Positions 1 to 47,570 of a stretch of 47,570 bases of DNA are shown here, one piece after another. The DNA is from an uncultured Oscillospiraceae bacterium. Its GTDB lineage: Bacteria; Bacillota; Clostridia; UMGS1883. The notes beneath the pieces were generated by a model. It saw only the letters and a program-made list of their open reading frames with translations. It did not search any database and was not told the DNA's origin. Positions within the stretch are counted from its first letter, which is position 1. Every line of letters begins with the position of its first letter. The stretch lies in assembly GCA_964442035.1 (NCBI GenBank), contig CAYTWZ010000003.1:1-47570 (forward strand), read 5' to 3'. Both the position numbers and the translations under genes were made by a program.

Positions 1-53
1 CCAACGACAACGCGGTTAACAGCCGCGGGCTCTACCGACTGAGCTATTGAGGA
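1..53 (-). tRNA. tRNA-Asn (anticodon GTT), 3' part cut off by the window edge
   Basis: The reverse complement reads TCCTCAA-TA-GCTC-AGTCGGTA-GAGC-C-CGCGG-CTGTTAA-CCGCG-TTGTC-GTTGG. This gives a 7-bp acceptor arm, a D arm, an anticodon stem-loop with GTT, and the start of the T arm. Confidence 0.85.
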
Positions 54-80
54 ATGTTCACTTCTCACTCAACAAAAAAT

Positions 81-109
81 ATTATATCACATATAAAATA
101 GAAAATCAA
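81..109 (-). promoter_or_regulatory. sigma-70-type promoter for the tRNA-Asn gene
   Basis: The minus strand reads TTGATT, a 17-nt spacer, then TATAAT preceded by TGa (extended -10). It lies about 30 nt upstream of the tRNA 5' end. Confidence 0.55.
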
Positions 110-248
110 GTACTTTTTTTAAAATTTCTAAAAAATTTACTCCGCTTGACCATCAGAGTAAACGCAATCTCACACAAAGCGCAAACGCATTTGCTCTGAC
201 AGTCAGACAAGTAATACAAATATAAGGAAGCGCCGTCCGAGTATTAAA

Positions 249-338
249 ACAAGACCCGGAGACATCTTTCGTTTTTCGGTGAAAGGTCCCTTCCCTCACC
301 ATGGCGCCCCATGACGGGCTTTCAGCCCTTATTGAAAA
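249..338. repeat. Copy A of a structured repeat, immediately 3' of the UPF0210 gene. It is inverted relative to copy B at 1722-1796.
   Basis: Positions 268-338 match the reverse complement of 1722-1796, with about 8 mismatches and 1 indel over about 73 nt. Exact blocks are CTCACCATGGCGCCCCATGAC and GGCTTTCAGCCCTTA. Positions 250-275 are also a direct repeat of 1840-1865. Confidence 0.8.
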
Positions 339-342
339 AGCC

Positions 343-1701
343 TCAGTTTTTCAAACTGTGTATAGGTGCGGGGATACGTCCGCCGCGGGCGATAAATTCC
401 GCGCAGCTTCCGTTGTTTACCGGCATTATAGGCGCTGTACCCAAAAGGCCGCCAAACTCCACCTCATCTCCTACTTCCTTGCCGATGGCCGGAATAACAC
501 GGACGGCGGTGGTCTTTGTATTTACCATGCCTATGGCCATTTCATCCGCAATAATGCCGCTGATAGTGTCAGCACTTGTACTGCCGGGTACAGCGATCAT
601 GTCAAGGCCTACGCTGCACACACAGGTCATGGCCTCCAGCTTTTCGAGAGTAAGACAGCCGCTCTTAGCCGCAGCGATCATGCCCGCATCCTCGCTTACG
701 GGGATAAAGGCTCCGCTTAGACCGCCCACATAGCTACTGGCCATGACGCCGCCCTTCTTTACCGCATCGTTGAGCAACGCAAGGGCCGCTGTGGTTCCGT
801 GGGTGCCGCACTGCTCAAGGCCCATTTCCTCAAGGATATGAGCCACGCTGTCACCTCTGGCGGGAGTTGGAGCAAGGGACAGATCTACTATGCCGAAGGG
901 CACATTGAGCCGTCTGCTGGCCTCCTGAGCCACCATCTGCCCCATGCGTGTGATCTTAAAGGCAGTATTCTTAATTGTATCAGCCACAATGCCGAAGGGC
1001 TGACCCTTTACACGCTCAAGAGCGCACTTTACAACGCCGGGACCGCTTACGCCCACATTGATGACACATTCAGGCTCGCCGGTGCCATGGAAGGCTCCGG
1101 CCATGAATGGATTGTCCTCAACTGCGTTGGCAAACACGACCAACTTGGCGCAGCCGAAGCCGCCTTTGTCCGCTGTTGCGGCGGCTGTATCTTTGATTAT
1201 TCTGCCCATATGACGCACGGCATCCATATTTATTCCCGCCTTGGTTGTTGCCACATTTACGCTTGAACAAAGGAAATCCGTTGTGGCAAGAGCCTCAGGG
1301 ATAGTTTCGATAAATTCATAGTCGGCCTTGGTATATCCCTTGGCCACAAGGGCGCTGTAGCCACCAAGGAAGTTGACGCCGGTGGTCTTTGCCGCACGGT
1401 CAAGGGCCGCGGCAAATTCAAGGCTGTTGCCGCAGGCAGCGCTGATAAGAGACACGGGGGTGACAGATATACGCTTGTTGACAATGGGGATGCCATATTC
1501 CGCCTCGATCTGTTCGCCTGTGGAAACAAGATTTTCCGCCAAACGTGTGACCTTGTCGTAAACGCGCTGAGCGCCCTTTTTGCTGTCATCACTGATACAG
1601 TCAAAAAGTGAAATTCCCATAGTTATGGTGCGGACGTCAAGGTGTTCGTCCCGAATCATATTAAGGGTCTCGATTATTTCTAAGGGGTTAACGCTAAGCA
1701 T
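343..1701 (-). CDS. UPF0210 / PFL-family protein (DUF711)
   Basis: 452-aa ORF with ATG start and RBS GAAAGGAGGGGG. The N-terminus ([32 protein letters not shown]) and the size are typical of the UPF0210 family, which is normally paired with a small ACT protein. Confidence 0.85.
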
Positions 1702-1868
1702 TCGACCCCCTCCTTTCGATGTTTTTCATAAGGGCTGAAAGCCTGTCATGGGGCGCCATGGTGAGAGAAAGGAACTCCCACCGAGAAACGACAGGGTCGC
1801 CCGTCCCCGCGAAGCAGAAGCACCGACCGAGTCGGCAGGCAAGACCCGGGGGACAGCTTTCGTTTAAG
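1702..1868 (-). promoter_or_regulatory. Structured 167-nt intercistronic RNA region (contains repeat copy B) between the ACT gene and the UPF0210 gene
   Basis: On the minus strand there are several nested hairpins: CCGAC-TCG-GTCGG, GTCCCC/GGGGAC, AAACGA/TCGTTT, GGTGGGAG/CTCTCACC, CCATGG-CGCC-CCATG and GGCT-TTC-AGCC. The region ends at the RBS. The spacer is unusually long for an operon-internal gap. Confidence 0.6.
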
Positions 1869-2138
1869 CTATATGCGATGCATTGAGTTGAAAAGATCCT
1901 CACGCTGGATGGAGATGGCGACACCCATTTCCTCGCCCACAGTCTCCAGTCCCGACTTAAGTCCGGCGATATCAAGGGGACTTCCAGTGGTATCGATCAG
2001 CATTATCATTGTAAATATGTCCTGCATTATGGTCTGGCTTATATCCAGAATGTTGATATTATTGGAGTAAAGCAGGCCGCTGACTCTGGCGATTATGCCG
2101 GTCTTGTCCTTACCAACTACGGTTACAACTGCTTTCAT
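1869..2138 (-). CDS. ACT domain-containing protein (UPF0237 family)
   Basis: MKAVVTVVGKDKTGIIARVSGLLYSNNINILDISQ is the classic ACT fold start. The ATG at 2138 is preceded by GGGAGG. The longer ORF-track start at 2177 has no RBS. Confidence 0.85.
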   Translation of the reverse strand: MKAVVTVVGKDKTGIIARVSGLLYSNNINILDISQTIMQDIFTMIMLIDTTGSPLDIAGLKSGLETVGEEMGVAISIQREDLFNSMHRI

Positions 2139-2293
2139 CTTAATATTCCTCCCTTGGATTGGTTTAATAAGGCGCACAGCGCCGACATAAGGCTTTAACG
2201 GGAACCGACATTTCCCCGCCTAAAAACAAAAATGATGCCCAGCCCCTATTAAGGCCGGTAAATGCTTTCGTTTAATATATCATAGTATTATGT

Positions 2294-2322
2294 ATAATAT
2301 AATATTCCGGTAAAATAATCAA
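2294..2322 (-). promoter_or_regulatory. Putative promoter of the ACT-UPF0210 operon
   Basis: The minus strand reads TTGATT, a 17-nt spacer, then TATTAT. It is followed by a leader of about 150 nt that starts near TTAAACGAAAGC. Confidence 0.4.
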
Positions 2323-2544
2323 TTGCTTTTTATCAGAAATGTTCAGGTTTTTTTCGGATTTTTTTGTGTATATTTGGGAAGCGCCGATTAATTCTTAAAT
2401 GATGATTGGCGAGAGAATTTTTCTCGCAGAAAGGCAAAAGGCACATGAATACTTGTTGTATTTCGGGCTTTTTAAACGTAGCCTTAGGGAGAATTAACCT
2501 CAAGCAGCGTTTTAATCCGTAAGCGTGGATTATTCAGCGCTTCC

Positions 2545-3303
2545 TTAGCCCAACAACAGTGTTTTTAGCACAGCGAGGCTTTCCCGCAAATAGTTTTGAG
2601 GATAGGTATACCAATCCGTGTAGCTGTGAACATGGGTGATGCTGCTAAAGCCCGCCTTTTTAGCCATAAGTCCGGCTCTGAACACATGGAAATCGTTAGT
2701 GATATACGCTACGGTATAATTCCCGTCAAAGCGCTTGTCCAGTATTTCCTTTGAAAAGCGGAAGTTTTCCTCAGTGCTGACGGCCTTTTCTTCCATAAGG
2801 ATGCGTTCCTCCGGGACATTACAGGCAAGAAGGTATTCCTTCATTGCCAGAGCCTCGGTCACATTCTCCTGAAAGCCCTGACCGCCGGAAACCACGATCA
2901 ACGCGTCGGGATCATCACGACTGTAAAGCACTGCCCGGTCAAGGCGACGGCGCAAGTGCAGGGACGGCGTACGTCCGTGAACTCCCGCCCCAAGCACGAT
3001 TACCGCATCTTCTGTATAATCGGCATTGTCCAACACTCCGTAACAGGCCAAAAAGCAGGACAGTGTCAAAAAGCAGCATAGGCCCAAAAGTATAAGTCTT
3101 TTGCACCACATGAGAGGGCCTTTTGCTGTAAGACTGCTTATCTTTTTATAAAACACTCCCCAAAGCAATACCGCTATTCCCAAAATAACAGTAAGAAGTA
3201 TCCCAAGACTGAAATTACTCCTTGCCGCCACAATTATCCCGTCCAGCAGCAGAAGGCTTCCCACAGCTGTCAATATCCACTGTAAAGCCTTAGTCCTCTT
3301 CAT
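2545..3303 (-). CDS. YdcF/DUF218 family (SanA/ElyC-like) membrane-anchored protein
   Basis: N-terminal transmembrane segments are followed by a DUF218-like core (VIVLGAGVHG ... IVVSGGQG). The start at MKRTKAL (3303) overlaps the upstream gene's stop by 14 nt. Confidence 0.7.
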   Translation of the reverse strand: MKRTKALQWILTAVGSLLLLDGIIVAARSNFSLGILLTVILGIAVLLWGVFYKKISSLTAKGPLMWCKRLILLGLCCFLTLSCFLACYGVLDNADYTEDAVIVLGAGVHGRTPSLHLRRRLDRAVLYSRDDPDALIVVSGGQGFQENVTEALAMKEYLLACNVPEERILMEEKAVSTEENFRFSKEILDKRFDGNYTVAYITNDFHVFRAGLMAKKAGFSSITHVHSYTDWYTYPQNYLRESLAVLKTLLLG

Positions 3304-4138
3304 TGGTTTCCACATCCTTTGCCGGGCGAAGGGCATCAAGCCTATCCAGAGCGTCAGTCACATCCTGACGCTTTATGGCAGTAACGCCTGTAAAGGAGCA
3401 GCGCAAAGCTTTGTTGAGCATGTCTTCCGCATCCTCGTAATTACCCATAGCTTCCAGAACCTTTGCATAACGGTAATATGGCGTAGGGCTGGGCTGACGG
3501 TTAACAAGCAGCTTTTTGTAAACCTCGCCCGCCTCCTCAAGCTTGCCCTGAGTATAATACATATTGCCCAAATTGTCCGCGATGGTTCGGTCGTCGGCAT
3601 TGTAATCATAAGCCTCGGTCATAAACTCCATGGCTTCCTCGGTCATTGATGGATCCGCATTAGCCTTGTCAATGTAGATTAGTCCCAAAGTGCCATAGGT
3701 ATCGGTCGCAGGCATGTCGGCATGTACTTCCTTCATAAGAGCAAAGGCCTCGTCCAGCCTTCCGTCCTTCCAGAGCATAATAGCCTTGTTGTGCTTTGCC
3801 CGGCATATATCCCCCTTGCTGCCCTTTCCGGAGGAGATAAATTTGTCAAGCACCTGATATGCCTGATCGTTTTTATTTTCACGAATAAGGCAGTAAGAGT
3901 AGTAAACCGTCATACTGCTGTTGAGCCGTCCGGTGTTATAAGCCTTTTCCATCATGGCAAGGCCGCCCTCTCTGTCTCCCCGATTGTATTTTGAATTGCC
4001 ACGGAGCATGATGATCTGAGGCCATTCCAAGATAAGGAAACCCGCAATAAACCCCGCAAGCAGGATAAGGCCAAGAGTATGGTCAACAAAATTGTACACT
4101 ACAAATACCGCAACCAGCGGGAGAATAACCTTTAGCAT
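3290..4138 (-). CDS. Membrane-anchored TPR-repeat protein, function unknown
   Basis: Two N-terminal hydrophobic helices are followed by repeated TPR-like A/Y/L-rich 34-mers (NYEDAEDMLNKAL, KLEEAGEVYKKLL). The start is either 4147 or, with better RBS spacing, 4138. Confidence 0.6.
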   Translation of the reverse strand: MLKVILPLVAVFVVYNFVDHTLGLILLAGFIAGFLILEWPQIIMLRGNSKYNRGDREGGLAMMEKAYNTGRLNSSMTVYYSYCLIRENKNDQAYQVLDKFISSGKGSKGDICRAKHNKAIMLWKDGRLDEAFALMKEVHADMPATDTYGTLGLIYIDKANADPSMTEEAMEFMTEAYDYNADDRTIADNLGNMYYTQGKLEEAGEVYKKLLVNRQPSPTPYYRYAKVLEAMGNYEDAEDMLNKALRCSFTGVTAIKRQDVTDALDRLDALRPAKDVETNEED

Positions 4139-4153
4139 ACTAATCATCCTTTC

Positions 4154-5548
4154 CTAAAATTCCGCGTTTCCGGCAGTCCGGGGGAAGCTTTGGACATCTC
4201 TGATATTGGAAACGCCGGTAATATACATAAGCGCCCGCTCAAAGCCAAGACCAAAGCCCGCATGCCTTACACTGCCATAGCGCCGCAGGTCAAGATACCA
4301 CCAGTAGTCCTTTTCGTTGAGGCCAAGCTCCGCCATTCTGGCGGTAAGCGCGTCAAGTCTTTCCTCACGTTGGGAGCCTCCTATGATCTCACCCACTCCC
4401 GGCACAAGGCAGTCCATGGCAGCAACGGTTTTGCCATCGTCGTTAAGCCGCATATAAAAGGCCTTTATCTCCTTGGGATAGTCCGTAACAAATACCGGTC
4501 GCTTGAATATTTTCTCTGTAAGATAACGTTCGTGTTCGGTCTGAAGGTCTATGCCCCAAGACACGGGATATTCAAATTTTTCCCCGCTCTTTTGAAGAAG
4601 CTCCACCGCGTCGGTATAGGTTATCCGGGCAAAATCAGAATCCACCACACCATTAAGCCTGTCCAAAAGGCCCTTGTCCACAAACTTATTGAAAAACTCC
4701 ATTTCATTGGGAGCATTATCCATAACGTAACGGATTATATATTTAAGCATATCCTCCGCCAGTGCCGCGTCATCATTAAGATCAGCAAATGCGATCTCCG
4801 GCTCCACCATCCAGAATTCAGCCCCATGGCGGGGCGTATTACTGTTTTCCGCACGGAAAGTCGGCCCAAAGGTGTACACGCTACCAAAAGCCATTGCATA
4901 AGTTTCCGCATTAAGCTGGCCGCTTACGGTAAGATTAGCCGCCTTGCCGAAAAAGTCCTTTGACCAGTCAATTTTTCCATCCGAAGCACGGGGCGGGTTT
5001 TCCATGTCAAGAGTAGTCAGACGGAACATTTCTCCGGCGCCTTCACAGTCACTGGACGTGATAATCGGGGTATGAACATACACAAAGCCCCTCTCGTAAA
5101 AAAAGCTGTGTATAGCATAAGCAAGCACACTGCGCACCCTGAACACCGCCGAAAACAGATTTGTACGAGGTCTGAGATGAGCGATAGTCCGCAGATATTC
5201 GCTACTGTGGCGCTTTTTCTGCAGTGGGTAGTCAGGCGTAGATCTGCCCTCAACCCGAGCGTATTCCGCGTTAAGCTCAAAAGGCTGTTTGGCATCAGGC
5301 GTCATACATATAACACCCTCAAACCACAGTGCCGCTCCAACGTTTTGGGAAACAATCTCATCATAATTGGATAACTTTGATTTTTCCACAACTACCTGAA
5401 GGTTCTCGAAAAAGCTGCCGTCATTTATTATAACAAAGCCAAAGGAGCCATTGTCCCTTATACTGCGGATCCAGCCCGCCACCCGAACCTTTTGCCCCTG
5501 AGACAGAGCATTACCTCTGTACAGGGCTTTTATTGTTGTGCGCCGCAT
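4154..5548 (-). CDS. asnS: Asparagine--tRNA ligase
   Basis: 464 aa with an N-terminal OB anticodon-binding domain ([25 protein letters not shown]) and class II motifs ([30 protein letters not shown]). RBS is GGAGGA. Confidence 0.9.
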
Positions 5549-5663
5549 AGAATATTCCTCCAGAAAATAACATTTTTAAAATCAGCATTTATCAACATAA
5601 TATAATTATGACACAAAAGATAGGATTTGTCCAGACTTTAATGTGAAAATTTTCCTAAACTTC

Positions 5664-5692
5664 TTGACTTTATGAGAATTTTAATATAAAAT
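5664..5692 (+). promoter_or_regulatory. Putative promoter for the 5781-6305 membrane protein gene
   Basis: TTGACT, a 17-nt spacer, then TAAAAT, in an AT-rich divergent intergenic region. Confidence 0.45.
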
Positions 5693-5780
5693 ATAACTAA
5701 ACTTCCAATAAAGGGCATTACGCCTTATTGAGATAAAGCATTTTAGAATACATTATGTACAAAACTCGGAGGAATCGACA

Positions 5781-6305
5781 ATGAAAAAAAATGCCGGACA
5801 AACAAAGAATGACAAGGCTGTCAAGCAGAAGATACGTCAGGAAAGCGAACGCTTTTCAGACAAGGCTGTACTGCTTTCCACCTTTATAATATTATACGTA
5901 TTTCTTCTGATGCTTCTTCAGCGCATGAGCCGGTCCACCTTGACGGTGGTCGGGGCAAACGCCTTTACAAACATACTTTTCGGTGTTAGCATAGCCGGGG
6001 CCATGATATGCGCGGCTTGGGCAGCCTACAAGGAACGCAAGGGACTGCTCACTTACTGCGGAGTATTCGTATTCATACTTTGGAGCACTGTTGTAATCAA
6101 GTTCTGCGGTCACCCGGCTAGCAGTGCCTATGCTCTTATTTACGCCGGACTGGCAGTGGCATTCGTTTATGTACAGGTTTTCTACGGAATGCATGCGGCA
6201 GGCAAGGCAAATTCAAAGAAATCCAAGCTTATTTTGGGTATTGTGGGCGTAGTGATCATAGCCGCATTTGCCGCAGCGTCAATATTGCTGTATCTGAAAA
6301 AGTAA
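5781..6305 (+). CDS. Hypothetical small integral membrane protein
   Basis: 174 aa with RBS GGAGGA. A basic N-terminus is followed by about 4-5 hydrophobic helices. I recognise no family. Confidence 0.6.
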   Translation: MKKNAGQTKNDKAVKQKIRQESERFSDKAVLLSTFIILYVFLLMLLQRMSRSTLTVVGANAFTNILFGVSIAGAMICAAWAAYKERKGLLTYCGVFVFILWSTVVIKFCGHPASSAYALIYAGLAVAFVYVQVFYGMHAAGKANSKKSKLILGIVGVVIIAAFAAASILLYLKK

Positions 6306-6412
6306 AGTGAAAAGCCTGAACATGGCGGTAATGCATGGCAAAAGCAGTGCATACTGTTTAAACAATGATAAAATCAATTAACATCAATTTTGGATTTCAA
6401 CCTTGATATACA

Positions 6413-6447
6413 AATGAGCGTAGATTTGGTTTACGCTCATTTATTTG
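6413..6447 (+). terminator. Intrinsic terminator after the membrane protein gene
   Basis: Stem AATGAGCGTA/TACGCTCATT with a 9-nt loop, followed by TATTTG. Confidence 0.55.
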
Positions 6448-6467
6448 TCGAATTTTATTGTCTTCCG

Positions 6468-6497
6468 CGAAAAAGGAGCTGAAAAACCAGCTCCTTT
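6468..6497 (-). terminator. Intrinsic terminator ending the ribosomal super-operon (after rplQ)
   Basis: Perfect 10-bp stem AAAGGAGCTG/CAGCTCCTTT with a 6-nt loop and a T-run on the minus strand. It is also T-rich on the plus side, so it may act bidirectionally. Confidence 0.75.
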
Positions 6498-6512
6498 TAT
6501 TACGTTTTATTT

Positions 6513-6857
6513 TTAGTCTACAAGCTTGATTATAGCCATTGGGGCACAGTCACCGCGGCGAACACCGGTTTTGATGATCTGTGTGTAACCGCCCTGACGC
6601 TCCGCATACTTGGGAGCAAGCTCATCGAATACCTTCTTGACAACGTCCTCCTTAGTGATGAAAGAAAGCGCCTGTCTTCTTGCGTGAAGGTCGCCGCGCT
6701 TGCCGAGAGTGATCATGTTTTCAGCAAGTGCACGCACTTCCTTTGCGCGTGTTACTGTAGTTTCGATTTTGCCGTTTTCCAGAAGAGCAGTTACCAAGCC
6801 GCGAAGCATAGCCATTCTGTGGTCGGTTGCACGACCGAGCTTTCTTGTTCCAGCCAT
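6513..6857 (-). CDS. rplQ: 50S ribosomal protein L17
   Basis: [21 protein letters not shown], 114 aa, last gene after rpoA. Confidence 0.95.
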
Positions 6858-6917
6858 TGATATTTCCTCCTATAACGGGTCAATAGACCACGGTTGATTT
6901 TTTGTGATGGGGCAGGC

Positions 6918-7874
6918 TTAATCCTCTTCAGGGGCAAAGCTTAACCCAAGGTTCTGGAGCTTATTGCAAACCTCATCAAGAGACTTGCGGCCAAGGTTAC
7001 GAACCTTCATCATTTCTTCTTCTCTGCGCTGTGTCAGATCCTCAACTGTGTTGATTCCTGCGCGCTTCAAGCAGTTGTAGGAACGAACCGAAAGATCAAG
7101 CTCTTCAATAGTCATTTCGAGAACCTTTTCCTTCTTGGTTTCTTCCTTTTCAACCATTGTTTCTACGTTCATCGCCTCATCGGTGAGCTGGATGAAAAGC
7201 ATCATATGGTCGTTGATGATCTTGGCAGCAAGGCTGACCGCGTCATCAGCGGTTTTTGTGCCGTTTGTCCAAACCTCAATTGTGAGCTTGTCGTAGTCTG
7301 TGTTTTGCCCTACACGGGTATTCTCAACAGTGTAGTTCACCTTGTGAACAGGGGTATAGATGGAGTCCACAGGGATCAGGCCGATAAGCGGCTGGCTAAT
7401 AGCCTTGTTCTTTTCGGCTGAAACATAGCCGCGACCCTTGTTCACCATAAGCTCCATATACAATTTAGCGTCATCATTAAGTGTGGCAATATGATGGTCG
7501 CCGTTGATAATCTCCATATCGCTGTCACATTTGATGTCACAGGCACGAACCTCACCGGCGCCCTCAGCCTCAATATAAACGGTCTTGGGGCCGTCCCCGT
7601 GAAGCTTGATTATTACCTGCTTTATGTTCAGCACGATCTCGCTCACATCTTCCTTTACTCCGGGGATAGTGGAGAACTCATGCTGGATGCCATCGATCTT
7701 TATTGATGTGATAGCTGCACCCTCAAGTGATGAAAGCATCATTCTGCGAAGGGAATTTCCCAAGGTAGTACCGTAGCCTCTCTGAAGAGGAGCAACAGTG
7801 TACTTTCCGTAGGAACCGTCCTCGCTGAGCGCTACACGCTCAACGCGGGGCTTTTCAAATCTTAAATCTGTCAT
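6918..7874 (-). CDS. rpoA: DNA-directed RNA polymerase subunit alpha
   Basis: 318 aa. N-terminal domain motif [12 protein letters not shown] and C-terminal domain motif [22 protein letters not shown]. Confidence 0.95.
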
Positions 7875-7930
7875 AGTTAAACCCTCCTACTTTATTTACT
7901 TGATGTGAATAAGTTAACCGAGGGAGCCTA

Positions 7931-8524
7931 TTACTTAGAGTACAACTCGACAATAAGTGTTTCGTTGATTTCAAAGTCGATATCATCTCTCTTGGGAGTA
8001 TCGGCAACCGTCGCTGTAAGAGTGTTTTTGTCCATGCTGAGCCACTTGGGTACAACTCTTGTAGAGTTAGCTTCTACGATGTCTTTCATCCAGTCAGCGG
8101 TAGCTGTCTTTTCCTTGAGAGAAACGACTTCACCGGTCTTTACAAGGTAAGAAGGAATATCAACGCGCTTGCCGTTTACAAGTACGTGGCCATGGGTTAC
8201 AATCTGACGAGCCTGACGGCGGGTATCCGCTAGGCCAAGTCTGAAAATAACATTGTCCAGTCTGCTTTCAAGGATGGACAGCAGGTTTTCACCTGTAATT
8301 CCTTCTTTCTTTTCAGCAAGCTCAAAGTATTTTCTGAACTGCTTCTCAAGCACGCCGTAAACAAACTTGGCTTTCTGCTTTTCATTAAGCTGAAGACCGT
8401 ATTCAGACTGCTTTCTTCTCTGGGGCTTAGGATTACGATTGCTCTTCTTGTCGATGCCCATAACGCTGGGTTCAATGCCCAGTGTACGGCAGCGCTTCAA
8501 GATGGGCTGCATATTTTTAGCCAT
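7931..8524 (-). CDS. rpsD: 30S ribosomal protein S4
   Basis: 197 aa, contains LESRLDNVIFRLGLADTRRQARQIVTHGHVLVNGKRV (S4 RNA-binding domain). Confidence 0.95.
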   Translation of the reverse strand: MAKNMQPILKRCRTLGIEPSVMGIDKKSNRNPKPQRRKQSEYGLQLNEKQKAKFVYGVLEKQFRKYFELAEKKEGITGENLLSILESRLDNVIFRLGLADTRRQARQIVTHGHVLVNGKRVDIPSYLVKTGEVVSLKEKTATADWMKDIVEANSTRVVPKWLSMDKNTLTATVADTPKRDDIDFEINETLIVELYSK

Positions 8525-8545
8525 TGCTGTAACCTCCTTCTATAA

Positions 8546-8941
8546 TCAGACTCTTCTTCTCTTGGGAGGACGGCATCCATTGTGAGGAATGGGAGTTACG
8601 TCCTTGATAAGAGTTACTTCAAGTCCTGCTGCCTGAAGCGCGCGGATAGCGGCTTCACGGCCTGCGCCGGGTCCTTTGACATATACTTCTACAACCTTGA
8701 GGCCATGCTCCATAGCGGCCTTAGCTGCTGTTTCTGCTGCTGTCTGTGCCGCAAAGGGAGTGCTCTTCTTGCTGCCACGGAAGCCAAGTCCGCCTGCGCT
8801 TGCCCAGGAAAGAGCGTTTCCGTTTACATCAGTAATTGTAACGATGGTATTGTTGAATGTGCTGCGGATATGAGCTGCTCCGCGCTCGATATTCTTACGC
8901 TCTCTGCGCTTACGTACAGCTCTCTTAACTGTTTTTGCCAT
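8546..8941 (-). CDS. rpsK: 30S ribosomal protein S11
   Basis: 131 aa, contains [14 protein letters not shown] and a C-terminal [13 protein letters not shown]. Confidence 0.95.
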
Positions 8942-8954
8942 TGCCCTTTCCTCC

Positions 8955-9323
8955 TTACTTCTTCTTATTGGCTATTGTACGCTTGGGACCCTTGCGGGTT
9001 CTGGCGTTTGTCTTTGTTCTCTGGCCGCGGCAGGGAAGTCCCTTCCGGTGGCGGGTCCCGCGATAGGAACCAATTTCAATAAGGCGCTTGATATTAAGGG
9101 CCACATCTCTGCGAAGATCGCCTTCAACAACATAGCTCTTGTCGATAGCGTCACGGAGCTTCGCAACTTCTTCTTCTGTCAGATCCTTAACGCGGGTATC
9201 AGGGTTGACACCCGTTTCTGCAAGGATCTTATCTGCACTGCTTCTGCCTATGCCGTAAACGTAGGTGAGACCGATCTCAACACGTTTTTCTCTGGGCAAA
9301 TCAACACCGGCTATTCTTGCCAT
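8955..9323 (-). CDS. rpsM: 30S ribosomal protein S13
   Basis: [26 protein letters not shown], 122 aa. Confidence 0.95.
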
Positions 9324-9435
9324 CCTTTAATACACCTCCAAAAATTTTGCTTTTGATTTAGGTATTTTTAATCAAAGCACTGACTTAACTTTTCTTTTTA
9401 GGTAGGGTGGAATTTATATGCGCGCAGGGCAACCG

Positions 9436-9458
9436 CCAAAAAGCGGCTTCAGCCGCGC
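9436..9458 (-). terminator. Terminator-like or attenuator hairpin between rpmJ and rpsM
   Basis: The minus strand reads GCGGC-TGAA-GCCGC followed by TTTTT, inside an unusually long 150-nt gap within the operon. Confidence 0.35.
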
Positions 9459-9473
9459 CCGCGGCGTAAATAA

Positions 9474-9841
<368 letters not shown>

Positions 9842-9849
<8 letters not shown>

Positions 9850-10096
9850 GGTGACAACCTCCTTCAGATTTTAGCCTTTTTATTGCTTTTCTGATATGCG
9901 CATCGCACCTGAGAGCAGAGACATCTGTTTCCGCTCCCCGAAAAGCAATATGCCTGAAACGTTTCTTTTTAGGCTCATTCAAGCCGTGGTGCTTTCCGTC
10001 CGCCACATAGGCGAAATCGCCGTCAGTCCAAAGGACAATATAGTACCAGTCCTTGTCATGTCCGGCCAGTGACTGAACAAGCATACCTGTCTTCAT
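9842..10096 (-). CDS. KOW-domain RNA-binding protein (L14E/L24-like fold), function unknown
   Basis: The protein of about 84 aa ([22 protein letters not shown]...) sits between map and infA, as in many Clostridia. The ATG at 10096 has RBS AAGGTGAGG. The ORF-track start at 10114 is a TTG with no RBS. Confidence 0.7.
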
Positions 10097-10110
10097 AATA
10101 GGCCTCACCT

Positions 10111-10866
10111 TCAAGCCTCAAGCGTCAGACAGATAGGCCCGTTTTCCGTAATCGCCACAGTGTTTTCGTAATGAGCCGCAAGACTTTTGTCGTTTGTCCT
10201 CACTGTCCAGCCGTCATGCTTATCGATATTGATATGATAATCACCTGCGGTGATCATGGGCTCAATAGCGATAACCATATTCCTGACAAGCCTTACTCCG
10301 TGGCCTGCCCGACCGAAATTCGGAACATCGGGAGCCTCATGAAGTTCTTTTCCCACGCCGTGACCCACAAGATCACGGACAACGCCAAAGCCGTTTTCCT
10401 CAGCAAGAGTCTGCACAGCGTAGCCAATGTCGCCCACTCGATTACCCACAACCGCCTTGCTGAGCCCCGCGAAAAAGCACTCGCGGGTCACATCAATAAG
10501 CTTCTGAGCTTCGGGGCTGACCTTTCCTACCGGGAATGTACGGGCAGCGTCGCTGTTATAGCCCTTGTATAAGGCGCCGGTGTCAATGCTCACAATATCC
10601 CCCTCCTTGAGTATCTCATGAGCTGAAGGGATACCATGAACAACAACATCGTTGATGGAAATACAGCAGCCGGCGGGAAAACCTCCATAACCCTTGAAAG
10701 AGGGCTTAGCATTGTGAGAAAGAATGACCTTTTCCACTTGAGCATTGAGTTCATAGGTAGACATACCCGGACGAATTATCTCGCCTGCTCTGGCCAGTGC
10801 CTCAGCGGTAATTCGTCCCGCATCGGCCATTTTTGCAATTTCAACTTTTGTCTTAATTATGATCAT
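10111..10866 (-). CDS. map: Type I methionine aminopeptidase
   Basis: Contains HGIPS, DIVSIDTGA, HGVGKELHE and IAIEPM metal-ligand motifs. Starts at MIIIKTKVEI, 1 nt after the adk stop. Confidence 0.92.
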   Translation of the reverse strand: MIIIKTKVEIAKMADAGRITAEALARAGEIIRPGMSTYELNAQVEKVILSHNAKPSFKGYGGFPAGCCISINDVVVHGIPSAHEILKEGDIVSIDTGALYKGYNSDAARTFPVGKVSPEAQKLIDVTRECFFAGLSKAVVGNRVGDIGYAVQTLAEENGFGVVRDLVGHGVGKELHEAPDVPNFGRAGHGVRLVRNMVIAIEPMITAGDYHINIDKHDGWTVRTNDKSLAAHYENTVAITENGPICLTLEA

Positions 10867-10867
10867 T

Positions 10868-11500
10868 TTACACTCCAAGAGCGTCAAAAACATTCTTTGT
10901 GGTGTCGCTCAGTTCGTCACAGCCCTTCGCGGTGCGAAGGAGACCCCGTTCTTCGTAAAATTTCTTAAGGGGTTCTGTCTGGGCGTGATAAACGTCCAGA
11001 CGCTGACGAATTGTTGCCGGGACATCGTCAGAGCGTGTGATGAGCTTTCCGCCACATTTATCGCACAAACCTTCCTGCTTTGGAGGATTAAACTTAATAT
11101 GGTATGGGGCGGCGCACCGGCTGCACTCGCGTCTGCCGCTGAGCCGTTCAACTATAGCATCGTCTTCCACCTCAATATTAAGGGCACAGTCAAGATCAAT
11201 ACCCATGCTTTCCATAGCCTCAGCCTGAGGAATAGTGCGAGGGAAGCCGTCAAGGATATAGCCCTTCTGACAGTCGGGCTCACTGATCCGCTCTTTTACC
11301 ATGGAAATGACAATATCATCAGGCACAAGCTTGCCCTCATTGATGTAGTCCTGTGCCGCCATGCCCAGAGCTGTCTTTTCACTGATGGCCTTTCTGATTA
11401 TAGCGCCTGTAGATATATGAGTTATTTCAAGCTTATCCCGAAGGATCTCAGCCTGAGTACCTTTTCCGCCGCCGGGAGGTCCCATGATTGTTATTTTCAT
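10868..11500 (-). CDS. adk: Adenylate kinase
   Basis: P-loop GPPGGGKGTQ and a Zn-lid with CSRC...CDKC. 210 aa. Confidence 0.95.
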   Translation of the reverse strand: MKITIMGPPGGGKGTQAEILRDKLEITHISTGAIIRKAISEKTALGMAAQDYINEGKLVPDDIVISMVKERISEPDCQKGYILDGFPRTIPQAEAMESMGIDLDCALNIEVEDDAIVERLSGRRECSRCAAPYHIKFNPPKQEGLCDKCGGKLITRSDDVPATIRQRLDVYHAQTEPLKKFYEERGLLRTAKGCDELSDTTKNVFDALGV

Positions 11501-11531
11501 TTTCGCACCCTCTCTTTTTAACGTCTATATT

Positions 11532-12857
11532 TTATTCCAAGAAACCCTTGTAATGACGCATGAGCATCTGGCTTTCGATCTGCTTTACCGTCTCAAGAGC
11601 AACACCTACAACGATGAGCAGGCTTGTGCCGGTAAGTGAGATTGCGCTGAGGTTGCTGAGCTTGGAGAATATCTCGCTGATTACAATAGGAAGAACCGCA
11701 ACTATACCCAAGAAGCAAGCGCCTACAAGAGTAATTCTTGAAAGCACCTTAGCGATGTAATCGCTGGTGGGCTTGCCGGGACGAAGTCCGGGCACCATGC
11801 CGTTGTTCTTTTTAATATTATTGGACACTTCGATAGGGTTGAAGGTGATGGATGTGTAAAAGTAAGTAAATCCAACAATCAACAGGAAGTATACCAAGGG
11901 ATAGAATACCTTGCTGACAATCCCGCCGCCTCCGGTGATGAACATAGCTACCTTATAAAGCGCACTGCTTGTATTGGATGAGAAAAGTGTTGCAAGGGTT
12001 GCGGGGAACGTCATGATGCTCATGGCAAAGATGATGGGAATAACGCCTGCCATAGCAACCTTGATGGGAATAAAGGTAGACTGGCCGCCATACATCTTGC
12101 GTCCTACAACGCGCTTTGCATACTGTACGGGAATTCTACGTTCAGCCTCATTTACAAGTACAACAAAGGCAATAGATGCAAGAATATAAACCAAAAGTAT
12201 AACAAGCATATACCACTCATTCTTTTCACCGGCCATGAAGGTGTTCCACGCACTTACAATCATTGTGGGAACACGGCTTACGATACCGGCAAAAATGAGC
12301 ATTGAAATGCCGTTGCCTATGCCCTTTCCGGTAATTTCCTCGCCCAGCCACATAAGGAATGCGGTACCGGCGGTAAAGGCAAGTATAATTGTTACCATTG
12401 TAAGCCAGTTGGGAATATTATTGCCGAAGCTGATAGCGCCTTTGCTCTTAAGTGTAATCGTAAGACCCCAAGCCTGAATGGCTGCCAAGACAACCGTCAT
12501 ATAACGGGTAATCTTAGTGATCTTTTTTCTGCCGTCTTCACCTTCCTTGGACATTCTCTCAAGAGCGGGAATGGCCACGCACAACAGCTGCATGATAATG
12601 GAGCTGTTGATATAGGGAGTGATGGACATAGCGAATATAGTCGCGCCGGACAAGCTGCCGCCGGAGAATGTGTCAAGCAAACTGAAAAGTGTGCTGCCGG
12701 AGCCGCTATTGGTGACCCAATCCTTTACAACAGCAGGATCAAGCCACGGAACAGGGATAACGCTCCCCAGACGGAATATAACCAAAAGGAATATTGTATA
12801 AAGAATCTTTTTTCTTAAATCGGGAATCTTCCACGCGTTACGAATAGTTTGGAGCAC
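11532..12857 (-). CDS. secY: Preprotein translocase subunit SecY
   Basis: 441 aa, 10-TM pattern, conserved position after rplO. GTG start with GGAGG 9 nt upstream. Confidence 0.95.
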   Translation of the reverse strand: MLQTIRNAWKIPDLRKKILYTIFLLVIFRLGSVIPVPWLDPAVVKDWVTNSGSGSTLFSLLDTFSGGSLSGATIFAMSITPYINSSIIMQLLCVAIPALERMSKEGEDGRKKITKITRYMTVVLAAIQAWGLTITLKSKGAISFGNNIPNWLTMVTIILAFTAGTAFLMWLGEEITGKGIGNGISMLIFAGIVSRVPTMIVSAWNTFMAGEKNEWYMLVILLVYILASIAFVVLVNEAERRIPVQYAKRVVGRKMYGGQSTFIPIKVAMAGVIPIIFAMSIMTFPATLATLFSSNTSSALYKVAMFITGGGGIVSKVFYPLVYFLLIVGFTYFYTSITFNPIEVSNNIKKNNGMVPGLRPGKPTSDYIAKVLSRITLVGACFLGIVAVLPIVISEIFSKLSNLSAISLTGTSLLIVVGVALETVKQIESQMLMRHYKGFLE

Positions 12858-12858
12858 T

Positions 12859-13299
12859 TTAAAGCACCTCCGCCTTACCGCCGGCCGCCGCTATCTTCTC
12901 TGCAGCACCCTTGGTAATTCTTGCGGCTTTGACTGTCACGCTCTTTGTAAGTTCACCTCTGCCGAGAATAACCACGCCATCCTGTACCTTGGAAATGACA
13001 CCGGCATCCTTAAGAGCTGCCGCATCAACTACCGCGCCGTTTTCAAAACGGTTAAGCTCTGAAACGTTGACCTCAACATACGATTTTGCAAAGATGTTTT
13101 TAAACCCTCTCTTGGGCAAACGTCTGTACAAAGGCATCTGACCGCCTTCAAATCCGGGTCTTACACCGCCGCCGCTACGGGCATTCTGGCCCTTGTGGCC
13201 ACGGCCGGCCGTCTTACCGTTGCCGCTTCCCGCACCTCTGCCCTTTCTCTTGCCTTCTGTTTTGCTTCCGGGAATGGGACTAAGCTCATAGAGTTTCAT
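12859..13299 (-). CDS. rplO: 50S ribosomal protein L15
   Basis: MKLYELSP...[19 protein letters not shown]. The ATG at 13299 is preceded by AAAGGAGGTG. Confidence 0.95.
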
Positions 13300-13313
13300 T
13301 TGCCACACCTCCT

Positions 13314-13493
13314 TTAGATTTCTTCAATTGTTATAAGGTGACTAACCTTATTGAGCATACCTCTGACCTGAGGTGTGTCATTCTGCTCTACGGAGTCACG
13401 AATCTTCTTTAATCCCAGAGCCTTAACTGTAGCTATCTGGTCGGCTTTGCGGCCGATTGTGCTTTTAACAAGTGTTATCTTAAGCTTTGCCAC
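13314..13493 (-). CDS. rpmD: 50S ribosomal protein L30 (below the ORF-track size cut-off)
   Basis: Hand translation gives (GTG)[62 protein letters not shown] is AAGGAGGAG, and the gene sits between rpsE and rplO. Confidence 0.9.
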
Positions 13494-13507
13494 GTTAAAT
13501 CTCCTCC

Positions 13508-14026
13508 TTACAGTTCTTCAACAGCCTTACCTCTGAGCTGTGCCACTTCTTCGGCATTTTTCAGAGAGCCAAGGCCCTGCATGGTTGCGCGGACAACATT
13601 GGTGGGATTGTTGCTGCGAAGGCACTTTGTACGAATGTTCTTGATGCCTGCCGCTTCCATAACCGCACGTACGCTACCGCCGGCGATAACGCCGGTACCT
13701 TCCTTAGCGGGCATGATGAGTACCCGGCCTGCGCCGAATTCACCGATAACCTCATGAGGAATAGTATCATCAACAAGGGGGACGGAAATCATATTCTTCT
13801 TTGCGTCCTCAATACCCTTGCGGATCGCGTCCGGAACTTCTGCCGCCTTACCAAGACCGCAGCCTACCTTGCCCTTGCCGTCACCTACGACTACCAATGC
13901 ACTGAAACGCATTGTACGGCCGCCCTTTACGGTTTTCGCAACGCGGTTAAGTCTTACGACCTTCTCTATGAGGTCCATTTCAGACGCGTTGTTTCTACGA
14001 TCGTTACGCTCATTACGCTCTGCCAT
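13508..14026 (-). CDS. rpsE: 30S ribosomal protein S5
   Basis: The real start is MAERNERND..., with GAAGGAGGAAGG upstream. Contains [23 protein letters not shown]. Confidence 0.95.
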
Positions 14027-14045
14027 TTGTTTCCTTCCTCCTTCC

Positions 14046-14402
14046 TTAGAATTCAAGGCCGCCTTCACGGGCGCCTTCCGCAAGAGCCGCGACTCTGCCG
14101 TGGTAGAGGTAACCGCTACGGTCAAAAACGACCTCGCTTATGCCTGCTGCCTTGGCCTTTTCAGCCACCGCCTTGCCTACCTTTTTGGCTGCTTCAATGT
14201 TTCCGCCGTATTCTTCCTTAAGCTCAAGGGAAGAAGCGGATACAAGTGTTGCACCCTTTTCATCATCAATGATTTGGGCATATATATTGTTAAGGCTTCT
14301 GAATACGTTGAGACGGGGACGCTGAGCTGTACCGACAATCTTATTGCGTATGCGGCGATGTCTCTTCAGTCTCGCCTTATTACTGTTGGGCTTACTAATC
14401 AT
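14046..14402 (-). CDS. rplR: 50S ribosomal protein L18
   Basis: 118 aa, contains [15 protein letters not shown]...RPRLNVFRS. Confidence 0.95.
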
Positions 14403-14419
14403 CTCGCCAATCTCCTCTC

Positions 14420-14968
14420 TTATTTCTTAGCCTTACCGGCCTTGCCTTCCTTGCGGATTATGCGCTCGGAGACATATTTAATACCCTTGCCCTTGTAAGG
14501 CTCGGGGCCTCTCTTCTCGCGAATTTCAGCGGCAACCTGGCCGACTACCTGCTTATCTGCGCCCTTAACAATGATGCTTGTCTGAGAGGGGCATTCAATC
14601 GTGATGCCTTCAACGGGAGCATATTCAACATTATGAGAGTATCCAAGGTTAAGCACAAGAGTCTTCCCCTGCATCTGAGCACGGTAGCCTACGCCGTTGA
14701 TCTCAAGCTCCTTTTTGAAGCCGGTTGTCACACCCTCAACCATGTTGTGAAGAAGGCTGCGTGTAAGGCCGTGAAGGCTTTTGTGAGCTTTGTCTTCGCT
14801 TGGGCGGGAAACCGTGATAACACCGGCCTCCTGTTTTATAATCATATCACCGTGAAGCTGTTTGGTGAGGGTTCCGTTGGGGCCCTTGACCGTAACAACA
14901 TTGCCATCGGCAACTTCAACAGTTACTCCGGCTGGTACGGTGATAGGCATTCTTCCTATTCTTGACAT
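14420..14968 (-). CDS. rplF: 50S ribosomal protein L6
   Basis: [19 protein letters not shown], 182 aa. Confidence 0.95.
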
Positions 14969-14992
14969 ATTTTCACCACCTAATTCCTTATA

Positions 14993-15391
14993 CTACCATA
15001 CGATAGCAAGAACTTCACCGCCGACCTTCTCCGCTCTTGCTTTCTTATCCGTCATAACGCCCTTGGACGTTGATACGATTGCTACGCCAAGTCCCTTAAG
15101 AACATAGGGAATTTCATCCTTGCCGGCATAAACTCTGAGACCGGGCTTGGAAACCCTCTTAAGTCCGGAAAGGACCTTCTCATTGTTTTTGCCATACTTA
15201 AGAACGATATGAATAGTTCCCTGTGTGCCGTCCTCCACTACTTCATAACTCTTGATATAGCCCTCATCCAGAAGAATCTGGGCAATAGCCTTTTTCATGT
15301 TGGAAGCAGGAACATCAACTGCTTTATGCTTCGCGGAATTGGCGTTACGAATTCTTGTAAGCATATCCGCGATAGGATCTGTGATTTGCAT
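14993..15391 (-). CDS. rpsH: 30S ribosomal protein S8
   Basis: [22 protein letters not shown], with RBS AAAGGAGG. The ORF-track extension is spurious. Confidence 0.95.
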
Positions 15392-15422
15392 GAGTAAACC
15401 TCCTTTTCCAAAAGCTTTATTT

Positions 15423-15608
15423 TTACCAGCTTGCCTTCTTAACGCCGGGAATCTGACCTTTGTATGCCAATTCTCTGAAGCAGATACGGCAAACACCGTA
15501 CTTGCGGAGATATGCGTGGGGTCTGCCGCAGATCCTGCACCTGTTGTAAGCACGGGTACTGTACTTAGGAGCGCGGCTCTGTTTCAATACCATTGATTTC
15601 TTTGCCAT
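15423..15608 (-). CDS. rpsZ: 30S ribosomal protein S14, type Z (zinc-binding)
   Basis: 61 aa with CRICGRPH...CRIC. Confidence 0.95.
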
Positions 15609-15622
15609 TGTCTCTTACCTCC

Positions 15623-16165
15623 TTAGCTTCTGGTAAATGGTGCGCCGAGAAGCGTGAGCAGCTCCCGGGCCTCTTCATCTGTGTTAGCTGTGGTAACGAA
15701 TATTATATCCATGCCTCTGATCTTGTCGATCTTGTCATAGTCAATTTCGGGGAATATAAGCTGCTCCTTAATGCCCAGAGAATAGTTGCCGCGGCCATCG
15801 AAAGCGTTGGGATTAATTCCACGGAAGTCACGTACGCGGGGAAGAGCTACGTTAAAAAGTCTGTCGATGAATTCGTACATCTTCTCACCGCGAAGAGTAA
15901 CCTTGACGCCGATGTTCATACCCTGGCGTATTTTGAAATTGGCGACGCTCTTCTTTGCCTTTGTTACTACAGGCTTCTGACCTGTGATCTTGGCAAGATC
16001 GCCGGCAGCTGCATCAATTACCTTGGGATTATCCTTGGCTTCGCCCAGTCCAATATTTACAACGATCTTTTCGATCTTTGGGATCTGCATAGTGCTCTTA
16101 TAGGCGAACTTCTTAAAAAGAGCAGGTGCAACTTCGTTCTGATATAAGGTTTTTATAGTAGACAT
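15623..16165 (-). CDS. rplE: 50S ribosomal protein L5
   Basis: About 180 aa, contains [11 protein letters not shown]. The ATG at 16165 has AAAGGAG 10 nt upstream. Confidence 0.93.
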
Positions 16166-16185
16166 ATGCACTTATCTCCTTTCAA

Positions 16186-16512
16186 TTATTTCTCAAAGGT
16201 TTCGCCGCACTTCTTGCAGACACGGACCTTGGTACCGTCGCTCAGGATAACGTGGCCAAGCCTAGTTGGCTTATGGCACTTATCGCAAACGTGCATTACG
16301 TTGGCAGCGCTGATAGGCGCTTCCTGATGAATGATGCCTCCGATATCTCCCTGACTGCGGGGCTTCTTGTGCTTGGTAGCCATGTTGACGCCTTCTACAA
16401 CAACGCGGTTCTTCTCCGCATCAACACTGAGGACCTTGCCCTTCTTGCCCTCATCATCACCGGTTATTACCATTACGGTGTCATTCTTCTTAATGTGAAT
16501 GTTCTTGCTCAT
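16186..16512 (-). CDS. rplX: 50S ribosomal protein L24
   Basis: MSKNIHIKKNDTVMVITGDDEGKKGKVL (KOW motif). GGGAGG lies 7 nt upstream of the ATG at 16512. Confidence 0.93.
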   Translation of the reverse strand: MSKNIHIKKNDTVMVITGDDEGKKGKVLSVDAEKNRVVVEGVNMATKHKKPRSQGDIGGIIHQEAPISAANVMHVCDKCHKPTRLGHVILSDGTKVRVCKKCGETFEK

Positions 16513-16526
16513 TACCATACCTCCCA

Positions 16527-16895
16527 TTAGAGAACCTCGGGTGCAAGGGAGAGTATCTTCATGTATTCATGGTCTCTCAACTCTCTCGCAACCGGTCCAA
16601 ATATACGGGTGCCTCTGGGGTTTTTATCGTCTCTGATGATGACAGCGGCGTTTTCATCGAACTTGATGTAGGTACCGTCAGCGCGGCGCACACCCTTCTG
16701 GCTGCGCACGATAACTGCCTTTACAACATCGCCCTTTTTGACCATGCCACCGGGGGCTGCTTTCTTGACGGAAGCAACTATAACATCACCAATATTGCCA
16801 TATCTTCTGAGGGAGCCGCCCAGCACGCGGATACACATAAGCTCTTTCGCGCCTGTGTTGTCGGCAACCTTTAACAGAGTCTGCTGTTGGATCAT
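16527..16895 (-). CDS. rplN: 50S ribosomal protein L14
   Basis: [28 protein letters not shown], 122 aa. Confidence 0.96.
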
Positions 16896-16928
16896 GTATT
16901 ATTCACTCCTTCTTAACTTAGAAAAGGA

Positions 16929-17186
16929 TTACTTCGCCTTCTCTACGGTTTCTACAAATCTCCATCTCTTATCGTGGCTGAGAGGACGAGTTTCCATAAC
17001 CTTTACGCGGTCGCCTACGCCGCAGGTGTTGTTTTCGTCATGTGCCTTTATCTTTACGGTTCTCTTAACAACCTTACCATAGAGAGGGTGCTTAACGCTG
17101 TCTTCGATTGCTACAACGATGGTCTTGTCCATCTTGTTGCTTACTACTCTGCCGATTCTTACCTTACGATAATTTCTTTCGGACAT
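16929..17186 (-). CDS. rpsQ: 30S ribosomal protein S17
   Basis: 85 aa, contains [14 protein letters not shown]...HDENN. Confidence 0.95.
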
Positions 17187-17207
17187 TACATTTCCTCCTT
17201 CCTATGC

Positions 17208-17408
17208 TTACTGCTGCTTACTGAGTTCTTTTTCGCGGATAATCGTGTTGACTTTGGCAATATCCTTTTTTGTAGCGCAAATACGCATAGGATTGTCAAG
17301 CTGATTAGTCGCATGCTGGAACCTCAGGTTGAACAGTTCTTTCTTAAGGTCTGCAAGCTTAACCTGTAACTCTTCAGGACTCATATCACGGATCTCGTTA
17401 ATTTTCAT
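17208..17408 (-). CDS. rpmC: 50S ribosomal protein L29
   Basis: [31 protein letters not shown]. The start overlaps the rplP stop. Confidence 0.93.
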
Positions 17409-17838
17409 TAGCTTCAGCCTCCGTTTCCTCTTTTTCACGGGCAACGAACTTACACTTTATAGGAAGCTTGTGCATTGCGAGACGAAGCGCCTCACGGGCT
17501 ACATCTTCAGCTACGCCGCCGATTTCAAACATTACTCTGCCGGGTTTTACAACCGCTACCCAATATTCGGGAGATCCCTTACCGCTACCCATTCGGGTCT
17601 CAGCGGGTTTCTCTGTGATAGGCTTGTCAGGGAATATCTTTATCCATACCTGACCGCCACGCTTTGTATAACGTGTCATGGCAATACGGGCAGCCTCGAT
17701 CTGGTTGCTTGTGATCCAAGCGGGTTCCAGAGCCTGAAGACCGAACTCACCGTATGTCACCTTGTTTCCGCTGAGGGCCTTACCGGTCATACGTCCGCGG
17801 AACTGCTTTCTGTGCTTAACTCTTTTGGGCATTAACAT
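17398..17838 (-). CDS. rplP: 50S ribosomal protein L16
   Basis: [17 protein letters not shown], 146 aa. Confidence 0.96.
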
Positions 17839-18503
17839 TATTTACGTCCCCCTTCCTGAGTCTTTCTTTTGCTCTCGGGAAGAATTTCGCCCTTGTATAT
17901 CCAAACCTTGCAACCGATCTTGCCATAGGTGGTGTTTGCCTCGGCAAAGCCGTAGTCAATATCCGCACGGAGGGTCTGCAGGGGGATTGTACCTTCGTGG
18001 TACTGCTCAACTCTCGCGATCTCAGCGCCGCCGAGACGACCGGAGCACATTGTCTTGATACCCTTTGCGCCAAAACGCATGCTTCCGCGCATTGCGCCCT
18101 TCATAGCGCGGCGGAAGGATATACGCTTTTCAAGCTGAGCTGCAATACCCTCAGCTACAAGCTGAGCGTTAAGCTCGGGCTGCTTGATCTCGGCAATATT
18201 AATATACACCTGCTTATCGGTAAGCTTGCTGACCTCAGCCTTAAGCTTCTCGATATTCTCGCCCTTGGGGCCGATAACAAGGCCGGGCTTTGCGGTGTGT
18301 ACGGTGATGCGCAGTGTGTTTGCCTTCTTTTCGATTTCTATTCTGGAAACGCCTACGCTGTAAAGCTTCTTCTTGAGGTATTCACGGATCTTGTGATCTT
18401 CTACCAGATTGTCACCGAATGTGCTGTCGTCAGCGTACCATCTGGAGTCCCAATCCTTGATAATACCTATTCTCATACCATGGGGATTAACTTTCTGACC
18501 CAT
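17838..18503 (-). CDS. rpsC: 30S ribosomal protein S3
   Basis: [24 protein letters not shown], 221 aa. Confidence 0.96.
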
Positions 18504-18517
18504 AAGTCGCGCCTCCT

Positions 18518-18865
18518 TTACTCTTTCTCTTTTACAACGATTGTAATGTGACTTGTTCTCTTCATTATGCGAAATGCCCGCCCCTGAGCTCTTGGACGAA
18601 TTCTCTTGAGAGTAGGACCTTCGTTTGCATAAATCTCAGATATATAAAGGTTATCGCTGCTCATGCCAAAGTTGTTTTCGGCATTGGCAACGGCGCTGCC
18701 AAGGAGCTTGATGAGAAGTTCGCTTGCTGCCTTGGGGGTGTTGTAAAGAATACCCATAGCTTCGCCAACGCTCTTATTTCTGATAAGATCATTTACAATG
18801 TTGACTTTTCGGGGAGAAATGCGCGCATAGCGCAAAACTGCCCTGGCTTCTTTCTTAGCCTCCAT
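18518..18865 (-). CDS. rplV: 50S ribosomal protein L22
   Basis: 115 aa, contains [20 protein letters not shown]. Confidence 0.95.
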
Positions 18866-18894
18866 GTGTTTGTCCTCCTTACTTTAATTAGCCC

Positions 18895-19167
18895 TTACTT
18901 AGAGCTCTTTGCGCCCTGATGGCCTCTGTAGGTTCTTGTGGGAGCGAATTCGCCCAGCTTGTGCCCTACCATGTCCTCAGTAACATATACCGGAACATGC
19001 TTGCGTCCGTCATGAACAGCGATTGTGTGGCCAACGAATTCAGGGAATATAGTGGAGCTGCGGGACCATGTTTTAAGGACTCTCTTTTCGCCCGCTTCAT
19101 TCATTGCTTCTACTCTTGCCAAAAGCTTAGGTTCCACGAAGGGACCTTTCTTCAAAGATCTGCTCAT
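18895..19167 (-). CDS. rpsS: 30S ribosomal protein S19
   Basis: [16 protein letters not shown]...[16 protein letters not shown]. Confidence 0.96.
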
Positions 19168-19192
19168 ACTTTCATTCCTTTCTTAATGCGGC

Positions 19193-20026
19193 TTACTTCT
19201 GCTTGCGGCTCTTAACGATAAACTTGTTGGAAGCCTTCTTGTGTTTACGCGTCTTAAGTCCGAGAGCAGGCTTACCCCAAGGAGTAACGGGAGAAGGCAT
19301 ACCAACCGGTGACTTACCTTCACCACCGCCGTGGGGATGGTCGTTGGGATTCATTACAACGCCGCGGACAGTGGGTCTCCAGCCCATATGTCTCTTTCTG
19401 CCGGCGCTGCCCAGAGAAATGTTTTCGTGATCCAGGTTGCCTACCTGGCCTATAGTAGCCATACATACAAGGCTTATCATACGAACCTCGCCGCTTGGAA
19501 GACGAACCTGAGCATACCCGTTTTCCTTGGCCATCAGCTGAGCGCTGGCGCCTGCCGCACGGACAAGCTGAGCGCCCTTGCCGGGCTGAAGCTCGATGTT
19601 GTGGATAATTGTACCTACCGGGATAGAAGCAAGAGGAAGAGCGTTGCCGCTGCGGATATCAGCGTACTCGCCGGTCTCGATAACGTCGTTTACCTTAAGG
19701 CCGTTGGGAGCGATAATGTATCTCTTCTCGCCGTCCTCATACTGAACGAGGGCGATATTGGCGCTTCTGTTTGGATCGTACTCTATAGCGATAACATTGG
19801 CCTTAACGCCTGTCTTGTCGCGTTTGAAGTCAATGACCCTGTATTTTCTTTTAACTCCGCCGCCGCGATGACGAACGGTGATCCTGCCGTAAGAGTTCCT
19901 GCCGGCGTTAGACTTAAGGGGTTCCAAAAGGGAACGCTCCGGAGTAGTCTTTGTGATTTCCTCAAAGGTGGAGACAGTCATCTGTCTGCGAGCAGGAGAG
20001 GTGGGTTTATACTTCTTTATTGCCAT
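19193..20026 (-). CDS. rplB: 50S ribosomal protein L2
   Basis: 277 aa, contains [14 protein letters not shown] and [13 protein letters not shown]. Confidence 0.96.
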
Positions 20027-20046
20027 CTGTGTTCACTCCTTCTCTA

Positions 20047-20337
20047 TTACATTAAGCCGTCAAAGAACTCAATTGTCTTGCTGTTTTCAGTGAGCTTAAC
20101 GATTGCTTTCTTCCAGTCGGGTCTTTTGCCGGAGTTAGCGCCCATGCGCTTGATCTTGCCAAGCATACGCATGGTTGTAACCTTTTCAACCTTTACGCCG
20201 AAGATTTCCTCTACAGCGTTTTTTATTTCGATTTTATTAGCGTCCTTAGCCACCTCAAAGGTGTATTTTCTGTCTGCCATCTGATCCATGGAATGTTCGG
20301 TGATAATGGGGCGCTTTACTACATCATAGGAATTCAT
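20047..20337 (-). CDS. rplW: 50S ribosomal protein L23
   Basis: 96 aa with an L23 fold sequence, between rplD and rplB. Confidence 0.93.
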
Positions 20338-20960
20338 TATGCGTACACCTCCTCAAGCTTGGTAAGGGCTTCCTTGGCGAGAATAAGCTTGTCGTGAGCA
20401 AGTATGGAGTAAACGTTGAGCATTCCGACATAGGAGGCGTCAACGCCCTCAATGTTTCTTGCGGAAAGATAAACATTCTTTTCCATATCCGCTGTTACGA
20501 TAAGGGCCTTCTCGCTTACACCCATTCCCTTGAGCATAGCAACGATTGTCTTTGTCTTAGCCTCGTCCATGCTCAGACCCTCAACAACGAAAACCTCGTT
20601 TTCCTCGGCCTTGCTGCTGAGTGCGCTCACCATGGCGAGCTTCTTGACCTTCTTATTAAGGCTGTAGGAGTAGTCTCTGGGCTTGGGGCCTAAAGCTACG
20701 CCGCCCTTGACCCACTGAGGAGCCCTTGTGGAGCCCTGTCTTGCACGGCCCGTGCCCTTCTGTCTGAAAGGCTTCTTACCGCCGCCCTTGACCTCCGTGC
20801 GGGTCTTGGTACTCTGGGTACCTTGTCTCTGGTTGGCAAGATAGTTCACAACGCTGTCGTGAAGCACGCCCTTATTTACCTCGGCGCCGAAAACCGTTGC
20901 GTTAAGCTCGATTTCGCCAACCTTGCCGCCCTGCATATTATATAATACCGCTGTAGGCAT
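20337..20960 (-). CDS. rplD: 50S ribosomal protein L4
   Basis: 207 aa, contains [26 protein letters not shown]. Confidence 0.95.
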
Positions 20961-20989
20961 TTATAAGCATCTCCTTTCCGTATTAGGCC

Positions 20990-21622
20990 TTATGCCTTTA
21001 CTGTATTCTTAAGTGTCACGATACCGCCCTTTGGACCGGGAACCGCGCCTCTCACGAGGATAAGGTTTCTCTCGGTGTCAACTCTTACAACGTCAAGATT
21101 TTGAACGGTCACCTTCTCGACACCCATATGTCCGGGAAGCTTCTTGCCCTTCATAACTCTTGAGGGAGTAGAGCACGCGCCCATAGAACCGGAATGACGG
21201 TGTACGGGGCCTGTACCGTGGGTTTCCTTAAGACGGTGCGTGCCGAAACGCTTGATGGTACCCGCGTAGCCTTTACCCTTGCTTACGCCTGTAACATCTA
21301 CCTTGTCGCCCTGAGCGAAAACGTCGCACTTGATCTCGTCGCCTACATTAAGGCCGCTGATATCATCAAGACGCAGTTCCTTAAGTACCTTGCGCACGCT
21401 TACGCCGGCCTTTTTGAAATGTCCCATTTCGGCCTTGTTGGAGCGGTTCTCCTTCTTTTCGCCGAAACCCACCTGAACTGCCTCATAGCCGTCAATCTCA
21501 ATGGTTTTCTTCTGAACGACGGGGCAGGGGCCGGCTTCGATAACAGTAACGGGAATTACCTTGCCGGTGGCGTCAAAAATCTGAGTCATACCGATTTTCT
21601 TGCCAATGATTGCCTTCTGCAT
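20990..21622 (-). CDS. rplC: 50S ribosomal protein L3
   Basis: [17 protein letters not shown] and [10 protein letters not shown], 210 aa. Confidence 0.95.
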
Positions 21623-21716
21623 AAATTTGTCCTCCTTATATGGTTATTGGTTGACCTTGGGCCAACATTACCTGTAAGTCCGCCCGTAGGCGAAAACTTA
21701 ACACCAAAACAGTGTT

Positions 21717-22046
21717 TTACTTGTTGTTCTTGTCGATAAGCTTAACATCAATGCTTACGCCGGCTGGAACATCAAGCTTGCCAAGCGCTTCCATTGTCTT
21801 GGGCGTTGGGCTGAGAATGTCGATCAATCTCTTATGAGTTCTCTGCTCGAACTGCTCGCGGCTGTCCTTATATTTGTGGACGGCGCGAAGGATCGTAACA
21901 ACTTCCTTCTCTGTGGGAAGGGGAATAGGGCCGGATACTGTAGAACCTGTTCTCTTAGCTGTTTCCACAATTTTTTCTGCGGACTGGTCAAGAAGAACGT
22001 GATCGTAACCCTTAAGCCTGATTCTCATTTTTTGCTTTGCTGCCAT
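21717..22046 (-). CDS. rpsJ: 30S ribosomal protein S10
   Basis: [29 protein letters not shown], 109 aa, RBS AGGAGG. First gene of the super-operon. Confidence 0.95.
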
Positions 22047-22340
22047 ACATGTGCCTCCTAAAAATAATATAATATTTGTGACTCATGCGACACCTGTACA
22101 TGACGCCGGGTGTTTCACCCTTTGCCATATGAAAACCCGAAGCCTATGCTGCTCCGGGTACTACATGAAGATGGGCGTCAGGAGCGCAGACCGCTCCTTT
22201 ATCGAATCTTTTCGACAAACGCAAAGCTTTATCATGTTGTACAGTGACTGCCGCCCGGCTTCATGAGCCGGACATTCTCCACGGAAAAACCCGGCCTGTT
22301 GCCGGCAACCTCCCGCTTCATCGTATGTCATGTCACAGCT
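22047..22340 (-). promoter_or_regulatory. Long structured 5' leader of the S10 operon (candidate ribosomal-protein autoregulatory leader or attenuator)
   Basis: About 290 nt lie between the predicted -10 and the rpsJ ATG, with no minus-strand ORF. Hairpins include CCGGCT-CATGA-AGCCGG, GGAGCG-GTCTG-CGCTCC, GGGTG-AAA-CACCC, CCCGGAGC/GCTTCGGG and the long-range pair TGACGCC/GGCGTCA. An early CCGGC-AACAG-GCCGG hairpin followed by GTTTTT lies at 22285-22306. Confidence 0.5.
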
Positions 22341-22345
22341 TTTAC

Positions 22346-22374
22346 ATTATACCTCACCCATTAAAATATTTCAA
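22346..22374 (-). promoter_or_regulatory. Promoter of the S10-spc-alpha super-operon
   Basis: The minus strand reads TTGAAA, a 17-nt spacer, then TATAAT, with an AT-rich UP-like tract upstream. Confidence 0.6.
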
Positions 22375-22414
22375 GCTGTTTTTTATAAAAATTTACAATT
22401 TTTTAATTTTCGTT

Positions 22415-22454
22415 AAAACCTCACAAAAACCGGAACTGATTTTTGTGAGGTTTT
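22415..22454 (-). terminator. Intrinsic terminator after thiC
   Basis: 15-bp stem AAAACCTCACAAAAA/TTTTTGTGAGGTTTT with a 10-nt loop, starting 17 nt after the thiC stop. Confidence 0.65.
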
Positions 22455-22470
22455 GGCGAATAATACTATC

Positions 22471-23781
22471 TTAAAGAATGTCAATGTACTCCCCGGCCAA
22501 TGCCTTATTCATACTGCGCACAGCGCAGAACTTTCCGCACATGCTGCAGGTGTCGCTGTGGTCATCCTCCGGCTTGCGGCTGTCGCGGATCGCCCTTGCC
22601 GTCTCAGGGTCAAGAGCGCATTCAAACTGGGCGTCCCAGTCAAGCCTTTGCCTCGCATCGGCCATTTTGTCGTCAATATCCCTCGCACCCGGGATTCCCT
22701 TGGCAATGTCCGCCGCGTGGGCCGCGATCTTTGAGGCGATTATGCCCTGCTTCACATCGTCCACATTTGGAAGGGCGAGATGCTCCGCCGGTGTGACATA
22801 GCATAGAAAAGCCGCTCCGTTCATGGCGGCTACCGCCCCGCCTATGGCCGAGGTGATGTGATCATACCCTGGAGCTATGTCTGTAACGATGGGGCCTAAC
22901 ACATAAAACGGCGCGCCCATACATATGCTCTGCTGCACCTTCATATTGGCGGCAACCTGATCAAGAGGCACATGTCCGGGACCTTCCACCATTACCTGAA
23001 CATTGTGAGCCCAAGCCCGCTTTGTCAGCTCCCCAAGGCGCACAAGCTCCTCGATCTGGCATACGTCCGTGGAATCCGCAAGGCATCCCGGGCGGCACGC
23101 GTCACCGAGAGAGATCGTCACATCATGCTCCTCGCAGATGTCAAGTATCTCATCAAAATATTCGTAAAACGGGTTTTCCTCGCCGGTCATGCTCATCCAC
23201 GCAAACACAAGGCTTCCTCCGCGACTGACAATGTTCATCTTCCGCTTGTGCTTGCGTATCTGCTCGATGGTCTTTCTTGTAATACCGCAGTGGAGCGTTA
23301 CAAAGTCCACGCCGTCCTCAGCGTGGAGACGTACCACATCGATAAAGTCCTTGGCAGTAAGCGTGGCAAGATCCCGCTGATAGTGGATAACACTGTCATA
23401 CACGGGCACTGTACCGATCATCGCCGGGCATTCGCTTGTGAGCTTTCTGCGGAAGGGCTGGGTGTCGCCGTGGCTGGACAGATCCATTATGGCCTCGGCT
23501 CCAAGATTTACCGCGCTCATGACCTTCTGCATCTCAATGTTGTAATCCTTACAGTCCCTGGATACACCAAGGTTGACGTTGATCTTTGTGCGGAGCATGC
23601 TGCCCACGCCTTCTGGCTCAAGGCAGGTATGACGCTTGTTTGCGCATATTGCCACCTTTCCCTCCGCAACAAGCTTCATAAGCTTGTCCACAGGCATATT
23701 TTCCTTTTTAGCTACGGCCTCGATCTGCGGTGTAACAATGCCGCGCCGCGCCGCGTCCATTTGCGTCGTGTATCTTTCCAT
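22471..23781 (-). CDS. thiC: Phosphomethylpyrimidine synthase ThiC
   Basis: About 436 aa with the C-terminal radical-SAM cluster motif CSMCGKFCA and a TPP riboswitch upstream. The start is the ATG at 23781 (GGAGG 8 nt upstream) or at 23787. Confidence 0.93.
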
Positions 23782-23823
23782 ATACATATCCTCCGTTAAT
23801 TTAAATTGTGTCCACTCTCTGGC

Positions 23824-23985
23824 AAAAAACAGGAGATACCCTGATGCGGATATCTCCGGAAAAAATCAAATCTGACTTCCTACGGCGGCATTATCCGCGT
23901 CAGGTAAAAGGGTCGAAGCTATTGGCGATGCACATACGGCATGCTTTGATCGCTTCCTCTCAGCCTGCAACACAAGCTCCCCCGT
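23824..23985 (-). promoter_or_regulatory. TPP (THI-box) riboswitch with terminator expression platform
   Basis: The minus strand reads GGGGAGC...GGCTGAGAGG...ACCCTTTTACCTGACGCGGATAATGCCGCCGTAGGAAG, which matches the conserved CUGAGA and ACCUGA...GGAUAAUGCC...GGGAA cores. The terminator GGAGATA-N13-TATCTCC plus TGTTTTTT follows at 23824-23858. Confidence 0.9.
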
Positions 23986-23992
23986 TTTTTTC

Positions 23993-24021
23993 ATTTTATC
24001 ACATTTTTTTGCCGTTGTCAA
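23993..24021 (-). promoter_or_regulatory. thiC promoter
   Basis: The minus strand reads TTGACA, a 17-nt spacer, then TAAAAT, just upstream of the riboswitch. Confidence 0.6.
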
Positions 24022-24054
24022 TACACATGCGACCTTAATTTGCCGGGACGCTAT

Positions 24055-24080
24055 CCTCAAAAAACGGCTAAAGCCGTTTT
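24055..24080 (-). terminator. Intrinsic terminator after pyrE
   Basis: AAAACGGC-TTTA-GCCGTTTT hairpin followed by a T-run on the minus strand, 6 nt after the stop. Confidence 0.7.
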
Positions 24081-24085
24081 GCGGG

Positions 24086-24724
24086 TCATTCGGGCTGCTT
24101 TATCCAGCTTTCGTCAGAGGGGTCGTCCCTGAACTTCAATATTCTTGCGCAGTCCTCAGGCTTGATATAGCCTTCCTCCGCCGCTGCCTCTACCAGCGCG
24201 TCAAGGTTTGAAAGACTTACGTTTTTAACATCCGCCGCAGCCAGACGCTGTACGCCCTTTTTCATACCGTAGGTAAAGATGCTGGCAATGCCAAGCACCT
24301 CTGCTCCTGCTTCACGAAGCACGTTTACCACCTCAAGAACACTGCCGCCGGTGGAAATAAGATCCTCCACCACAACGACCTTCTGACCCTTTTCGAGCTT
24401 GCCCTCGATCTGATTGGCCCGTCCATGATCCTTGGCTCCGCTGCGAACATAGCCCATTGGCATGTTCATAAGATGAGCAGTGATGGCCGCGTGGGCTATA
24501 CCGGCGGTAGAGGTTCCCATAAGGACCTCCGCGTCGGGGTAATTCTGTTCAATTACCGCCTTAAGTCCCTCTTCCACCTGAGTCCGTACCTCAGGGGCAG
24601 TAAGAGTGAGGCGGTTGTCGCAGTAGATAGGGCTCTTGATGCCGCTGGCCCAGGTAAAGGGCTGCTCAGGGCGCAGAAATACAGCGCCGATGGAAAGCAG
24701 AGCCTTTGCTATTTTCTTATCCAT
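24086..24724 (-). CDS. pyrE: Orotate phosphoribosyltransferase
   Basis: 212 aa with PRPP-binding motif VVVVEDLISTGGS and an N-terminus FTWASGIKSPIYCDNR typical of Firmicutes PyrE. Confidence 0.92.
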   Translation of the reverse strand: MDKKIAKALLSIGAVFLRPEQPFTWASGIKSPIYCDNRLTLTAPEVRTQVEEGLKAVIEQNYPDAEVLMGTSTAGIAHAAITAHLMNMPMGYVRSGAKDHGRANQIEGKLEKGQKVVVVEDLISTGGSVLEVVNVLREAGAEVLGIASIFTYGMKKGVQRLAAADVKNVSLSNLDALVEAAAEEGYIKPEDCARILKFRDDPSDESWIKQPE

Positions 24725-24741
24725 GATCTTACTTCCTTTCT

Positions 24742-25125
24742 TTAATCGGTTTCCCGCCGGGAATATTCCCGGCCGTCAAGGGTCAGGAGACCGCCGTCAA
24801 GGGCTATATCCTCTTCCCTGTTTTCGGTGTGTATAAGGCGTTCAAACTTTATATCACCGTATTCGTCCAGTGTGTATTTGTCCCGAAGCCTGAATTTTAT
24901 CTTGCCGGGTTCCAGCTCATATTTTCCGTTTTCCGACGAAAGCTCCCCAGCGGCGAAATCACTGTATTTGATCTCGTATGTGCCGTCCTCGTTAAAATAC
25001 AGCTCCGCATCCTGTGAACTCCAAGCTCCCGCAAGGTCGGCGGCGTTTATGGCGGGCTCATCATCTCCGCACGCGGTCAGCGCTAACGCGCACAGCGCTG
25101 CGGCAAACAGCTTAACTAACCTCAT
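24742..25125 (-). CDS. Hypothetical lipoprotein
   Basis: Signal peptide with lipobox (ALALTAC-GDD). 127 aa. ATGA overlap with the upstream GNAT gene. Confidence 0.65.
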   Translation of the reverse strand: MRLVKLFAAALCALALTACGDDEPAINAADLAGAWSSQDAELYFNEDGTYEIKYSDFAAGELSSENGKYELEPGKIKFRLRDKYTLDEYGDIKFERLIHTENREEDIALDGGLLTLDGREYSRRETD

Positions 25126-25607
25126 GGCTCGTACTCCTTTACCATTTCTGCCCGAAGATAACCCCGGTCCGTATCAATAGACCGGACGTAAAAGCCCCGG
25201 GAGTAGTAAAACCGCATGATCTCAGCGACCTTGCTGGCAGTGTGCAGCCGCACCTCTCTGACGCCCATCCGCCTGACCGCAATATCCGCGGCATTGGCAA
25301 TTGCCTTGCCGATGCCGTTGTTTCGGTAGGTTCGGCTTACGCCGAAGCGACTCAGATAGGCGGTCTTGGTTTCGATATCAATATCCAGCCGCAGGCTGCC
25401 CACCACTATGCCGTCCATGTATGCGACAATGACGGTTTTGCGGTCAATATCGCGCCGCACATCCTCAACTGTCTCATGGAGGGCTTCAATATCACTTATC
25501 TCCGCCATGGCACAGTACTTGCCGAATGCTTCTCGAGTGATCTCTTGTATGGCACGGGCATCCTCACGGGTGGCCAGCCGTATCTCAAAAAAGCCATGCT
25601 CATTCAT
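25122..25607 (-). CDS. GNAT family N-acetyltransferase
   Basis: 161 aa with acetyl-CoA motif RNNGIGKAI. Located 4 nt downstream of the argF stop. Confidence 0.8.
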   Translation of the reverse strand: MNEHGFFEIRLATREDARAIQEITREAFGKYCAMAEISDIEALHETVEDVRRDIDRKTVIVAYMDGIVVGSLRLDIDIETKTAYLSRFGVSRTYRNNGIGKAIANAADIAVRRMGVREVRLHTASKVAEIMRFYYSRGFYVRSIDTDRGYLRAEMVKEYEP

Positions 25608-25611
25608 AGGC

Positions 25612-26538
25612 TCAGTCTTTCATAAGCAGGGCCATGACCGCCTTCTGTGCGTGAAGCCGGTTTTCCGCCTCGTCAAAAACAACGCTGTGGGGTCCGTCAA
25701 TGATCTCCTCCGTCACCTCGTTGCCTCTGTAGGCGGGCAGGCAGTGGAGGAATATGGCGTTTTCGTCAGCGTGGGAGAACAGCTCGCCGTTCACCTGATA
25801 GCCCTGAAATTCCTTGATGCGCTGGGCTTTTTCGGCCTCCTGACCCATGGAGCACCAGGTGTCCGTGCAGACAACGTCCGCTCCGCTGACCGCTTCAACA
25901 GGGTCATTTGTAATAATGACCTTAACACCAGTAGCCCTGGCGTCATTTTTAGCGTTTTCAACTACCTGAGCGTCGCACTCATAGCCCTTGGGCGTAGCGA
26001 TGGCCACATCAAGGCCAAGCTTGGCACAGCCGTAAAGATAGGAATGCGCCATATTGTTTCCGTCGCCGATATATGCCAGCTTGAGTCCCTGAAGGCGGCC
26101 CTTTTTCTCGGCTACGGTCTGCATATCCGCCAGCACCTGGCAGGGATGCACAAGGTCTGTCAGTCCGTTGATGACCGGAACACTGCCGTACCTTGCCATA
26201 TCCTCTACGTCCGACTGCTTGAAGGTACGTATCATTATACCGTCAACGTAGCGGCTCATTACATTGGCTGTGTCATAAATGCTTTCCCCCCTGCCAAGCT
26301 GGATATCGTTGGCGGAGAGGAATATTCCCTGTCCGCCCAATTGGTAAATACCTGTCTGGAAAGAGACACGGGTGCGGGTAGAGGACTTGGAAAAGATCAT
26401 GCCAAGGGTCTTGCCGGCCAGAATATGATGCTTGATTCCGGCCTTAAGCTCCTTTTTAAGTTTGTCAGCCAGAGTAAGGGTTTCCATAATATCGTCGGTA
26501 CTCCAGTCGTGGAGCGTCAGTAAATGTTTTTGATTCAT
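25612..26538 (-). CDS. argF: Ornithine carbamoyltransferase
   Basis: 308 aa with the STRTRVSF carbamoyl-phosphate motif, HPCQ and HCLP motifs. Confidence 0.93.
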   Translation of the reverse strand: MNQKHLLTLHDWSTDDIMETLTLADKLKKELKAGIKHHILAGKTLGMIFSKSSTRTRVSFQTGIYQLGGQGIFLSANDIQLGRGESIYDTANVMSRYVDGIMIRTFKQSDVEDMARYGSVPVINGLTDLVHPCQVLADMQTVAEKKGRLQGLKLAYIGDGNNMAHSYLYGCAKLGLDVAIATPKGYECDAQVVENAKNDARATGVKVIITNDPVEAVSGADVVCTDTWCSMGQEAEKAQRIKEFQGYQVNGELFSHADENAIFLHCLPAYRGNEVTEEIIDGPHSVVFDEAENRLHAQKAVMALLMKD

Positions 26539-27716
26539 GCCAATGCAACCTCCAGTTTTGATATAAATTCATCTATATGCGCCTTTGTTATTATAAGGGG
26601 CGGAAGTATTCGAAGGGTGTGTCCTCCGCAGCTGCCCGCAAGCACATGGTTCTCAAACAGCTTTTCCTGTACCTGAGCGGCTCTGCCCTGAGGCATCTGA
26701 AGCCCTATCATCAGACCTCGACGGCGTATTTCCAGTATATCAGGGGAATTGAGGGCGCGAACCCTTTCCTCAAAATATTCGCCCATATCATACGCGTTTT
26801 CGCAGATATGCTCTTTTTCAAACGCGTCAAACACCGCCATACCAGCCGCTGTAGCAAGGGGATTGCCGCCAAAAGTGCCGCCGTGGTCGCCGGGCTCGAA
26901 GCCCTTGGCCGCAAACTCCCGGGCGCACACAGCCCCGATGGGGATACCGTTGCCCAAGGCCTTGGCCAAGGTAAAGACGTCCGGCTCAACAGGTGTTGTC
27001 TGATATGCAAACATTTTGCCGGTACGACCCATACCGGTCTGAACCTCGTCAAATATCAGTATTATGTCCTTCTCGTCGCACAGTCTGCGCACCTTGATCA
27101 GGTATTCGTCGTCACAGATATGCACCCCGCTTTCGCCCTGTATGACCTCCAGCATAATGGCACAGGTCTTATCGGTAACGGCTACTTCAAGGGCGTCAAA
27201 GTCGTTTATCTCAACGTGCTTGATACCGGGAACAAGCGGATGGTACGGCTTTTGATACTTGGGCTGACCGGTTGCCGCCACCGTCGCCAGAGTACGGCCA
27301 TGAAAGGAATTGTTGAGAGTGATTATCTCGTACTTGTCCTTGCCTTGCTTATAGTAATAGATCTTGGCCAGCTTCATGGCGGCCTCGTTGGCTTCCGCGC
27401 CGCTGTTGCCAAAGTATACCCTGTCGGCTACGGAGCAGTCGCAAATTCGCTTGGCCAGCAGCGCCTGATTTTTTATGTAGTAAAGGCTTGAGGTGTGGAG
27501 AAGCTTACCCGCCTGCTCTATCACCGCCTTTGTAAAAGCCTCGTGACAGTGTCCCAACGCCGTAACGGCGATTCCCGCGAACATGTCCAGATATTTTTCC
27601 CCTTCCTCGGTATAAAGGTACATGCCTTTGCCGTGGTCAAACGCCACCGGAAGGCGCTTGCCGAAAGTATTCATGTAATATTTTTCATCAATAGCGGATA
27701 TTTGCTGCCAATCCAT
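26535..27716 (-). CDS. argD: Acetylornithine aminotransferase (class III PLP aminotransferase)
   Basis: 393 aa, contains FDEVQTGMGRTGK and GNSGAEANEAA. ATGA overlap with argF. Confidence 0.88.
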   Translation of the reverse strand: MDWQQISAIDEKYYMNTFGKRLPVAFDHGKGMYLYTEEGEKYLDMFAGIAVTALGHCHEAFTKAVIEQAGKLLHTSSLYYIKNQALLAKRICDCSVADRVYFGNSGAEANEAAMKLAKIYYYKQGKDKYEIITLNNSFHGRTLATVAATGQPKYQKPYHPLVPGIKHVEINDFDALEVAVTDKTCAIMLEVIQGESGVHICDDEYLIKVRRLCDEKDIILIFDEVQTGMGRTGKMFAYQTTPVEPDVFTLAKALGNGIPIGAVCAREFAAKGFEPGDHGGTFGGNPLATAAGMAVFDAFEKEHICENAYDMGEYFEERVRALNSPDILEIRRRGLMIGLQMPQGRAAQVQEKLFENHVLAGSCGGHTLRILPPLIITKAHIDEFISKLEVALA

Positions 27717-27738
27717 GTAATATCACCTCTGTAAGAAT

Positions 27739-27780
27739 AATGCATGTATTATTATACATTATTTTGCAAGAATATGCAAT
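27739..27780. promoter_or_regulatory. Putative ArgR operator (two ARG-box-like AT-rich palindromes)
   Basis: TGCATGTATTATTATACA and TTGCAAGAATATGCAA (perfect TTGCA/TGCAA arms) lie between the putative promoter (TTGACG-17-TATTTA) and the argD RBS. Confidence 0.4.
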
Positions 27781-27863
27781 ACCTTTTTTAAATAAATTAT
27801 TTTTTTTGCCGCGTCAATGTGAAGACATAGCTTACTATTTCATGTCATCGCGTCAAAAAGCAT

Positions 27864-27904
27864 TAAAATAAAACAGGCCGCCGCAACAGCTATGCAGCAG
27901 CCTG
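27864..27904 (-). terminator. Intrinsic terminator after ftsZ
   Basis: The minus strand has CAGGCTGC...GCGGCCTG (8 bp including one G-U) followed by TTTTATTTTA. Confidence 0.55.
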
Positions 27905-27926
27905 GTATGTATTCAGTTCACTCCAC

Positions 27927-28991
27927 TTAGTTCATTCCGCGAAGGAAGCTTGGGATATCGGGGACATCATCGCCCAGATCAAATTTCCTTTTGGCGGCTC
28001 CGCCTGTAAAGAAATCGTCCTTTTTGTTTTCCTTGGCCTGTTCAAGACCGGTAGCGATAACAGTGATACGAACCTCTTCATCCAAATCGGGATCGATGGC
28101 CGCGCCAAATATGATATTGGCGTCATCGTCAACGCTTTGTCGGATAAAGGTAGCGGCCTGATTTACCTCATTGATGGACATGTTGTATCCGCCAACAAAA
28201 TTGATAAGTATGCCGGTGGCTCCTTCAATAGAGGTTTCCAGCAGAGCGCTGCGAATAGCCTCCTGAGCAGCCTTTTCGCTGCGGTTCTCACCGCTGGCAA
28301 CGCCAATGCCCATATGCGCAAGGCCAGCGTCCTTCATAACAGAGGTAACGTCGGCAAAGTCAACATTGATAAGTCCGGCCTGAGTGATAAGATCAGCTAT
28401 GCCCTGAACGCCGTGACGGAGGATCTCGTCCGCGTTCATGAAAGCCTCCTGCAATGTGGTCTTGGCATTGCTTATGTCAAGGAGCTTGTCATTGGGGATA
28501 ACGATAAGCGTATCAACGTTGCTCCTGAGCTGCTCAATACCCTCTTCGGCCTGAACCATACGGCGGCGTCCCTCAAAGGAAAAGGGCTTGGTAACAATAG
28601 CAACGGTGAGGATGTCAAGCTCTTTTGCCGCTGCGGCAACAATGGGAGCCGCGCCGGTACCCGTACCTCCGCCCATACCGGCGGTTACAAACACCATGTC
28701 GGCGTCCTTGATAAGCTGAACGATCTCATTCTTGGACTCTTCGGCTGCCTTGCGGCCGATCTCGGCCTTACCGCCGGCGCCCTGACCCTTTGTGACTTTT
28801 TCGCCGATCTGCAGCTTGTGAGTGGCCTGACTGTGGGACAAGGCCTGCTTGTCCGTGTTTATGGAAACAAATTCCACATCATGTATTTCGGCCTCGACCA
28901 TTCGGTTGACCGCATTGTTTCCGCCGCCGCCTACACCGATAACCATAATTTTTTGAGCCGTGCCCAATTCTTCCGCATACTCCATTCTCAT
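27927..28991 (-). CDS. ftsZ: Cell division protein FtsZ
   Basis: 354 aa, contains [10 protein letters not shown] and the tubulin signature [10 protein letters not shown]. Confidence 0.96.
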
Positions 28992-29052
28992 ATGAATGTC
29001 CTCCTCGACGTATATTATTAATTCTCAGTCTCTCATATTCTCAGTTATAATC

Positions 29053-29081
29053 ATTATACTATAAAAGTGTAATTTATTCAA
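29053..29081 (-). promoter_or_regulatory. Dedicated ftsZ promoter
   Basis: The minus strand reads TTGAAT, a 17-nt spacer, then TATAAT, in the 119-nt AT-rich ftsQ-ftsZ gap. Confidence 0.55.
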
Positions 29082-29110
29082 TAGCAAATTATTAAATTTC
29101 TTAAAATTTT

Positions 29111-30046
29111 TCAATCCTTTTTTGGGCGATATACACCGCGGCCGGTATTTATGTCAAGTGTGCCTGATGGATCATTGCCAAGCTCGGCCTTGCCCTCGTC
29201 CGATGTGAGTATTTGCTTGAAAAGTCTGATCTTATATTCCAGATCGCTCGTATCTCCAAGGCGCACGGTAAGGCTTCCCTTCCATACAAATTTAATGTTG
29301 TCATAGACGGACATATCGATCATGGTTATTTCCTCGCCGATCTCATCATTGATCAGCTCTTCCATAAGCCTCTGCAGGTTTTCCGCCTTTTTCTCGTCAC
29401 TGAATTCGATCCTGCCCTTGAGCTTGTATTCCATATCGCCCATGCCGGTAATAACGGGAACTGATGGGAGATTTACGCTTTGGGTCTCACTGCCGGTCTG
29501 TACGCTGTCCGCCGACGCGCCGTCCGCAGATTCATCGCTGTCCTGCGTGCCGCTGTCCTGCGCGTCACTGTCCTGTGTGCCGCCGGTATCACCGTCTGTA
29601 TTTTCAGCCGGCTCATCCTCACCTTCGTCCGAAGGGGTCGCCGCCGGGACGGCGGCGGACTTGCGTACATCCACCACCATTCCGCTTGAGGATACGCCCA
29701 CATATTCGCCGTTGTTTTCAATATAGGCTACGACCACCCCCTCCGTCACGGTTATACGCACCGTGGACGGGAGGGCGCGCTTGATCTTTACGCTTTCGAC
29801 CGCCTGCATATTGGACACGCGGCTTTCCGCCTCCCTCAGGCTAACGCTGAATATATTCACGTTCTTAACAATGCCGCTGACCCTGATGACGTCCTCTGAC
29901 GAGGTAGTATTGTTCCCTGTAACAATAATGTTTTTTATGTTGAATACAGGCGTCAGCAACAGCGCCAGACAGCCCGCCGCTATCAGGCAGAGAACCGCTA
30001 TTCCCATAGATATATGTTTGTTTTTCCTACGCCGCCGTTTTCTCAC
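29111..30046 (-). CDS. ftsQ: Cell division protein FtsQ/DivIB (POTRA domain) with an internal acidic low-complexity insert
   Basis: Basic N-terminus, one transmembrane helix, and POTRA (FNIKNIIVTGNNTTSSEDV). The insert is PSDEGEDEPAENTDGDTGGTQDSDAQDSGTQDSDESADGASADS. GTG start with GAAGGA upstream. Confidence 0.8.
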   Translation of the reverse strand: MRKRRRRKNKHISMGIAVLCLIAAGCLALLLTPVFNIKNIIVTGNNTTSSEDVIRVSGIVKNVNIFSVSLREAESRVSNMQAVESVKIKRALPSTVRITVTEGVVVAYIENNGEYVGVSSSGMVVDVRKSAAVPAATPSDEGEDEPAENTDGDTGGTQDSDAQDSGTQDSDESADGASADSVQTGSETQSVNLPSVPVITGMGDMEYKLKGRIEFSDEKKAENLQRLMEELINDEIGEEITMIDMSVYDNIKFVWKGSLTVRLGDTSDLEYKIRLFKQILTSDEGKAELGNDPSGTLDINTGRGVYRPKKD

Positions 30047-30052
30047 AGCTAT

Positions 30053-31303
30053 TCATCCTTCCGGGTATAAGTGTATTTTGGCTCCAACACCGGCCAGCTC
30101 TCCCGCCAGATTCCTGTAGCCCCGGGCAATATATTGAGTTCCGGAGATTCGACTTTCGCCTTGGGCTCCCAGTGCCGCGATCACAAGTGCGGCGCCGCCC
30201 CGCAAATCCCGGGCATACAGTCCGGTTCCATGAAGTCCGCCGCCCCGGATCACAGCCTCCCTGCCGTTCACGGTTATATCCGCGCCCATGCGTCTCAGTT
30301 CGGGAACAATCTTAAAGCGGCTTTCGAATATATTTTCGATCATTACGCTCTGCTCACGGCTGCAGGCCATGACGGCCATTACCTGTGACTGACAGTCCGT
30401 GGGAAAGCCCGGGTACACCCCGGTGCGCACCTGACCAAGGGATCGTATCACATCCGGCGCTTTGATGGACAGTCCTCCGTCACACCAGCTTATTTCTCCG
30501 CCGCAGCGTGAGAGTATGCGGGCGGTCTCCTCCACATGAGGCCGGATAATGTTTTCCAACTCCAGTCTGCCTCCGGCTGCCATGACAGCGCACATATAGG
30601 TGGCCGCCACGATCCTGTCAGGCATGATGCTGTACTCGCAGCCCCCTAACGCTCTGCCTCCGTCAACGCGCAGCATATCACTGCCTGCGCCGAATATCCT
30701 TGCACCCATGGCTGTCAAAAACCGGCACAGATCCACAATTTCCGGCTCACGGGCAGCATTGCTGACGGTCGTGATGCCGTCCGCCGCAACAGCCGCCAAA
30801 ATCACGTTTTCGGTAGCGCCCACACTGGGGAAATCAAGGTAAACATTGGCAGGCTGCGGCCTGCCCTTGGCGTAAATCACGCCGTTTTCGGTTTTTACCG
30901 ACACACCCATGGCCTTAAGGGCCTTGATGTGGATGTCGATAGGACGGCTTCCCAGCTTGCAGCCTCCGGGCATAGGCAGCACAGCCTCCCCGAAACGCCC
31001 CGCCAAAGCGCCCAAAAAATTCACCGAGCTTCGCATATCCCCCGCTCCCGGATCTATGCGGGCGTCGGAAGCAAAGCATGGGTTGATTATTATCCCGTCA
31101 CCCTCATGAGCCACCTTGCAGCCAAGGCGGCGGAGAATTTCCACAGTATAGCTCACGTCACTGAGACGGGGACAGTTTTTAAGCTGCACAACTCCGCCGC
31201 TCAAGACGCTGGCGGCCAATATGGGCAAAACAGCGTTTTTTGCACCGTACACCCTAAGCCTTCCGTCAAGGGGATTTTTGCCCGTAACTATGTAGTCCTC
31301 CAT
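30053..31303 (-). CDS. murA: UDP-N-acetylglucosamine 1-carboxyvinyltransferase
   Basis: About 416 aa, contains GAKNAVLPILAA and LPMPGGCKLGSRPID (active-site Cys loop). The ATG at 31303 has GGAGG 7 nt upstream. Confidence 0.92.
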   Translation of the reverse strand: MEDYIVTGKNPLDGRLRVYGAKNAVLPILAASVLSGGVVQLKNCPRLSDVSYTVEILRRLGCKVAHEGDGIIINPCFASDARIDPGAGDMRSSVNFLGALAGRFGEAVLPMPGGCKLGSRPIDIHIKALKAMGVSVKTENGVIYAKGRPQPANVYLDFPSVGATENVILAAVAADGITTVSNAAREPEIVDLCRFLTAMGARIFGAGSDMLRVDGGRALGGCEYSIMPDRIVAATYMCAVMAAGGRLELENIIRPHVEETARILSRCGGEISWCDGGLSIKAPDVIRSLGQVRTGVYPGFPTDCQSQVMAVMACSREQSVMIENIFESRFKIVPELRRMGADITVNGREAVIRGGGLHGTGLYARDLRGGAALVIAALGAQGESRISGTQYIARGYRNLAGELAGVGAKIHLYPEG

Positions 31304-31356
31304 CCCAGCACCTCCAAGCATTACTATGTTATAGTATGCCCCGGAGTGTGGTTTTG

Positions 31357-32445
31357 CTATTTGGATATCTTTTTTAATTCACGGTATATTGCCTCGCCGC
31401 CGTCTGTTATGCCTATTCTTTTGCTGCATCGGCACATTTCGGCAAGCGCTGCCGGGTCGGCGATAGAGGTTTCGATGGCCTTTTTAAGGGATTCCGCGCT
31501 GAGCTCGCTTTCAAGCAGCACCCTTGCCGCGCCGTTTTTTTCCAGATAGCGGGCATTGTATTCCTGATGATTGTGAGCGACATAGGGACTGGGGATAAGT
31601 ATGGACGCCTTTCCGAGGGCGTTAAGCTCACTGACTGTAATCGCGCCCGCCCGGGCTACCACCAGATCCGCCACAGCAAACATGTCCTTCATGTTGTATA
31701 TATATGGAAGTATCCGCACATTGGGCGCGGCCCCCGCTCCTTCAAGGGTGGTCATAAAGCTGTTGTAGTGCTTTTCGCCGGTGGCCGCCACAAGGTTAAA
31801 ACCGCCGAAGCCGTTTTTTATCATTTTGGAGAGAGCGTCGTTGATGTGTTCGGCTCCGAGGCTTCCGCCTATGACCAGTACTATGGGCTTGTCATCAAAG
31901 CCCAGCTCCCTGCGAACCGTCTCCGCGTCTATGTCCGAAAACAGATCCGGACGGAGGGGATTGCCTGTAAGCACCGTGTTTTTTGCCTGCATCATGTTCC
32001 TTGTCTCATCAAAGCTGATGGCAGTGACATCAGCTCTTTTGGCAAGCATTTTTATTGCAAGGCCGGGGAAAACATTCTGCTCGTGTATCAAGGTAGGTAT
32101 GCGGCGCTTAAATGCGGCCTTGACCACCGGGGCGCACACATAGCCCCCGGTTCCCACCACCGCGTCCGGCCCGAACTCATCTATTATCTTCCCGGAATCC
32201 CTAATGGAAGTAAAATAATTGACAGCGACCTTGATATTTTCGAGGGTCAGCTTGCGCCTTAGGCCCATTACCTCCACGCTTTTAATCTCAAAGCCTTCCT
32301 TGGGCACAAGCCGCTGTTCCATTCCGTTGGGGGTACCCACAAACAGCACCCGGCTGTCAGGCTCATGGGCAAGCACCACCTTGGCAATGGCCACGGCGGG
32401 ATTTATGTGACCGGCTGTGCCTCCGCCGGACAACAGTATTCGCAT
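31357..32445 (-). CDS. murG: UDP-GlcNAc:lipid I GlcNAc transferase MurG
   Basis: 362 aa, contains GGGTAGHINPA and a C-terminal HQEYNA motif. Confidence 0.93.
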   Translation of the reverse strand: MRILLSGGGTAGHINPAVAIAKVVLAHEPDSRVLFVGTPNGMEQRLVPKEGFEIKSVEVMGLRRKLTLENIKVAVNYFTSIRDSGKIIDEFGPDAVVGTGGYVCAPVVKAAFKRRIPTLIHEQNVFPGLAIKMLAKRADVTAISFDETRNMMQAKNTVLTGNPLRPDLFSDIDAETVRRELGFDDKPIVLVIGGSLGAEHINDALSKMIKNGFGGFNLVAATGEKHYNSFMTTLEGAGAAPNVRILPYIYNMKDMFAVADLVVARAGAITVSELNALGKASILIPSPYVAHNHQEYNARYLEKNGAARVLLESELSAESLKKAIETSIADPAALAEMCRCSKRIGITDGGEAIYRELKKISK

Positions 32446-32456
32446 AATATCACTCC

Positions 32457-33617
32457 CTATATTTTATTCTGAGTGTTGAAGCGTGAAATGTTCATCATTA
32501 TTCCCATGGCCGCTAAGGTAATTACCATGGACGTGCCTCCCGAGCTAAAAAATGGCAGCTGCATTCCCGTGGAAGGCAGTACCGAAAGCACGACCCCCAC
32601 ATTTACAAGTACCTGCAGGGCAATTATGGTCATAATGCCAAAGCCCAAGTACATTCCAAAGGTATCCTTTGAGGCCAGCGCTATCTGTATGCCTCTGATC
32701 ACAAGCGCGGCAAAAAGCAGTATTACCAGCGCACCGCCGATAAAGCCCAGCTCCTCACAGACAATTGCGTATATGTAGTCATTCTGTGCTTCGGGCAGGT
32801 AGCCGTACTTTTGCCTTGACTGGCCGAAGCCCACGCCGGTAAGCCCGCCTGAGCCCACGGCGTAAAGGGAATTTACGATCTGCCAGCCATCCCCCTGCTT
32901 ATCGGAGAACGGATCGATAAATATCAATAAGCGGCGAAGGCGGTAGGGTTCAAATACGGCTAACAGTCCGCCGCCCACAACAAGTACTCCGCCTAAGGAC
33001 AGGCTGTATTTTTTTGGAAGTCCGGCGGCAAGCAGCATTATAAATCCGGTGCACACTATAAGCAGCAGCGCCGAAAGGTGGCTTTGGAGTGCGCAGGCGA
33101 TTATTACTAATCCCAGACAGACGGCATACCTGATCGCGTTTTTCCAATTTGAAAGGTCACTGTGCTTCTTGCTGGACAGCAGGGCGGCAAAGTATATCAC
33201 CAAAAAGTACTTGCACACCTCTGATGGCTGAAAGCTGAACGAACCGACGGATATCTGGCGGGTAGCGCCGTGGGAAGCAAAGCCCACGATAGGCACCGCG
33301 TACATTGCCACCATTATCACACCAAACAGCATGGGCGCCCACTTGCGGTAAACGTGGTAATCTATGCGGGAAATAATTATCATAAGTACAAGTCCGATGG
33401 CCGCAAAACGTACCTGGCTGGCAAACTTGCCGTAAATATCACTTACGGAGGTATTCTGGCTTGCGGAAAAAAGCATGATGACCCCGAACGCCAGCAGAAC
33501 CACCACAAGCATAAGGAACAGGAAATCTATCCTTTCGGTGCGTCCCGGGCGAAGCATAATGTAGGATCCCAGATCTCTAAGGGGATTTTTGTCTGATGTT
33601 TTTCTTTTTCTTTTCAA
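32457..33617 (-). CDS. ftsW: SEDS-family peptidoglycan glycosyltransferase FtsW/SpoVE
   Basis: 386 aa, about 10 TM, contains LPEAQNDYIYA and GMQLPFFSSGGTS. TTG start with GGAGG 7 nt upstream. Confidence 0.88.
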   Translation of the reverse strand: MKRKRKTSDKNPLRDLGSYIMLRPGRTERIDFLFLMLVVVLLAFGVIMLFSASQNTSVSDIYGKFASQVRFAAIGLVLMIIISRIDYHVYRKWAPMLFGVIMVAMYAVPIVGFASHGATRQISVGSFSFQPSEVCKYFLVIYFAALLSSKKHSDLSNWKNAIRYAVCLGLVIIACALQSHLSALLLIVCTGFIMLLAAGLPKKYSLSLGGVLVVGGGLLAVFEPYRLRRLLIFIDPFSDKQGDGWQIVNSLYAVGSGGLTGVGFGQSRQKYGYLPEAQNDYIYAIVCEELGFIGGALVILLFAALVIRGIQIALASKDTFGMYLGFGIMTIIALQVLVNVGVVLSVLPSTGMQLPFFSSGGTSMVITLAAMGIMMNISRFNTQNKI

Positions 33618-33629
33618 TTGGCATCCTCC

Positions 33630-34577
33630 TTAAAGTCCCAAATAGGCAACAGCGCAGAGCACAGCCGTGACTGCCGAAAAAACGAACACGATTTTCGGCT
33701 CCTTCCAGCCGCACATTTCAAAATGGTGATGTATGGGCGTCATTTTAAACACTCGCTTGCCGGTTTTTTTGAACACGGCCACCTGTATAATGACGCTGAG
33801 AGTTTCAAAGAGGAACACAAAGCCCCCTATTATCAGGAAAAGCTCCAGTCCCGACGCCACAGCCGCGCAGCCCAGGGCCCCGCCCAAAAACAAGCTGCCG
33901 GTGTCACCCATAAACACCTTAGCCGGGTAAAAATTGTAGATCAAAAAGCCAACACAGGCTCCCACCGCGGCGGCCATGACCGCCGCGCACCCTGTTTCAC
34001 CGCGGTATGCGCAAGCCAGAGCGAAGAAAAGCGCCGCCACTGTGGTAACCGACGCCGCCAGTCCGTCCAGTCCGTCGGTAAGGTTGACGCTGTTGCTGGA
34101 AGCCAGCAGCACAAACATGACAAAGGGTATGTAGAACAGTCCCATATCAGGTTCCTTTCCCATAAAGGGAATAAGGGTGGAAGATCTCTCCGCTATAAAA
34201 TAAATAAACAGTGCATAGGCAAGGCTGACCAGTATCTGAGCCGCGAACTTCTGCTTGGGGGTAAGGCCCTGATTGTGCTTCTTCACCACCTTGATGTAAT
34301 CGTCCACAAAACCGATACATCCGAATAGCGCTGCCCCTGCAATGACCGCGAGAGCCTTCATATCCCGGACAAAGATCAGTCCTGACACGACAAAGCCCAG
34401 TATGATGCCTATTCCTCCCATGGTGGGAGTTCCCTGCTTTTTTGCGTGCCAGACCGGGCCGTCCTCAAGGATGCTCTGACCGAACTTCAGCCGCCGGAGC
34501 AAAGGGATCAGCAGCGGCATCACCGCCGCGGTAATTACAAAGGACACACAGGCCGCCCATATAAGCTTGTAGTTCAT
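33630..34577 (-). CDS. mraY: Phospho-N-acetylmuramoyl-pentapeptide transferase
   Basis: 315 aa, contains TPTMGG, NLTDGLDGLA and MGDTGSL motifs. Confidence 0.95.
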   Translation of the reverse strand: MNYKLIWAACVSFVITAAVMPLLIPLLRRLKFGQSILEDGPVWHAKKQGTPTMGGIGIILGFVVSGLIFVRDMKALAVIAGAALFGCIGFVDDYIKVVKKHNQGLTPKQKFAAQILVSLAYALFIYFIAERSSTLIPFMGKEPDMGLFYIPFVMFVLLASSNSVNLTDGLDGLAASVTTVAALFFALACAYRGETGCAAVMAAAVGACVGFLIYNFYPAKVFMGDTGSLFLGGALGCAAVASGLELFLIIGGFVFLFETLSVIIQVAVFKKTGKRVFKMTPIHHHFEMCGWKEPKIVFVFSAVTAVLCAVAYLGL

Positions 34578-34592
34578 CTCATGTTCCCCCGT

Positions 34593-36011
34593 TTACTTAG
34601 TATTTTCCTCGTCCTCAATTTCCCGTACAAGCTCCCTTTCGTCAAGATGAAGCTTTTGGGTCCCTATTATCTGGTATGTTTCATGACCCTTTCCGGCCAA
34701 AAGTATTATGTCGTCTTTCTCCGCCATTCCCATTGCCAGACGTATAGCCTCCCTGCGTCCCTGAACCACCGCGAACCTGTCACCCTCTATACCCTTGATT
34801 ATATCGTCGATTATCAAAGCGGGATCTTCAGTGCGGGGGTTGTCATCGGTTATTACGCAAAAGTCCGACAGCCTCGAAGCCGCCTCCCCCATAAGGGGGC
34901 GCTTGGTTTTGTCCCTGTCCCCGCCGCAGCCGAACACTGTGATTATTCGCCGCGGAGCAAATTCCCTCAGGGCGGAAAGCGCCTTCTCCAGTCCGTCCGG
35001 GGTATGGGCGTAGTCGATGTATATTTTGTATTTTCCCTTTGTGTCAAGGAGCTCCATTCTGCCCGGAACTCCCCCAAAGGTATTAAGTCCGTTAAGCACG
35101 CTTCCCGCGTCAATGCCGGCAGCCAAAGCGCCGCAGGCGGCGGCAAGGGCGTTGTACACGCTGAACCGTCCGCCGGGTGGCAGCTTTACTCTACCTATGG
35201 GGCAGTCAAAGCTTACTCCTGACGACGTTATTTCTATATTACGCGCCGCAAAATCCGCCGGAGCGTCTATCCCGTAGGTGACGGCGGAACGGGCATAGCC
35301 TTTGAAGTAAGCGGCCCACGGGTCATCGGCATTGATCACCGATATACGGCTTTGCTCCATCAGCCTTGCCTTGGCCCGGGCATAGGCCTCCATAGTTTTG
35401 TGAAAATCCAGATGATCCCTTGTAAGGTTGGTAAATACACCCACCTCAAACTCAATACCCCAGACTCTGTCTCCCGCAAGAGCGTGGCTGGACACCTCCA
35501 TCGCGCACATCCGGTCTCCCCCGTCGGCCATTTCCTTAAGCAAGGGATACAGCTCTTCGGGGCCGGGGGTTGTCTGTGACGCGGCAATATGCCTGCCCGC
35601 GGCTATGTTTTCTATTGTCCCGGCCAAGCCGCAACGGAGCCCAGAGGCCTCCGCCGCGAGGCGGAGCATATTTGTCACGGTGGTTTTTCCGTTTGTACCT
35701 GTAACGCCCAATATCCGCAGCCTCCGCTGCGGCCGGCCTAAAAAGACGCCGCAGGCCTCGGCAAAGGCCCGGCGGGAGTTTTCGACCCGGAAATATCGTT
35801 CCTCCGTAAGGGGCGCTTGCCCCACGACTGCCTCCGTCCCCTTTGATAAAGCCAGAGGAATAAAGTCATGTCCGTCGGCGTTCGCCCCCTTCATGGCGAA
35901 AAACACCGTTCCCCTGTGCGCCTCATCCGCCAGACAGGTGATCCCTGTTATCTCAGGGTCATATGCCGGGGACTTTATCTTCAGCGATCCGAAAATTTCA
36001 GATAGCCGCAA
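34593..36011 (-). CDS. murE: UDP-MurNAc-L-Ala-D-Glu:meso-diaminopimelate ligase MurE
   Basis: 472 aa with P-loop GVTGTNGKTT, DYAHTPD, GCGGDRDKTKRP and the DAP-specificity motif DDNPR. TTG start with AAGGAG upstream. Confidence 0.9.
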   Translation of the reverse strand: MRLSEIFGSLKIKSPAYDPEITGITCLADEAHRGTVFFAMKGANADGHDFIPLALSKGTEAVVGQAPLTEERYFRVENSRRAFAEACGVFLGRPQRRLRILGVTGTNGKTTVTNMLRLAAEASGLRCGLAGTIENIAAGRHIAASQTTPGPEELYPLLKEMADGGDRMCAMEVSSHALAGDRVWGIEFEVGVFTNLTRDHLDFHKTMEAYARAKARLMEQSRISVINADDPWAAYFKGYARSAVTYGIDAPADFAARNIEITSSGVSFDCPIGRVKLPPGGRFSVYNALAAACGALAAGIDAGSVLNGLNTFGGVPGRMELLDTKGKYKIYIDYAHTPDGLEKALSALREFAPRRIITVFGCGGDRDKTKRPLMGEAASRLSDFCVITDDNPRTEDPALIIDDIIKGIEGDRFAVVQGRREAIRLAMGMAEKDDIILLAGKGHETYQIIGTQKLHLDERELVREIEDEENTK

Positions 36012-36028
36012 AACAACGCTCCTTAAAG

Positions 36029-38389
36029 CTACTCTATTTCCTCATTTACAAAATTCACATATACCGTTGTTCCCTTGGTCACAAGACTTTCGGCCTCGGG
36101 GCTCTGGGATACCGCCAGATAGCTGTCGTCCAGCTGATCCTCTGTCTTGTTGCCGCTCAGGCCCAGCTCAAGTCCGACAGATGACAATAGCTCCTCCGCT
36201 TGCTTATAGGTCTTGCCTCTGACAGAGGGAACATTGACAGCGGCCTCGTTTTCTTCGGGCTCCTCAGTGTAAAGCAGCACAACGCTGTCGCTGTGAAGAT
36301 CTACTCCCGGAGAGGGGATCTGCTTTACTACAGTCTCGCCGCTTCCCTTGACAACAGCCTTCAGTCCGATAGAGGTAATATCCGCTTTGGCTTCATCCGC
36401 CTTCTTTCCTGTTACAGAGGGAACGGGAATTTTGGCCGTAGTCTCGTCCTCATCGGTATACTGAGGCTCATATCCGAGATATTTGAGGGTTTCCTCGATT
36501 ATTTTGCCTCCCACAGGAGCCGCCACCTGTCCGCCAAAGGTCATGCCGTTCATTGGCTCGTCAAGGATCACAAGGCAGACGATCTCGGGATCGTCCGCCG
36601 GGGCAAAGCCCACAAAGGACGCCACTGTAAGCCCGCTTCCCCGGGGTAGTTTTTCACTTGTACCGGTCTTGCCGCCTATGCGGTAGCCCTTTACATAGGC
36701 TCCGCTGCCGCCGCCCTCGGACACTACCTTTTCCAGCACGTCGCGCATGGTGTCGCTTGTCTGTTGGGAGATCACACGGCGCACCACCACAGGATCCACA
36801 GTCTCCAGAATGTTGCCGTCGCTGTCGGTATACGCTTTGACAATGTGCGGTTCCATAAGATAGCCCCCGTTGACCACGGCGCTCACAGCCCGCACCATCT
36901 GTAACGGCGTGACCGTAAAGGACTGTCCGAATGCACTGGTGGCAAGCTGAACAGGCCCGAGTCCGTTCAAATCATAATAGTAGCCAACCGTCTCGCCGGG
37001 GATAAGAAAGTTTGTTTTTTCCGTCAGGCCAAAAGCCTCAAAATATTTGTAAAAGTTTTTAGCCCCGAGGCGGGCGCCGACCTCCATAAACACAGGATTG
37101 CACGAGTTTTTGATACCGTCCACAAATGTCTCTGAGCCGTGGCCGCCCTCCTTCCAGCAATGAATGAGGGTATCCGACACCGTCTTGGATCCGGTGCAGA
37201 CAAAGGTGTCGTCAAGCGACACCACGTCCTCCTCCAAAGCGGCGGAAGCCGTCACCGTCTTAAATGTGGAGCCGGGCTCGTAGGTGTCCACAACAGCCTT
37301 ATTGCGCCACATTTTGGTTCTGACCTCAGCGTATGCCTCATCATAGGTCATTTCCTTGATGTCCTCGTCGCCCTTTTCCGCTTCTCCGTCGGCAATGCGC
37401 TGCTGTGCTTCGGCATATTCAGCGTTGTGTTTGTTCATTACCTTATCCACCTGTGCCAAAAGCGAGGGGTCCGTAATTTCGTTATAATTGCCAAGGTCGT
37501 ATGACGGTGCCACGGCCATAGCGTAAATTTCGCCGGTTTTGGGGTTCATCACAATTGCCGCGCCCCCGTTGCCCAGCTTGTTTTCCTCATAAGCTGTCTG
37601 CAAATGATTTTCAACGATCTGCTGAATGGTCTTATCTATAGTAAGTATTACATTGTTGCCGTCCTTTGCGGCCTCGTAGGTTTCGTACTTAAAGGGCATT
37701 TCTCCGTTTCCGGCGCTTTTGGCCGAAATTATCCGTCCGGCAGTGCCGCTGAGCTCGTCGTCAAGAATGTTTTCCAGCCCCTCCAATCCCTGACCGTCCT
37801 TTCCCACAAAGCCGATAAGGTGACACGCAAGACTTCCGTTGGGGTAATACCGCTTTGTATCGCCGGTAAACTCGATCCCCACAAGATCCTTTTCACGAAC
37901 CTTGTCGGCTATGCTTTTTTCCACGTTGGCCTTTACCTCGATAAAGACCCTGTCTGTCTTGGCCAGCTGAGTTCTCAGCCATTCCTCCGACACTCCCAGC
38001 TCCGTTGTAAGGGTAGCTACGACCTTTTCAGTCAGGTTGATGTCGGGGAATTCACCTGCGGCGGTACCTTCCTTTTTGGCCTTTTCCTCCGCCTTGGCTT
38101 TATCCTCCCTTGCCTTTTCCTCGGTCTGGTGTATCAGCTTTGGGTTGATAGATATCCTTTCGGCTGTGCCGCTCGTGGCCAGCACATTCATGTTCCGGTC
38201 ATAAATATCCCCTCGCTTAGAGGCTATCTTATTGTCGCGAGTCTGCTGCTCCTCGGCCTCTGCCTTAAGCTTTGGCCCTTGGATAAACTGCCTTACACCC
38301 AATACTACTATCAGTCCCACGAACAAAAGCATACACAATGTCATAAGCAAGCGCATCCGGTTTTTTATCTCGACTTTTCCCTTTTTCAT
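36029..38389 (-). CDS. Class B penicillin-binding protein (FtsI/SpoVD/PBP2B-like) with two C-terminal PASTA domains
   Basis: Transpeptidase motifs STFK, SCN and KTGT, an N-terminal transmembrane anchor, and two PASTA-like repeats (VPSVTGKK..., VPSVRGKT...). The ATG at 38389 has AAGGAG 6 nt upstream. The ORF-track start at 38407 is a TTG. Confidence 0.9.
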   Translation of the reverse strand: MKKGKVEIKNRMRLLMTLCMLLFVGLIVVLGVRQFIQGPKLKAEAEEQQTRDNKIASKRGDIYDRNMNVLATSGTAERISINPKLIHQTEEKAREDKAKAEEKAKKEGTAAGEFPDINLTEKVVATLTTELGVSEEWLRTQLAKTDRVFIEVKANVEKSIADKVREKDLVGIEFTGDTKRYYPNGSLACHLIGFVGKDGQGLEGLENILDDELSGTAGRIISAKSAGNGEMPFKYETYEAAKDGNNVILTIDKTIQQIVENHLQTAYEENKLGNGGAAIVMNPKTGEIYAMAVAPSYDLGNYNEITDPSLLAQVDKVMNKHNAEYAEAQQRIADGEAEKGDEDIKEMTYDEAYAEVRTKMWRNKAVVDTYEPGSTFKTVTASAALEEDVVSLDDTFVCTGSKTVSDTLIHCWKEGGHGSETFVDGIKNSCNPVFMEVGARLGAKNFYKYFEAFGLTEKTNFLIPGETVGYYYDLNGLGPVQLATSAFGQSFTVTPLQMVRAVSAVVNGGYLMEPHIVKAYTDSDGNILETVDPVVVRRVISQQTSDTMRDVLEKVVSEGGGSGAYVKGYRIGGKTGTSEKLPRGSGLTVASFVGFAPADDPEIVCLVILDEPMNGMTFGGQVAAPVGGKIIEETLKYLGYEPQYTDEDETTAKIPVPSVTGKKADEAKADITSIGLKAVVKGSGETVVKQIPSPGVDLHSDSVVLLYTEEPEENEAAVNVPSVRGKTYKQAEELLSSVGLELGLSGNKTEDQLDDSYLAVSQSPEAESLVTKGTTVYVNFVNEEIE

Positions 38390-38495
38390 AGGCTTCTCCT
38401 TACTCAAAAACTCTTTCCGAATAAAACAACAAGCGGAGAGGGGACTTTTCCCCCTCCCCGATATGCACTCCCTCGCAATACAGCTTACTTACTTA

Positions 38496-38969
38496 TCAAT
38501 AAAAATATTCCGCTATGGCGGCAACTTTATTGAAAAACGCTCTTATTCCGCTGTTGCTGTTGTCCTCTGCCAGGATCTCGCCGCTGTCGGCGCTGTCCAG
38601 CTCAATATATACGATCTGCTCCTTCCCCGGCTTGTAAAGACCGATCTCGGCCGCCTGCTCCTCTGTAGCGGCAAATGCTGCCGCCCCCTCCGCCTTGGAG
38701 GAAAGCTGCTCGACCTGTGACTCCAGGCTGCTGAGCTGGTCTTTCTTCTCGCTCAGGGTCTTATAGCTGGTGTTAAGGTTCGCCATAAGAGTCAATACCG
38801 CCAGCGCCATCATTGATACGGCAATGACGCTTACAAATATTGCCGCCTTCTGCTCCCCGGTTATGCCCCGGCGTCTTGGCCGGTGTTTCGGGCGGGAGAC
38901 CCTTTGGGGCTTTTCTTCTTCATAGGTATAAGCTTCTTTTAACGCGCCGGAGCCATCGTTTTCGTACAT
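38496..38969 (-). CDS. ftsL: FtsL-like septum formation protein (bitopic, coiled-coil)
   Basis: 157 aa with a basic cytoplasmic N-terminus, a single transmembrane helix (AAIFVSVIAVSMMALAVLTLM) and then a heptad-like region. It holds the canonical position between rsmH and the PBP. Confidence 0.65.
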   Translation of the reverse strand: MYENDGSGALKEAYTYEEEKPQRVSRPKHRPRRRGITGEQKAAIFVSVIAVSMMALAVLTLMANLNTSYKTLSEKKDQLSSLESQVEQLSSKAEGAAAFAATEEQAAEIGLYKPGKEQIVYIELDSADSGEILAEDNSNSGIRAFFNKVAAIAEYFY

Positions 38970-38987
38970 CTTATCATCCCAATACTT

Positions 38988-39923
38988 TTAATCTGATATT
39001 TTTTCCACCGCGCGGAGCTTGCTGCTTCGGGCGCGGGGGTTTTTGGTCAGTTCCTCCCTGTCGGGAACGATCGGCTTGCGGGTCAGCACCTTGACCTGAC
39101 GCACCCCGCCGCATACGCACACGGGGAAGTCCTTGGGACAGGTGCAGCCTCTTTCAAGCTCGGCAAAGGCGGTTTTGACAATGCGATCCTCAAGGCTGTG
39201 AAAGGTGATCACCGCCATACGTCCGCCCTTTTTAAGGGCTGAAACGCCTGCGCGGACTGCTCCGTCAAGTATTTCCAGTTCGCCGTTGACCTCTATCCTT
39301 ATGGCCTGAAAGGTTCGCTTTGCCGGATGTGGCCCATCCTTGCGGGCGCCGGCCGGGATAGCCGCCTTGATCACATCCACCAGCTGGAATGTGGTGGATA
39401 TGGGCGCCTCCTGTCTGCGCTTTACTATAAAATCGGCTATCCTCGACGCCCAGCGTTCTTCTCCGTACCGGCTTATCACCCGAAAAAGCTCTGCCTCGGA
39501 ATACCCGTTGACCACATCATAGGCGGTCTTTTCCGCCGAAAGGTCCATTCTCATATCAAGGGGCGCATCGTGCATATAGGAAAACCCCCGCTCCGGAACG
39601 TCCAGCTGCGGCGATGACACGCCAAGATCCGCCACTATTCCGTCGGGCTTGTCCGCCCCAAGTGTCTTAAGTATATTTTCAATGTTGCCGAAATTGTCGT
39701 GTACCGGAATAAATCTGTCGCCGTATTCCTTAAGTCTTTCCCGGCCGGCCTCGATAGCTGCCATGTCCCTGTCGATGCCTATCACGCGCCCGCCCCGCTG
39801 AAGTATCAGCAGGGAATGTCCTCCGCCCCCAAGGGTAAAGTCCACGTACAGCCCGTCCTTTTTTACCGAAAGCTGGTCTACGGTTTTTTCGGCCAGTACC
39901 GTAATATGCTCAAATCCGCTCAT
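38988..39923 (-). CDS. rsmH: 16S rRNA (cytosine1402-N4)-methyltransferase RsmH
   Basis: [18 protein letters not shown]..., [10 protein letters not shown], and [10 protein letters not shown]. The start is 1 nt after the mraZ stop. Confidence 0.93.
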
Positions 39924-39924
39924 A

Positions 39925-40401
39925 TTACAGCCTCTGCTTGTCCAACTCCTCCGCCGCGGCCTCAAGGCTCATAGCGTCGTTGCTGTTGTAATTATCCCAC
40001 CGCTGGGCGTCCCATATTTCGATATGGTTACCCACGCCGACAATGGCGACCTCTTTTGTAAGGTCAGCATACTTCCTGTGCTGAAGGGAGATCAATATCT
40101 TCCCCTGCTTGTCAGGCTCGGGCCTGTCCGCGCCGGGAAGAAAGATCCTCTGCATATAACGGGCGGAGGGATTGGTTTCGGGCAAAGCCTTGACCTTTGC
40201 GCTGAACCGCTTCCAGTGCTCCCTGTCGTATATGCTGAGGCAGCCATCGTACCCCCTTGTGACATAAAAGCCCTCGCCCAATTCCTCACGGTATTTCGCG
40301 GGCAGAGTGATGCGGCCCTTAGTGTCCATGTTGAAGCGATACTCGCCTAAAAATTCTTTCTCTTCTTCTGTCTCAACAGAGATGTCGATCTGCTCATCCA
40401 T
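39925..40401 (-). CDS. mraZ: Transcriptional regulator MraZ
   Basis: 158 aa with two SpoVT/AbrB-like halves ([14 protein letters not shown] and [14 protein letters not shown]). First gene of the dcw cluster. Confidence 0.92.
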
Positions 40402-40420
40402 GTACGCTCACCGCCCTTTC

Positions 40421-40449
40421 TTGCACAAAGTTGCACAAAGTTGCATCTA
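40421..40449 (-). promoter_or_regulatory. Three 10-bp-phased direct repeats in the mraZ leader (putative MraZ operator)
   Basis: The plus strand reads TTGCACAAAG TTGCACAAAG TTGCATCTA. The minus strand reads GATGCAACTTT GTGCAACTTT GTGCAAG. The repeats sit between the predicted -10 and the mraZ RBS. Confidence 0.55.
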
Positions 40450-40456
40450 TGGGTTT

Positions 40457-40485
40457 ATTTTACACCCTTTTTATAAAAAATGCAA
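40457..40485 (-). promoter_or_regulatory. dcw (mraZ) promoter
   Basis: The minus strand reads TTGCAT, a 17-nt spacer, then TAAAAT. Confidence 0.5.
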
Positions 40486-40588
40486 CCCCTTTTTTTATTT
40501 TTTCTTAATAAATTTTTTAAAAGATCACGCGCTCAGATCCGGTAAACCTGTTTAATTGGGCTTTGACTGCTTAAAACAGATTTAACCC

Positions 40589-40617
40589 TTGACCTTTTTA
40601 ACTTTATGGTGTATAAT
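40589..40617 (+). promoter_or_regulatory. Promoter of the nadK-argR-recN unit
   Basis: TTGACC, a 17-nt spacer, then TATAAT, about 35 nt upstream of the nadK start. Confidence 0.55.
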
Positions 40618-40655
40618 AAATTGTATAGTTATACAGCACGAAAGGTGTGTTCGCC

Positions 40656-41489
40656 GTGAAAAACATCGCGCTGATCGTAAATTTTGAAAAAGAACGCGGA
40701 CGGGAGACCGCCCTTAGGCTTATCGCGGCGCTGCGCGGAAGAGCCAATGTATACTGCCCCTATGAGGACAGGGACCGGCTGCCCGTTCCGGCGCTGAAAG
40801 ACCGGGAACTGTTCTCCCTGTGCCCAATGGTGGTCACATTGGGCGGCGACGGCACCATTATTGCCGCTGCCGGGCGCTGCGCCCCCTACGGCAACATTCT
40901 TTTGGGAATAAATTTAGGACGGCTGGGCTTTTTGGCAACGGTGGAATCCGGCAATATCAATGCCGCGGCCGAATTCATACTTTCCAATGTTCGGTATCAG
41001 GAGCGTACAATGCTGCAGTGCCGCGTCATCGACAAAGACGGAGCTGCCGGACAATACGCCCATGCACTCAATGATGTGGTGATCCTCAGGGGCGCGGGAA
41101 GGCTGCAGCTGGTCAAGGCCTCGCTGGACGGCAAACTTGTCACGGAGGTACGCGCCGACGGCCTTGTGCTCGCTACGCCCACAGGCTCTACAGCCTACTC
41201 CCTTTCGGCCGGCGGGCCCATAGCGTCCCCGGACATGGATCTGTTTGTCCTGTCCCCTGTCTGTCCCCACAATCTGTCCGCAAGGACAATTGTCCTGCCC
41301 ACCAATAAGACCGTCACACTTGAGTCTCAAAGCGAAGCCATTGTCACGGTTGACGGCCGGGTCGTTGGCGTCCTTGGGGAAGGGGGCCATGTGGAGATAA
41401 ACAAAAGTCCGTATATAACTAGGCTGGCAACGAATCCGGATCCGGACTTTTATGAGCTTGTACGCATAAAGCTGACCGGAAACGTATAG
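40656..41489 (+). CDS. nadK: NAD(+) kinase
   Basis: Contains TLGGDGTIIAA (GGDGT motif) and ATPTGSTAYSLSAGGPI. GTG start at 40656 (AAAGG 10 nt upstream), or alternatively GTG at 40647. Confidence 0.9.
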   Translation: MKNIALIVNFEKERGRETALRLIAALRGRANVYCPYEDRDRLPVPALKDRELFSLCPMVVTLGGDGTIIAAAGRCAPYGNILLGINLGRLGFLATVESGNINAAAEFILSNVRYQERTMLQCRVIDKDGAAGQYAHALNDVVILRGAGRLQLVKASLDGKLVTEVRADGLVLATPTGSTAYSLSAGGPIASPDMDLFVLSPVCPHNLSARTIVLPTNKTVTLESQSEAIVTVDGRVVGVLGEGGHVEINKSPYITRLATNPDPDFYELVRIKLTGNV

Positions 41490-41498
41490 GAGGTTAAC

Positions 41499-41951
41499 AT
41501 GAGAATCAAACGTCAGAACGCAATACTTAAGCTTATCAGCGAAAACAGTATTGAAACACAGCAGGAGCTTACCGACGCTCTGCGGGAAATGGGCTATGAT
41601 GTTACTCAGGCAACGGTTTCCCGGGATATAAAGGAACTGAGGATACTAAAGCGGCTGAACGATTCGGGTCGCTATGTGTATGCCCAAAGCGGTATCAACA
41701 GCGATGCCGACATGAACGAGCGTTTTAACATAATTTTTGAAAAAAGCGTAGTCTCTGTTGATTACGCGGTCAATAACATAGTTGTCAAGACCCTCAGCGG
41801 TATGGCTCAGGCCGCGGCGGCGGCTCTGGACGCCATGGATCTCCCGGAGATAGTGGGTACCATTGCCGGAGACGACACGATTTTTATGGTGGTACGTAGT
41901 GAGGAAAGCGCCCGGCGGCTGGTATACAAGCTTCGCAGTATGGCGGAATAG
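41499..41951 (+). CDS. argR: Arginine repressor ArgR/AhrC
   Basis: 150 aa with a winged HTH (ETQQELTDALREMGYDVTQATVSRDIKEL) and the C-terminal oligomerisation and arginine-binding motif GTIAGDDTIF. Confidence 0.93.
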   Translation: MRIKRQNAILKLISENSIETQQELTDALREMGYDVTQATVSRDIKELRILKRLNDSGRYVYAQSGINSDADMNERFNIIFEKSVVSVDYAVNNIVVKTLSGMAQAAAAALDAMDLPEIVGTIAGDDTIFMVVRSEESARRLVYKLRSMAE

Positions 41952-41962
41952 GGGTTTTTAAG

Positions 41963-43639
41963 ATGCTGACTCTTCTTGAAATCGAAAACATAGCCGTGAT
42001 CCGAAAGGCTGAAGCGGAGCTCGGCCCCGGCTTTAATGTGCTGACCGGCGAGACCGGCGCCGGAAAGTCGCTGCTTATAGATTCTATCAGCCTTGTCCTT
42101 GGGGGCAGGGGTCAGCGGGATCTTATACGGGCCGGAGCCGACTATGCCCTTGTGAGGGCGGTGTTCCTTTGCCCCGATATAGGGCCGTTTTTGGAGGAGC
42201 TGGGCTTTGCCCCGGAGGAGGACGGTACGGTTATCCTGCAGCGCAGGCTGTATAGGGACGGGCGCAATGTCTGCCGTCTTGGGACGGCGGCGATCACACT
42301 CAGCACGCTTAAGGCGATAGGCAGCCGCCTTGTAGCCATACACGGTCAGCACGACGGGACAGCGCTGCTCGATTCGGCCACTCATGTGGATTATATTGAC
42401 AGCTACGGCCGCTGCGGCAAGGCTCTTTTGGACTACAGGGAAAAATTCCACGCTTGGAAGTCGGCGGAAAAAGCCCTCGTTGAGGCGCGTTCCTCCGCTG
42501 CCGAAAGGGAAAAACGGATCGATTTTTTGTCCTTTCAGGTGAAGGAGATAGAGGACGCCCGGCTTAAGGAGGGGGAGGAAGAGGAGCTTACCGCCCGTCA
42601 AAGGCTGTTAAGCAACGCGGAGGAGCTGACGGAAAACGCCGATCTCGCGCATCAGAGCATTTCGGCCGGATATGACGCTGTAAGCGACGCCCTTTCCGCA
42701 ATGGAAACCGTCAGCGGATTTGACCCGTCCATGGAGGACACAGCCGAGCAGCTGAGAAACATTTACTATGAGCTTGAGGAGCTGAGAAGGGATATCTCCT
42801 CCTATGCATCGGGTCTGGAATTCGATCCGGGCGAGCTTTCGGCTGTGGATGACCGTATCGGGGTGATATTTAAGCTTGAGCGCAAGTACGGCGCTACAGA
42901 AGCGGATGTTCTCGCCTACCTTAACAAGGCGAAAGCAGAACTGGACGGGCTTGTATATGCCGATGAGCACGGCGCGGAAATGGAAGCAAACGTAAACGAG
43001 CTTAAGTCCGAAGCCGAAAAAGCCGCAAAGCGCCTTACCGACCTGAGAAAAAAGGCCGCGGACGAGCTTTGTCGGAAAATATGCGCGGAGCTGGCCTTCC
43101 TTGATATGCCGGGCACAAAGGTGACCGCCTCCCTCACTCCCTGCCCCCTTTGGGAAAAGGGCGGCGAAAAGGCGGAGCTGCTTATCTCCGCCAATCCATC
43201 CGAGGAGCCTAAGCCCCTTGGCAGAATTGCCAGCGGCGGCGAGCTGAGCCGGATCATGCTGGCTATCAAAACCGTATTTTCTCAGGTGGATGATCTGCCT
43301 GTGATGATATTTGACGAGATCGACGCCGGTGTAAGCGGACGGGCGGCGGCCAAGATCGGAAAAAAGCTGAACGAACTGGCCCAAAATCATCAGGTCATTT
43401 GTATAACGCACCTCCCCATGATAGCGGCGGCGGCAAGCCGGCATCTTTTAATTGAAAAAAACAGTTCCGGCGGAGCCTTAACCACAACTGTCCGTCCTAT
43501 TGAAGGGGAAGAACGGGTAAACGAGATCGCCCGGATAATGTGCGGCGACAGCATAACCCCCGCCGCGCTGGAAAACGCCCGGGAGCTTTTAGGCTACAGC
43601 AAGGAGGAAAACCATGGATCAGATAGGACAAGTAGTTGA
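41963..43639 (+). CDS. recN: DNA repair protein RecN
   Basis: 558 aa with Walker A GETGAGKS, a long coiled-coil middle region, and the C-terminal signature SGGELSRIMLAIK plus Walker B MIFDEIDAG. Confidence 0.93.
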   Translation: MLTLLEIENIAVIRKAEAELGPGFNVLTGETGAGKSLLIDSISLVLGGRGQRDLIRAGADYALVRAVFLCPDIGPFLEELGFAPEEDGTVILQRRLYRDGRNVCRLGTAAITLSTLKAIGSRLVAIHGQHDGTALLDSATHVDYIDSYGRCGKALLDYREKFHAWKSAEKALVEARSSAAEREKRIDFLSFQVKEIEDARLKEGEEEELTARQRLLSNAEELTENADLAHQSISAGYDAVSDALSAMETVSGFDPSMEDTAEQLRNIYYELEELRRDISSYASGLEFDPGELSAVDDRIGVIFKLERKYGATEADVLAYLNKAKAELDGLVYADEHGAEMEANVNELKSEAEKAAKRLTDLRKKAADELCRKICAELAFLDMPGTKVTASLTPCPLWEKGGEKAELLISANPSEEPKPLGRIASGGELSRIMLAIKTVFSQVDDLPVMIFDEIDAGVSGRAAAKIGKKLNELAQNHQVICITHLPMIAAAASRHLLIEKNSSGGALTTTVRPIEGEERVNEIARIMCGDSITPAALENARELLGYSKEENHGSDRTSS

Positions 43640-44021
43640 AATACAGGGCAAAACCGCGATCGTCCGGGTGCGCCGAAGCTCCGGCTGCGGCGAAAACTGC
43701 AGCTCATGCAGCTCCGAGTGTAAGCCCACCTCATCCACCCTTAAGGCCGTCAACGGGCTTAACGCCAAGGTCGGCGATATGGTCAAGGTGGAAATGAGCT
43801 CCGGAGCATTTGTTTTTCTGGCGTTTATAGGCTACATACTGCCGATAATCATTACTTTGGCGGCATATCTTATTGTGGATCATTTTACATCGGACTCCAC
43901 CGTTGCGGATATATCCGCCCTCGCCGCGCTCATACTGACGCTGGCGGTGTTCTTTGCGGTGGACAAAATACCCAAAAAGTCTACACGCTTCAGCAGCCGT
44001 ATTATACGTATACTCCGCTGA
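43614..44021 (+). CDS. RseC/MucC-family (SoxR-reducing-system-like) small membrane protein
   Basis: 135 aa with an N-terminal Cys-rich segment (SSGCGENCSSCSSEC) followed by two transmembrane helices. RBS is AAGGAGG. The start overlaps the recN 3' end by 26 nt. Confidence 0.7.
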   Translation: MDQIGQVVEIQGKTAIVRVRRSSGCGENCSSCSSECKPTSSTLKAVNGLNAKVGDMVKVEMSSGAFVFLAFIGYILPIIITLAAYLIVDHFTSDSTVADISALAALILTLAVFFAVDKIPKKSTRFSSRIIRILR

Positions 44022-44051
44022 AGCTTTACAAATAAGAAAGGATGATCTTTA

Positions 44052-44423
44052 ATGGAAAGAATTTCTACCACAAACGCTCCCGGCGCTATCGGGCCTTATT
44101 CTCAGGCCATCAAGGCCGGAGGGTTCCTGTTTACCAGCGGCCAGATACCCATTGACCCCGCCACAGGCCAAATTCCCGACGGTCCCGAGGCACAGGCGCG
44201 TCAGGCCCTTACCAATGTGACAAGCCTGATTAAGGCGGCGGGCTGTGACGTTAGCAAAACCGTCAAAACCGTTGTATTCATCAAAAATATGGACGATTTT
44301 GCCGCGATCAATCAGGTATATGCCGAGTTCTTCACCGAGCCTTACCCCGCCCGCTCCTGCGTAGAGGTTGCCAAGCTTCCCAAGGGAGCGCTCATTGAGA
44401 TTGAGGCAATAGTTGAAATTTGA
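44052..44423 (+). CDS. ridA: RidA family (YjgF/L-PSP) reactive-intermediate deaminase
   Basis: 123 aa, contains APGAIGPYSQAIKAGGFLFTSGQIP and ARSCVEVAKLPKGALIEIEAI. Confidence 0.9.
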   Translation: MERISTTNAPGAIGPYSQAIKAGGFLFTSGQIPIDPATGQIPDGPEAQARQALTNVTSLIKAAGCDVSKTVKTVVFIKNMDDFAAINQVYAEFFTEPYPARSCVEVAKLPKGALIEIEAIVEI

Positions 44424-44454
44424 CCGAGCGGATCGACTGTTTAAAGCTTAACCA

Positions 44455-44497
44455 ATAAAAAAAGAAATGGTCTCAAGCAGGCCATTTCTTTTTTTAA
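44455..44497. terminator. Bidirectional intrinsic terminator between the convergent ridA and glgP genes
   Basis: 10-bp stem AAAGAAATGG/CCATTTCTTT, flanked by an A-run on the left and a T-run on the right. Confidence 0.75.
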
Positions 44498-44516
44498 TAA
44501 TTTTACTTTAATTTTA

Positions 44517-46970
44517 CTATTCAACCACGGGAAGGTGCCAGATCTTATCGTTATATTCTTTGATAGTTCTGTCACTGGAGAAGAAGCCGCTGTAAGCAAC
44601 GTTAAGAATAGCCTTCTTGGTCCAAAGCTTCCGGTCACGGTACTGACGGTCAGCTTTGACGTGAATGTCACAGTAAGCCCGGAAGTCACGCACTACCATA
44701 AACTTGTCGGCATTTCCGTGGTCGCCGAACACCAGCGACTGGTACAGATCGTAATAAAGGTGATGATCGGAGGAATTGATCGTACCGTCAATAAGCATGT
44801 CAAGGATACGGCGGATGTCTGCCTGAGAAGCGTAAATATCCTGACTGGTCTCGCTTTCAAAGCGAAGGGCGCGGTTGACCTCGGGAGTGGTCATGCCGAA
44901 GATAAATATGTTGTCATCCCCTACGCACCGAAGCATCTCAACATTGGCTCCGTCAAGGGTACCGATAGTAAGCGCGCCGTTGGCCATAAACTTCATGTTG
45001 CCGGTACCGCTGGCCTCAAGCCCCGCTGTGGAAATCTGCTCGGAAATATCTGCCGCGGGGATGATCTTCTGGGCAAGGGATACGCCGTAGTTTTCGATAA
45101 ATACGACCTTGATCTTGTTGTCAATGTCGGGATCATTGTTGATAAGCTTTGCCACATCGTTGATCAGGCGGATAATGAGCTTTGCCCTCTTGTATCCGGG
45201 AGAAGCCTTAGCCCCAAAGATAAAGGTGTGAGGAAGCATGTCGTAGTTTTTGTCATGCTTAAGCTTGTCGTAGAGGTAGAGTATGTGCAGCACGTTAAGC
45301 AGCTGACGCTTATACTCGTGAAGACGCTTTACCTGTACGTCAAAGATCGAGTCGGGGTCAACGTCAATACCGTTGTGCTCCTTGATATATTCGGCAAGCT
45401 CTGTCTTCTTCTGAAGCTTTACCTTGCGGAATGCCTCCTGGAAGTCATCATCCTCGGCATACTGCGCGAGCTTCTCAAGCTGTTCGGCGTGAACGATCCA
45501 GTCCGATCCGATCCTGCCGGTTATAAGCTCGCTCAGCTCGGGGTTGGCAAGACGCAGCCAGCGGCGGTAGGTAATACCGTTTGTGATAGGTACAAACTTT
45601 TCGGGATAGAGGTTGTAATAGTCCTTGAAAACGTCGTTTTTAAGAATATCCGTGTGAAGCTCGCTTACGCCGTTTACCTTGTAGCAGGAAGCAAGGCACA
45701 TATTGGCCATGGAAATATATCCGTTGGAAACGATCGCCATATAGTTGATCTTGCCCCAATCCTGACCGTAAACCTTGATCAGCTGGTTCTGAAGACGGCG
45801 GTTCATTTCCTCCACGATCATCCATATTCTGGGAAGGAGACGGCGGAACATGTCAACAGGCCACTTTTCCAGCGCCTCGGCCATAACCGTATGATTGGTA
45901 TACGCAAAGACCTTTGTGGTGATATTCCAAGCCTCGTCCCAGCCCATGCCTTCCTCGTCCATAAGTATACGCATAAGCTCGGGAATTGCGATAGCGGGAT
46001 GGGTGTCATTGATATGAATAGTGATATAATCCGCCAGCTTGTCAAGTCCTTCACCGGCATGGTGGCGCTTAAAGCGGGATATTATCCACTGTATAGTACA
46101 TGATACAAAGAAATACTGCTGACGCAGACGAAGCTGCTTGCCCTCCTGATGATTGTCCTCAGGGTAAAGCACCTTTGAGATCGCCTCAGCGAGAGCCTTT
46201 TCCTCAACAGCCTTTACATAGTCGCCGCCGCTGAAATATGCCATGTTAAGGTCGTTCTTGGCACGGGAGGACCACAGGCGGAGAGTATTTACCAGCTTAG
46301 CGTTATACCCCGCGACCGGAACATCATATGGAATACCCAAAACATCGGTAGTATTCTCGTAGCTGATCTTCATTCTGCCGTCAACATATTCGGTCTTAAC
46401 TTCGCCGCCAAAGCGAACGAGCTGTCTTTCCTCGGGACGGGGGATCTCCCATACAGTACCGTCGCTGAGCCAGTCGTCGGGCGTTTCGATCTGCTGTCCG
46501 TCAATTATCTTCTGCTTAAACAGTCCGTACTCGTAGCGGATGGAGCAGCCGAAGGACGGCATGTTAAGTGTCGCGAGAGAATCAAGGAAGCAGGCCGCGA
46601 GACGTCCGAGTCCGCCGTTTCCGAGGCCGGCGTCGTTTTCCTGAGCGGATATCTCGGCGAGGGAGCAGCCCATGCTTTCGAGAACAGCCTCATAATCATC
46701 GGTAAGTCCTGTGTTCAAAAGGTTATTTCCGAGGGAACGTCCCATAAGAAATTCAAACGAAAGATAAAACAGCTCCTTATTGTGAGCGGTCCTCTGGCTG
46801 CGGCGGTAATCCACCCACCGTTTCATAATAGAGTCCTTTACCGTAAATGCCGTAGCCTTATAGATCTGATTTTTTGTAGCGTCCTCAAGAGTACGGCCGT
46901 AATGGCGGCTAAGCTTGCCGATTATTTCCTCTTTTATTTCCTGCTGCGCAGGCGTAAGAGCATTTGCCAT
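44517..46970 (-). CDS. glgP: Glycogen/starch/alpha-glucan phosphorylase
   Basis: About 817 aa with the PLP-lysine motif EASGTGNMKFMANGA and GNGGLGRLAACFLDS. The ATG at 46970 has better RBS spacing than the one at 46979. Confidence 0.93.
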   Translation of the reverse strand: MANALTPAQQEIKEEIIGKLSRHYGRTLEDATKNQIYKATAFTVKDSIMKRWVDYRRSQRTAHNKELFYLSFEFLMGRSLGNNLLNTGLTDDYEAVLESMGCSLAEISAQENDAGLGNGGLGRLAACFLDSLATLNMPSFGCSIRYEYGLFKQKIIDGQQIETPDDWLSDGTVWEIPRPEERQLVRFGGEVKTEYVDGRMKISYENTTDVLGIPYDVPVAGYNAKLVNTLRLWSSRAKNDLNMAYFSGGDYVKAVEEKALAEAISKVLYPEDNHQEGKQLRLRQQYFFVSCTIQWIISRFKRHHAGEGLDKLADYITIHINDTHPAIAIPELMRILMDEEGMGWDEAWNITTKVFAYTNHTVMAEALEKWPVDMFRRLLPRIWMIVEEMNRRLQNQLIKVYGQDWGKINYMAIVSNGYISMANMCLASCYKVNGVSELHTDILKNDVFKDYYNLYPEKFVPITNGITYRRWLRLANPELSELITGRIGSDWIVHAEQLEKLAQYAEDDDFQEAFRKVKLQKKTELAEYIKEHNGIDVDPDSIFDVQVKRLHEYKRQLLNVLHILYLYDKLKHDKNYDMLPHTFIFGAKASPGYKRAKLIIRLINDVAKLINNDPDIDNKIKVVFIENYGVSLAQKIIPAADISEQISTAGLEASGTGNMKFMANGALTIGTLDGANVEMLRCVGDDNIFIFGMTTPEVNRALRFESETSQDIYASQADIRRILDMLIDGTINSSDHHLYYDLYQSLVFGDHGNADKFMVVRDFRAYCDIHVKADRQYRDRKLWTKKAILNVAYSGFFSSDRTIKEYNDKIWHLPVVE

Positions 46971-47028
46971 ATTTTTCATCCTTTCCTATTTCATCTATAT
47001 AAACAGTCCCGACGGAACCGACTAAAGT

Positions 47029-47057
47029 ATTATACTATAAAATTATTTGTTAGTCAA
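47029..47057 (-). promoter_or_regulatory. glgP promoter
   Basis: The minus strand reads TTGACT, a 17-nt spacer, then TATAAT. Confidence 0.55.
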
Positions 47058-47196
47058 GACATTTTATGCCTAATTTACCAAAAAATAAAGGGGATCGTTT
47101 AGTCGTTTTTGATTCCGGTCCTGTCTCCGCCCGCACTCTGCTCTCCGTTTTTTGCTGTACCGTTTACGCGCAGACATAATCATCAAAATATACTTG

Positions 47197-47225
47197 TTGA
47201 CATTTTTTCCGTTATGTGATATACT
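47197..47225 (+). promoter_or_regulatory. Strong consensus-like promoter driving the small ORF/pseudogene at 47249
   Basis: TTGACA, a 17-nt spacer, then TATACT with a TGa extended -10. RBS GGGGGAG lies 8 nt before the ATG. Confidence 0.5.
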
Positions 47226-47248
47226 GAAATCAGAGGGGGAGTGATACA

Positions 47249-47495
47249 ATGGACGAGGATAAGACTGTTAAGCGCAACGTAAAGGACAGCGTATTTACCA
47301 ATCTGTTTAAGTATCCCAAGTATGTTGCCTTTACAAAGGTTTTAAGCGGGCAATAAAGCTCTATGGCCGCACACACAAAAGGCCATAGAAGAAACAATAC
47401 GGATATGCAAAGACAGGAATATTTTAAAAGAGTATTTATCAGGGCATAAATATGCGGCCGTAGGGGCGGATTCATATGTGTCTGTAAAAGAATAA
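47249..47495 (+). pseudogene. Decayed remnant of an Rpn-family (PD-(D/E)XK) recombination-promoting nuclease / putative transposase-like gene
   Basis: The 35-aa ORF MDEDKTVKRNVKDSVFTNLFKYPKYVAFTKVLSGQ* resembles, from memory, the N-terminus of this family. A second fragment in another frame (47382-47495, AIEETIRICKDRNILKEYL...) resembles the family's C-terminal tail. The catalytic middle part is missing. Confidence 0.35.
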
Positions 47496-47570
47496 AAGAC
47501 TTCCATTTAAGCTTATCGTCATTTGACCATGGCCTGATCGGAAGTCTTCTTTTGCGGATATTTGGCATCG

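What the first reader, a model, noticed from the sequence alone, without database searches (positions are those of the whole stretch)
249..2277. An inverted, structured repeat of about 73 nt brackets the entire UPF0210 gene, inside an unusually structured ACT-UPF0210 operon
- **Inverted repeat.** Positions 268-338, just 3' of the UPF0210 stop, are the reverse complement of 1722-1796, just 5' of its RBS. There are about 8 mismatches and 1 indel, with exact blocks of 21 and 15 nt. The gene is therefore flanked by inverted repeats.
- **Direct module.** A 26-nt module on the minus strand (AAACGAAAG-N-TGTC(C/T)CC-GGGTCTTG) occurs in direct orientation at 250-275 and 1840-1865. A weaker third copy lies in the operon leader at 2249-2275 and shares GCTTTCGTTTAA.
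- **Dense structure.** The 167-nt spacer between the ACT gene and the UPF0210 gene is densely hairpinned.
- **RNA-level signal.** Both inverted copies fold better in the transcribed (minus) sense, as GGTGAGGG/CTTTCACC and GGTGGGAG/CTCTCACC. The differences are G-U or compensatory pairs on that strand and A-C mismatches on the other. This points to RNA-level selection rather than a passive DNA palindrome.

Three non-exclusive readings:
1. An undescribed cis-regulatory RNA (riboswitch-like leader) controlling UPF0210, whose ligand and function are unknown.
2. A 5'-3' mRNA clamp of about 70 bp that sequesters the region next to the RBS, or creates an RNase III site.
3. Recombination arms allowing inversion of the 1.4-kb gene. 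No recombinase is visible in this window.
Basis: seen in the sequence. Interest (0 to 1): 0.7.

Follow-up and report, generated by a model that had tools for sequence, protein, structure and literature searches.

The report
Private hairpin repeat colonising one operon
The inverted repeat around the UPF0210 gene is real, but it is two of three copies of a small hairpin-rich repeat inserted into the untranslated parts of this one operon in this one lineage, so it looks like a new small intergenic repeat and not a conserved riboswitch or a gene-inversion switch.

Summary
**Observation.** The 73-nt inverted repeat (266-338 / 1722-1794) and the 49-nt direct module (227-274 / 1817-1865) are confirmed.

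**Third copy.** A covariance model built only from the other two copies finds it at 27.8 bits, against 9.4 for the next hit in the window.

**Lineage-specific.** Nine orthologous loci (88-93% protein identity) have 12-27-nt ACT-UPF0210 spacers, and the six whose leaders were aligned have short ones. The spacer and leader copies are therefore insertions.

**No other copies.**
- Rfam has no match.
- There is no other copy in the 47.5-kb window.
- The searches run on species-representative genomes, JGI metagenomes, viral contigs, phages, plasmids and two billion-protein collections found nothing.
- No recombinase lies in the window.
- An independent assembly of the same strain shows the same orientation.

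**Structure.** The leader copy keeps hairpins H1 and H1b through five compensatory pair changes.

**Best reading (about 0.5).** A new small structured intergenic repeat, REP/REPIN- or MITE-like or locally copied, carried on the mRNA. The gene-bracketing inversion is a by-product.

**Untested.** An operon-private RNA device remains possible. Genome-wide copy number could not be tested.

The parts
262..344 (+). 3' copy (T) of the repeat core, made of a U-rich head and hairpins H2, H1b and H1. On the mRNA it is read as the complement.
   Evidence: Covariance model R1 scores it at 100 bits. Inverted repeat I1. Alignments.
205..280 (-). H0 hairpin region of the 3' copy. It includes the 49-nt direct module 227-274 (AAACGAAAG-AUGUCUCCGGGUCUUG...CUCGGACGGCGCUUC), followed by a U-rich stretch.
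   Evidence: Direct repeat with 1817-1865. Fold.
343..1701 (-). UPF0210 / DUF711 coding sequence, 452 aa.
   Evidence: Pfam PF05167, E = 2e-195. ORF list.
1713..1718 (-). Right copy of the 6-nt direct repeat CGAAAG flanking the spacer insertion, next to the UPF0210 ribosome-binding site (GGAGG).
   Evidence: Read from the sequence. Insertion limits from alignment A2 with six relatives.
1716..1800 (-). Spacer copy (S) of the repeat core, in the sense orientation.
   Evidence: Covariance model R1 scores it at 109 bits. Inverted repeat I1.
1795..1868 (-). H0 imperfect palindrome of the spacer. It comprises the direct module 1817-1865 and a 22-nt second arm (1795-1816). The spacer therefore holds two partial units head to head.
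   Evidence: Weak nhmmer reverse-strand match at 1817-1866.
1857..1862 (-). Left copy of the 6-nt direct repeat CGAAAG flanking the spacer insertion.
   Evidence: Read from the sequence. Alignment A2.
1869..2138 (-). ACT-domain protein coding sequence, 89 aa.
   Evidence: Pfam ACT_6 and ACT. Same length as in relatives. Exact protein found on contig L026.
2155..2238 (-). Leader copy (L) of the repeat core. It is diverged, in the same orientation as the spacer copy, and keeps H1 and H1b through compensatory changes.
   Evidence: Covariance model R1 scores it at 27.8 bits, E about 1e-5. Pairwise statistics. Pair counts.
2218..2280 (-). H0 of the leader: AAACGAAAG, a GC-rich hairpin, then a U-run. 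It resembles an intrinsic terminator and lies between the promoter and the ACT ribosome-binding site.
   Evidence: Terminator-like site 2258->2239. Fold energy -17.7 kcal/mol, z = -3.33, reached by 0 of 200 shuffles.
2162..2169 (-). Right copy of the 8-nt direct repeat TATTAAAC flanking the leader insertion.
   Evidence: Read from the sequence. Alignment A1 with six relatives.
2270..2277 (-). Left copy of the 8-nt direct repeat TATTAAAC flanking the leader insertion.
   Evidence: Read from the sequence. Alignment A1.
2294..2322 (-). Sigma-70-type promoter of the operon (TTGATT, 17 nt, TATTAT), conserved in relatives.
   Evidence: Promoter scan. Conserved columns in alignment A1. BLAST matches to relatives.

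Best explanation
**What it is.** A small non-coding, hairpin-rich repeat unit. Its core is about 85 nt: a U-rich head (CUUUCGUUUUUCGG), three hairpins (H2, H1b, H1) and an A-rich tail (CUUAUUGAAAAA). The core is preceded by a GC-rich palindrome, H0, bracketed by AAACGAAAG and CUKUCGUUU.

**How it got there.** It has been copied at the DNA level into all three untranslated parts of one ACT-UPF0210 operon in one lineage of uncultured Clostridia:
- the leader, in sense orientation;
- the intercistronic spacer, in sense orientation, with a second partial unit head to head;
- just after the UPF0210 stop, inverted.

It is best classed as a new family of small structured intergenic repeats of the REP/REPIN or MITE kind. 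The copies spread either by a trans-acting transposase encoded elsewhere or by local template-switch copying. The 'inverted repeat bracketing the gene' is a by-product of two insertions in opposite orientation.

**Shown here.**
- The spacer and leader copies are insertions relative to the orthologous loci examined.
- There are three related copies.
- The hairpins are maintained.
- No known RNA family matches, and no recombinase lies in the window.

**Inferred, not shown.**
- The mechanism of spread.
- That the copies ride passively on the mRNA.
- That their hairpins may attenuate transcription (leader H0), slow exonucleases, or offer an RNase III substrate through pairing of the spacer and 3' copies.
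For: 1. **Insertion.** Nine orthologous loci (L001, L003, L016-L018, L022-L025; 88-93% protein identity) have 12-27-nt ACT-UPF0210 spacers, against 167 nt here. Alignments with six of them show a short leader and place the extra DNA cleanly between the stop codon and the ribosome-binding site, and between the conserved promoter and the ribosome-binding site.
2. **Three related copies.**
3. **Orientation and location.** Both orientations occur, the copies lie only in non-coding DNA, and the spacer holds two partial units head to head. This is as in REP/BIME/REPIN clusters (PMC3116915).
4. **Flanking direct repeats.** TATTAAAC (8 nt) flanks the leader insertion and CGAAAG (6 nt) the spacer insertion.
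5. **Hairpins kept by compensatory change.** Five pairs change on both sides. This is expected if a transposase recognises the hairpins or if the RNA or DNA structure matters.
6. **Age of the leader copy.** It differs from the 3' copy in about 18% of aligned positions and by many indels, yet the nearest relative (81% nucleotide identity) lacks all three copies. This fits insertion from an already diverse family better than recent local copying.
7. **Not an artefact.** The same arrangement appears with 1 mismatch in 1625 nt in an independent Logan assembly.
8. **No alternative identity.** There is no Rfam match, and none of the 30 ORFs scanned matches a recombinase or transposase family.
Against: - No copy lies outside this operon in the other 45 kb of the window, even with the covariance model run without filters. 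Three copies within 2.3 kb and none elsewhere is not what a uniformly dispersed repeat gives.
- No copy turned up in the searches run elsewhere. These were exact-core scans of 185,579 species-representative genomes, JGI metagenomes and viral contigs, BLAST of the 3' copy against plasmids and of the spacer copy against phages, and six-frame or ORF translations against 5.8 and 1.8 billion proteins. The exact-match scans would miss diverged copies.
- No terminal inverted repeats of the MITE type are evident.
- The two flanking direct repeats differ in length (8 and 6 nt). The right-hand TATTAAAC also aligns with the element's own tail, so the target-site-duplication reading is uncertain.
- Genome-wide copy number could not be measured, because the rest of this genome is not available.
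Confidence: 0.5

Rival explanations
1. An operon-private cis-regulatory RNA system that arose recently in this lineage. The hairpins are selected at the RNA level. The leader copy acts as a conditional attenuator. The copies next to the UPF0210 ribosome-binding site and in the 3' UTR set translation or stability, possibly through a shared RNA-binding factor.
For: - All three copies lie in the untranslated parts of one operon and nowhere else in 47.5 kb.
- Hairpins H1 and H1b are kept by five compensatory pair changes.
- All three copies fold 1.3-3.9 kcal/mol better on the transcribed strand.
- The leader H0 is terminator-like, with z = -3.33.
Against: - It is absent from every orthologous locus examined and has no Rfam match.
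- The 3' copy is inverted, so its RNA is the complement of the other two. A sequence-specific RNA-binding factor would not see the same motif.
- Compensatory changes in palindromic hairpins do not tell RNA from DNA, or one strand from the other.
- The fold z-scores of the copies are unremarkable, -0.8 to -1.6.
- The insert does not change ribosome-binding-site accessibility: the probability that it is unpaired is 0.24 with the insert, 0.21 without it, and 0.12 +/- 0.10 with the insert shuffled.
Confidence: 0.2
2. A long-range mRNA clamp. The spacer copy and the 3' copy pair across 1.4 kb into a duplex of about 70 bp. The duplex is cut by RNase III or circularises the UPF0210 cistron, as the processing stalks of rRNA precursors do.
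For: - The cofold energy is -120.5 kcal/mol, against -22.1 and -22.4 for the arms alone.
- With flanks, the cofold is -169 against -109.
- Four of the eight mismatches are G-U pairs in the sense duplex.
- Hairpin RNA from Correia elements is a known RNase III substrate (PMC2649163).
Against: - There is no conservation to test it against.
- The other four mismatches and the bulge remain, and the antisense duplex is nearly as stable at -115 kcal/mol.
- The substitutions in the leader copy preserve local hairpins, not pairing with the 3' copy.
- Ribosomes translating the 1.36-kb ORF and co-transcriptional folding favour local hairpins (inference).
Confidence: 0.1
3. Purely local origin with no mobile element. 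Replication template switching at microhomologies (AAACGAAAG, CGAAAG, TATTAAAC) copied a 3'-end structured segment into the spacer and leader. The copies are neutral passengers.
For: - The spacer can be written as a direct copy of 274->227 followed by an inverted copy of about 250-338. A fold-back template switch would give exactly this.
- Short direct repeats sit at the junctions.
- All copies lie within 2.3 kb, and none was found elsewhere.
Against: - The leader copy is much more diverged than the other two, yet the nearest relative lacks all three.
- Neutral passengers would not be expected to keep hairpins by compensatory change, although correction within a palindrome could mimic this.
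Confidence: 0.15
4. An invertible DNA switch. Recombination between the two arms flips the 1.4-kb UPF0210 gene, together with its ribosome-binding site, to turn it off.
For: Inverted arms flank the whole gene and its ribosome-binding site.
Against: - None of the 30 ORFs scanned matches a recombinase or transposase family; 27 match housekeeping families.
- The arms are only 86% identical, and the longest perfect block is 21 nt.
- An independent assembly of the same strain crosses the spacer arm into the gene in the same orientation.
- A third copy in the leader is not explained.
Confidence: 0.03

Closest known systems
REP / BIME / REPIN elements (repetitive extragenic palindromes mobilised by RAYT transposases; PMC3116915, PMC3337134)
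   Same: - Short, non-coding, hairpin-forming units.
- Strictly extragenic, often between cistrons and at operon 3' ends.
- Occur in alternating orientation and as head-to-head doublets, as the spacer does here.
- Co-transcribed with the flanking genes.
   Different: - REPs are usually 20-40 nt and present in tens to hundreds of copies, with a RAYT gene in the genome.
- The core here is about 85 nt with three hairpins.
- Only three copies are seen, all in one operon.
- Copy number and the presence of a RAYT could not be checked.
- REPINs are described mainly in Proteobacteria, whereas the named protein relatives here are Clostridia MAGs.
Bacterial MITEs such as Correia/CREE (Neisseria), ERIC, and RUP, BOX and SPRITE (pneumococcus) (PMC10969869, PMC2649163, PMC3049150, PMC2229807)
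   Same: - About 100-150 nt, non-coding and structured.
- Inserted between genes and inside operons.
- Present or absent between close relatives.
- Short flanking direct repeats.
- The transcribed hairpins can act as RNase III substrates, terminators or stabilisers.
   Different: - No terminal inverted repeats are evident.
- The flanking repeats are 8 and 6 nt, not one fixed length.
- There is no sequence similarity to any searchable element.
- Dispersal has not been shown.
RNase III processing stalks that bracket a gene product (rRNA precursors)
   Same: Complementary segments 5' and 3' of a transcribed unit could form a long duplex. The predicted energy here is -120 kcal/mol.
   Different: - rRNA stalks are conserved across relatives.
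- This pair is absent from every orthologous locus examined.
- It flanks a translated ORF.
Riboswitches and ribosomal-protein-type leaders (Rfam cis-regulatory families)
   Same: Structured RNA in a 5' leader and just upstream of a ribosome-binding site.
   Different: - No Rfam match.
- Not conserved upstream of orthologous genes.
- Repeated three times, once inverted.

Membership tests
Known cis-regulatory RNA family (Rfam) | Scores against a curated covariance model | tested here: not met
   No match at gathering score in the window. No relevant match at E <= 10 in 1-2600.
Riboswitch-like conserved leader of UPF0210 | Conserved upstream of orthologous genes in related genomes | tested here: not met
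   Nine orthologous loci have 12-27-nt spacers. Neither the covariance model nor BLAST finds a hit in them.
Structured RNA or DNA element (general) | Base pairs kept through compensatory changes | tested here: inconclusive
   Five pairs change on both sides among the three paralogous copies, against 1.7 +/- 1.1 in shuffles, reached by 1 of 500. There are only three sequences, and the hairpins are palindromic, so neither the strand nor RNA versus DNA can be decided.
MITE | Small non-coding insertion, present or absent between close relatives | tested here: met
   About 100-155-nt inserts are absent from the relatives. No ORF or protein match.
MITE | Terminal inverted repeats | tested here: not met
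   The ends of the leader and spacer inserts show no convincing inverted termini. There is only a subterminal GAAAGC-TGTC / GACAGGCTTTC similarity in the spacer (sequence reading).
MITE | Target-site duplication of fixed length | tested here: inconclusive
   TATTAAAC (8 nt) flanks the leader insert and CGAAAG (6 nt) the spacer insert. The lengths differ, and the right TATTAAAC overlaps the element's own tail.
MITE / REP / REPIN | Many dispersed copies in the same genome | not testable with these tools
   Only 47.5 kb of this genome is available, plus a 1.6-kb contig of the same strain. There are three copies in one operon and none elsewhere in the window. The species was not detected in the exact-core scans of the genome or metagenome collections.
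REP / REPIN | Extragenic palindromic units in alternating orientation or doublets | tested here: met
   The spacer and 3' copies are inverted relative to each other. The spacer holds a direct H0 module followed by an inverted core.
REP / REPIN | Cognate RAYT transposase in the genome | not testable with these tools
   None in the window. The rest of the genome is unavailable.
Invertible DNA switch (inverton) | Inverted repeats flanking the invertible segment | tested here: met
   Arms 266-338 and 1722-1794.
Invertible DNA switch (inverton) | Site-specific recombinase encoded nearby | tested here: not met
   Pfam scans of 30 ORFs across the window: 27 match housekeeping families, 3 have no match, and none matches a recombinase or transposase family.
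Invertible DNA switch (inverton) | Both orientations observed in sequence data | tested here: inconclusive
   One independent assembly (L026) shows the same orientation. Raw reads were not available.

The most novel reading that the evidence does not exclude
The three copies form a newly evolved regulatory RNA device private to this operon.
- The inverted 3'-UTR copy is antisense to the intercistronic and leader copies.
- It pairs with them, in cis or as a processed 3'-UTR fragment in trans.
- This pairing gates termination at the leader hairpin, or triggers RNase III cleavage next to the UPF0210 ribosome-binding site.

If so, the locus would show a selfish repeat being turned into a regulator of an operon whose function is unknown.
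Probability: 0.12. Interest if true: 0.65.

Novelty: new member of a known kind. Interest (0 to 1): 0.35.

Why it matters
- **As classified here.** It adds a previously unseen family of small structured intergenic repeats from an uncultured Clostridia lineage. It also gives a clean before-and-after comparison of repeat insertion into the leader and spacer of a housekeeping operon, with empty sites in sister species.
- **As a caution.** It shows that a gene bracketed by a structured inverted repeat can look like a riboswitch or an inversion switch and yet be a lineage-specific insertion.
- **If copy number is truly three.** It would be a rare observable case of a new cis-regulatory RNA architecture arising on an operon (ACT-UPF0210) whose function is still unknown.

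Tried and rejected
- **Rfam.** Gathering and E <= 10 thresholds gave nothing relevant.
- **Exact-core DNA scans.**
  - Genome collection: 12 single hits, all in Myxococcales, Anaerolineae, Betaproteobacteria, Gemmatimonadota and similar lineages, none in Firmicutes, with similarity limited to the seed.
  - JGI metagenomes: 3 hits on 60-74% GC contigs, again limited to the seed.
  - Viral contigs: 0, 7 and 25 hits for three patterns. None is significant with the covariance model.
- **BLAST.** The 3' copy against plasmids and the spacer copy against phages gave no match.
- **Protein-level trick.** I searched for spurious ORFs laid over other copies of the element.
  - Six-frame translations against 5.8 billion proteins gave nothing at E <= 10.
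  - The 55-aa spacer ORF against 1.84 billion cluster representatives gave nothing.
- **Ribosome-binding-site sequestration by the insert.**
  - The minimum-energy fold of the spacer alone suggested it.
  - With more context, the probability that the site is unpaired is 0.24 with the insert, 0.21 without it and 0.12 +/- 0.10 with the insert shuffled. Rejected.
- **Long DUF711 hits.** The 575-597-aa hits are not N-terminal extensions through a spacer. The two compared (P0006, P0008) are only 72-73% identical to the window protein and carry an internal partial duplication.
- **nhmmer.** Single-sequence nhmmer failed to find the leader copy. The covariance model and shuffle tests were needed.
- **Literature.** A search on DUF711, UPF0210 and UPF0237 found nothing on regulation.
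- **Exact protein look-up.** The window's own UPF0210 protein is not on record. The ACT protein did give a contig of the same strain.
Full report
**1. The locus**

All genes below lie on the minus strand.

| Feature | Coordinates | Evidence |
|---|---|---|
| TPR protein | 4147-3290 | |
| DUF218 protein | 3339-2545 | |
| Promoter TTGATT-17-TATTAT | 2322-2294 | |
| ACT-domain protein, 89 aa | 2138-1869 | |
| Spacer, 167 nt | 1868-1702 | |
| UPF0210/DUF711, 452 aa | 1701-343 | PF05167, E = 2e-195 |
| Partial tRNA with its own promoter | 53-1; promoter 109-81 | |

The other ORFs scanned across the window match housekeeping families: AsnRS-type synthetase, rpoA, ribosomal proteins L17 and S4, SecY, ThiC, a cell-division and cell-wall gene cluster, ArgR, RecN and glycogen phosphorylase. 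Three of the 30 ORFs scanned have no Pfam match. None matches a recombinase or transposase family.

**2.

- **Inverted repeat.** Arms 266-338 and 1722-1794 are 73 nt and 86% complementary. They form the only long inverted repeat of this kind in 47.5 kb. A gapped alignment has 8 mismatches and 1 indel, and scores 101 against a null of 15 +/- 2.
- **Core blocks.** The 21-nt and 16-nt exact blocks occur only at these two places, with about 0 expected.
- **Direct module.** It extends to 49 nt, 1865->1817 against 274->227, scoring 41 against a null maximum of 24.
- **AAACGAAAG.** This 9-mer occurs four times in the window against 0.45 expected. Three occurrences lie in this operon's non-coding DNA on the transcribed strand.

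**3. A third copy**

The leader does more than share 12 nt with the spacer.
- Window 2237->2163 aligns with 263-336 (+). Of 67 aligned pairs, 55 are identical, and there are 15 gap columns.
- The score of 47 was reached by none of 1000 block shuffles (maximum 42) and none of 1494 real window segments (maximum 38).
- As an independent test, I built a covariance model from the spacer and 3' copies only. I ran it over the whole window without filters.
- It returned the two training copies, then the leader at 2238->2155 with 27.8 bits (E about 1e-5, full model length). The next hit scored 9.4 bits.
- Single-sequence nhmmer misses the leader copy, so the evidence is good but not overwhelming.

The unit, read in the orientation of the leader and spacer copies, has two parts:
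- **H0 module:** AAACGAAAG, a GC-rich palindrome of variable sequence, then CUKUCGUUU.
- **Core:** a U-rich head, H2 (GGUGRGRG/CYYUCACC), H1b (CAUGG/CCAUG), H1 (GGGCU/AGCCC) and the tail CUUAUUGAAAAA.

The 3' copy is inverted. The spacer carries a direct copy of the 3' copy's H0 followed by an inverted core. It therefore holds two partial units head to head. This explains how one locus can show a direct module and an inverted module at once.

**4. The copies are lineage-specific insertions**

- The closest UPF0210 homologues are 88-93% identical.
- I fetched nine orthologous loci. All have ACT-UPF0210 spacers of 12-27 nt.
- L016 shares the TPR-DUF218-ACT-DUF711 gene order and is 81% identical in nucleotide sequence over the UPF0210 gene.
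- Alignments place about 155 extra nt between the ACT stop and the UPF0210 ribosome-binding site.
- They place about 100 extra nt between the conserved promoter and the ACT ribosome-binding site.
- The leader insert is flanked by TATTAAAC (2270-2277 and 2162-2169). The spacer insert is flanked by CGAAAG (1857-1862 and 1713-1718).
- Neither BLAST nor the covariance model finds any trace of the unit in the relatives.
- The 3' flank cannot be compared, because gene order differs there. Relatives carry a Na+/H+ exchanger or a hydrolase, and the window carries a tRNA.

**5. It is not an assembly artefact**

- The exact ACT protein is on a 1625-nt Logan contig from SRR10165008.
- That contig equals window 2371->747 with one mismatch.
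- It includes the leader and spacer copies and reads on into UPF0210 in the same orientation.

**6. Search for further copies**

| Search | Result |
|---|---|
| Rfam | none |
| Rest of the window (repeat finder, BLAST, nhmmer, covariance model) | none |
| Exact-core scan of 185,579 species genomes | 12 single hits outside Firmicutes, seed-length only |
| Exact-core scan of JGI metagenomes | 3 seed-length hits on high-GC contigs |
| Viral contigs, three patterns | nothing significant |
| 3' copy against plasmids, spacer copy against phages | none |
| Six-frame and ORF translations against 5.8 and 1.84 billion proteins | none |

The exact-match scans would miss diverged copies. The rest of this organism's genome is not available. 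Genome-wide copy number, the key discriminator, stays unknown.

**7. Structure**

- On the three-copy alignment, 85% of cells pair in H2, H1b and H1.
- Five pairs change on both sides in the leader copy. In H1, GGGCU/AGCCC becomes GGCGC/GCGCC. In H1b, GG/CC becomes AA/UU.
- Shuffles give 1.7 +/- 1.1 such pairs, and 1 of 500 reaches five. Versions with slid partners give 0-2.
- The hairpins therefore appear to be maintained. With three sequences and palindromic stems, the data cannot say whether the selected form is RNA, single-stranded DNA or a cruciform.
In the spacer copy, the outermost H1 pair goes the other way.
- Fold z-scores are modest at -0.8 to -2.0.
- The exception is the leader H0, with z = -3.33. 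It also matches the terminator-like consensus.
- The duplex between the spacer and 3' copies is very stable on paper, -120.5 kcal/mol against about -22 per arm.
- The insert does not specifically occlude the UPF0210 ribosome-binding site.

**8. Interpretation**

- **Best reading (about 0.5).**
  - It is a new small structured intergenic repeat of the REP/REPIN or MITE kind, or a product of local copying.
  - It colonised the non-coding parts of this operon in one lineage.
  - The gene-bracketing inverted pair is a by-product of insertion orientation.
  - Known repeats of these kinds sit between cistrons, occur in both orientations and as doublets, and differ between close relatives. When transcribed they can act as terminators, stabilisers or RNase III substrates (PMC3116915, PMC10969869, PMC2649163, PMC3049150).
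- **Points against this reading.** All three copies sit in one operon, there are no MITE-type terminal inverted repeats, and the flanking repeats differ in length.
- **Rivals.**
  - An operon-private RNA device, 0.2.
  - Neutral local template switching, 0.15.
  - An mRNA clamp or RNase III site, 0.1.
  - An invertible switch, 0.03.

**9. Verdict**

- **Observation:** confirmed and extended.
The clamp is untested. Inversion is unlikely.
- **Novelty:** a new sequence family of a known kind.
- **Interest:** moderate to low at 0.35. It would rise to about 0.65 if the genome proves to hold only these three copies and they regulate the operon.

Noticed in passing
window 23860-23993 (-): TPP riboswitch (RF00059, 59.3 bits), directly upstream of a ThiC gene at 23787-22471 (-).
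   Followed up: partly
window 22248-22330 (-): S10-Clostridia ribosomal protein leader (RF03136, 54.4 bits), at the head of the ribosomal protein operon.
   Followed up: no
window 1-53 (-) and 81-109 (-): Partial tRNA cut by the window edge. The anticodon loop reads CUGUUAA, so it is probably tRNA-Asn (GUU). It has a near-consensus extended -10 promoter (TTGATT-17-TATAAT with TG). No canonical intrinsic terminator separates it from UPF0210, so the operon may read through into the tRNA.
   Followed up: partly
window 44441-44511: A 33-nt-arm AT-rich palindrome with a 5-nt loop, between the ends of two ORFs. It may be a bidirectional terminator.
   Followed up: no
L002 3001-4728 (proteins P0006, P0008 and other 511-597-aa hits): DUF711 proteins from a higher-GC organism (72-73% identity). 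They carry an internal tandem duplication of roughly 125 residues; query residues about 272-395 appear twice. This is either a real duplication or an assembly artefact.
   Followed up: partly
L002 2754-3000: That organism also has a long (247-nt) hairpin-rich ACT-DUF711 spacer of unrelated sequence. It includes an A-tract, hairpin and T-tract terminator-like site. This intercistronic site may be repeatedly colonised or remodelled.
   Followed up: no
L016 4360-4529 and L022 1553-1722: The closest syntenic relative has a 170-nt GC-rich, hairpin-laden region after the DUF711 stop (CGCCGGGGGGACCCGAGCGGTTCCCCCGACG ... GCTTTCGCTTACGAAAG). It is not detectably related to the window's unit by BLAST or the covariance model.
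   Followed up: partly
window 5781-6305 (+), 8582-9082 (+), 25366-26523 (+): ORFs of 174, 166 and 385 aa with no Pfam match. They lie opposite to the surrounding gene direction, so at least some are probably spurious.
   Followed up: no
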